Part shown: positions 1-16,895 of the stretch, one piece after another
Layout: the number at the start of each line of letters is the position of its first letter
Position numbering within the stretch: position 1 is the stretch's first letter
Origin: an uncultured Candidatus Saccharibacteria bacterium
Lineage (GTDB): Bacteria; Patescibacteriota; Dojkabacteria; JAHIVN01
NCBI GenBank assembly: GCA_964572065.1
Contig: CAZNER010000030.1
Coordinates: 1 to 16,895 of the forward strand
DNA: 16,895 nt
Direction of reading: 5' to 3'
Position numbers and translations under genes: made by a program
The notes under the pieces: generated by a model
What the model was told of the DNA's origin: nothing
What the model saw: only the letters and a program-made list of their open reading frames with translations
Databases searched by the model: none

Positions 1-171
1 GTTTATTAATGCGAGTAATTTTTGAGTGAAAATGTCCATTTTATATCCAGGTAGACCGTAAATACAGAATGACTTTTCATTCATTAGATAAATTAGAGCT
101 GTATCTAGTATATTTTTGGAATATAAGTTTGAAATTCTATCTGACAATTGACTATTAGATTTGATGTGCAT
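1..171 (-). CDS. partial CDS (first 57 codons, continues past left edge), hypothetical protein
   Basis: Minus-strand ATG at 169-171 opens 57 stop-free codons that run off the edge (MHIKSNSQLSDRISNLYSKNILDTALIYLMNEKSFCIYGLPGYKMDIFTQKLLALIN...). This is long for an open frame in such AT-rich DNA. It is missing from the supplied track only because of the length cutoff. No domain recognised. IYGLPGYKMD only vaguely resembles a degenerate P-loop. Confidence 0.4.
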   Translation of the reverse strand, partial: MHIKSNSQLSDRISNLYSKNILDTALIYLMNEKSFCIYGLPGYKMDIFTQKLLALIN

Positions 172-272
172 AGTTGTCCAAGATATATAATTACCTAAAG
201 TTTAACAATTATTATAATTTTGTCAAATATGTTCTGAATTATTTTATATCTATATAAAGAATTTAACTATTA

Positions 273-303
273 TTGGACAAAAAGAGGAAAGAGTTGATAT
301 AAT
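273..303 (+). promoter_or_regulatory. candidate sigma70-type promoter with extended -10 for the 332 gene
   Basis: TGATATAAT (295-303) is a TGn-TATAAT extended -10. TTGGAC (273-278) lies 19 nt upstream, a long spacer, so the -35 is doubtful. GGTGA at 320-324, 7 nt before ATG 332, is the only good SD-like motif I see in the window. Confidence 0.35.
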
Positions 304-331
304 CAGTATATATTGTATCGGTGAAAAGTTT

Positions 332-694
332 ATGGAAGAAGACCTGTGCTTAAAAACTGAGCAAGCAAATAACAGATTCATTTTTGATGGTTATGTCTAT
401 CTATATAGAGAATATGGTGAAATGGAAGTTGGTTGTTATGGAGTGAAAGTTGAAAATGAAGATTCAATTGTTTTAGTTAGTTTGGTTAGGTATAATCGTT
501 ATTTAACTGGAGAAAGCTTAACACCAGCAGAAATGCATCAATTTAGAAATGATATTTATGGTTGTGATGTAATTCTTGGATCTTGGACTAATGCATGCTT
601 TCCAAATTGTGTAAACAAACCTTTATATATTCCACATTACAGTCGATTAGGAATAGAGTTAAATAGAATTGTTGAAAGAAAAACTGAAAAATAA
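332..694 (+). CDS. hypothetical small Cys-rich protein (120 aa), possibly a distant member of the small-protein family to its right
   Basis: ORF track entry with an ATG start, the SD-like GGTGA upstream and a TAA stop. No domain recognised. The DSIVLVSLVRYNRY strand motif and a C-terminal helix loosely echo the neighbouring ORFs. Confidence 0.6.
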   Translation: MEEDLCLKTEQANNRFIFDGYVYLYREYGEMEVGCYGVKVENEDSIVLVSLVRYNRYLTGESLTPAEMHQFRNDIYGCDVILGSWTNACFPNCVNKPLYIPHYSRLGIELNRIVERKTEK

Positions 695-800
695 TTATTC
701 TATAGTATTAATCTATCAATATAGGTTGATTATATATGTAATTCGTGATAAAAATAGATAAAGAAAATGTCCAAAATAATTTATTTTTAATAATTTAGAT

Positions 801-1235
801 ATGTCACAATTAGCAGGTCCTGATAATGGAGTACAAGGGAATGTAGAACACGAATATAATGGAGATTTCAGAAGTCAGTTGCAAGTGTTGAGTGAAATGA
901 GATGGCCAGGATTAGTTGCATTTGAAAATAGTAACCATGCAATTGTTGTGGTGAAAACAAATTATTGTGGCTATAATTCTTATAGCTTTTTAGTTATAAA
1001 ATTGATTGATAGTGGATGTGTTTTATTAACTAATACTGGACCAGTAGGAAGCTATATGGAAATAGGTATTCATGGAAGAATGTTTATAATGACTAGAACA
1101 GGTCTTGAGCCAGGTGTTGATATAGAGAATGTTGGAGAATTAGTTAGTGTTGAATGGGATGCTGTTGTTGGTGATATTTCAGAAGTTATAAGTTATTATA
1201 GAGAATTAATAAAAGGATTAAATTTAAAAAGTTGA
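801..1235 (+). CDS. hypothetical protein, small-protein family member A (144 aa)
   Basis: ORF track entry, ATG start, TGA stop. By-eye similarity to the 2280-2765 product: GLVA, I(V)VVK, DSG, IGI.G, GVD.E, and a C-terminal Y(Y)RE(L)I helix, all in the same order. Confidence 0.65.
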   Translation: MSQLAGPDNGVQGNVEHEYNGDFRSQLQVLSEMRWPGLVAFENSNHAIVVVKTNYCGYNSYSFLVIKLIDSGCVLLTNTGPVGSYMEIGIHGRMFIMTRTGLEPGVDIENVGELVSVEWDAVVGDISEVISYYRELIKGLNLKS

Positions 1236-1277
1236 TTTAGGAGTCAGTTATTAAATTATTACTTTAAAATTTATAAT

Positions 1278-1721
1278 ATGGCAGATTTAGATACAACAGA
1301 GGGGGAAACTGAAGTAAGTGGATTAGAAACCAGGAGAGAATGTATAGAAAGACATCTATCGAATCAACAAACTTGTGCTGTTGCTGTTTCTATTCAATAG
1401 TCTAATGGTTTGAGAATAGTATTTGCATATAGAAATGAGGATGGCGGATGGGTAGTTGCAGCTGGAAGTTGTGTGCCTCAGATAGAAGGGAATTTAATAT
1501 TTAACTTTACAGAAGTTGAAATCGAAGAGGTAGAACCTGATGTTCCAGTTGAATATGGAAAAGGGGGTAAAAGTATAAGTATTAGACTTTTAAATCGACG
1601 TTTTAGATTAAATTATATAGTTAGCGAAGTAGAACATATAGATGTAGTATCTCAGAGTGATGGCGGTCCAAATGTTTCCGAAATAGCTGATACTTTAATG
1701 CGTATTAATGAAATTGGTTAA
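1278..1721 (+). pseudogene. small-protein family member B, interrupted by an in-frame TAG at 1398-1400 (or split into 40-aa and 103-aa products)
   Basis: ATG 1278 opens MADLDTTEGETEVSGLETRRECIERHLSNQQTCAVAVSIQ and then hits TAG. The track ORF 1410-1721 has a TTG start and lies in the same frame (1278 and 1410 are both 0 mod 3). The 40-aa piece matches the N-terminus of the 2280 product (MTSPDTQQ.. / ..QIEALFVSQESGLVA versus MADLDTTE.. / ..CIERHLSNQQTCAVA). The downstream piece carries the RIVFAYRN strand and a C-terminal helix like members A and C. Joined length is 147 aa, against 144 and 161 aa. Confidence 0.5.
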
Positions 1722-1744
1722 ATCTAACATTTAATATTTAAAAA

Positions 1745-1879
1745 ATGATCGAATCAGAAAAGGGAAATCTAAGAGCGGAGATTATAGGAAAAATAGAAGG
1801 TAGAGTTGTTACTGTTCAAAATATGGAAGGTCGAGAGGTAATTGGAACTCAGATATTGCAAAGATTGGAAGAACATTAA
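1745..1879 (+). CDS. possible 44-aa ORF (MIESEKGNLRAEIIGKIEGRVVTVQNMEGREVIGTQILQRLEEH)
   Basis: ATG to TAA open frame found by hand, below the track cutoff. Composition is charged and not low-complexity. There is no other support. Confidence 0.2.
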   Translation: MIESEKGNLRAEIIGKIEGRVVTVQNMEGREVIGTQILQRLEEH

Positions 1880-1977
1880 TAATAATTGAATCAATATCTT
1901 TCTGTAAGATATGTCGTTGAACTTTTTTGTAAAAGTTTATAAGGCTAATAATGGAAGATATTTCTTAGTATAAAAAC

Positions 1978-2096
1978 AGGGTATTTTTTGATCTCAAAAA
2001 ATACCCTAAAAAAAGATTAGGGAAATGTTAATTGCTCTAGTGAACAAACGTCATTCAACAGTTCCACCGCAGTAACATTTCCCTAAAACCCTAAAA
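1978..2096. repeat. family H composite structured element, copy 1
   Basis: Hairpin a is agggtatttttt / gatctc / aaaaaataccct (1978-2007), a 12-bp perfect stem with a 6-nt loop. A 10-nt spacer follows. Hairpin b is tagggaaatgtta (2018-2030) paired with taacatttcccta (2073-2085), a 13-bp perfect stem closing a 42-nt loop. The 3' end is then reiterated as aaa-cccta-aaa (2086-2096). The same architecture occurs at 6521-6624. Confidence 0.6.
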
Positions 2097-2241
2097 TTTA
2101 TACTATCTTAAGTATAGAAGACTAAGAAGGGTAATTGTTCTAGAGAATAGATGGTTTGATGGGGGAATTAGCAGGTTTCATATATTATTTATTAGGATTG
2201 AAAAATGGAGTCATTACAGGATAGAGAGATATTATTAGTAA

Positions 2242-2270
2242 TTGACGGTTTTTGTGAATTAAAATATAAA
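2242..2270 (+). promoter_or_regulatory. sigma70-type promoter for the 2280 gene, near-leaderless geometry
   Basis: TTGACG (2242-2247), a 17-nt spacer, then TATAAA (2265-2270). Only 9 nt separate the -10 from ATG 2280 and there is no SD. Confidence 0.5.
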
Positions 2271-2279
2271 TAAAATCTT

Positions 2280-2765
2280 ATGACAAGTCCAGATACACAA
2301 CAAGTAGTTACAGGAGAACAAGAAGCAGTTGATGTTTCACCAAAGAGACAAATAGAAGCATTATTTGTTTCTCAAGAAAGCGGTTTAGTTGCACCTGAGA
2401 TAATTGTCAGTGAAGGTGTTAATGACTACACTATAATTGTTGTAAAACATATAGATGTTAATACAGGTGTAGTAAATTGGAAATTTATTTCAGTTTTTTT
2501 ATATAGTGAAGACAGTGGTTTTGCGGTAACTCTATATACAACAGGTACTTATAGTACAATAGGTATACGAGGTACTGATATAGTAACTAATCCGGAAGTA
2601 GGAAGACAATTGGTTTACAATGGTGTTGATCTAGAGACTGGTATGCAGTATGTAGGAAAAGTGATGAATGTTGTTATTGAAGATGTTTTGACATTAGATA
2701 AAGTTATTGAAGGATATAGAGAAATCAAAAGAAGAATAAAAAATGGAGAATTTGATAAGAATTGA
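2280..2765 (+). CDS. hypothetical protein, small-protein family member C (161 aa)
   Basis: ORF track entry, ATG start, TGA stop, own promoter. Similarity to members A and B as described for those features. No known domain recognised. Confidence 0.7.
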   Translation: MTSPDTQQVVTGEQEAVDVSPKRQIEALFVSQESGLVAPEIIVSEGVNDYTIIVVKHIDVNTGVVNWKFISVFLYSEDSGFAVTLYTTGTYSTIGIRGTDIVTNPEVGRQLVYNGVDLETGMQYVGKVMNVVIEDVLTLDKVIEGYREIKRRIKNGEFDKN

Positions 2766-2837
2766 ATCTTTTTAGGTAAAGAGTTTGTGATATAGATACA
2801 ATATTAATTCCCGTTTAGAACACAAGTTGTATTAATA

Positions 2838-2921
2838 TTCCATTGTCAGTAATGGAACCAACAAATAGCGTTATAGGCGGATCCGCCTTGACTCACAAGG
2901 CGAGGCAGGTAATGGAATCAG
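2838..2921. repeat. family E GC-rich structured element, copy 1
   Basis: About 48% GC (hand count 40/84). Hairpin ttccatt-gtcagt-aatggaa (2838-2857) is followed by ccaac..atagcgtt. The GC hairpin cgccttg-actca-caaggcg (2884-2902) competes with the palindrome ggcggatccgcc (2876-2887). Then comes aggcgaggcag. The direct repeat gtaatggaacca (2849-2860) / gtaatggaatca (2909-2920) is 11/12 identical. The same ordered blocks occur at 16192-16306. Confidence 0.6.
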
Positions 2922-2938
2922 TCTTTAAGTGCTAAATT

Positions 2939-2958
2939 ATGCGATCAGGAGATCGCAT
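2939..2958 (-). terminator. hairpin immediately after the tyrS stop (putative terminator)
   Basis: atgcgatc-agga-gatcgcat has an 8-bp stem and starts 1 nt after the TAG stop (2960-2962). On the minus strand only a weak AAUUUA tract follows. A near-identical hairpin is at 6733-6752 in the opposite orientation. Confidence 0.5.
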
Positions 2959-2959
2959 T

Positions 2960-4249
2960 CTACTTAATTCTAACAAATTTTCTTTTGCCAACTTTAACGA
3001 CATTCCCCTTCTCCAGTTTAATTTTTTGTTCGAAGTCTTTTACTTTTTTACCTTCTATCTCTATTCCTCCTTGTTTTATTAGCCGTTTTGCTTCAGCATT
3101 ACTTGCTATTATTCCTTTTTTAACAAGTTCTTTCACTAACTCAAGTGCTGTTAATTCCTTTTTACACTTGATTTCTTTCATTTCATCAGGAGTCTCTCCT
3201 TTTTGTACAGTTTTTTCAAAATGTTCTTGAGCTTTTCGAGATATTTCTTCATCATTGAGCATCTTAACAATTTCAAATGCGAGCTGTTTTTTTAACAGCA
3301 TTTGTTTTCCTGATTTAATGCCTTTTTTGACTGTATTTAAGTCAATGTTAGTTAGTAATTCAAAACTTTCTAAAAGTTTTTCATCTGTCCATGACATAAT
3401 TTTTCCATACATATCTTCAGGAGCATCGAGAGATGAGATTGCATTACCAGTTGTTTTTCCCATTTTTTCTCCCTTTGTGTCAGTTAGGAGTTTTAATGTT
3501 AGAACAAACTTGTTTTTATTAGTGAGTTCTCTTGAAAGAGTCCTTCCTGTCAACATATTAAAGGTTTGATCTGAGCCTCCGACTTCAAGATCAACCTGCA
3601 TTACAGTACTATCAAATCCCTGCATTAACGGATACATTGTTTCATGAAGTCTTATTGGTTTCTCCTCTTTTAGTCTTGTTCTGAACATATCGTGGGATAA
3701 TATATTTTGAAGTGTAATTTTTCCCATTATCTGCAGCCAATCTTCTAATGTTACTTTTGATAACCAATCATAATTATTTAGAATCGTAATAGGATTATCC
3801 TTCCAGTCGAAATTCAATATTTTTGATGCTGTTGATTTATAATCCTTAAAGTTGTTCCAAACTTGTTGTTTTGTGAGAGGTTCGCGTGTGTATTGTTTGT
3901 CCGGATCTCCTATCATAGCTGTAAATCCGCCAATAAGAAATATCACTTGGTGTCCAAGTTTTTGAAATTGTGCTAATTTTCTCATCCAGATGAAATGCCC
4001 AACATGAAGGAAGTTTGCTGTAGGATCAATTCCTGTATAAAGTTTAATCCTTTTTCCTGACAGAAGAAGTTTTTTTAGATCCTTTTGTTTAGGAAAAATA
4101 TCTTTAACTCCTCGGGTTAATGCTTCATCGATTTTGTCAGGATCTGTAACAACATCCATTTGAGGTTCTTTTATAGATACCTTGTCAATATATTTATTCC
4201 ATATTTTTATTTCATTTGCTTTTTTTGATTTATTATTTTTCTTTTTCAT
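2960..4249 (-). CDS. tyrS: tyrosine--tRNA ligase
   Basis: Class I signatures are present: HIGH-type motif (LHVGH), KMSKS-type motif (KMGKT), a GIDPTA..LHVGH context and a C-terminal S4-like domain (..AEAKRLIKQGGIEIEGKKV). The N-terminus has a Lys-rich extension of about 30 aa. ATG at 4159 (MDVVTDP..) is an alternative start. Confidence 0.95.
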   Translation of the reverse strand: MKKKNNKSKKANEIKIWNKYIDKVSIKEPQMDVVTDPDKIDEALTRGVKDIFPKQKDLKKLLLSGKRIKLYTGIDPTANFLHVGHFIWMRKLAQFQKLGHQVIFLIGGFTAMIGDPDKQYTREPLTKQQVWNNFKDYKSTASKILNFDWKDNPITILNNYDWLSKVTLEDWLQIMGKITLQNILSHDMFRTRLKEEKPIRLHETMYPLMQGFDSTVMQVDLEVGGSDQTFNMLTGRTLSRELTNKNKFVLTLKLLTDTKGEKMGKTTGNAISSLDAPEDMYGKIMSWTDEKLLESFELLTNIDLNTVKKGIKSGKQMLLKKQLAFEIVKMLNDEEISRKAQEHFEKTVQKGETPDEMKEIKCKKELTALELVKELVKKGIIASNAEAKRLIKQGGIEIEGKKVKDFEQKIKLEKGNVVKVGKRKFVRIK

Positions 4250-4380
4250 TTTAATTATTAATAATATTATTTAAGATAAATATACAATCAATACGATATA
4301 ATCTCAATAGAAATACTGAAAATTATATAAACTGTAAATTTTAGTTAATTGCTTATTTGACATAATATTTTTATTTATAG

Positions 4381-4615
4381 TAAATAATTAACCCTCATTT
4401 TTATACCAGTGTTTGATATAAAAACAAGGGTCAATTGAGATAATTCGTAATTCGCATTTTGGCGGTACCACCTTTGTTTATTATTATATTACTATAATAA
4501 CCTCATTTCCCATTAAGTTGGAAATTCTTATTTAAATATTTAAATGTATTTCATCTTTTTGTAAACTCTCAGTCTGTGTTTACTTTCTGTATATTTAAGG
4601 ATTACTTAAAACTAT
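4381..4615 (-). promoter_or_regulatory. T-box riboswitch leader (tyrosine specifier) of tyrS
   Basis: The minus strand reads AAACAAAGGUGGUACCGCCAAAA (plus-strand ggcggtaccacc at 4461-4472), matching the conserved T-box core GGUGGUACCGC. The variable base in UGGU predicts discriminator A, as in tRNA-Tyr. UAC followed by A (plus-strand gta at 4546-4548) sits on the 3' side of a stem-I-like structure whose upper hairpin is gtaaac..gagag..gtttac (4561-4583). A terminator follows and the leader lies directly upstream of an aaRS gene. Confidence 0.75.
4392..4430 (-). terminator. T-box leader intrinsic terminator
   Basis: The minus strand reads cccttgtttttata-tcaaacactgg-tataaaaatgaggg, 14 bp including 2 G-U pairs, followed by UUAAUUAUUU. 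Its 5' arm can instead pair with AAACAAAGG just upstream of the T-box (8 of 9 pairs), as expected for an antiterminator switch. Confidence 0.6.
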
Positions 4616-4620
4616 AATTA

Positions 4621-4650
4621 ATTATAGCAGTTTTAATTTTTAATTTGCAA
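4621..4650 (-). promoter_or_regulatory. sigma70-type promoter of the tyrS T-box leader
   Basis: On the minus strand: TTGCAA (4645-4650), an 18-nt spacer, then TATAAT (4621-4626). Confidence 0.55.
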
Positions 4651-4673
4651 ATTGATTATATTTCAGGCAAAAT
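4645..4673 (+). promoter_or_regulatory. possible permease promoter sharing the palindromic TTGCAA -35
   Basis: On the plus strand: TTGCAA (4645-4650, its own reverse complement), a 17-nt spacer, then the weak -10 CAAAAT (4668-4673), then 9 nt to ATG 4683. The -10 is weak, so this is low confidence. Confidence 0.3.
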
Positions 4674-4682
4674 AATTAGATA

Positions 4683-5780
4683 ATGAACAAGAAGTTAAAA
4701 GCTGTTTTCACAATGGTAGCCGGTACCATTGGAGTTGGTTTTTTAGCTCTGCCCTATTCTATCTATAAATTTGGCACCTTTTGGGGAATAGGCTGTTTGG
4801 TGTTAGTAAGTTTATTGACTTTAGTAGGTAATCTTGCCTATAGTTCAATTGTATTAAAAGATAAAGGAAATAAACAGCTCCCAGGGTATACTAATAAATA
4901 TCTTAATTATTCTCTGTCTCATATAGTAACTTTTATTGTAATAATTGGATCTTTTGGTATCCTTCTTGCTTACAGTATTTTAGCTGGAGAGTCATTAAGA
5001 TTTTTAGTTGGTAATTTTAATATAAATCTAAGTGCTAGTTTTTTAGGATTGCTGTTTGTCATGATTTCTATTTTTGTAATGAAGTACGGGATGAAAGTTA
5101 TTTCAAGGATTTCGACTCTGGCTATTGTGATTATTATTTCATCTATTATATTATTAGTTGCTATTTCAATTCCTGAGATAAGTTCAGATAATATATCTTC
5201 ACTAAATTGGAATTATTTTTCATTAATTTTTGGAGTTTCAATTTTTGCGATGTTTTCAGTTACAACTGTGCCGGTTATTGATGAGATAATTGGTTATAAT
5301 AAGAAAGATTACAATGTAGTAGTATCTGTTTCCACAATAATAACTGCTTTTATATATATAATTTTTGGTCTTGTTCTAACTTTAGCATTTGGAGATAATT
5401 TAACTAGTACTTTGATAGATTCATTTGGTGCTAAGTATATTTTCCTATCAAATATTCTTTCTGTTTTAACGTTATTTGCTATATTTACCTCATTTATTTT
5501 AATAGCAAATAATATTAAAGAGATTTTAAATTATGATTATAAGTTATCTCCTAAAGTATCGGTGTTGGTGATTACTACGATATTAATATGGCTGATGGTT
5601 TTTAGTTTCCTTGATTTTGAGACATTGCTTTCTTTAGTAGGTAATTTTTCAATGGTATTGCAGTATATTATAATTTTCTGCATTTGGTTTATAATTAAAA
5701 AGGAGGCTAGTTGGATATATAAAGTTATTGTTATCATATCTGCTATAGCTTTATCTTTTGGTATATTTATTCAAATTTAA
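4683..5780 (+). CDS. amino acid permease, Trp/Tyr-permease-like (Aa_trans/HAAAP-type), possible tyrosine transporter
   Basis: 365 aa and polytopic, with about 10-11 hydrophobic segments. The N-terminal motif VAGTIGVGFLALP resembles the VAGT.IG.G.LA.P motif of TyrP/Mtr/TnaB-type carriers. Divergent from tyrS. Substrate assignment is inference. Confidence 0.7.
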   Translation: MNKKLKAVFTMVAGTIGVGFLALPYSIYKFGTFWGIGCLVLVSLLTLVGNLAYSSIVLKDKGNKQLPGYTNKYLNYSLSHIVTFIVIIGSFGILLAYSILAGESLRFLVGNFNINLSASFLGLLFVMISIFVMKYGMKVISRISTLAIVIIISSIILLVAISIPEISSDNISSLNWNYFSLIFGVSIFAMFSVTTVPVIDEIIGYNKKDYNVVVSVSTIITAFIYIIFGLVLTLAFGDNLTSTLIDSFGAKYIFLSNILSVLTLFAIFTSFILIANNIKEILNYDYKLSPKVSVLVITTILIWLMVFSFLDFETLLSLVGNFSMVLQYIIIFCIWFIIKKEASWIYKVIVIISAIALSFGIFIQI

Positions 5781-5788
5781 GACAGATT

Positions 5789-6355
5789 ATGTATAAGAAG
5801 GCTTTAAAAGTTTTAAAAAGCGGTGGCATTATAACTTTCCCTTGTGATACTGTTATGGGAATTGGTTGCTCAATGAGTAATAGGAAAGCAATTAAAAGAT
5901 TGTATAATATAAAGAATAGGTCTTTTAGCCAGCCAACAGCTGTGTTAGTAGAAAACCAACAAATGGCAGGAACTTTAATAGGTGTTAAGATAGATAAATG
6001 TTTGAACAGCATTATGGAAAAATATTGGTCTGGTGCGCTTACTATTGTTGTTAAAGCTTCTGAAATTGTGCCTCAAGAGATTATGGGCCAAACAGATAAA
6101 GTCGGTATTAGAGTACCTAATTCCCCTCAATTACAGCAAATGATAGGCAAATTAGGATCACCATTGGTTGCGACATCAGCTAATTTCTTTGGAGAAGAGA
6201 CACCAATAAGGTATTCTCAAATAGATAAAGAATTTTTAAAGTTAGTTGATTATTCTATTAGAGAAGATAGTACAGGCATAAGTGCTTCTACTGTGATAAA
6301 GTATAAAGGAAATGGGAATTTGGAATATTTGAGGAAGGGATTGATAGAGGTTTAG
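5789..6355 (+). CDS. tsaC: L-threonylcarbamoyladenylate synthase, short TsaC/YrdC type (t6A tRNA modification)
   Basis: 188 aa with the YrdC-fold motifs: TFPCDTVMGIGC (compare YPTEAVFGVGC), K.R....P, W.GALT.VV and VGIRVP..P....I...G.PLVATSANF.G. Only 8 nt from the permease stop, so probably co-transcribed. Confidence 0.85.
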   Translation: MYKKALKVLKSGGIITFPCDTVMGIGCSMSNRKAIKRLYNIKNRSFSQPTAVLVENQQMAGTLIGVKIDKCLNSIMEKYWSGALTIVVKASEIVPQEIMGQTDKVGIRVPNSPQLQQMIGKLGSPLVATSANFFGEETPIRYSQIDKEFLKLVDYSIREDSTGISASTVIKYKGNGNLEYLRKGLIEV

Positions 6356-6520
6356 AGATAAAATGTTTGTTAGTAAAGATTAGAAAAAATTTTCTTCGCA
6401 TAATGGTTTTATTACATGTCTCGATTTACGAGTTTATGAAATTATACATTTTAATTAATGTAATGATTGTTATTAAATATATCCAGTTTATTATTAAATT
6501 ATATTTAAGTTTCTTCCTTT

Positions 6521-6624
6521 GTACTTTTGGCCGCAAAAGTACCAAAACTCGTGGGGTTGATTAAGTCCCACAGTAAACAATCTAATTGCCGTGAACATCC
6601 GGACGTAATCAACCCCACACCCCG
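6521..6624. repeat. family H composite structured element, copy 2
   Basis: Hairpin a is gtactttt / ggccgc / aaaagtac (6521-6542), 8 bp with a 6-nt loop. An 8-nt spacer follows. Hairpin b is gtggggttgatta (6551-6563) paired with taatcaaccccac (6606-6618), a 13-bp perfect stem closing a 42-nt loop, extendable by gtcc/ggac. The C-tract is then reiterated as a-cccc-g (6619-6624). Loop positions 9-19 read agtaaacaatc here and agtgaacaaac in copy 1, 9/11 identical in the same register. Confidence 0.6.
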
Positions 6625-6732
6625 ATGATATAACAATTATCAATCAGATTTTTTAACAAGAAAATATATAAAATATCCCGAACTATAATAATTTATTAGA
6701 CATTTTTTATAAACAAAAAGAGGAAGATAAAA

Positions 6733-6752
6733 AGGAATTAGAATGCGATTTC
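6733..6752 (+). terminator. hairpin, near-identical inverted copy of the tyrS terminator hairpin
   Basis: atgcgatt-tcct-gatcgcat is 8 bp including one U-G pair, followed by AAAAUAGUAUUU. The 29-nt string tagaatgcgatttcctgatcgcataaaat (6729-6757) matches the minus strand at 2962-2934 with 3 mismatches. Confidence 0.45.
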
Positions 6753-6779
6753 CTGATCGCATAAAATAGTATTTAAGTA

Positions 6780-6801
6780 ATGCGGTCTGAGACCGTATTT
6801 T
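6780..6801 (+). terminator. intrinsic terminator-like hairpin
   Basis: atgcggtc-tga-gaccgtat is 8 bp including one G-U pair, and is followed directly by UUU (A). Confidence 0.5.
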
Positions 6802-6818
6802 ACAGTGGTTTTATAAAG

Positions 6819-6847
6819 TTCACATCTTTCTCACTTTGTATTAAAAT
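6819..6847 (+). promoter_or_regulatory. sigma70-type promoter for the hydrolase gene
   Basis: TTCACA (6819-6824), a 17-nt spacer, TAAAAT (6842-6847), then 23 nt to ATG 6871. Confidence 0.45.
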
Positions 6848-6870
6848 GTGATTTTATATTAGTATTAGAT

Positions 6871-7695
6871 ATGAAAAAAGTAATTTTAGATAAAGCTAAA
6901 ATAGGTTATATTCATAAAGGTAAAAAGGGAAAACCTAAAATTTTGATGCTTCATGGTCTTTTTTCAAATTGCAGGTATTTTGATGAGACAATTAGTTTTA
7001 TTAAGAATGATTTTGAGATTATAGCCCCTGATTTTCCAGGTTTTGGCTTGTCTGATAAGTTGAAAACTGTATCTCATACTCTAGAATCCTATTCAGAATC
7101 AATAATACAATTATGTGATCACCTAGATTTTAAACCTTTTAATTTAATTGGAGCTTCACTTGGAGGTATGGTTGGGATAAAACTTGCTAGTGATTATGAT
7201 GAATATATTAGTAAAGTAATAATTCAAGCTGCCCCTTGGAATAAATCATGTATAAATATGAGAATTATTGAAAAAACTTTTGATTTTGCATCAAGAATGG
7301 AAAAATTGGTTAATGTAGTAGATGGTTTAAAAAATAGAATAAAAAAAGAAACTCTTACAAAAACCTTGAAGATGTTTAATAAGCATTATTATTCAATTGA
7401 AGAAAGAAACGGCTGTATATCATATAGTTTTAAAAGAATGAATCTCAAAGCTACATCACAGATTTGGAATAATTTAAAAGATGCCGAACTTTCTGAAAAA
7501 GCTAAAAGGATAGAAAAGAAGACTTTAGTTATTGCAGGAGATCATGATGAAATTGTGTTTCCTGAAAAGACGAAGATGTTAGCTGAATTTATAAAAGATT
7601 CAGAGTTCAGATTAATCAAAGGAATTGATTGTACACATGCATTATTTTTTGATCATCCAGACAAAATGGCTAGGCTGATTAAAAGTTTCTTTTAG
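6871..7695 (+). CDS. alpha/beta-fold hydrolase
   Basis: 274 aa with an HG oxyanion motif (MLHGLFSN), the nucleophile elbow GASLGG (G.S.G), an acid in AGDHDEIV and a His in CTHALFFDHP. This is a complete Ser-Asp-His triad pattern. Substrate unknown. Confidence 0.85.
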   Translation: MKKVILDKAKIGYIHKGKKGKPKILMLHGLFSNCRYFDETISFIKNDFEIIAPDFPGFGLSDKLKTVSHTLESYSESIIQLCDHLDFKPFNLIGASLGGMVGIKLASDYDEYISKVIIQAAPWNKSCINMRIIEKTFDFASRMEKLVNVVDGLKNRIKKETLTKTLKMFNKHYYSIEERNGCISYSFKRMNLKATSQIWNNLKDAELSEKAKRIEKKTLVIAGDHDEIVFPEKTKMLAEFIKDSEFRLIKGIDCTHALFFDHPDKMARLIKSFF

Positions 7696-8162
7696 TAATC
7701 AATTTTGTCTGATTTGTTTTTCCAAATTTTGAAAAGTTCTAGACATTCCTTATGGCAGAAATCTGGAATTGTTTTAAGTTTACGTTCCTCTTGGGCTTTT
7801 TTAAATTCATCATAGATGAATTGGTCATCAAAATCTATTTCAGCTGCTTCATATCTTGTACAACCATAGTATAATTTATCAATTCTAGCCCAATAAATTG
7901 CTGCAAGGCACATAGGACATGGTTCACAGGTAGAATAAATTTCGCAGCCGTCTAATTTAAAAGAATTGAGCTTTTTACAAGCCTTTCTTATAGCATTTAT
8001 CTCAGCATGAGCCGTAGGATCATTATCTTTTACTACAGTATTATTACCAAATGAAATTAATTTATCATTTTTAACAATGCAGGCTCCAAATGGTCCCTCT
8101 CCTACATTCTGTAGTCCTTTTTTGGCTTTCTTTATAGCTTGAAACATATATTTTTTATCCAT
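7692..8162 (-). CDS. guaD: guanine deaminase (CDA-fold, GuaD type)
   Basis: 156 aa with the zinc motifs HAE and PCPMC. The GPFGA.IVK, NDPTAHAE..AIRKACK, Y.(S/T)CEPCPMC..AIYWAR and FDD.FIY.E blocks match my recollection of Bacillus subtilis GuaD, which is also 156 aa. A TadA-like tRNA deaminase is less likely because of the FDD.FIY tail. Confidence 0.8.
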   Translation of the reverse strand: MDKKYMFQAIKKAKKGLQNVGEGPFGACIVKNDKLISFGNNTVVKDNDPTAHAEINAIRKACKKLNSFKLDGCEIYSTCEPCPMCLAAIYWARIDKLYYGCTRYEAAEIDFDDQFIYDEFKKAQEERKLKTIPDFCHKECLELFKIWKNKSDKIDY

Positions 8163-8179
8163 AATTATTTATTAAAATT

Positions 8180-10297
8180 TTAAAATCTTTTTTTATGCAT
8201 TATCCAAACTCCATTCCAGTTCTTTGTCTTTGTAATATTTGAATTTTCCAGTCTGTTTAAGAAAACTTTTACTGCAGGGTCCTTTTTTTCAAGTTTTCTG
8301 AAATCTTTTTCTGCTTGAGTCCATTTTCCATTTCTGTATTTTTTTAATGCATTTTCAAATTTATTGATATCATTAATTCTAACTTCACAGGTTTTGTATT
8401 GTCCAATGAGTTCATATATTTTTACTGGTGTCTTTCTTCCTTTTACTTGGACAGTATCCAATTCTCTAAAAACCAAGTTTTTCTTTCTGGGATTTTTAGG
8501 ATTGTATATTTTATTGTTAAATTTGAGTTGTTTATAAGTTGAATCTGAAATAATAATCGGAACTTTATATAATTTTGTAAGTTCTTCAAGCCTGCTGCCA
8601 AGATTTACACTATCGCCTAATACAGTATAGCTGAATTTTTCTTCAGATCCAATATTTCCGACTACCATTGATCCTGTATTAATTCCTATTCCCATATTGA
8701 AACTCTTTTTGTTTATCGTTTCTTCCTTTTTCCACTTGTTTAATTCTTTCATCATATTAATTGCAGTAATGCATGCATTATAAGCATGGTCTTTATCCTT
8801 AATTGGTGCTCCCCAAAATGCCATAATTTCATCTCCAATAAATTTATCAATATAGCCGTCATTGTCAAGAATTACATTTGACATGCTATTAAGGTATTTA
8901 TTAGTAAGATTAACCAATTTCTTAGCGGACATTTTTTCTGCTAATGAGGTGAATTTCCTAATATCTGAAAACAATACAGTCATTACTTTTGTTTCTCCGC
9001 CTAAGGAAAGTTTATCCTGGTCTTTAATGATTTCGTTTAGTACTTTTCTAGAAACATAGTGTTCAAATGCACCTCTAATATATAATTCTGATTGGGTATT
9101 GATATAGAAATTTATAACTAACTGGGTAATCCAAGCAGTGATACCTGCAAGAGGAAGATAAATTATATCCATTATCATTCCATTTGAGAACTGCCATATA
9201 GCAAATAGGATGTAAATATTAATAACTCCAAAGGTTATTATAGAACCAAATAGTGATTTCTGGAATCTCATTATAAAAACTATAATTGCTGAAACTATAA
9301 ATATGCCTAATATAACGTATTCGGGATCTTCACGATAAATAAAATTGCCGTTTTTTAATGTATATAAAGCGTTTGCCATTATTTCAGCTGAAGACATAAA
9401 TGATGAGCTTGTTGGCGTCAATTTATAATCCTGTGCTGTTTTTGCTGTTACACCTACGATAACGAGCTTGTCTTTCAGCGACTCAGGTATGACATCATAT
9501 TCTAAAAAATCTGCAACAGAAATTGTTTGAATTGTTCCAGGCGGACCTGCATAATTAATTATTAAATCATTTCCATTCTCTAATGGAATACCCGATGTAC
9601 CTGTTTCGCAGGGGTTTTTATATGACCTGCCTAGATATTTTTCATACATAACAAGAGGAAAACTTTTTCTGCAGCTGTCATCTCTATCATATTCATATAA
9701 TGGAGTTGATCTTATTTTTCCGTCTTTATCACTTCTTAGGTTTACAAAACCAAGTGTTGTGTTCTCGCTTTGCAGTTCTTCAGTTGGTTCAACATATCCT
9801 GACTGCCAGCTTGGATTTATAGCTGATGATAATATAACTGGTACGTCAGAATTAAATGATTCTGCTAAGGCTTGATCTTTGTCTGAGGGTTCGAAATAGG
9901 TGATGTTCCATCCAACTATTTTTACATTGAAATAGTTTAATTTTTCCTGTATTTTTGCCTGAATGTCCCTGTCCCATGGCCACCTGCCGTACTCTTGGAG
10001 GCTCTTGTCGTCTATTGCTATGATTAAAATTTCTGGATCACTTGTGTTTTTGTATAAAAGAGTGTCTGCAATAGAATCCTGAAGCCTGTCAAGCAAGTCG
10101 TAGTTGAAGAAAACAAGTATGATTAAGAAGACTATAACTGCAGTTAATACCTGCATAAACATAGGACCAAGTTTGCTGATTTTTTGTAGTAATCCTTGAT
10201 TTTTTTTTGCTTTAACAGGTCTTTTTTTGGGCTGTTTTTTTATAAAACTTAAAATATTCTTTTTCACATTGTGTATATTATAATGCAATTCTAACAA
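8180..10297 (-). CDS. CHASE2 sensor domain class III adenylate cyclase
   Basis: Domain order: Lys-rich N-terminus, one TM segment, an extracytoplasmic region of about 280 aa typical of CHASE2, three TM segments, then the cyclase homology domain. Catalytic residues are present: metal-binding Asp in LFSDIRKFT and IGDE, substrate Lys in IDKFIGD paired with Thr in SYTVLGDSVN (adenylate-type), and the Asn/Arg pair in VNLGSRLE. The C-terminal helical tail ends WNGVW. The track start is TTG at 10297. GTG at 10267 or ATG at 10162 are alternatives. Confidence 0.88.
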   Translation of the reverse strand: MLELHYNIHNVKKNILSFIKKQPKKRPVKAKKNQGLLQKISKLGPMFMQVLTAVIVFLIILVFFNYDLLDRLQDSIADTLLYKNTSDPEILIIAIDDKSLQEYGRWPWDRDIQAKIQEKLNYFNVKIVGWNITYFEPSDKDQALAESFNSDVPVILSSAINPSWQSGYVEPTEELQSENTTLGFVNLRSDKDGKIRSTPLYEYDRDDSCRKSFPLVMYEKYLGRSYKNPCETGTSGIPLENGNDLIINYAGPPGTIQTISVADFLEYDVIPESLKDKLVIVGVTAKTAQDYKLTPTSSSFMSSAEIMANALYTLKNGNFIYREDPEYVILGIFIVSAIIVFIMRFQKSLFGSIITFGVINIYILFAIWQFSNGMIMDIIYLPLAGITAWITQLVINFYINTQSELYIRGAFEHYVSRKVLNEIIKDQDKLSLGGETKVMTVLFSDIRKFTSLAEKMSAKKLVNLTNKYLNSMSNVILDNDGYIDKFIGDEIMAFWGAPIKDKDHAYNACITAINMMKELNKWKKEETINKKSFNMGIGINTGSMVVGNIGSEEKFSYTVLGDSVNLGSRLEELTKLYKVPIIISDSTYKQLKFNNKIYNPKNPRKKNLVFRELDTVQVKGRKTPVKIYELIGQYKTCEVRINDINKFENALKKYRNGKWTQAEKDFRKLEKKDPAVKVFLNRLENSNITKTKNWNGVWIMHKKRF

Positions 10298-10345
10298 GAT
10301 GCTTATCTATAATTATTCAATAAATATTGGTTTTGTTGATAAATT

Positions 10346-10747
10346 TTATCCTCCAATTACTATGTCAGGGAATCCTTCATCCTCCTCCTCATTATCTCCT
10401 TCATCAGGGGTTTCAGTTTCGTCTTGAGGTGGGGTATCAGCAGGAGGTGGTGTATCTGTTGGTTGTTCATCTTGGGGTGTTGTTGTAACAGCAGGTGTAT
10501 AATATATATAATTAGCTGGTTGAGTTGCATCTTCAGTAGGTTCATTTTCATTTTCTTTTGTTTCAGTATCTTCTTCAATTTCTACAACACCTACTTTAGT
10601 TTTTAAATCTTTTGAGAAAATTGGAGAATAGTATGATTCGTTACTTGCATTTGCTGTGTTTCGGATATTATCTTTGTAAACGAGCGAAAAAACAGAGTTG
10701 ATTAAAAATAATATAAGAATTGTAACAATTGTAATTCTAAGCTCCAT
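10346..10747 (-). CDS. small membrane-anchored protein with an acidic Pro/Thr-rich tail (133 aa)
   Basis: ATG start with a good promoter upstream. The N-terminal hydrophobic anchor is ITIVTILILFLINSVFSLV. The tail is low-complexity and acidic (..TPQDEQPTDTPPPADTPPQDETETPDEGDNEEEDEG..). No domain recognised. Confidence 0.7.
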   Translation of the reverse strand: MELRITIVTILILFLINSVFSLVYKDNIRNTANASNESYYSPIFSKDLKTKVGVVEIEEDTETKENENEPTEDATQPANYIYYTPAVTTTPQDEQPTDTPPPADTPPQDETETPDEGDNEEEDEGFPDIVIGG

Positions 10748-10792
10748 TAATGGTTATATAATTAATATATATACCGCAAAATATATATATTC

Positions 10793-10821
10793 ATTATACT
10801 AAAGTCGAAAATATTAGTCAA
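10793..10821 (-). promoter_or_regulatory. sigma70-type promoter for the 10747 gene (and probably cyclase and guaD)
   Basis: On the minus strand: TTGACT (10816-10821), a 17-nt spacer, then TATAAT (10793-10798). Confidence 0.6.
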
Positions 10822-10863
10822 ATAAGGCAAAAATCAGAGTTTTTTATGTAAGTTTTGTGCTAA

Positions 10864-13800
10864 TTATTTACTCTTTTTGTTTTTAAAGTACAAAAATATA
10901 CTAACTATTAAGATGAATACAAATGGCAAAATACACCAGAGAACATTAAATTGTTCTAAAAATGAACCGTATTTTATTACTGGAAAGTTTATATTATTAA
11001 TATTTTCATTTTCTTCAACTGTAATGAATATATAATTCCCCCATTCAAGTTCAGCATTATCCGGAAGATCTTCGAGATTAATTGTAAGTGAATATTCTCC
11101 TTGACACAATTCAGTTTCCCAGTATCCTTCATTATTTGTTTTTGCAGATGCTATTCTATCTCCGTTTTCACTTTCGTCAAAATAGACTTCAATTTGAATG
11201 TTATTTAAGCCTTTTTCGTCTTCATCCTTGTTATTATTCTTATTATCATCTATAAATACATATCCGGAAATTTTCGATTTCTTGCCGCAATCTACAATAC
11301 TTAGGACATTCTCTGATTCGTCTGTGTCATTATCATTAGATTCATCTGTCTCATCTTGATCATCTGCAGTATCAATAATATGTGGATAAAAAGTCAGTGT
11401 CATAGTTTCTGTAACTTTGTCTCCATCGACATCTGTGACTTTGATAGTGCAGGTATAAATTCCAGGTCTGGCTTTAATTGTTGTTTGAGGGTTACTGCCT
11501 TGGCAGATACCGCTCCATTCGTATGTATAAGGCTCATTTCCTCCTTCAACACTAGCTGTTAATGTAATAGGCACCCATGCATATACTTTATTAGATGGAT
11601 ATGCTGATATACTTACTGTTGGTTGTTTGTCTTCTACTTTTACTTTAAATATAGCAATACCGCTTTCATTGCTTCCATCTTCACTTTCAGCAACTTTAAT
11701 TGTTACTGTATAAATTCCATTGTAAATGTAAGTATGTGATGGTATTGAAAATTCGCCGGGTTCATTCATTACTGCAATAGTTTTGATACTAGTTCCATCT
11801 CCATAATCTATAGTAACAGTCCATGGTGCATCATCTGGATCATTTCCTGAACCTTCGATATAACTTGGATCAGTAAACGAAGCTGTAAGTTTATTTGTAC
11901 TCTGCCCTTCTATAATTTCTTGATCGGTTGGTGGTATAACATTCGGCTTGACATTATTTACAGTAAAAGTGGTTATGTAATTTTGGTCTCCAGTAGTGTC
12001 AGGATCGCTGTCACTTTGATTTGCAGGAGTAGATGAGTCCAGCAAATAGTATTCTAATTGGTAAACTCCATTCTGCAGCATTTGCGGGTATAGAGTAGTT
12101 AATTCTAAAGTCCAAGTGTACTCTACTCCATTTCCTGAAAGACATGTAAATACTCCGCCGTCTATTTCTACAATTTGGTAGCAAAGCTGATCTAAAGAAA
12201 TATCATCCTTACCGGTTATATCAACTTCTATATTATCTCCTTCATTATAGTTGGAATCCTCGAGTTCAGGTTCAATAAATGGTTTTGTATTATCAACTGT
12301 TATATTTATTGTTGTAGTATCTTCATGCCCTGCTAAATCAAGGGCATATAATTCGATTGTGTAAACGCCGTCGCCGAAATTTGGATCCTGCGAAATATAA
12401 GTTAATGTATTGAATTCATGTGTAAAAGATTGTGAAATTCCGTTAAATGTTTCAACTATATTACCCGGGTCACCATTAGGATAAATTGTAAGAGTATATT
12501 CATCAAAGTTGTCATCTATTATATTCCCATTTATAGAAATTGTTCCTCCAACAGTATCACCATCATGAGGATTAGTTATATTTGCATCTGGATCAATATT
12601 ATCAATAATGACTGTTATAATATCATCATTTTGATTTCCGGCTTCATCCTGTGCTGTAAGAGTTATAGTATGAAGTCCGTTTATGCCTGTTGTATCCCAG
12701 CTCATGATAGGTTGATTATTAAATGAATTTGGTTCTAGTATTAGACCAGTTCCTTCAACATAGTTTCCAATTCCGTCTTCTATAATTAATTCATAAGAAT
12801 AAGGGTTGTCATCTTCAACTGTACCTCGAATAGTGAAAATATCTGAAAGATAAAATTGTATTGGATAAGTAATCTCGACTGTAGGATGAGTATTGTCAAT
12901 GATTATATTTATTGAATCTTCTGCTGAATTTGTTGCTCTATCAACAGCTTCAAGATTTAAGACATATTCGCCATCTGGAAGAATTGTTGTATTGAAATCA
13001 GCAGAAACATTTGTATTTCCGCCGCTGGCAATAAATGTTATGTCTGATGGGTCACTTACTGGATGAATTGATAGTTCATAATTATCTAAATGCAGTTCAG
13101 TTATTGTTCCGGTTATATTTATAGTACCATTAACTACTTCATTATTGTTTGGCTGGGTAATTACCGGGACTGGATCAGTTATATCATAAGTAATATTTGT
13201 TGCATGCCCATCTGATTCAATATGTCCAAGAATATCAGTTGCAATTGCTCTTATATCATAGCTACCTTCATGTGGCGGATTTGATGCCGGCATTAAATCC
13301 GGATTCCAATTATATGTCCAGTCGAATGGATTATTTATTCCATCGCTATCTGTAAGTGTTTCTATTAATGTCCATGGATCAATGGTTCCTGTATTTCTAT
13401 AATAAATATCAACGTAAAGAAGTGTTGAATAATCCTCAGTTGTACCTTGTATTGGTATATCAGTATTCCAGTAAGTGTCATCCGCAGGTGATGTCAAAGT
13501 TGTTACTGGAGGATTTGTATCTAGAACAATTACATAGGTGTTACTTACTCCATTACTCCAATAAGATTCATTTCCTTCACTGTCTCTTGCTCTTACTCTT
13601 ATATAATACATTCCATCAGGTATTCCTAATGTAGAGATTTCTGAATTTGTTATCCATCCGCTTGAATCCCATACTAAATTTGAATAAGCAGTATCACCAT
13701 AAGCTTCAAACTGATATTCAAATGAAGGGAAGGTGCCGTCAGAATCTGTCCAATCTACCTCTGATGCACTTGTAGGGTAAAATGCTGTATTTGGCGGAGC

Positions 13801-16074
13801 CAATATTACTGGTGTTGTTAGATAGTTTGTAGTAAGAGGATAATTATCCTGAGCGTAAGGTGCAGTCATAGTAAAGTTGTCTATCTGGTATTGAAGTTGA
13901 GTGTCTCCTACTCCATCACCATCTAAGTCTATTCCTGTGTAATCATCCCAACTATTTCCTTCGGATCCATCATCCCAAACTGATTCTGATCTATCGTCAA
14001 TAGCATTTCTATCATTATCATAGAAACTATTATGATGTGCAGTAATTGGTGAACTGTAGTAAGCAGGAGGATAATGAAGATTCCATAAACCGACTTCATT
14101 ATCAAATATATTGTTGTTAGTAATAGCCACATTTAATCCGATTTCAAAGGATAATACTCCTACTGCAGAATTAGAATCTGGTATAAAGAAATTATTGCTT
14201 ATATAGTTTCCAGTAATTTGACAATTCTGGATATCTGATATTTGTATTCCATTTTGAGATATTAGATCGGTTGGACCAATTCCTGTTATAGTATTACCTG
14301 CTATAATAGAGTTGATAGAATCACTTAAAGTTACGCCATTTTTTTGATAGTTATTTATTTGACAGCTTAAAAGATTGACATTATATGTTATTCCATCATT
14401 TGCTCCGCTATAAAAAGCTGCCCCATGGCGTTCACTGCTAGTTGGCGTGTCTTTTATATTTATTATTCCGCAGTTTTGGACTGTTCCTCCAGCATTTCTA
14501 TAAGCAATTCCATAGAAGCGGTTATTTGCGTTTCCTTTTCCAGCACCATTAATAGTAAAATCCTCAATAATAACATTGTTTGCATTATTTACATAAACAA
14601 TTGGATAATTTGAGTAAGTGGTTCCACTAATTAAAGATGTCCATTTACTAACTAAATTGTCTGGGCTTGTTACTGTTGTAGAAGCGGTTCCAGCACCTGA
14701 TAGTGTTAGGTTCTTTTGTATATCCAGTTGTTCTTCATAATTTCCTTCTGCAACATAAACAGTTCCATCTTCTAAAACAGCATCTATCCCTTCCTGTATA
14801 GTTGCGAAGCCGTTGTAACCAAAATATCTTCCTGAACCTAAATCATCTCCATTACTATATCCTATCCAATCATCATCTACCCAAACTTCACTTGGAGACT
14901 CAGTTGACTGAATCATTACTGCATCAGCTGCAAGAAGACCGTCTGGATCTTCGTTGCTATTTTCAAGTATTACAAAATAAGTAGAGCCAGTTGCATAATT
15001 ATATGTTCCTAATTGATACCAGCCACCGCTGCCTGAAGTTTGATCTACCTGTATAGGTAAAATTGTACTTCCTCCTTGATAAGTAACAGTGTAATTAACG
15101 GGATTTCCATGAGAAGTATCTCCTGGCCACCGTGCATAAATTTCATATTCACCATTTTCAATTACACTAAATTGCCACTGAGCTCTTCTTCCTACTGTTG
15201 TATCTGATAAAAGATAATTCCCGTTATAACTTGATGCATTATCTGTTAAAGTCCATGTACCACCTGATGTAGTACATTCATCATCTTCATTATCTATAAT
15301 CATTTGCAGGTTTGAAACTGGAGGTGGTGATGGATTATCTACAACGACATAGGTAGTAAGATGATCTATTCCTGAAGCTTTTACGTAGTTACTTGTATTT
15401 TCTTCACCTGAAATATCGTTAAAGTTTGTATTGTCATTAGAATATTTAATTTCAAGTTCTTTGTTTGAATAATCGGCAGGTATAGGCATGTAAATAGTAA
15501 ATTCAAACTCGCCGTTTTGCATATCTGATGTTATGTCATAAGCATTACCGATTATATTTGCATTTCCTATTTTATCTCCGATATCGACTTTTTCGATATT
15601 TAATTTACTGCTTTCTGTTGGAAGTTTTGTAAATACTATTTTTAGATTGTCAAATTCATCTATAGTATATTCGAAATCTTGGACAATATTTTCATTTGTA
15701 TAATGTCTATTCCCATCTACTGACCAAACTGAAGGTTTTGCCGCTAAATTAGATTTTTCTTCATCATTAGAATTATCTTCCTCAGTTTCATTATTAATTT
15801 CATCATTTGTCTCGGAGTTTTCCTGTTCATCTTCGGTTTCTTGCTCTTCTTCATCATTATAGGGTGATGGAGTTGTATTTAATTCTTCTTGCTCATTTTC
15901 TACAGTTTCTTCTTCTTCAAATTCATCCTCATATAAGTCTGGTGAAGGTATAGTTTTGTCCTTTAATGCGAATATTGATAAAGGAAGTACTGCATTAAAA
16001 AGCAATAATATAATTACCGAAGTTGCTAATGTTTTTGATACAGAATTGGTTTTTTTCTGTGAAAGTGAAAACAT
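10864..16074 (-). CDS. giant cell-surface protein (about 1736 aa from ATG 16074)
   Basis: Domain order, minus strand, N to C (coordinates approximate):
- Signal/anchor: MFSLSQKKTNSVSKTLATSVIILLLFNAVLPLSIFA.
- Acidic low-complexity region, 15745-15955.
- Carbohydrate-binding-like beta-sandwich, 14905-15290 (W..W..Y.IYARWP...Y.V).
- Right-handed parallel beta-helix, PbH1/NosD-like repeats, 13990-14890 (NV.I..F.I.G.., N..I.GN.I).
- Ig/FN3-like modules, then two PKD domains, 11390-11935 (DYGDG...HTY...G.Y.V).
- SdrD-B/Cna-B-like domain, 11070-11275 (ISGYVF.D.N.N..D..E.G..N..V).
- C-terminal TM segment plus a KNKKSK tail.
The start is moved from the track's 16188 because a consensus promoter lies inside that extension. 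Confidence 0.9.
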   Translation of the reverse strand: MFSLSQKKTNSVSKTLATSVIILLLFNAVLPLSIFALKDKTIPSPDLYEDEFEEEETVENEQEELNTTPSPYNDEEEQETEDEQENSETNDEINNETEEDNSNDEEKSNLAAKPSVWSVDGNRHYTNENIVQDFEYTIDEFDNLKIVFTKLPTESSKLNIEKVDIGDKIGNANIIGNAYDITSDMQNGEFEFTIYMPIPADYSNKELEIKYSNDNTNFNDISGEENTSNYVKASGIDHLTTYVVVDNPSPPPVSNLQMIIDNEDDECTTSGGTWTLTDNASSYNGNYLLSDTTVGRRAQWQFSVIENGEYEIYARWPGDTSHGNPVNYTVTYQGGSTILPIQVDQTSGSGGWYQLGTYNYATGSTYFVILENSNEDPDGLLAADAVMIQSTESPSEVWVDDDWIGYSNGDDLGSGRYFGYNGFATIQEGIDAVLEDGTVYVAEGNYEEQLDIQKNLTLSGAGTASTTVTSPDNLVSKWTSLISGTTYSNYPIVYVNNANNVIIEDFTINGAGKGNANNRFYGIAYRNAGGTVQNCGIINIKDTPTSSERHGAAFYSGANDGITYNVNLLSCQINNYQKNGVTLSDSINSIIAGNTITGIGPTDLISQNGIQISDIQNCQITGNYISNNFFIPDSNSAVGVLSFEIGLNVAITNNNIFDNEVGLWNLHYPPAYYSSPITAHHNSFYDNDRNAIDDRSESVWDDGSEGNSWDDYTGIDLDGDGVGDTQLQYQIDNFTMTAPYAQDNYPLTTNYLTTPVILAPPNTAFYPTSASEVDWTDSDGTFPSFEYQFEAYGDTAYSNLVWDSSGWITNSEISTLGIPDGMYYIRVRARDSEGNESYWSNGVSNTYVIVLDTNPPVTTLTSPADDTYWNTDIPIQGTTEDYSTLLYVDIYYRNTGTIDPWTLIETLTDSDGINNPFDWTYNWNPDLMPASNPPHEGSYDIRAIATDILGHIESDGHATNITYDITDPVPVITQPNNNEVVNGTINITGTITELHLDNYELSIHPVSDPSDITFIASGGNTNVSADFNTTILPDGEYVLNLEAVDRATNSAEDSINIIIDNTHPTVEITYPIQFYLSDIFTIRGTVEDDNPYSYELIIEDGIGNYVEGTGLILEPNSFNNQPIMSWDTTGINGLHTITLTAQDEAGNQNDDIITVIIDNIDPDANITNPHDGDTVGGTISINGNIIDDNFDEYTLTIYPNGDPGNIVETFNGISQSFTHEFNTLTYISQDPNFGDGVYTIELYALDLAGHEDTTTINITVDNTKPFIEPELEDSNYNEGDNIEVDITGKDDISLDQLCYQIVEIDGGVFTCLSGNGVEYTWTLELTTLYPQMLQNGVYQLEYYLLDSSTPANQSDSDPDTTGDQNYITTFTVNNVKPNVIPPTDQEIIEGQSTNKLTASFTDPSYIEGSGNDPDDAPWTVTIDYGDGTSIKTIAVMNEPGEFSIPSHTYIYNGIYTVTIKVAESEDGSNESGIAIFKVKVEDKQPTVSISAYPSNKVYAWVPITLTASVEGGNEPYTYEWSGICQGSNPQTTIKARPGIYTCTIKVTDVDGDKVTETMTLTFYPHIIDTADDQDETDESNDNDTDESENVLSIVDCGKKSKISGYVFIDDNKNNNKDEDEKGLNNIQIEVYFDESENGDRIASAKTNNEGYWETELCQGEYSLTINLEDLPDNAELEWGNYIFITVEENENINNINFPVIKYGSFLEQFNVLWCILPFVFILIVSIFLYFKNKKSK
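11960..13521 (-). repeat. five tandem Ig-like modules (about 96-112 aa each) inside the giant gene
   Basis: Module boundaries are marked by D-x-(T/I/N)-x-P linkers: DTNPP (about 13521), DITDP (about 13185), DNTHP (about 12897), DNIDP (about 12603), DNTKP (about 12294) and NNVKP (about 11960). Recurring internal motifs are I.G...D.N...Y.L and DG.Y.(L/I)...A.D.AGN. The copies are diverged at nucleotide level. Confidence 0.7.
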
Positions 16075-16113
16075 ATTTGTTAAAGCAAATATTTTAATGA
16101 GGCAGCTATAGAT

Positions 16114-16142
16114 ATTATATATTAGTATAGGATAAATATCAA
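16114..16142 (-). promoter_or_regulatory. sigma70-type promoter of the giant surface protein gene
   Basis: On the minus strand: TTGATA (16137-16142), a 17-nt spacer, TATAAT (16114-16119), then a 39-nt leader to ATG 16074. Confidence 0.6.
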
Positions 16143-16191
16143 TAAGAGATATGCACTTTAAATATATATTGATGGTATAGATTTGCATTAA

Positions 16192-16306
16192 GGCTCCATT
16201 ACGGATAATGGAGCCAACGACTACCTGCTATGATACGCATAGCGTTGCCTGCTAGCAACGATAACATAGCTTTTCGGGCTAGCAGGCGAGCAGATAATTG
16301 AGCCAG
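16192..16306. repeat. family E GC-rich structured element, copy 2
   Basis: About 50% GC (hand count 58/115). Hairpin ggctccatt-acggat-aatggagcc (16192-16215, 9 bp) is followed by an extra hairpin gctatg-atacg-catagc (16227-16243). The GC hairpin gcctgctagc / gctagcaggc (16247-16287) is 10 bp with a 21-nt loop. Then comes gagcag. The direct repeat ataatggagcca (16205-16216) / ataattgagcca (16294-16305) is 11/12 identical. Block order is the same as at 2838-2921. Confidence 0.6.
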
Positions 16307-16335
16307 CAAGTTTATCAGTTATTATTATTTTTATT

Positions 16336-16713
16336 CTAATCCGTAAATGGGGCTGGTGGAGGTGGAGATGAATTATCTGTACTATTATCTGAGTTATCTG
16401 ATGAATCTGAATTATAGTGGTCGTCTTCTAAGTAGTCTGAGTCATCAGATGTGCTGTCTGAATTTTGTGGAGAGCCATTAGAATATTCATTTGTCAAATC
16501 ATTATTATCTGTGGATTCTGGCAGTTTTTCTCCATTAGGTTCTTCGTAATTATCTTGAATAAATAAAACATTATCTTTTTCTTCTTGTTTTATGAAATTA
16601 CCGTTATTATAGGTTTTTTGAGGATTAATTATTAGTAAGAAGATCAAATTAACAAGAAGTAACAAGAGGATGATAATTATTGCTATGCGTTTATCTATTG
16701 ACAGATGATTCAT
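16336..16713 (-). CDS. small membrane-anchored protein with an acidic Ser/Asp/Asn-rich tail (about 125 aa)
   Basis: ATG at 16713 (MNHLSIDKR..) is preferred over the track's GTG at 16731, because a TTGACA-17-GATAAT promoter ends 10 nt upstream of that ATG. The TM anchor is IAIIIILLLLLVNLIFLLII. The tail is acidic and low-complexity, ending SSPPPPAPFTD. TAG stop. Confidence 0.7.
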   Translation of the reverse strand: MNHLSIDKRIAIIIILLLLLVNLIFLLIINPQKTYNNGNFIKQEEKDNVLFIQDNYEEPNGEKLPESTDNNDLTNEYSNGSPQNSDSTSDDSDYLEDDHYNSDSSDNSDNSTDNSSPPPPAPFTD

Positions 16714-16723
16714 AGTACACTGT

Positions 16724-16752
16724 ATTATCACATAGAAATGTTAATATGTCAA
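16724..16752 (-). promoter_or_regulatory. sigma70-type promoter (TG-extended -10), near-leaderless geometry
   Basis: On the minus strand: TTGACA (16747-16752), a 17-nt spacer, then GATAAT (16724-16729) preceded by TGT. Only 10 nt separate it from ATG 16713. Confidence 0.55.
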
Positions 16753-16895
16753 TGAAATAGACATGTATTGACTATATAATTTGAACAATATAGTTATATT
16801 ATTGCTGTATTAGTATTTAGTAATATGTTAATTTAGGAAAAAGTCCTATAATCTGGTTATTGAGCGTATCTATAGGTTTTTTGATTATAATAAAA

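Follow-up and report, generated by a model that had tools for sequence, protein, structure and literature searches.

The genomes of CPR bacteria are tiny, and their non-coding RNAs and repeat elements are almost entirely unexplored. Two intergenic hairpin loci in the window, by which the whole analysed stretch of 16,895 nucleotides is meant, raise the question whether they belong to one family of elements and what kind of element this might be. An earlier note had described at both loci a small T-run/A-run hairpin followed by a long perfect stem, had pointed out that 42 nt lie between the stem arms in either case, and had considered this shared geometry hard to ascribe to chance. On re-examination its coordinates and structural statements for the two loci all held, and the common hairpin geometry and spacing were found to extend to the position of a bulge and to an inner stem. 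Added to the earlier description in both window copies were this bulge with its inner stem of 4 bp, and a weak third hairpin. The first locus, copy 1, is composed of the following parts.

1957 to 1962, plus strand: -10-like box GATATT, 15 nt 5' of the first hairpin, weak and in an AT-rich context
1978 to 2007, plus strand: first hairpin (hp1), AGGGTATTTTTTGA-TC-TCAAAAAATACCCT, a perfect 14-bp T-run/A-run hairpin with arms at 1978-1991 and 1994-2007
2008 to 2016, plus strand: A-rich linker AAAAAAAGA of 9 nt, on the minus strand a U run after the second hairpin
2017 to 2086, plus strand: second hairpin (hp2) as a whole, with outer and inner stems and a 33-nt inner loop at 2036-2068
2087 to 2096, plus strand: tail AACCCTAAAA, a repetition of CCCTAAAA from the end of the 3' arm, with the ACCYC motif of the family
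2099 to 2116, plus strand: third hairpin (hp3), TATACT-ATCTTA-AGTATA, a predicted fold
2064 to 2104, plus strand: 41-nt stretch comprising the end of the hp2 loop, the 3' arm, the tail and the 5' arm of hp3

As hp1 of copy 1 forms 14 perfect pairs, the 12 bp with a loop of 6 nt in the earlier note are a conservative reading of it. The outer arms of hp2, TTAGGGAAATGTTA (2017-2030) and TAACATTTCCCTAA (2073-2086), pair perfectly over 14 bp with exactly 42 nt between them, and are followed inwards by a bulged A at 2031 and the inner stem TTGC/GCAG (2032-2035/2069-2072). The second locus, copy 2, is built alike.

6500 to 6647, plus strand: whole unit, from TATATT at its start to AATCAG at its end, with limits given by local alignment with copy 3
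6521 to 6542, plus strand: hp1, GTACTTTTG-GCCG-CAAAAGTAC
6543 to 6550, plus strand: linker CAAAACTC of 8 nt
6551 to 6618, plus strand: hp2 as a whole, with outer and inner stems and a 32-nt inner loop
6619 to 6625, plus strand: tail ACCCCGA, in which CCCC is repeated past the CCCCAC end of the stem
6626 to 6657, plus strand: hp3, TGATA-TAACAAT-TATCA (6626-6642), then ATCAG and a T6 run (6648-6657)

Here the outer arms GTGGGGTTGATTA (6551-6563) and TAATCAACCCCAC (6606-6618) form 13 perfect pairs with 42 nt between them, A 6564 stands opposite G 6605, and the inner stem is GTCC/GGAC (6565-6568/6601-6604).

A covariance model was built with these two copies as its sole input. In DNA which was fetched afterwards it retrieved a third copy with 60 bits (E about 1e-13) and a fourth with 26.5 bits (E about 1e-4), and a decayed copy was picked up by local alignment. 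All three are from the same genome, that of an uncultured Dojkabacteria-like bacterium, lie about 38 kb from the window copies, and share in mixed orientation one divergent intergenic region of 970 nt adjoining an oxoacid:ferredoxin oxidoreductase operon. Four intact copies and one decayed copy were found in the 56,958 nt sampled of this genome, roughly one copy per 14 kb. In a census of 1.9 Mb of other loci, a perfect stem of 11 bp or more with a loop of 30-55 nt occurred about once per 35 kb, and in no case did a perfect small hairpin of 8 bp or more lie within the 12 nt upstream of it. Since copies 3 and 4 were predicted by the model and no such pair was contained in the census, chance is excluded as the origin of the shared geometry, and with it a mere coincidence of unrelated hairpins. 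The two window loci are confirmed as members of one small repeat family, family H, the existence of which is thereby established. A second covariance model (R2) was built on all four copies; both models define the hp2 core.

The units stand out as islands of 38-47% G+C from the surrounding intergenic DNA, which has about 20%. The idea that copies mark cassette boundaries in paralog clusters was not supported: the new copies lie beside the oxidoreductase operon, and only one intergenic gap in the small-protein cluster carries a copy. A link to the small-protein paralogs was likewise rejected, as the 161-aa protein of this cluster is an orphan without any other cluster and the new copies are not near paralogs. 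Locus L185, considered as a second locus of the source genome, was discarded; it has 50% G+C and is therefore DNA of another organism.

The family has an established common architecture, with hp1, linker, hp2, tail and hp3 in a unit of about 150 nt in all copies. The first hairpin is a conserved palindrome of the form TAYTTTT..AAAARTA, with GTAY/ATAC contained in its stem, and is followed in four of four copies by an A-rich linker of 8-9 nt. Then comes hp2 with a stem of 13-14 bp, a one-base bulge at a point of the stem common to all copies, an inner stem of 4 bp, preserved as TTGC/GCAG, GTCC/GGAC and TTTG/CAAA, and a loop of 32-36 nt. The 42-45 nt between the outer arms contain the motif AAC-N3-C twice in each copy. 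In copies 1, 2 and 3 the ACCYC tail takes up the terminal sequence of the 3' arm once more, which it does only loosely in copy 4; a third hairpin is predicted in each of the four at the corresponding position, with a sequence that differs between copies. The predicted fold of every unit is hp1-hp2-hp3, with z-scores of -3.6 to -9.4 on the plus sense, which scores better than the opposite strand in each of them.

The outer stem of hp2 consists of 13-14 uninterrupted pairs in three copies and has one C.T mismatch in copy 4. Its feet read TTAGGG/CCCTAA, GTGGGG/CCCCAC and CTGGAG/CTCCAG, representing three scaffold types with less than 50% identity. Of its 13 pairs, nine change on both sides and 98% of the cells are paired, values which come from only three independent stem sequences and from an alignment fitted to the structure; this level of pairing and covariation was reached by none of 500 shuffles, and slid registers gave 34-46% pairing. 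These compensatory changes suggest that selection has kept the family foldable as a single strand.

Another finding was a mosaic of conservation. Copies 2 and 3 agree in all 52 nucleotides of their stems and show 11 mismatches over 122 aligned positions outside the loop centre; the loop centres are unrelated, with 9 identical positions in the central 24 nt and the differences arranged in one block of 13 nt and one of 6 nt. Copies 1 and 4 have loops identical at 26 of 42 positions on different stems (5 of 13 positions identical in the 5' arm), and by manual count on the alignment 12 of 13 pairs stay paired in copy 4 when it is aligned to copy 1. Similar loops on different but paired stems are the pattern that would be expected of a structured RNA. 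For copies 1 and 2, 17 of 42 loop positions are identical in register (shuffle p about 0.03), and the match of 9 in 11 positions to which the earlier note had drawn attention has a p of about 0.003 as the best 11-nt window.

A further sibling of copy 1 may exist. In three sequencing runs, contigs built with k=31 stop at 2093 and begin at 2075, and from this assembly-graph geometry we infer that the 41-nt stretch of copy 1 is present a second time in the genome or the community. This second occurrence would belong to a putative sibling of copy 1 carrying CCACCGCAGTAACATTTCCCTAAAACCCTAAAATTTATACT. Variation in the copy number of CCCTAAAA and inversion of the loop were rejected as causes of the breaks, as they predict positions 2096/2081, 2088/2089 or 2073, not 2093/2075.

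What these modules are for is best explained, tentatively and with a confidence that stays somewhat below even, by each of them being an independently transcribed gene for a small non-coding RNA, the copies being lineage-specific sibling sRNAs. A (G/T)ATATT box located 12-15 nt 5' of hp1 in copies 1-3 is suggestive of a promoter element, from which transcription would start a few bases 5' of hp1. Homology of copies 2 and 3 sets in exactly at TATATT (TGnTATATT in copy 3) and stops just before the T run of copy 2, which is what a transcription unit would look like. The invariant stems, the linker and the tail would form a scaffold for stability, processing or a protein partner, and the large hp2 loop, which differs between copies with the same scaffold, would carry a copy-specific recognition surface to which the C-rich tail may add. 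A conserved secondary structure with compensatory changes, as is demanded of such RNAs, is found in the family. Also, copies 3 and 4 are located in a divergent intergenic region, so that no upstream gene there needs a terminator. Transcription, its strand and any base-pairing role are putative. The plus strand as shown in the window is slightly favoured as the sense strand of the putative RNA. An attempt to assign the strand by promoter logic failed, because -10-like boxes occur on both strands; promoter- and terminator-like signals are weak and lie in AT-rich DNA. Against an sRNA stands that a T run follows hp3 in copy 2 only and is missing in copy 3, and that complementarity of the loops to targets in the 57-kb sample is at background level, 46% of shuffled loops having an 11-mer match as well.

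Other identities of the units were considered and rejected. No tRNA or tmRNA was detected by ARAGORN, including relaxed, intron-allowing and mitochondrial-type runs at the loci. As to protein coding, an open frame persists on the minus strand of copies 2 and 3, and copy 1 has stops in all frames of both strands; an ORF of 16 codons in the loop of copy 1 has no counterpart in the other copies.

On the minus strand, a run of 4-7 U comes 2-3 nt behind hp2 in all four copies, and hp1 of copy 1 is followed by a GTTTTTAT tail and makes a good intrinsic terminator. Together with -10-like hexamers in the hp3 regions which face downstream genes (for example TATACT and TGATATAAC), and with intergenic hairpins lacking U tails elsewhere in the source genome, this would fit a cis-acting element without function in trans, co-transcribed and serving as terminator or insulator, 3'-end stabiliser or carrier of outward promoters, like Correia or BOX. 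We consider this explanation improbable. A G+C-rich hairpin with a short loop and a U tract, as found at transcript ends, is presented only by hp1 of copy 1 on the minus strand; hp1 of copy 2, unlike that of copy 1, is not terminator-like there, and copies 2, 3 and 4 have no U tail after hp1 on either strand. The second hairpin has its U4-7 on the minus strand, but a loop of 42-45 nt, which is unfavourable for an intrinsic terminator, and the family as such does not belong to this class. A minus-strand terminator would also find no transcript to end at copies 1 and 2, because both are located between plus-strand genes. They begin 99 and 165 nt, respectively, beyond the upstream stop codons, copies 3 and 4 have nothing to terminate in their divergent region, and the neighbouring genes are unrelated.

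The main rival to small RNA genes is a selfish intergenic repeat of the REP/REPIN or MITE kind, the hairpins of which would be recognised as single-stranded DNA by a transposase (RAYT/IS200-like Y1 or similar) or another recombinase, and which would be spread or homogenised at the DNA level without an RNA role of its own. Compensatory changes are also expected where hairpins are recognised as structure, and the restriction of the family to one lineage, which is established by the searches made, fits as well. The search for more copies proposed in the earlier note was successful within the same genome and yielded none in relatives: 1.9 Mb of DNA from other bacteria, four Dojkabacteria-like relatives among them, contained no copy, loci L009, L089, L187 and L188 and about 160 other loci gave no homologue, and the family is missing from syntenic or related loci of relatives. 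In L009, the closest genome, an IS200-like/RAYT-type gene with GTAGGGA palindromes occupies the place which copy 1 has relative to tyrS; the gap which follows tsaC measures 516 nt in the genome of family H and about 180 nt in L009. Three copies, one of them decayed, share one intergenic region in both orientations, the stems of copies 2 and 3 are identical, and an exact 41-nt repeat of copy 1 is predicted elsewhere. The absence from relatives, the clustering with a decayed member, the two orientations and the predicted 41-nt repeat fit a selfish repeat at least as well as sRNA genes.

Several observations nevertheless speak against a selfish repeat, which we regard as the less likely of the two. 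No transposase of any kind and no RAYT (Y1/HUH) gene, of which L009 has one, were found among the genes of the 57-kb sample, and the 148-nt unit ends without terminal inverted repeats or target-site duplications. The second hairpin is not mobile alone, given that hp1 and both flanks are common to copies 2 and 3 as well, and hp2 as an independent MITE was rejected on anatomy, its arms being internal to the unit. The REP hallmark GTAG is absent as such 5' of the hairpin foot. Three scaffold types with less than 50% identity do not resemble a recent burst, and the divergence of copies 2 and 3 is strongly non-uniform, with saturated loops and untouched stems, unlike that of young or decaying copies.

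That the family matches no known RNA family or repeat stood up to the searches. Phage, plasmid and viral collections gave nothing in four pattern scans and two BLAST searches. Rfam 15 gave no match for the whole window at E<=1, only hairpin-shaped noise for the two intergenic regions alone at E<=10 (mir-5615, 17.8 vs a cut-off of 82 bits) and nothing over the copies in the L183 intergenic region, its sensitivity in this genome being low, with 19.6 bits for the evident tyrS T-box leader vs a cut-off of 93. Weak matches of the H/ACA type (SCARNA24, TtnuHACA8) were set aside, as they reflect the hairpin-hinge-hairpin shape only.

Family H matches no described family, yet its elaborate fold has been preserved through compensatory mutation. 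If transcribed, it would be among the first multi-paralog sRNA families defined in CPR bacteria, with an unusual design of constant scaffold and variable loop. If it is a mobile single-stranded DNA element, it is a documented case of a streamlined genome with active repeat dynamics and would also account for short-k assemblies breaking at such sites. In either reading the covariance models of the hp2 core are usable on complete genomes.

Comparison with known systems begins with sites that act as double-stranded DNA, such as protein-binding palindromes or recombination sites like integron attC. The hp1 palindrome conserved in all copies would suit them, as would a gene for a tyrosine recombinase about 9 kb past the right end of the window, a 271-aa Xer-like protein which is the sole recombinase seen. 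Like attC sites, the family keeps structure and not sequence, has an extrahelical base at a fixed position and varies in its terminal loop, and copy 1 has small orphan genes around it. However, 13-bp arms 42 bp apart with co-varying sequence are not operator-like, the R''/R' core sites (RYYYAAC/GTTRRRY), the unpaired central spacer and IntI are absent, and the other copies adjoin housekeeping operons. The attC identity was rejected on anatomy from the stem bases, the uninterrupted outer stem and the lack of IntI, and sites of this whole kind are very unlikely.

REP/REPIN elements with their RAYT genes resemble family H as multicopy, strictly intergenic and species-specific hairpin repeats, clustered in some regions in both orientations, with conserved arms around a more variable spacer and, in the nearest relative, a RAYT/IS200-like gene. 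In family H, however, the hp2 arms are not palindromic REPs themselves, no free GTAG stands 5' of an imperfect palindrome, and a fixed three-hairpin module comes in three divergent scaffold types. REP/REPIN elements occur in many near-identical copies per genome; in the 57 kb sampled here, copies 2 and 3 differ little outside the loop, and one more exact 41-nt repeat is predicted. MITE-like repeats (Correia/CREE, BOX, RUP, ERIC, Rickettsia palindromic elements) are likewise intergenic, 100-200 nt in size and form long stem-loops when transcribed; they can carry promoters or terminators affecting neighbouring genes. Family H is far more divergent in sequence, its geometry being strictly kept by compensatory changes, and the unit of copies 2 and 3, from TATATTT to AATCAG, has neither inverted termini nor a flanking direct repeat.

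TIGR-Tas units from phages and CPR bacteria have variable but consistently palindromic stems and loops with two spacers of 8-12 nt and short conserved motifs occurring twice, and a CPR-specific clade is associated with stem arrays (PMC12045711). Family H, read as guide-RNA-like stem-loops that are stand-alone relatives of these units, would fit that description qualitatively: family H comes from a CPR bacterium, has a variable palindromic stem closing a loop of about 40 nt with a twice-repeated motif and variable segments, differs at the loop centre between copies of the same scaffold, and has three copies clustered in one intergenic region. Against such a relationship, box C (CCA) and box D (UG) are not recognisable around two spacers, and the order C-spacer-D-linker-C-spacer-D is found on neither strand. 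Dispersed singletons, each with its own additional hp1 and hp3, take the place of a tandem array beside a Tas gene, at most three copies in mixed orientation occur per intergenic region, copies 2 and 3 differ by one long variable block (13 nt) and not by two, and no Nop-domain (Tas) protein was found among neighbouring genes or elsewhere in the 57-kb sample, in which orphans were scanned at E<=1. We regard the relationship as a long shot. By analogy, the modules could also be stand-alone programmable RNAs, with a constant scaffold recognised by a protein (hp1, hp2 stems and ACCYC tail) and an exchangeable loop guide of about 24 nt, as a dispersed relative of TIGR-Tas or box C/D-like units; the pairs with the same scaffold and different loops (copies 2 and 3, copy 1 and its putative sibling) and the twofold AAC-N3-C of every loop would fit this, and it is still highly improbable.

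The sibling sRNA families of other bacteria, such as LhrC1-5, the csRNAs and the C-rich sRNAs of the RsaE/RoxS type, are paralogous RNAs of about 100-150 nt which are alike in hairpin architecture and in their single-stranded C-rich motifs. A promoter and a 3' hairpin belong to every one of them, and the conserved C-rich seed targets Shine-Dalgarno sequences, of which the genes inspected here show little signal. Unlike these RNAs, family H is known here from DNA sequence and is most variable in its large apical loop. With them it shares several paralogs of about 100-150 nt in one genome, a common hairpin plan and a C-rich single-stranded motif.

Family H, an intergenic repeat of about 150 nt, is composed of a small T-run/A-run hairpin (hp1), an A-rich linker, a hairpin with a long stem and a long loop (hp2), a tail and a weak third hairpin (hp3). 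Two copies lie in the window, and the description of the two loci in the earlier note proved to be exact for both. Their parts are listed on the strand on which that note had written the element, called plus here.

Parts of copies 1 and 2 in the window
1978-2007, plus strand: hp1 of copy 1, 14 perfect pairs
2017-2030 / 2073-2086, plus strand: hp2 arms of copy 1, 42 nt between arms
6521-6542, plus strand: hp1 of copy 2, 9 pairs
6551-6563 / 6606-6618, plus strand: hp2 arms of copy 2, 42 nt between arms
Linker between hp1 and hp2: 9 nt in copy 1, 8 nt in copy 2
Tail: AACCCTAAAA in copy 1, ACCCCGA in copy 2

Folding of both copies yielded a single unpaired base and then a 4-bp inner stem beyond the long stem of hp2 (TTGC/GCAG in copy 1, GTCC/GGAC in copy 2, with remaining loops of 33 nt and 32 nt, respectively), as well as a weak third hairpin 3' of the tail. 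Compared in register, the hp2 loops are identical at 17 of 42 positions (p about 0.03), and the loop likeness which had been claimed for the two loci was upheld, the best 11-nt window having 9 of 11 identical positions (p about 0.003). Among other bacterial loci (1.9 Mb), perfect hairpins with a long loop occurred about once per 35 kb, and in no case was one preceded within 12 nt by a small perfect hairpin of 8 bp or longer. About 48 kb of the genome contained no more than eight perfect hairpins with a short loop and a stem of 9 bp or longer, GTAYTTTT..AAAARTAC being confined among these to hp1 of copies 1 and 2.

A covariance model built from copies 1 and 2 only (R1) had no match in 0.9 Mb of other loci and none in the first 31 kb of additional DNA of the same genome. 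The genome was walked by recovering flanking proteins with a profile made from unrelated proteins and looking up their contigs. This included the locus L183, about 38 kb past the right end of the window, which contains a divergent intergenic region of 970 nt adjoining an oxoacid:ferredoxin oxidoreductase operon. Within this region R1 retrieved two new copies, bearing out the proposal that the element recurs in the genome.

Copies in L183
541-398, minus strand: copy 3, R1 score 60 bits, E about 1e-13
222-340, plus strand: copy 4, R1 score 26.5 bits, E about 1e-4
about 121-225: decayed fifth copy directly upstream of copy 4, local alignment score to copy 2 of 54.5 versus 29 ± 5 for shuffles

This corresponds to about one intact copy per 14 kb in a non-redundant sample of 56,958 nt from the same genome, in which a model built from all four copies (R2) detected no extra one. 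Nor did R2 find one in the 1.9 Mb from other loci, the Dojkabacteria-like relatives L009, L089, L187 and L188 among them, and phage, plasmid and viral collections contained no sequence like Family H. Upstream of the oxidoreductase operon two further hairpins (ATCTCCC..GGGGGAT, and ATCCTCC-GAAA-GGAGGAT plus a T run) are conserved between L183 (700-775) and L187 (28-100), a relative with a 75% identical oxidoreductase subunit, and may be a leader or attenuator. In L183 they are set apart from the start codon by about 250 nt, which include a further long-loop hairpin of 13 bp (775-845).

In every copy the hp1 arms read TAYTTTT (5') and AAAARTA (3') on the plus strand, the A-rich linker measures 8-9 nt, and hp2 has an outer stem of 13-14 bp, a single bulged base (A, A, A and G in the four copies), an inner stem of 4 bp (TTGC/GCAG, twice GTCC/GGAC, and TTTG/CAAA) and a loop of 32-36 nt with AAC-N3-C present twice. 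The tail always starts with A-C-C-Y-C, and hp3 is weak and differs in sequence from copy to copy. In an alignment adjusted to the structure and comprising only three stems that are independent, 98% of the outer-stem cells of hp2 are paired and 9 of 13 pairs changed on both sides, a result reached by none of 500 shuffles, while slid registers pair at 34-46%. Although the alignment was adjusted, the family structure is still backed by the shared bulge position and inner stem, which do not depend on the fit. The finding is real and goes beyond what could be seen from the first two loci, namely a new multicopy family of three hairpins with strongly conserved structure, which is either a structured intergenic repeat or a family of sibling sRNAs.

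Rfam contained no match to Family H, at a sensitivity which is poor here as the T-box leader of tyrS (4617-4388, minus strand) reached only 19.6 bits (E 0.028) as a region alone and was missed in the whole-window search. This leader has a conserved GGTGGTACCGC box at about 4475-4455 and a terminator hairpin at 4434-4388 (CCCT..A/T run..AGGG, then TTATTTAC), and two assemblies break contigs within it, at 4420 and at 4498-4500. In Levybacteria-like genomes (L023 3668-3792; also L106, L107, L112 and L113) a nested structure unrelated in sequence to Family H lies directly upstream of tyrS, with a 14-bp stem closing a loop of 41 nt, another hairpin and, outermost, AAGTATACC paired with GGTATACTT. 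Family H was detected neither as tRNA nor as tmRNA, it is non-coding since every frame of copy 1 is interrupted by stops, and its anatomy rules out an attC site. Nor is it a marker of cassette boundaries, as had been considered. A simple terminator of upstream genes was rejected because both flanking genes start at the site of two copies, and because copies 1 and 2 start 99 and 165 nt past the preceding stop codons; a cis-acting role in neighbouring transcripts is improbable.

The window has a G+C content of 31%. Small orphan proteins are encoded in a cluster, and the other genes are tyrS on the minus strand, tsaC, and those for a Trp/Tyr-type permease, a hydrolase, a deaminase, a CHASE2 cyclase and a surface protein of 1774 aa. 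DNA identical to that of the window occurs in several JGI, ENA and Logan assemblies. Collections contained no close relatives; the closest species representative is a Candidatus Dojkabacteria MAG (TyrRS 70% identical), and the closest metagenome contig is 71% identical. The 161-aa orphan encoded downstream of copy 1 (2280-2765) is a paralog of a 144-aa one (801-1235), with the common motifs Y.(E/T)IGI.G, GVD.E and VI..YRE, no Pfam domain and no homologue in a collection of 5.8 billion clusters. About 15 kb past the right end of the window, in L169, an apparently G+C-rich intergenic stretch of about 480 nt (4860-5340) with many hairpins (for example AGGATTATGAG..50 nt..CTCATAATCCT) had no Rfam match even at E<=1 and may be a divergent large non-coding RNA. 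Also in L169 (6589-8205), a gene for a 271-aa tyrosine recombinase is followed by a tRNA gene on the minus strand (7735-7821) and by three 143-bp tandem repeats, each with TCAAATTTTAT..ATAAAATTTGA, possibly the edge of an integrated element.

The copies diverge in contrasting ways. Copies 1 and 4 share 26 of 42 aligned loop positions and only 5 of 13 positions of the 5' arm, with 12 of 13 pairs kept in copy 4 (counted manually on the alignment). Copies 2 and 3 can be aligned across 148 nt, with a TATATT box at one end and AATCAG at the other. They are identical at all 52 stem nucleotides, and of the 122 positions that lie outside the loop centre 11 differ, whereas the central 24 nt of the hp2 loop agree at only 9; differences cluster in the loop of hp1, the middle of the hp2 loop and the hp3 region. 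Such non-uniform divergence fits neither young copies, for which it is expected to be uniformly low, nor neutral decay, for which it is expected to be uniformly high, and points to selection on stems, replacement of loops, or both. Contigs assembled at k=31 (Logan) end at 2093 in three independent runs and start at 2075 in two of those, as would be expected if the 41-nt stretch 2064-2104, spanning the loop end, 3' arm, tail and hp3 start of copy 1, had two different left and two different right flanks. Large-k assemblies continue through this point, and a copy-number change of CCCTAAAA or a loop inversion would give other coordinates. We infer an unseen second locus, in the genome or the community, carrying an exact copy of this stretch with other flanks, thus the 3' half of copy 1 without its loop centre; this sibling would repeat the pattern of copies 2 and 3. 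The loop centre of copy 3 (L183 459-469) holds AGATTAGGGAA, identical to the linker and 5' foot of hp2 in copy 1 (2014-2024) and hence the complement of both the 3' arm and the CCCTAA tail in copy 1. Shuffles often (46%) have an 11-mer match at some place in the sample, but a match that falls on another family member is not common; the identity could reflect chance, recombination between members or pairing of one member with another.

As to the strand, fold z-scores (plus/minus) of -8.2/-5.4, -3.6/-2.3, -6.4/-5.1 and -9.4/-7.1 for copies 1-4 all favour plus, as do one U.G inner-stem pair of copy 1, which would be C.A on the opposite strand, and the homology block of copies 2 and 3, which opens with a -10-like box (TGATATATT in copy 3) and extends to the T run of copy 2. 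The minus strand is favoured by a run of 4-7 U located 2-3 nt past hp2 in all copies, by the true terminator shape of hp1 in copy 1 and by -10-like boxes which in copies 1-3 precede the G-rich foot by 8-10 nt. On balance plus is slightly preferred as the functional strand. Where the 161-aa gene and tyrS converge, their 3' ends enclose a run of G+C-rich hairpins (2800-2960; TTCCATT..AATGGAA, AGGCGGATCCGCCT and ATGCGATC-AGGA-GATCGCAT) that are all free of U tails, which suggests that transcripts in this organism often end without U tracts.

The best-supported reading, tentatively held, predicts a family of small structured RNAs that are specific to this lineage and transcribed independently, in which the scaffold would be under constraint and the apical loop of hp2 would be the copy-specific part. 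Its main rival, which we consider rather unlikely, is a selfish repeat of a REP/REPIN- or MITE-like kind with hairpins that matter as single-stranded DNA. Lineage restriction, clustering, a decayed copy and exact repeats would suit it, as would an IS200-like/RAYT gene at the equivalent place in the closest relative L009, while no transposase is present in the 57 kb sampled and the unit is devoid of inverted termini and target duplications, ruling out a MITE by anatomy. This Y1 transposase gene of L009 (11270-11893) lies between tyrS and small-protein genes barely alignable with those of the window, with GTAGGGA(T/C)(G/A)GAATATAT palindromes inside and beside it. A very improbable identity would be that of a dispersed family related to the stem-loop guide units of TIGR-Tas, which have been described in CPR bacteria (PMC12045711). 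Family H resembles those units in its palindromic stem of variable sequence, in loop size and in a loop motif that occurs twice, but has neither the box C/D pattern nor the array organisation, and no Nop-domain gene is present in the 57-kb sample.

Follow-up and report, generated by a model that had tools for sequence, protein, structure and literature searches.

Two short GC-rich islands stand out in the window, i.e. the whole stretch of 16,895 nucleotides of Dojkabacteria DNA that was analyzed, and they raise the question of what kind of element they represent. The GC content of the window is 31.2%, against 47.6% at 2838-2921 and 50.4% at 16192-16306, and these two loci are the only ones in the window with intergenic 60-nt segments of at least 48% GC. 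The first-pass annotation had described both as copies of a single structured element, built of the same ordered blocks and enclosed by a copy-specific 12-nt direct repeat, and had seen in this arrangement the signature of a small GC-rich core that inserted into, or duplicated, a hairpin target. Should the islands be regarded as a novel RNA, as a miniature mobile element, or as members of a class of repeats that is already known?

Layout and genomic setting of the two copies

The features described before were all recovered at their coordinates (Table 1), namely the first hairpin, the CCAAC motif, the block ATAGCGTT, the GC-rich hairpin, the AGGCGAG(G)CAG block and the repeats, and they follow each other in the same order in both copies. 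The likeness begins 9 nt further to the left than had been given, with TTGyATTAA at 2827-2835 and 16183-16191. With this motif included, copy 1 covers 2827-2921 and copy 2 covers 16183-16307. The hairpin with its flanks is referred to below as REP-1, and model R1 is the covariance model that describes it.

Table 1. Coordinates of the features of both copies and of their surroundings (positions of the window)
Feature	Position	Strand	Details
Copy 1, REP-1 unit	2827..2862	-	37.4 bits with model R1, the copy itself being in the seed alignment; on the + strand: flank TTGTATTAA, stem ttccatt, loop gtcagt, aatggaa, tail CCAAC
Copy 1, stem 1	2838-2844 and 2851-2857		ttccatt/aatggaa; CCAAC at 2858-2862
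Copy 1, block in common with copy 2	2865-2872	.	ATAGCGTT
Copy 1, palindrome	2876-2887	.	GGCGGATCCGCC; shares CGCC (2884-2887) with the GC hairpin
Copy 1, GC module	2883..2910	.	CCGCCTTG-actcacaa-GGCGAGGCAGGT
Copy 1, GC hairpin	2884-2890 and 2896-2902		CGCCTTG/CAAGGCG
Copy 1, shared block	2898-2908		AGGCGAGGCAG, AGGCGAG(G)CAG type
Copy 1, extra half REP-1	2909..2921	-	3' arm and tail, on the + strand gTAATGGAATCAG
Copy 1, direct repeats	2849-2860 and 2909-2920		gtaatggaacca / gtaatggaatca, 11/12 identical
tyrS	2960..4249	-	copy 1 starts 38 nt past the stop codon
Promoter-like site	16114..16142	-	TTGATA-17-TATAAT; between copy 2 and the probable surface-protein start, ATG 16074
Copy 2, intact REP-1	16183..16218	-	53.1 bits with model R1; TTGCATTAA, stem GGCTCCATT, loop acggat, AATGGAGCC, tail AAC
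Copy 2, stem 1	16192-16200 and 16207-16215		ggctccatt/aatggagcc
Copy 2, small hairpin	16227-16243		GCTATG/CATAGC; overlaps ATAGCGTT at 16239-16246
Copy 2, GC hairpin	16247-16256 and 16278-16287		gcctgctagc/gctagcaggc (GCCTGCTAGC/GCTAGCAGGC)
Copy 2, shared block	16284-16293		AGGCGAGCAG, after the GC hairpin
Copy 2, extra half REP-1	16294..16307	-	variant tail, ATAATTGAGCCAGC
Copy 2, direct repeats	16205-16216 and 16294-16305		ataatggagcca / ataattgagcca, 11/12 identical
125-aa gene	16336..16713	-	no family assigned; copy 2 starts 29 nt past the stop codon

The module formed by the hairpin and its flank is clearly beyond chance, as model R1 scores it at 53 and 37 bits. The same holds for the copy-specific direct repeats, the members of which lie about 60-90 nt apart in both copies; the left repeat of each pair is the 3' arm of REP-1. 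The likeness of the cores is far less pronounced. In a local alignment of the core of copy 1 to that of copy 2, 238 of 2000 shuffles did as well, which is not significant, and upon chaining of the ordered blocks the score was reached by 78 of 3000 shuffles, which is marginal (p about 0.026). Moreover, the cores are unequal in length (46 versus 75 nt) and differ in internal layout. The block ATAGCGTT has two exact matches in the window, one per copy. In copy 1 the outer stem of REP-1 is degenerate (TATTCC where GGCTCC is canonical), and the palindrome GGCGGATCCGCC indeed has CGCC in common with the 5' arm of the GC hairpin, in line with the two competing folds that had been proposed. In copy 2 the heptamer CCTGCTA is present twice, at 16224 and 16248. 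The z-score of the fold is about -5 for copy 2 on both strands, and is weak for copy 1 (-1.7 on the + and -2.4 on the - strand). The contigs of the organism from five samples are 100% identical to one another, and therefore they carry no signal of population variation. The assignment of this low-GC genome to the Candidatus Dojkabacteria (Patescibacteria) agrees with the best named matches of its TyrS.

Copy 1 is located between tyrS and a convergent open reading frame (ORF) of 161 aa, and when the repeat is read in the canonical, tag-first direction, it lies on the same strand as tyrS. Copy 2 is flanked by two genes on the - strand and has the same orientation to the 125-aa gene as copy 1 has to tyrS. 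No promoter-like or terminator-like sites were found in the flanks of copy 1, and there is no intrinsic terminator on either strand at 2600-3100 or at 15900-16895. A separate 8-bp hairpin (ATGCGATC-agga-GATCGCAT, at 2939-2958) follows directly after the tyrS stop codon, before copy 1, and has no T run.

We also considered copy 2 as the - strand translational leader of a 1774-aa surface-protein gene, the called start of which consists of GGAG, 5 nt and the ATG at 16188. This reading was rejected, because TTGyATTAA is the generic 5' flank of REP-1, the promoter-like site lies 3' of that ATG and a signal-peptide-like start is found at Met39. The position of the promoter-like site puts copy 2 upstream of the promoter and not within a leader, and, together with the start at Met39, makes the first 38 codons look like promoter DNA. 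Judged from the sequence, the called start is probably wrong, and the true start is probably ATG 16074, i.e. Met39.

The first hairpin as a dispersed REP-like repeat

An exact-pattern scan of metagenome contigs yielded 32 loci, 29 of them low in GC, and the covariance model R1 was built from the metagenome loci. The pattern is that of a dispersed REP-like palindrome, which reads TTGyATTAA-hairpin-AAC on the + strand and, tag first, 5'-GTTGG-GGCTCCAyT-loop-ArTGGAGCC-TTAATrCAA on the - strand, with a stem of 9 bp and a loop of 6 nt. Model R1 retrieved 55 full REP-1 units from about 284 kb of those REP-1-bearing contigs. The great majority (51/55) is intergenic, and about half (27/55) lies no more than 200 nt from an inverted partner, as in a REPIN. 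REP-1 units also lie in frame within two long ORFs, one of 417 aa (L018, 1343-1420) and one of 636 aa (L029, about 10100-10190, - strand), where they code for the repeated peptides GSTQENGAN and GDENGAN.

The stem of the family is well preserved. Over 44 distinct units it is paired in 93.7% of the cells, against 21-44% in controls that were slid along the alignment; four of the nine pairs have changed on both sides (24 cells), and none of 500 shuffles reached the covariation score. The mismatches comprise 20 C.A/A.C cells versus 3 G.T cells, although cells are not independent events. Since a C.A mismatch becomes a G.T wobble on the complement, the strand that carries GTTGG is the likelier folding strand. 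In described REPs the tag, which is unpaired, is likewise found at the 5' foot (PMC6006769, PMC3733652). In REP-1 the (nearly) invariant AAC/CCAAC columns correspond to GTTGG on the folding strand, which is neither GTAG nor CGTC.

Judged by sequence, hairpin 1 most likely belongs to a REP-type (repetitive extragenic palindrome) family that is associated with genes for RAYT, the REP-associated tyrosine transposase. This changes the meaning of several earlier observations. The statement that the element matches no known RNA family stands as far as Rfam is concerned, but hairpin 1 is most likely a REP-type repeat rather than an RNA family of its own. The proposed constraint on structure holds for hairpin 1, the stem of which covaries throughout the family. 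Between the two copies by themselves, the compensatory change comes down to a single pair in stem 1 and a GC stem in which GCCT/AGGC is retained and the differences are indels, which is too slight a basis for such a claim.

In the source genome, a search with R1 with its filters switched off found two REP-1 units, both of them in the composites, in about 40 kb (the window plus the contigs L002/L049 and L045), which does not by itself make for a high copy number in this genome. One of these contigs, L045, contains a tyrosine integrase gene that adjoins tRNA-Ser(TGA) (7734-7822) in the region 6589-8290, which is about 2-4 kb past the right end of the window. Past the tRNA gene, three fragments of its 3' part recur, at about 7911, 8051 and 8211, and GAGAGAGGGATTCACATGCTCGCTTACTTCG has two copies, at about 4955 and 7600. 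By its sequence the arrangement suggests that integration at the tRNA gene was nested or serial.

RAYT genes beside REP-1 in relatives

The surroundings of tyrS could be compared with those in L006, the closest relative available (TyrS 79% identical), and in L007 (74%) and L008 (70%). The spacer downstream of tyrS in L006 contains two full and one partial REP-1 (TAAGGCTCCAyT-N6-ArTGGAGCC-AAC) and no GC core, and one of these units is 93% identical to the REP-1 of copy 2 over 30 nt. The empty sites that the first-pass annotation had proposed to look for, i.e. the hairpin without the GC core, thus exist in the orthologous spacer of L006 as well as in dozens of metagenome loci. Hairpin 1 therefore stands on its own, in the manner of a unit that was already there when the core joined it. 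Upstream of tyrS in L006 (2297-2326) lies a near-perfect palindrome, GTTGGTTCAAATC..GTTTGAACCAAC, that has GTTGG/CCAAC tags on both sides and a different stem.

The gene beside the REP-1 units of L006 is a fragment that matches the NCBIfam family REP_Tyr_transpos (E 1.6e-11). L007 has a full RAYT gene in the same slot (94.8 bits, cut-off 80), the product of which also matches Pfam Y1_Tnp (1e-6) and TnpArep in the PDB (4ER8, E 3e-4), and which has hairpins of its own on both sides, inverted and with a constant CCAGC(AA) tail. The same slot in L008 gives a weaker Y1 match. Among the matches listed, homologues of the L007 RAYT are annotated as RayT in other Patescibacteria and in Methylococcales, and one of the Patescibacteria homologues likewise has hairpins on its flanks. 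The L007 protein is 57-63% identical to RAYTs of the Methylococcales Methylomonas and Methylobacter (P0154, P0180, P0190, P0192, P0211). Such closeness is unexpected for distant phyla and may reflect horizontal transfer of the gene. No close full-length homologue of the L006 RAYT is present among the 120 matches listed.

A RAYT gene was not found in the window and its 23 kb of flanks (about 40 kb). The slot convergent with tyrS, where the three relatives have a RAYT or Y1 transposase, is occupied in the window by the 161-aa ORF (2280-2765, +), which has no Pfam or NCBIfam match. The possibility that this ORF is a degenerate RAYT was considered and dropped, as no similarity was found.

The GC core, the half REP and a second palindrome family

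In L018, in L026 and twice in L029, a second 3' arm with its tail comes after a full REP-1, with no GC core in between. As the combination of a full and a half REP recurs without the core, the 12-nt repeat is by itself no sign of a target duplication. The CCAGC(AA) tail of the half REP-1 of copy 2 is also present in L041 and L007. Furthermore, some REP-1 units in L025, L026, L029 and L030 have a loop that carries a GC-rich insert.

The GC hairpin itself is best read, on the strength of the following resemblances, as a second palindromic repeat family. A GC-rich palindrome, CCTGCCTGCCGGCAGGCAGG and variants of it, here called type 2, is abundant in some of the contigs and has nine sites in the 13.5 kb of L041. 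At 6427-6471 of that contig, a type-2 palindrome is fused directly to the 5' arm of a REP-1, and both window copies show the two in this order at their right end. The L020 sequence at 1396-1418 reads CCGCCTTG-cc-GGCGAGGCAGGT, and thereby shares 8 + 12 identical, collinear bases with the GC module of copy 1. Given this match, the simplest reading of the AGGCGAG(G)CAG block is that of a right arm from a type-2 palindrome. In copy 2 the GC hairpin matches the type-2 arms (GCCTGC..GCAGGC) less well than in copy 1, and the block ATAGCGTT is explained by neither REP-1 nor type-2 modules. Type-2 palindromes occur in L041, L014, L020, L030, L035 and L042, and further small palindrome families are found in the same low-GC contigs: CCTCCCCTT..AAGGGGAGG, TCCGCCAGCTGGCGGA and GGAACGGGTTGCAAACCCGTTCC-CGCAA.

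Searches for further copies and for other identities

Further composite copies were found neither in the genome and viral collections nor in the related contigs or the source-genome sequence of about 40 kb. The core pattern gave four chance matches to unrelated taxa in the genome collection, which does not include the source organism, and both the REP pattern and the core pattern gave zero matches in the viral collection. Searches with the core blocks, with short-word BLAST and with nhmmer in about 290 kb of REP-1-bearing relatives returned nothing below E 0.7 except for the type-2 palindrome match to L020. No Rfam family matched the window or 15 related loci at the gathering score, and at E <=10 there were chance-level matches elsewhere in the flanks only. 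A scan for tRNA and tmRNA found none.

Several other identities were considered and set aside. A decayed coding gene does not fit, since most frames of both elements contain stops, no reading frame is common to both beyond the REP part, and tblastn detected no RAYT remnants. As to an integron attC site, AACCAAC and AGCCAAC are each one base off RYYYAAC, and their strand has neither a GTTRRRY partner nor an array of cassettes. For retrons, DGRs and CRISPR the defining neighbours or motifs are absent.

Origin of the composite elements

We consider it probable that both loci are extragenic palindromic elements that derive from REPs and have a mosaic make-up. Read on the + strand, each would consist of a full REP-1, the ATAGCGTT spacer, a type-2-like GC palindrome with an enlarged loop, and half a REP-1; the 12-nt 'direct repeat' would then be the leftover half (arm and tag) of a second REP-1. 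REP-1 would have been spread by a RAYT (HUH/Y1) transposase that acts on the folded single strand, presumably the strand with the GTTGG tag, and the composite would have come about by juxtaposition or partial deletion of tandem units, followed by one duplication as a unit. The locations are familiar: REPs sit downstream of ORFs, between convergent or same-direction genes, they are interleaved with or inserted in other palindromes, and copies inside genes are on record (Di Nocera 2013, PMC3733652). Transcripts of tyrS and of the 125-aa gene that run through the copies would fold there into stable hairpins in their 3' untranslated regions (3'-UTRs), and an effect on mRNA stability or termination, if any, would be incidental. 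Both the mobilisation by RAYT on single-stranded DNA and any RNA-level effect of 3'-UTR hairpins we infer here from knowledge of the family (PMC3337134). The composite was probably duplicated once and is probably now decaying, considering the degenerate outer stem of copy 1 and the RAYT slot that is taken by another gene. The copies in the source genome are probably immobile relics, with little functional weight. Several observations speak against the mosaic reading: in the about 40 kb of source-genome sequence no RAYT gene was found and the REP-1 units number two, both composite, the tag is GTTG, the two halves are in direct and not in inverted orientation, and the GC hairpin of copy 2 matches the type-2 family weakly. 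In addition, decay alone is inadequate to account for the block AGGCGAG(G)CAG, which is kept exactly beside the half REP in both copies, and for the ATAGCGTT block.

In the model of the first-pass annotation, a GC-rich mobile core of about 46-75 nt, ending in AGGCGAG(G)CAG, would have been inserted into the 3' arm of REP-1 with a 12-nt target duplication, i.e. as a miniature element that targets REPs. In favour of this model, each copy has its own 11/12 repeat, equal to the 3' arm of REP-1, both cores close with the same block right against the right repeat, 'empty' REP-1 units exist in relatives, and GC-rich loop inserts occur in L025, L029, L030 and L026. Nevertheless, we regard such an insertion as unlikely. 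With two copies known, the likeness of the cores is marginal (p about 0.026), their lengths (46 and 75 nt) and layouts differ, and their ends (AC.../...GCAG) are not inverted repeats; in addition, half REPs stand beside full REPs without such a core, and the core blocks are absent from the about 290 kb of REP-1-bearing relatives and from the genome and viral collections. Transposition of the Y1 type (IS200/IS605) moreover leaves no target duplication, which argues against this origin of the repeat.

A functional structured RNA, either a 3'-UTR element or small RNA on the - strand or a small RNA on the + strand, with a two-state fold derived from a co-opted REP hairpin, would be in line with the low z-score of copy 2 (about -5), with the same orientation and similar distance of both copies past a - strand stop codon, and with the alternative pairings, as one arm pairs with the near or the far repeat in both copies and two local hairpins compete in copy 1. 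Di Nocera 2013 (PMC3733652) regards many REPs as transcribed sequences with a role at the RNA level. We nevertheless hold this to be very unlikely for the present copies: there is no Rfam match even at E <=10, the fold of copy 1 is marginal (z -1.7 and -2.4) and the copy has no flanking promoter-like or terminator-like sites, the fold scores are equal on both strands, as is the case for DNA palindromes, the core is absent from the orthologous spacer of L006 and from the other searched sequence, and the identical samples provide no population signal. No positive test favours either the insertion or the functional-RNA model. That the core is indeed a tiny element that invades the 3' arms of REPs with a 12-nt duplication, or that the layout is a co-opted two-state 3'-UTR RNA switch, therefore seems improbable to us; if true, a core that invades REP arms would parasitise what is itself a parasite, within a minimal genome. 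It is also very doubtful that the two composites were assembled independently from a common pool of palindromic modules, with shared blocks that are convergent or due to chance. The weak likeness of the cores, the differences between the stems and tails of REP-1 (TATTCC versus GGCTCC; TCAG versus CCAGC) and the mosaics with other junctions in relatives would agree with this, but five modules are in the same order in both copies, ATAGCGTT is found nowhere else in the window, AGGCGAG(G)CAG abuts the half REP in both, and the chained blocks reach a p of about 0.026. The mosaic reading, with a single duplication of the composite, remains the one that we prefer.

Implications and comparison with known systems

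Patescibacteria such as the Dojkabacteria have very small, streamlined genomes, in which repeated DNA is expected to be scarce. The findings point to a REP-type palindrome family in the Dojkabacteria lineage, with adjoining RAYT genes, inverted doublets, in-gene copies and type-2 mosaics. We found no earlier description of this family and no published description of REP/RAYT systems in Patescibacteria, although public annotation already names RayT genes there. For annotation this means that such islands are not to be called novel RNAs, and for gene calling that a REP-1 hairpin can supply a false Shine-Dalgarno sequence plus ATG, as it probably does for the 1774-aa gene. The repeats could be of use in strain typing and in tracking repeat dynamics in uncultured lineages.

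The relevant comparison is with the REP/REPIN-RAYT systems, i.e. REP-TnpArep of E. coli and the REPINs of Pseudomonas (Bertels & Rainey 2011, PMC3116915, PMC3337134; PMC3733652). Like REPs, the units are short imperfect palindromes (about 27 nt) that have a covarying stem and, at their 5' foot, an unpaired tag that is conserved within the family, and they are mostly extragenic, downstream of ORFs between convergent or same-direction genes, with occasional copies inside genes. Like REPIN-RAYT systems, they frequently form inverted doublets in relatives, and the closest relatives have a RAYT with such flanking hairpins. In contrast, the tag of REP-1 is GTTG(G) and not that of the described REP superfamilies (GTAG or CGTC), and the about 40 kb of the source genome hold two units and no RAYT that could be found. 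Unlike in the inverted doublets of REPINs, the full and the half unit of each window copy point in the same direction, on account of which neither copy is a REPIN, and a foreign GC palindrome separates them.

As extragenic composites of REP units and other short motifs or palindromes, the copies also resemble the BIMEs of E. coli and the mosaic regions of Neisseria. In BIMEs the orientation of the REPs alternates and the linker motifs are defined, whereas here the REP parts are direct, one of the two has been truncated, and a GC hairpin of which two instances are known serves as the linker. A REP inside another palindrome has a precedent in T. roseum, where GTAG-23 lies within CCGSSCC..GGSSCGG palindromes (PMC3733652, section 7). 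With MITEs, including those derived from IS200/IS605, the copies share their small size, their non-coding and hairpin-rich nature, the short flanking direct repeat and the presence of more than one copy. Unlike in MITEs, there are no terminal inverted repeats on the core, the left hairpin bears no relation to the right one, and the 'duplication' belongs to an adjacent repeat unit.

Finally, the Rickettsia palindromic elements (RPEs), which are about 100-150 nt long and have no known transposase, are likewise found in reduced genomes, and some members lie in frame in ORFs, as REP-1 does in L018 and L029. Nevertheless, there is no sequence relationship, and the window copies are intergenic. What is new here are the GTTG tag and the mosaic layout of a full plus a half unit, both of which are unusual; the kind of element, most likely a REP, is one that was already known.

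Follow-up and report, generated by a model that had tools for sequence, protein, structure and literature searches.

The 515-nt gap between the yrdC gene and an alpha/beta hydrolase gene on a Dojkabacteria chromosome holds a 110-base non-coding element that folds into two hairpins (copy 2). This element, another copy in the same genome (copy 1) and a third member in a second Dojkabacteria genome form one family and are not look-alikes. REP/REPIN palindromic repeats, which a domesticated transposase maintains in other bacteria, are the known kind of element that ours most resembles, as an unusual variant in an unusual host. Our preferred reading, held tentatively and at somewhat less than an even chance, is that of a low-copy REP/REPIN/BIME-like composite palindrome.

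[quoted passage not shown] The closest TyrRS in a species-representative collection was 70% identical and came from a Dojkabacteria MAG. An identical YrdC protein is encoded on contigs of several metagenomes, and the intergenic region checked was 100% identical in three of them. The functions of the genes near the element are ordinary: tyrS (2960–4249, minus strand) is followed by genes for an amino-acid transporter (4683–5780), a Sua5/YrdC protein (5789–6355) and the alpha/beta hydrolase (6871–7695), while a tRNA-adenosine-deaminase-like gene, a CHASE2 cyclase and a 1774-aa surface protein are found farther away. Copy 2 sits in the gap from 6356 to 6870, for which the predicted length of 515 nt was confirmed, and both copies lie between plus-strand genes.

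In copy 2, hairpin 1 (6521–6542; GTACTTTTG-GCCG-CAAAAGTAC) has 9 bp, a GCCG loop and the palindrome head GTAC. It is connected by an 8-nt linker, CAAAACTC (6543–6550), to hairpin 2, whose 5′ arm in plus numbering (6551–6563; GTGGGGTTGATTA, with the conserved foot GTGGGG and the variable upper part TTGATTA) pairs perfectly over 13 bp with the 3′ arm TAATCAACCCCAC (6606–6618) around a 42-nt spacer (6564–6605). The tail ACCCCGAT (6619–6626) is a partial tandem copy of the foot, and its CGATG segment is also present in the third member. Since the linker is A-rich on the plus strand, the minus strand has the U-run GAGUUUUG immediately 3′ of hairpin 2; C6550 and A6619 form a G.U pair on that strand only. 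The loop contains GTAAACA (6573–6579), which reads UGUUUAC on the minus strand and occupies loop positions 27–33. The original prediction had described hairpin 1, the 13-bp stem, the 42-nt loop and the A-CCCC tail correctly in every sequence detail, and an inverted-repeat search recovered its extension of the stem by GTCC/GGAC (6565–6568 with 6601–6604) after a 1×1 mismatch, giving 17 of 18 pairs. The alternative fold that it suggested, in which CCCAC at 6567–6571 pairs with the 5′ GTGGG, could indeed form but was an incomplete description, being one case of a wider feature, as a partial tandem copy of the foot adjoins the stem in all three members. The word taattgc..gtgaaca, given as a match between the loops of copies 1 and 2, does occur in similar form, but it is about 19 nt out of register between them.

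Copy 1 (1978–2093) follows the same plan with a different stem. Its hairpin 1 (1978–2007) is made of the 14-nt arms AGGGTATTTTTTGA and TCAAAAAATACCCT with 2 nt between them and is followed by a 9-nt, A-rich linker. In hairpin 2 (2017–2086), TTAGGGAAATGTTA pairs with TAACATTTCCCTAA over 14 perfect base pairs around 42 nt, with GTGAACA in the loop (2040–2046; UGUUCAC on the minus strand), and the C-rich tail AACCCTAA (2087–2094) is a second copy of CCCTAAAA. Contigs of three independent Logan assemblies (SRR6963311, SRR14699969 and SRR6963479) end at 2093, within the CCCTAAAA-CCCTAAAA tandem repeat, and another contig begins at 2075, at the end of copy 1; the JGI and ENA assemblies read through. 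These contig breaks at 2075–2093 suggest population heterogeneity at the edge of copy 1. The third member was found at 7715–7827 of locus L173, a contig from another Dojkabacteria genome that was obtained through its YrdC homologue (58% identical). Its flanking genes, one for MazG and one of 302 aa, give it a surrounding that is unrelated to that of either copy in the window.

Several features are common to the three members. The hairpin 1 arms of the L173 member (TACTTTTTT and AAAAAAGTA) are conserved relative to those of copy 2, and the pattern GTAyTTTT...AAAArTAC is kept. Hairpin 2 has arms of 13–14 nt and spacers of 42, 42 and 43 nt; its foot is GTGGGG...CCCCAC in copy 2 and the L173 member and TAGGGA...TCCCTA in copy 1. 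Above the foot, some seven pairs bear no relation in sequence from one copy to the next, yet they are perfectly complementary. On the minus strand, every member has a U-run after hairpin 2 (UCUUUUUUUA in copy 1 and CUUUUUUGUC in L173), and the motif UGUUNAY on the minus strand (GTRAACA on the plus strand) matches in register at loop positions 27–33, counted on the minus strand, in all three, as UGUUUAC, UGUUCAC and UGUUAUC. The tandem copies of the foot outside the stem read CCCCAC-ACCCC in copy 2, CCCCCAC-ACCCAC in L173 and the CCCTAAAA doublet in copy 1. RNAalifold, run for both strands of the three members, found no conserved structure inside the 42-nt spacer. Although their genomes encode housekeeping proteins of only about 58–60% identity, copy 2 and the L173 member share sequence in the leader, in the foot, in hairpin 1 and in parts of the loop.

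The assignment of these sequences to one family was supported in several ways. Perfect stems of at least 13 bp around a 30–80-nt loop were expected 0.053 times on average in first-order Markov simulations of the window; two were observed, a number that is reached or passed with a probability of about 0.003. When copy 2 was the only input, the resulting covariance model (R1) retrieved the L173 member (27.8 bits, E = 4e-5) and, on the minus strand with filters off, copy 1 (19.6 bits), which upheld the predicted kinship of copies 1 and 2. A further model (R2), built from the ungapped pair of hairpin 2 sequences of copies 1 and 2, found the L173 member at 23 bits. Both models were made without a three-member alignment because MAFFT misaligned the three members. 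Across the 14 pairs of hairpin 2 in the three members, 39 of 39 cells were standard pairs and eight pairs showed double compensatory changes, a result reached by none of 500 shuffles, with 39–53% pairing in slid controls; this covariation test concerns three sequences only, in an alignment fitted to the structure. Plain alignment of the intergenic regions of copies 1 and 2 gave nothing above shuffle level, and the L173 region beyond the element showed no sequence similarity to them above that level. The Markov simulations, the covariation test and the matches of the models across genomes exclude a chance resemblance.

Copy 2 folded far more stably than its shuffles on both strands (z-scores of −6.4 for the plus and −4.4 for the minus strand, 0 of 200 shuffles being as stable), and the plus-strand fold of copy 1 had a z-score of −7.8. 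This stability and the lack of any ORF shared among the three copies agree with the earlier view of copy 2 as a real structured, non-coding element. The 65-aa ORF said to overlap it is a TTG-start frame (6367–6564) that ends within the stem of hairpin 2, and it was rightly regarded as spurious, having a low-complexity translation and no Pfam match. Copy 2 and the L173 member are overlapped by different ORFs, and copy 1 has no ORF across it; a protein-coding identity was rejected, there being no conserved reading frame and no family match.

Known RNAs and mobile elements were likewise considered. Rfam yielded no gathering-level match in the window and, around the two copies, only noise at E values up to 10 (6356–6870 and 1880–2280), and an ARAGORN scan for tRNA and tmRNA found nothing, in line with the predicted absence of SRP, RNase P, tmRNA and tRNA motifs. 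SRP RNA, which the GGGG...CCCC ends and UCCGGA had brought to mind, was dismissed with no SRP model match, two dissimilar copies and no GGAA tetraloop region. For copy 1, the presence of GGUGGAAC in the loop raised the possibility of a T-box, which was rejected because the copy lies downstream of tyrS and has no gene to regulate. No direct target-site duplication flanks the arms, as would befit a MITE, the only repeat being the one-sided tandem copy of the foot, and the copies are dissimilar. An integron attC site was discarded with neither integrase nor cassettes present, and an inverton with a spacer too short for inversion. A small toxin-like ORF upstream (40 aa, 6640–6762, minus strand) is not conserved at the other copies.

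Searches for further members indicate a family of few copies and narrow distribution. In about 52 kb of this genome (some 5% of it) there are two copies, which have almost no primary sequence in common; R1 and R2 found no other in the loci L166, L168 and L262, which add about 35 kb of that genome. None was found in about 170 kb of other Dojkabacteria-like loci (L006, L086, L171, L172, L174–L177 and L265) by R1 with filters off or by R2, in 1.44 Mb of other CPR and Chloroflexi loci by R2, in 2.2 Mb of CPR and Chloroflexi loci by stem-descriptor and loop-motif scans, in 0.77 Mb of IMG/VR loci by a pattern scan followed by R1, or in plasmid and phage collections by BLAST. Outside the window, the L173 member is thus the single one in about 300 kb of Dojkabacteria-like sequence.

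The three members occupy unrelated, non-syntenic intergenic sites in two genomes. An empty site is seen in locus L265, which is syntenic with L173 (the shared genes being exonuclease VII, a Y1 transposase, a 300-aa gene with 79% identity to its L173 counterpart, and MazG): the 470 nt of L173 that include the element correspond to 65 nt in L265. The gap downstream of yrdC lacks the element in L006, L171 and L173, and the content of the yrdC–hydrolase gap that holds copy 2 differs in every relative examined. This interval (window 6356–6870; L006 6156–6333; L171 1378–3067; L172 6872–11720; L173 763–3757) is a hotspot of changing gene content in related Dojkabacteria, ranging from 179 nt without extra genes to at least two extra genes. 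In L173 it includes a strong minus-strand terminator-like hairpin, AATACTCC-TTTT-GGAGTATT (3462–3485), with a long T-run on the minus strand; the hairpin stands between plus-strand genes, upstream of the hydrolase gene, with no minus-strand ORF to terminate, a situation resembling that of copy 2.

Other structured regions were noted in this genome. A weak full-length match to the Rfam T-box leader lies on the minus strand upstream of tyrS (4424–4617; 19.6 bits, E = 0.027, gathering score 93), and a strong terminator-like hairpin with a T-rich tail (4388–4434) comes after it, about 140 nt before the tyrS start. A similar hairpin, ACCCTTG...CAAGGGT, is found upstream of tyrS in L172 (4305–4346). 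A divergent T-box riboswitch, here in a member of the CPR, is a possible identity for the minus-strand region 4388–4617. The hydrolase and deaminase genes converge with overlapping 3′ ends, across which extends a stem of 11 out of 12 bp around 30 nt (7658–7711); as ATTTGTTTTT follows it on the plus strand, it is likely to be a terminator built into two coding ends. A 147-nt region of about 40% G+C (16189–16335), between a 125-aa gene and the start of the gene for the 1774-aa surface protein, holds two strong hairpins, GGCTCCATTA-CGGA-TAATGGAGCC (16192–16215) and GCCTGCTAGC...GCTAGCAGGC. This region has no Rfam match and is not a member of the family of copies 1 and 2; a model match at 16127–16217 was rejected as a member, the hairpin being a different one. 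About 15 kb past the right end of the window, a 600-nt intergenic region with a G+C content above that of its surroundings (L166 4754–5354) contains several hairpins, including an 11-bp stem around 50 nt (5188–5259), with no tRNA and no Rfam match (best E = 4.7).

Related loci drew our attention to REP-associated tyrosine transposases (RAYTs). They encode Y1 (HUH) transposases that match the NCBIfam model for this family, NF047646, at 94.8 bits in L172 (cut-off 80) and at 45–58 bits, in two stretches, in L006, L173 and L265. In L006 and L172 the RAYT gene adjoins tyrS, where the window has copy 1 and an unrelated 161-aa ORF, and in L173 the element is about 1.1 kb from the RAYT gene. Perfect 28-nt palindromes are present at these loci, too; their arms are 14 nt long, and they have GTAG at the head, a foot of GTAGGG(A) or GTAGGA and a variable top. 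Two are intergenic in L265 (GTAGGGATTTGATT with AATCAAATCCCTAC at 1753–1780 and GTAGGGAACGCAGA with TCTGCGTTCCCTAC at 3356–3383); the others lie in frame inside transposase genes, one being identical in L265 (5449–5476) and L173 (9306–9333; GTAGGAACATGATT with AATCATGTTCCTAC) and another being found in L006 (11571–11598; GTAGGGATGGAATA with TATTCCATCCCTAC). A further GTAG-headed palindrome follows the RAYT gene of L265. The in-gene palindromes of L173, L265 and L006 are situated in the insertion that splits the NCBIfam match into two stretches, and those of L173 and L265 are identical though the genomes differ; such GTAG...CTAC palindromes could serve self-recognition or autoregulation via the enzyme's own substrate. 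L172 has repeat families of its own around and away from its RAYT gene (1990–2160, 2690–2800 and 13607–13711), comprising hairpins of variable stem with the head GCTGGAGC, and GTAGAGACG...CGTCTCTAC palindromes that have GGATTGGGGATATGTTT after them.

The shared arm length, the constant foot with a variable complementary top and the GTGG or TTAG head place hairpin 2 close to these 28-nt palindromes. The feet GTGGGG and TAGGGA of the element compare with GTAGGG(A) and GTAGGA, the copy 2 arm GTGGGGTTGATTA resembles the arm GTAGGGATTTGATT of the palindrome at L265 1753, and with the loop deleted the palindromes were the next best R2 matches after the true members (18.9 and 14.8 bits). They differ in having no spacer, companion hairpin 1, U-run or tail repeat, and in that three of them are inside RAYT reading frames. 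The resemblance of the foot to RAYT-linked palindromes rests on 5–7 bases. Given the GT(A/G)G-headed palindromes of REP/REPIN type that are linked to RAYT genes in relatives, a new RNA gene is no more likely than a repeat acting at the DNA level.

REP and REPIN sequences typically occur in many similar copies per genome, and the cognate RAYT gene is usually flanked by the repeats. Read in these terms, the element consists of two adjacent hairpin-forming units, the short palindrome of hairpin 1 and hairpin 2 with its 14-nt arms, the latter unit having a conserved GT(A/G)G-type foot, a variable complementary upper stem and a 42–43-nt spacer. The foot of the single-stranded hairpin would be the recognition site of a RAYT, an HUH/Y1 enzyme, which would have copied or maintained such units at unrelated intergenic sites. 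Such copying would preserve the foot, the capacity of the arms to pair and a few bases in the loop but nothing more. Were the minus strand transcribed, hairpin 2 and the U-run might have the secondary effect of stopping transcription or protecting an RNA 3′ end, as has been described for REPs.

Published definitions of these repeats speak for this reading, with differences from the classical systems. A REP comprises a 5′-GT(A/G)G head and a palindrome (PMC2817692), and a REPIN two inverted units with a spacer of set lengths and poor conservation, which form a hairpin and are mobilised by a RAYT (PMC3337134); GTAG repeats are often paired 20–100 bp apart, are found downstream of genes and contain G-T pairs (PMC3733652). 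Our family likewise has a hairpin-forming inverted doublet with a spacer (13–14-bp arms and 42–43 nt in three members) and is extragenic, dispersed and present or absent between relatives. Copy 2 and the L173 member start with GTGG and copy 1 with TTAG, the head being base-paired in all of them. With the REPINs of Pseudomonas fluorescens SBW25 (PMC3337134 and PMC3116915) it shares conserved ends, a poorly conserved spacer, extragenic and dispersed placement, RAYT genes in the lineage and, in copy 2 and the L173 member, a GT(A/G)G-type head. Unlike them it has non-palindromic 14-nt arms, an upper stem that is wholly different between copies, a spacer without a conserved hairpin and a very low copy number, with no RAYT found in 52 kb of genome, and its host is a member of the CPR/Patescibacteria with about 30% G+C and not a proteobacterium. 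Like the GTAG-tagged REPs and BIMEs (PMC3733652 and PMC2817692), it has palindromic units, whose end in copy 2 and the L173 member is of the GTAG or GTGG kind; those repeats, too, often form pairs 20–100 bp apart or mosaics of two different units, stand between unidirectional or convergent genes, contain G-T pairs that suggest an RNA role, lie inside genes in some copies and flank RAYT genes. In the classical REPs of these reports, however, the GTAG tag is unpaired, the stems are GC-rich and of 6–13 bp, the loops have 2–4 nt, each unit is palindromic and families number tens to hundreds of near-identical copies, whereas in our element the tag is paired, the stem is AT-rich above the foot, an arm by itself is no palindrome and the copies have little sequence in common.

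We do not regard REP/REPIN membership as proven, because about 52 kb of this genome (window, L166 and L262) contain no RAYT gene, no zero-loop GTAG palindrome and no large set of similar copies, the few copies being dissimilar, and because the head is paired, the arms are not palindromic and the head of copy 1 is TTAG. An RNA function would account at least as well for the conserved loop motif, the constant length of the spacer, the U-run and the conservation of hairpin 1. The original prediction had implied an RNA from the plus strand; such strand clues as exist point to the minus strand, and its interpretation of the element is partly supported. Three clues agree in weakly favouring the minus strand: the U-run, the sole non-Watson–Crick positions, where the minus strand has G.U and the plus strand C.A, and the fold, which is more stable on the minus strand in all three members and clearly so in L173 (−43.8 versus −34.0 kcal/mol). 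Promoter-like boxes are present on both strands, and their prediction did not settle the matter. On the minus strand, TATAAT-like boxes occur 10–30 nt upstream of the stem; on the plus strand, a sigma-70-like site (TTGTTA-16-TATTAT, 6467–6494) stands just upstream of copy 2 and a terminator-like hairpin lies at about 6779–6800. Read on the minus strand, the element runs antisense to the genes beside it in the window, whereas in L173 it has the same direction as its neighbours, and this inconsistency argues against a cis-regulatory leader or a simple gene terminator.

The main alternative, which we consider rather unlikely, is a stand-alone minus-strand small RNA gene of about 90–120 nt, perhaps derived from a REP-like hairpin. 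Such an RNA would have a short G-rich 5′ leader, a 14-bp closing stem and a 42-nt apical domain with UGUUNAY, would end at the U-run backed by the second hairpin, would be present as a few diverged paralogues and would act by base pairing or protein binding through the loop motif. It would explain the fixed-register motif, the U-run directly 3′ of a GC-rich foot in every member and the conservation between copy 2 and L173, despite only 58–60% identity of housekeeping proteins, better than the REP reading does, and the G.U positions, the stability of the minus-strand folds and the TATAAT-like boxes are consistent with it. These boxes, however, are accompanied by no convincing −35 box and by no promoter at a conserved position, the 42-nt domain has no conserved inner structure, the element is absent from syntenic sites in relatives, and the G.U positions are at helix ends and shared by descent. 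A shade less probable again is the more specific proposal of an undescribed small RNA class restricted to one lineage of Dojkabacteria. Its members, transcribed from the minus strand and about 100 nt long, would have a REP-derived hairpin as their core, together with the conserved UGUUNAY loop motif and a G-rich repeated leader, and would persist as a few old paralogues with their own function, for instance as a protein sponge or an antisense regulator in a reduced CPR genome.

Two other explanations fit less well than either the REP reading or a minus-strand small RNA. A structured plus-strand RNA, acting as a 3′-UTR element of the upstream gene or as a leader of the downstream gene, seems improbable to us: the position of both window copies between plus-strand genes, the plus-strand z-scores, the sigma-70-like site and the terminator-like hairpin downstream all speak for it, but no U-run follows either hairpin on that strand, the non-canonical positions become C.A mismatches and the L173 copy is about 10 kcal/mol less stable. 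As both genes flanking the L173 copy are on the opposite strand, such an RNA would have no consistent cis role. It is just as doubtful that the elements are mere transcription terminators or insulators, or unrelated hairpins alike by chance. Like intrinsic terminators they have a GC-rich stem foot, a direct U-run on the minus strand and a second hairpin behind, hairpin 1 of copy 1 being among the predicted terminators; they are intergenic, and GC-footed hairpins stand out in an AT-rich genome. They differ from intrinsic terminators in the 42-nt loop with its conserved motif and in the conserved sequences of the tail and hairpin 1, and neither these features nor the 42/42/43-nt spacer with its in-register motif are needed for termination. 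Moreover, the window offers no upstream minus-strand gene to terminate, a co-directional gene preceding only the L173 copy among the three, and chance is countered by the simulation, covariation and cross-genome results given above.

For annotators, the practical consequence is that the 65-aa ORF is not a gene. Should the REP/REPIN reading be true, RAYTs and their palindromic partners would be present also in the tiny, streamlined genomes of the CPR; in the literature searched, we found no paper that links RAYTs or REPINs to Patescibacteria. The unusual form of these sequences, with a constant foot, a free upper stem, a 42-nt spacer and a palindrome in the RAYT reading frame, would then offer a compact system in which to study what a RAYT recognises. 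If the element is instead an RNA gene, it would be among the very few candidate regulatory RNAs for this phylum. Either reading would account for a 515-nt gap that seemed an orphan in a genome with little DNA to spare elsewhere.

Follow-up and report, generated by a model that had tools for sequence, protein, structure and literature searches.

The 115-nt GC-rich element at positions 16192-16306 of the window, that is, of the whole stretch of 16,895 nucleotides analysed here, is probably a cluster of REP/BIME-like extragenic palindromes spread by a REP-associated tyrosine transposase (RAYT), rather than an RNA gene. It resembles REPs and RAYT systems because its leading module is a tagged GC-rich palindrome that is dispersed over extragenic sites in both orientations, occurs in three arrangements, shows compensatory changes in its stem and adjoins a RAYT gene in relatives. 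Homologues of the TyrRS encoded in the window assign it to Candidatus Dojkabacteria (CPR/Patescibacteria), the closest named ones being ~70% identical; as a repeat the element is ordinary in kind, in a host lineage that is unusual and little studied. The window corresponds to JGI contig Ga0180431_10004767 and recurs with 100% identity in four other samples and on contigs of 62.9 kb and 189.9 kb; because the contigs from all five samples are identical over the window, there was no population variation to exploit.

On reading of the sequence, the element (hereafter copy 2) holds three perfect hairpins within 16192-16287. Its parts and its surroundings are as follows.

16114..16142, minus strand: promoter-like TTGATA-17-TATAAT of the giant surface-protein gene (promoter scan, 11/12 positions, read from 16142 to 16114)
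16183..16191, plus strand: conserved flank TTGCATTAA, which is TTGTATTAA in copy 1 (two-copy alignment)
16192..16218, both strands: P1, a REP-like hairpin GGCTCCATTA-CGGA-TAATGGAGCC with the tag AAC (sequence, fold)
16227..16243, both strands: extra hairpin gctatg-atacg-catagc (sequence, fold, gap in the anchored alignment)
16239..16246, plus strand: conserved block ATAGCGTT, an exact 8-mer in common with 2865-2872 of copy 1
16247..16287, both strands: GC hairpin gcctgctagc-(21 nt)-gctagcaggc with a 10-bp stem, arms 16247-16256 and 16278-16287 (sequence, fold)
16285..16307, plus strand: conserved 3' block GGCGAG-CAGATAATTGAGCCAGC (alignment with 2899-2921 of copy 1)
16336..16713, minus strand: acidic membrane-anchored gene of 125 aa, or 131 aa from a GTG at 16731 (ORF)

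P1 occupies 16192-16215 with a perfect 10-bp stem and a 4-nt loop, followed by AAC, and reads on the minus strand as a GTTGG-hairpin. It is the anchor of the mosaic and belongs to a GC-rich hairpin family whose members, on the minus strand, bear a 5' GTTGG tag. The flank at 16183..16191 forms, on the same strand, the untagged 'tail' after P1, UUAAUGCAA, and hairpins of the closest relative (locus L019) have TTATTGT where P1 of the window has this flank. The GTT(G) of the ATAGCGTT block is a tag-like head immediately 5' of the second large hairpin; such a head, GTT(G/A), precedes the second hairpin in both copies of the window, and the arrangement is therefore a tags-inward dimer, P1 and the GC hairpin at 16247..16287 together making a tags-inward (TT-type) heterodimer. 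The 3' block contains a direct repeat of the P1 3' arm (a half-REP) with the tag CCAGC.

The layout given by the first-pass annotation holds in its main points. The GC content of about 50% was reproduced (0.49-0.53 in 80-nt windows, vs ~0.31 for the whole window), as were the 10-bp GC stem and the 18-nt insertion missing from copy 1, within which the extra hairpin at 16227-16243 reuses the ATAGC block. The promoter beside the element was recovered, with its -35 box ~50 nt from copy 2 and copy 2 upstream of it, and the distance of ~30 nt to the acidic gene was borne out by a stop codon at 16336-16338 and an element end at 16306, downstream of the gene on the minus strand. The 125-aa form of the acidic gene is recorded on four contigs.

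Low-stringency BLAST and alignment place a first copy of the mosaic between the stop of a plus-strand ORF (2280..2765, 161 aa) and the stop of tyrS (2960..4249, minus strand), with a further hairpin beside it.

2827..2921, plus strand: copy 1 of the mosaic
2838-2857: P1 of copy 1, which comes after TTGTATTAA
2858-2862: CCAAC
2865-2872: ATAGCGTT
2875-2888 or 2884-2902: GC hairpin of copy 1
2906-2921: half-REP tail
2939..2958, both strands: adjacent hairpin ATGCGATC-AGGA-GATCGCAT, from a second repeat family (inverted repeat I1 with 6736-6776; hairpin census)

Both copies share the block order TTGYATTAA, P1, CCAAC, ATAGCGTT, GC hairpin and GGCGAG(G)CAGnTAATnGAnnCAG, and in both the tail repeats the 3' arm of the copy's own P1. 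The GC hairpins stand at the same position, with stems that have no sequence in common. The hairpin at 2939..2958, between copy 1 and the tyrS stop, adds mosaic character to that intergenic region. These are the only two copies of the element in ~34 kb of this genome; no further ones were found in the 10 kb to the right (L064) or the 7 kb to the left (L002) of the window.

How far the two copies match deserves some care, as the first-pass annotation had joined them into one element, 'Family E', and had made that claim depend on a computational alignment of the shared blocks. When copy 2 was aligned locally against the whole window, 49/200 shuffles scored equally high, so that the alignment was not above shuffles; when the alignment was anchored on P1, the remaining parts were more alike than shuffles (p = 0.005-0.016 under four scoring schemes). 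The second copy and its block order stand, and what is robustly common to both is the first module only (the P1 hairpin and CCAAC). The homology of P1 is secured by third-party sequences, namely the hairpins of L019, to which it is 84-91% identical (E-values 2e-6 for copy 2 and 0.005 for copy 1). Searches of 185,579 species genomes, of viral contigs and of the fetched loci found the modules beyond P1 (ATAGCGTT, the GC hairpin, GGCGAG and what follows) nowhere else, so that the mosaic as a unit is backed by two sequences, at p ~0.01. It could be asked whether 'Family E' is a unit at all, or two independent P1 REPs beside unrelated GC-rich hairpins with the other blocks coincidental. The non-significant unanchored alignment, the GC stems without common sequence, the shortness of the blocks (8, 6 and ~14 nt) and a tail similarity that is partly just the repeated P1 arm speak for such independence; the anchored shuffle test under all four scoring schemes, and a block order and half-REP tail common to both copies, speak against it, and we consider it decidedly unlikely.

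P1 itself is a dispersed repeat. Scanning metagenome contigs for the exact pattern GCTCCAYT-N5-7-ARTGGAGCCAAC gave matches at 42 loci. Of these, ~31 are contigs of low GC (0.31-0.41), to which single samples contribute several (10 from Ga0209587, 7 from Ga0180732 and 5 from Ga0075530); the matches on the other, high-GC contigs, whose flanks are unrelated, look like chance. The flanking genes differ between the low-GC loci and are unrelated to one another, and no taxonomic assignment of the contigs emerged from cluster names or from similarity to Dojkabacteria loci. Of the 37 sites listed on the low-GC loci, among them the window copy, 29 are outside ORFs of at least 90 aa. The sites take both orientations relative to their neighbours, and the majority follow at least one gene; a few sit in divergent regions (L022, L049) and a few inside ORFs (L025, L028, L042, L055). 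Up to 5 copies stand within 13.5 kb (L026). With mismatches allowed, three arrangements were seen: singletons, tandem copies, as in L019 with a 39-nt period, and inverted doublets, which at ten loci span 76-136 nt with GTTG tags outward and a partly conserved spacer, each folding into one long hairpin (-40 to -68 kcal/mol).

Among 30 distinct P1 sequences, 94% of the cells of the stem are paired and both sides change in 5/10 pairs; this level of covariation was reached by 0/500 shuffles. The percentage is inflated, since a palindromic pattern served to pick the sequences and those with fewer than 8 Watson-Crick pairs were filtered out; the filter leaves the compensatory changes unaffected. One pair is UA in 10, GC in 9, CG in 4 and UG in 4 sequences, and the commonest variant mismatches C with A on the CCAAC strand, which corresponds to a G.T wobble on the GTTGG strand. 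The head GTTG(G) is present in 24/30 of the distinct sequences, the rest having GTTC, GTCC or ATTG.

No full-length homologue of the element was found on the loci fetched from the P1 scan, where neither ATAGCGTT nor the GC stem of the element follows P1, nor in 185,579 species genomes or the IMG/VR viral contigs. The species-genome pattern, ATAGCGTT-N15-45-GGCGAG-N0-1-CAGNTAAT, gave 13 matches, all in unrelated, mostly high-GC, coding-looking sequence, which are taken as chance because ~17 would be expected by chance on our own estimate. In the viral contigs the P1 pattern had 0 matches, and a 19-base core pattern had at least 120 chance matches, none with the architecture of the element.

The link to RAYTs comes from the tyrS locus, which was compared among six relatives (L019, L020, L021, L066, L067, L068); identity of the TyrRS to that of the window is 79% in L019, the closest relative, 74% in L020 and 70% in L021. 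Directly downstream of tyrS, L020 encodes a 171-aa protein, named RayT by JGI, that exceeds the curated cutoffs of both NCBIfam NF047646 'REP-associated tyrosine transposase' (94.8 bits, cutoff 80) and Pfam PF01797 Y1_Tnp (29.1 bits, cutoff 23); by these scores, its HUH motif (LNHLHLI) and its catalytic Tyr motif (YIHDNP) it is a RAYT. Inverted hairpins with a stem that differs from P1 and a GCTGGA tag stand on either side of its gene, and the same contig additionally has canonical GTAG-tagged hairpins. L019 keeps an 88-aa C-terminal RAYT fragment at the contig end, with an in-frame stop upstream and its other flank beyond the contig; the fragment scores 44.9 bits against NF047646 (E 1e-11), significant but under the cutoff, matches our own RAYT profile, built from 120 RAYT homologues, at E 9e-18, and has a YIHENP motif. 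A homologue search with this fragment recovered nothing but the fragment and a single protein of 121 aa, whose 633-nt contig has no P1 hairpins. At the same spot L021 has a RAYT-like gene of 196 aa (57.7 bits, E 1e-15, significant but under the NF047646 cutoff), and the more distant tyrS loci L066, L067 and L068 have neither RAYT nor hairpins.

The stretch of L019 from the RAYT stop to the tyrS stop contains a half-arm and two tandem P1 hairpins. These hairpins share 88-91% identity with P1 of the window; they come 58-100 nt after the end of the RAYT fragment and, counted from tyrS, start 16 nt past its stop. The tyrS DNA of the window and that of L019 are 78.5% identical, a homology that ends with the stop codon, and the hairpins are conserved as much as tyrS or more (84-91%). 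Copy 1 occupies the exact position where the relatives carry the RAYT gene and its hairpins. No RAYT-like reading frame was found in the window or in ~34 kb of this genome, and the 161-aa ORF adjoining copy 1 was rejected as a RAYT by profile comparison.

A transposase other than a RAYT could also have left palindromic relics, either of a MITE with palindromic terminal repeats or of an IS200/IS605-type palindrome-associated element. The inverted doublets with their conserved spacer do resemble MITEs, and the repeated half-arm can be read as an insertion duplication. However, no transposase except the RAYT homologues lies near any copy, and none was present among the genes adjoining the metagenome P1 sites; solitary and tandem hairpins whose tag does not pair are more in keeping with REPs than with MITEs, and the window copies have no common terminal inverted repeats of their own. 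An origin from such a miniature transposon is therefore very unlikely.

The first-pass annotation had left the choice between an autonomous sRNA and a mobile or recombinogenic DNA element. The mobile DNA part is supported by a dispersed, covarying palindrome that adjoins a RAYT gene in relatives, at the locus where the window has copy 1, and the sRNA part found no support in Rfam, in a convincing plus-strand promoter or in a full-length homologue. With Rfam 15 no match at the gathering score was obtained in the window, and around both copies there were only matches with E-values >1 (E up to 10); ARAGORN found no tRNA or tmRNA. As a plus-strand sRNA or riboregulator, the element would be a structural switch in which the 5' arm pairs with 16206-16215 (proximal) or 16296-16304 (distal). 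Its distal arm does track the P1 5' arm of each copy, with 9/10 pairs in copy 2 and 7/7 in copy 1 on reading of the letters, a TG-n-TATAGA extended -10-like motif can be read at 16173-16181 before copy 2, and copy 2 folds well on the plus strand (-47.6 kcal/mol, z -5.3 against shuffles). It folds as well on the minus strand (-50.2 kcal/mol, z -4.8), and good folding of both strands is expected because palindromic DNA repeats fold equally on both. Copy 1 folds weakly (z -1.4 on the plus strand, no better than many shuffles, and z -2.7 on the minus strand), the scans gave no good-quality plus-strand promoter or terminator at either copy, and the conserved upstream block TTGYATTAA makes a poor -10 box. 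With neither an Rfam match nor a full-length homologue elsewhere, an autonomous sRNA is very unlikely indeed. There is likewise only a slight chance that a REP hairpin was co-opted as a two-state switch, in which the 5' arm would compete for the two co-varying 3' arms and the choice of arm would set the extent of transcription or mRNA decay that runs out of the upstream gene toward the giant-gene promoter.

The position of the element relative to genes needs to be described differently from before. It had been argued that both copies keep the same orientation although their flanking genes differ in strand, and that this spoke against a terminator or leader role. The statement is misleading: both copies start 30-35 nt past the stop of a minus-strand gene, tyrS (2960) and the acidic gene (16336), and because of this a minus-strand 3' role is compatible with the orientation, so that the argument is weaker than claimed. 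The first-pass annotation had also taken the last hairpin, read on the minus strand, for a weak terminator at best. In our scan of 15900-16895 and 2500-3200 no terminator-like site was found; the tails are UUAAUGC and UUAAUAC, and no site passes because the U tract is missing. Could the element then be purely an RNA-level 3' structure on the minus strand, one that terminates the tyrS and acidic-gene transcripts in a non-canonical way, protects their 3' ends or serves as an insulator, with the recurrent P1 as a favoured terminator hairpin instead of a transposase substrate? The placement after minus-strand stops fits this, with the L019 hairpins starting 16 nt past that of tyrS; the tail that follows P1 on the minus strand, UUAAUGC or UUAUUGU, contains U; the majority of P1 sites are downstream of at least one gene; and the commonest P1 variant gives a G.U pair on that strand. 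Nevertheless, no site passes the terminator scan, near-identical hairpins at dozens of unrelated loci and doublets with a conserved spacer are unexpected for terminators, as are sites in divergent promoter regions and inside ORFs, and the RAYT adjacency is left unexplained. An exclusively RNA-level structure is thus unlikely. It overlaps the secondary minus-strand role that the REP/BIME reading itself holds.

Among known systems, the REP/BIME reading has its closest counterparts in the GTAG-superfamily REPs and their RAYTs (REPtrons; Nunvar et al. 2010, PMC2817692; Di Nocera et al. 2013, PMC3733652), which likewise combine a GC-rich imperfect palindrome of 20-40 nt with a short tag that stays unpaired at one end. 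Published REP palindromes have stems of 5-13 and loops of 2-20 (PMC2817692, PMC3733652), and P1, with a stem of 10 bp and a loop of 4-6 nt, falls within these ranges and has the shape of a REP (20-40 nt, stem 5-13 bp, loop 2-20 nt). REPs occur as singletons, outward or inward dimers, heterodimers and clusters, mainly downstream of genes and occasionally intragenic (PMC3733652, PMC2817692), and the present repeats share with them dispersal mostly downstream of genes as singletons, tandems and outward or inward dimers, compensatory stem changes and, in relatives, a RAYT gene next to tagged hairpins. They differ in a low copy number in ~34 kb of this genome, without a RAYT there, and in a host, Dojkabacteria, that lies outside those surveys, in which REP/RAYT systems are mainly from Proteobacteria, with some from Cyanobacteria, Chloroflexi and the PVC group (PMC3733652). 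The tag also differs: P1 lacks the GT(A/G)G head, its GTTGG being a variant one base from the GT(A/G)GG head of published REPs by sequence, and because of this tag it does not belong to the strict 'GTAG' class.

REPINs (Bertels and Rainey 2011, PMC3116915) are matched by the metagenome P1 doublets, 10 inverted pairs of REP hairpins that span 76-136 nt and each form one long hairpin. The window copies are not REPINs, because their two hairpins have unrelated stems: P1 is paired with a different hairpin, tags inward, and no single long hairpin is possible. A BIME-like mosaic describes them better than a REPIN does, given the tags-inward heterodimer and half-REP and the second repeat family beside copy 1. 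BIMEs of Escherichia coli are mosaics of Y and Z REPs and other short motifs. Like them, the copies here are intergenic mosaics of palindromic units and short conserved linkers that lie between a gene end and the following promoter, with a further hairpin family adjoining copy 1; unlike them, they number only two here, are not known to bind IHF, gyrase or Pol I and consist of motifs unrelated in sequence. Rho-independent terminators share the GC-rich hairpin soon after a stop codon on the transcribed strand, but the run of U that belongs to them is missing here, and the same sequence stands at many loci in both orientations.

Four further classes were considered and judged unlikely: an integron attC site (no R''/R' consensus and no integron integrase nearby), a retron ncRNA (no reverse transcriptase), a CRISPR repeat (no array) and a transcription-factor operator (the arms covary, and copies lie in convergent intergenic regions).

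From the features of the family, P1-type hairpins would be made and spread by a RAYT, a Y1/HUH transposase acting on the folded single strand. The RAYT gene kept beside tyrS in relatives is absent from that locus here, and the two copies may be decaying relics, each with one full REP, a facing tag-bearing GC hairpin and a half-REP. Copy 2 would form part of the acidic gene's 3' untranslated region, with its stacked GC hairpins transcribed on the minus strand. REPs in enterobacteria protect mRNA 3' ends and limit read-through. On the same pattern, the stacked hairpins probably stabilise the 3' end of the acidic-gene mRNA and damp read-through into the giant-gene promoter, and on that strand the element probably has a second function, as an insulator or 3' RNA hairpin.

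For annotators, it would be advisable to check GC-rich structured islands in the AT-rich intergenic DNA of CPR genomes for REP-type repeats before an sRNA is called. If confirmed, the two copies would be a natural case of REP decay following the loss of a RAYT at a locus. The GTTGG-tagged family appears tied to a RAYT gene that several Dojkabacteria relatives keep beside tyrS and that this genome has lost there; with its REPIN-like doublets, it would, if confirmed, extend RAYT/palindrome systems to the reduced genomes of CPR bacteria.

The giant surface-protein gene (1774 aa, minus strand) is on record with a start ATG at 16188, 4 nt from P1, a REP-like hairpin module that carries a GTTGG tag on the minus strand. 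The promoter-like site at 16142-16114 falls within this recorded reading frame, and an ATG at 16074 begins a signal-peptide-like N-terminus (MFSLSQKKTNSVSKTLATSVIILLLF...). The recorded start is probably too far upstream.

P1-type sequences also occur in frame within long ORFs of metagenome loci matched by the P1 pattern:
L028, 1344-1369: in-frame P1-type sequence
L042, 10149-10174: in-frame P1-type sequence
L055, 279-304: in-frame P1-type sequence
L025, 4610-4635: in-frame P1-type sequence
The ORFs holding them encode low-complexity repeats, e.g., GSTQENGAN, and these sequences could be intragenic REP insertions or, alternatively, a repeat that was recruited into the coding sequence.

Canonical GTAG-tagged hairpins (GTAGAGACGCAAnnnnTTGCGTC) were found in the Dojkabacteria relative L020 at 342-498 and 9677-9699, three of them in tandem with a 58-nt period and one inverted, 9 kb off. 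L020 has a second, GCTGGA-tagged hairpin set, which lies on both sides of its REP-associated tyrosine transposase (RAYT) gene. Small unannotated ORFs are found by the RAYT gene in L020 and by the RAYT-like gene in the relative L021, at the place corresponding to a row of small plus-strand ORFs at 332-2765 of the window (120, 144, 103 and 161 aa). The window ORFs had no family match. The region upstream of tyrS (window 4250-4680) is extremely AT-rich, with a GC content of 14% at 4201-4400. Two contigs of sample 3300029258, one of 62.9 kb that ends at window position 4500 and one of 189.9 kb whose apparent end, by arithmetic on record coordinates, is also at about 4500, suggest an assembly break there.

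Besides P1, a second hairpin family, AATGCGRTC-loop-GAYCGCATT, recurs in the window and in L064, 10 kb of the same genome beyond the window's right end:
Window, 2939-2958: AATGCGRTC-family hairpin
Window, 6743-6764: AATGCGRTC-family hairpin
Window, 6777-6801: AATGCGRTC-family hairpin
L064, 3056-3085: AATGCGRTC-family hairpin
The stretches 2925-2965 and 6736-6776 have 41 nt in common, flanks included, in inverted orientation (85%). The hairpins are positioned at the ends of genes and have the look of a terminator-like or REP-like element that this genome carries repeatedly.

The GC-rich intergenic stretch at 6525-6635 contains a long-range stem of 13-14 bp (arms GUGGGGUUGAUUA and UAAUCAACCCCAC), and its predicted MFE is -34.3 kcal/mol on the plus strand (z -5.35) and -37.7 kcal/mol on the minus strand (z -3.2). 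An Rfam search of this candidate structured RNA, with E allowed up to 5, gave no match.

In L064, a GC-rich segment of ~150 nt is present twice (4940-5100 and 7594-7740), in two intergenic regions with 2.6 kb between them. A tyrosine recombinase gene (6589-7404) adjoins tRNA-Ser(UGA) (7734-7822, minus strand), and beyond them lie three tandem repeats of ~125 nt, each with a copy of the tRNA's 5′ portion. The arrangement (L064 6589-8340), located ~2-3.5 kb past the window's right end, resembles a stack of att sites belonging to integrative elements.
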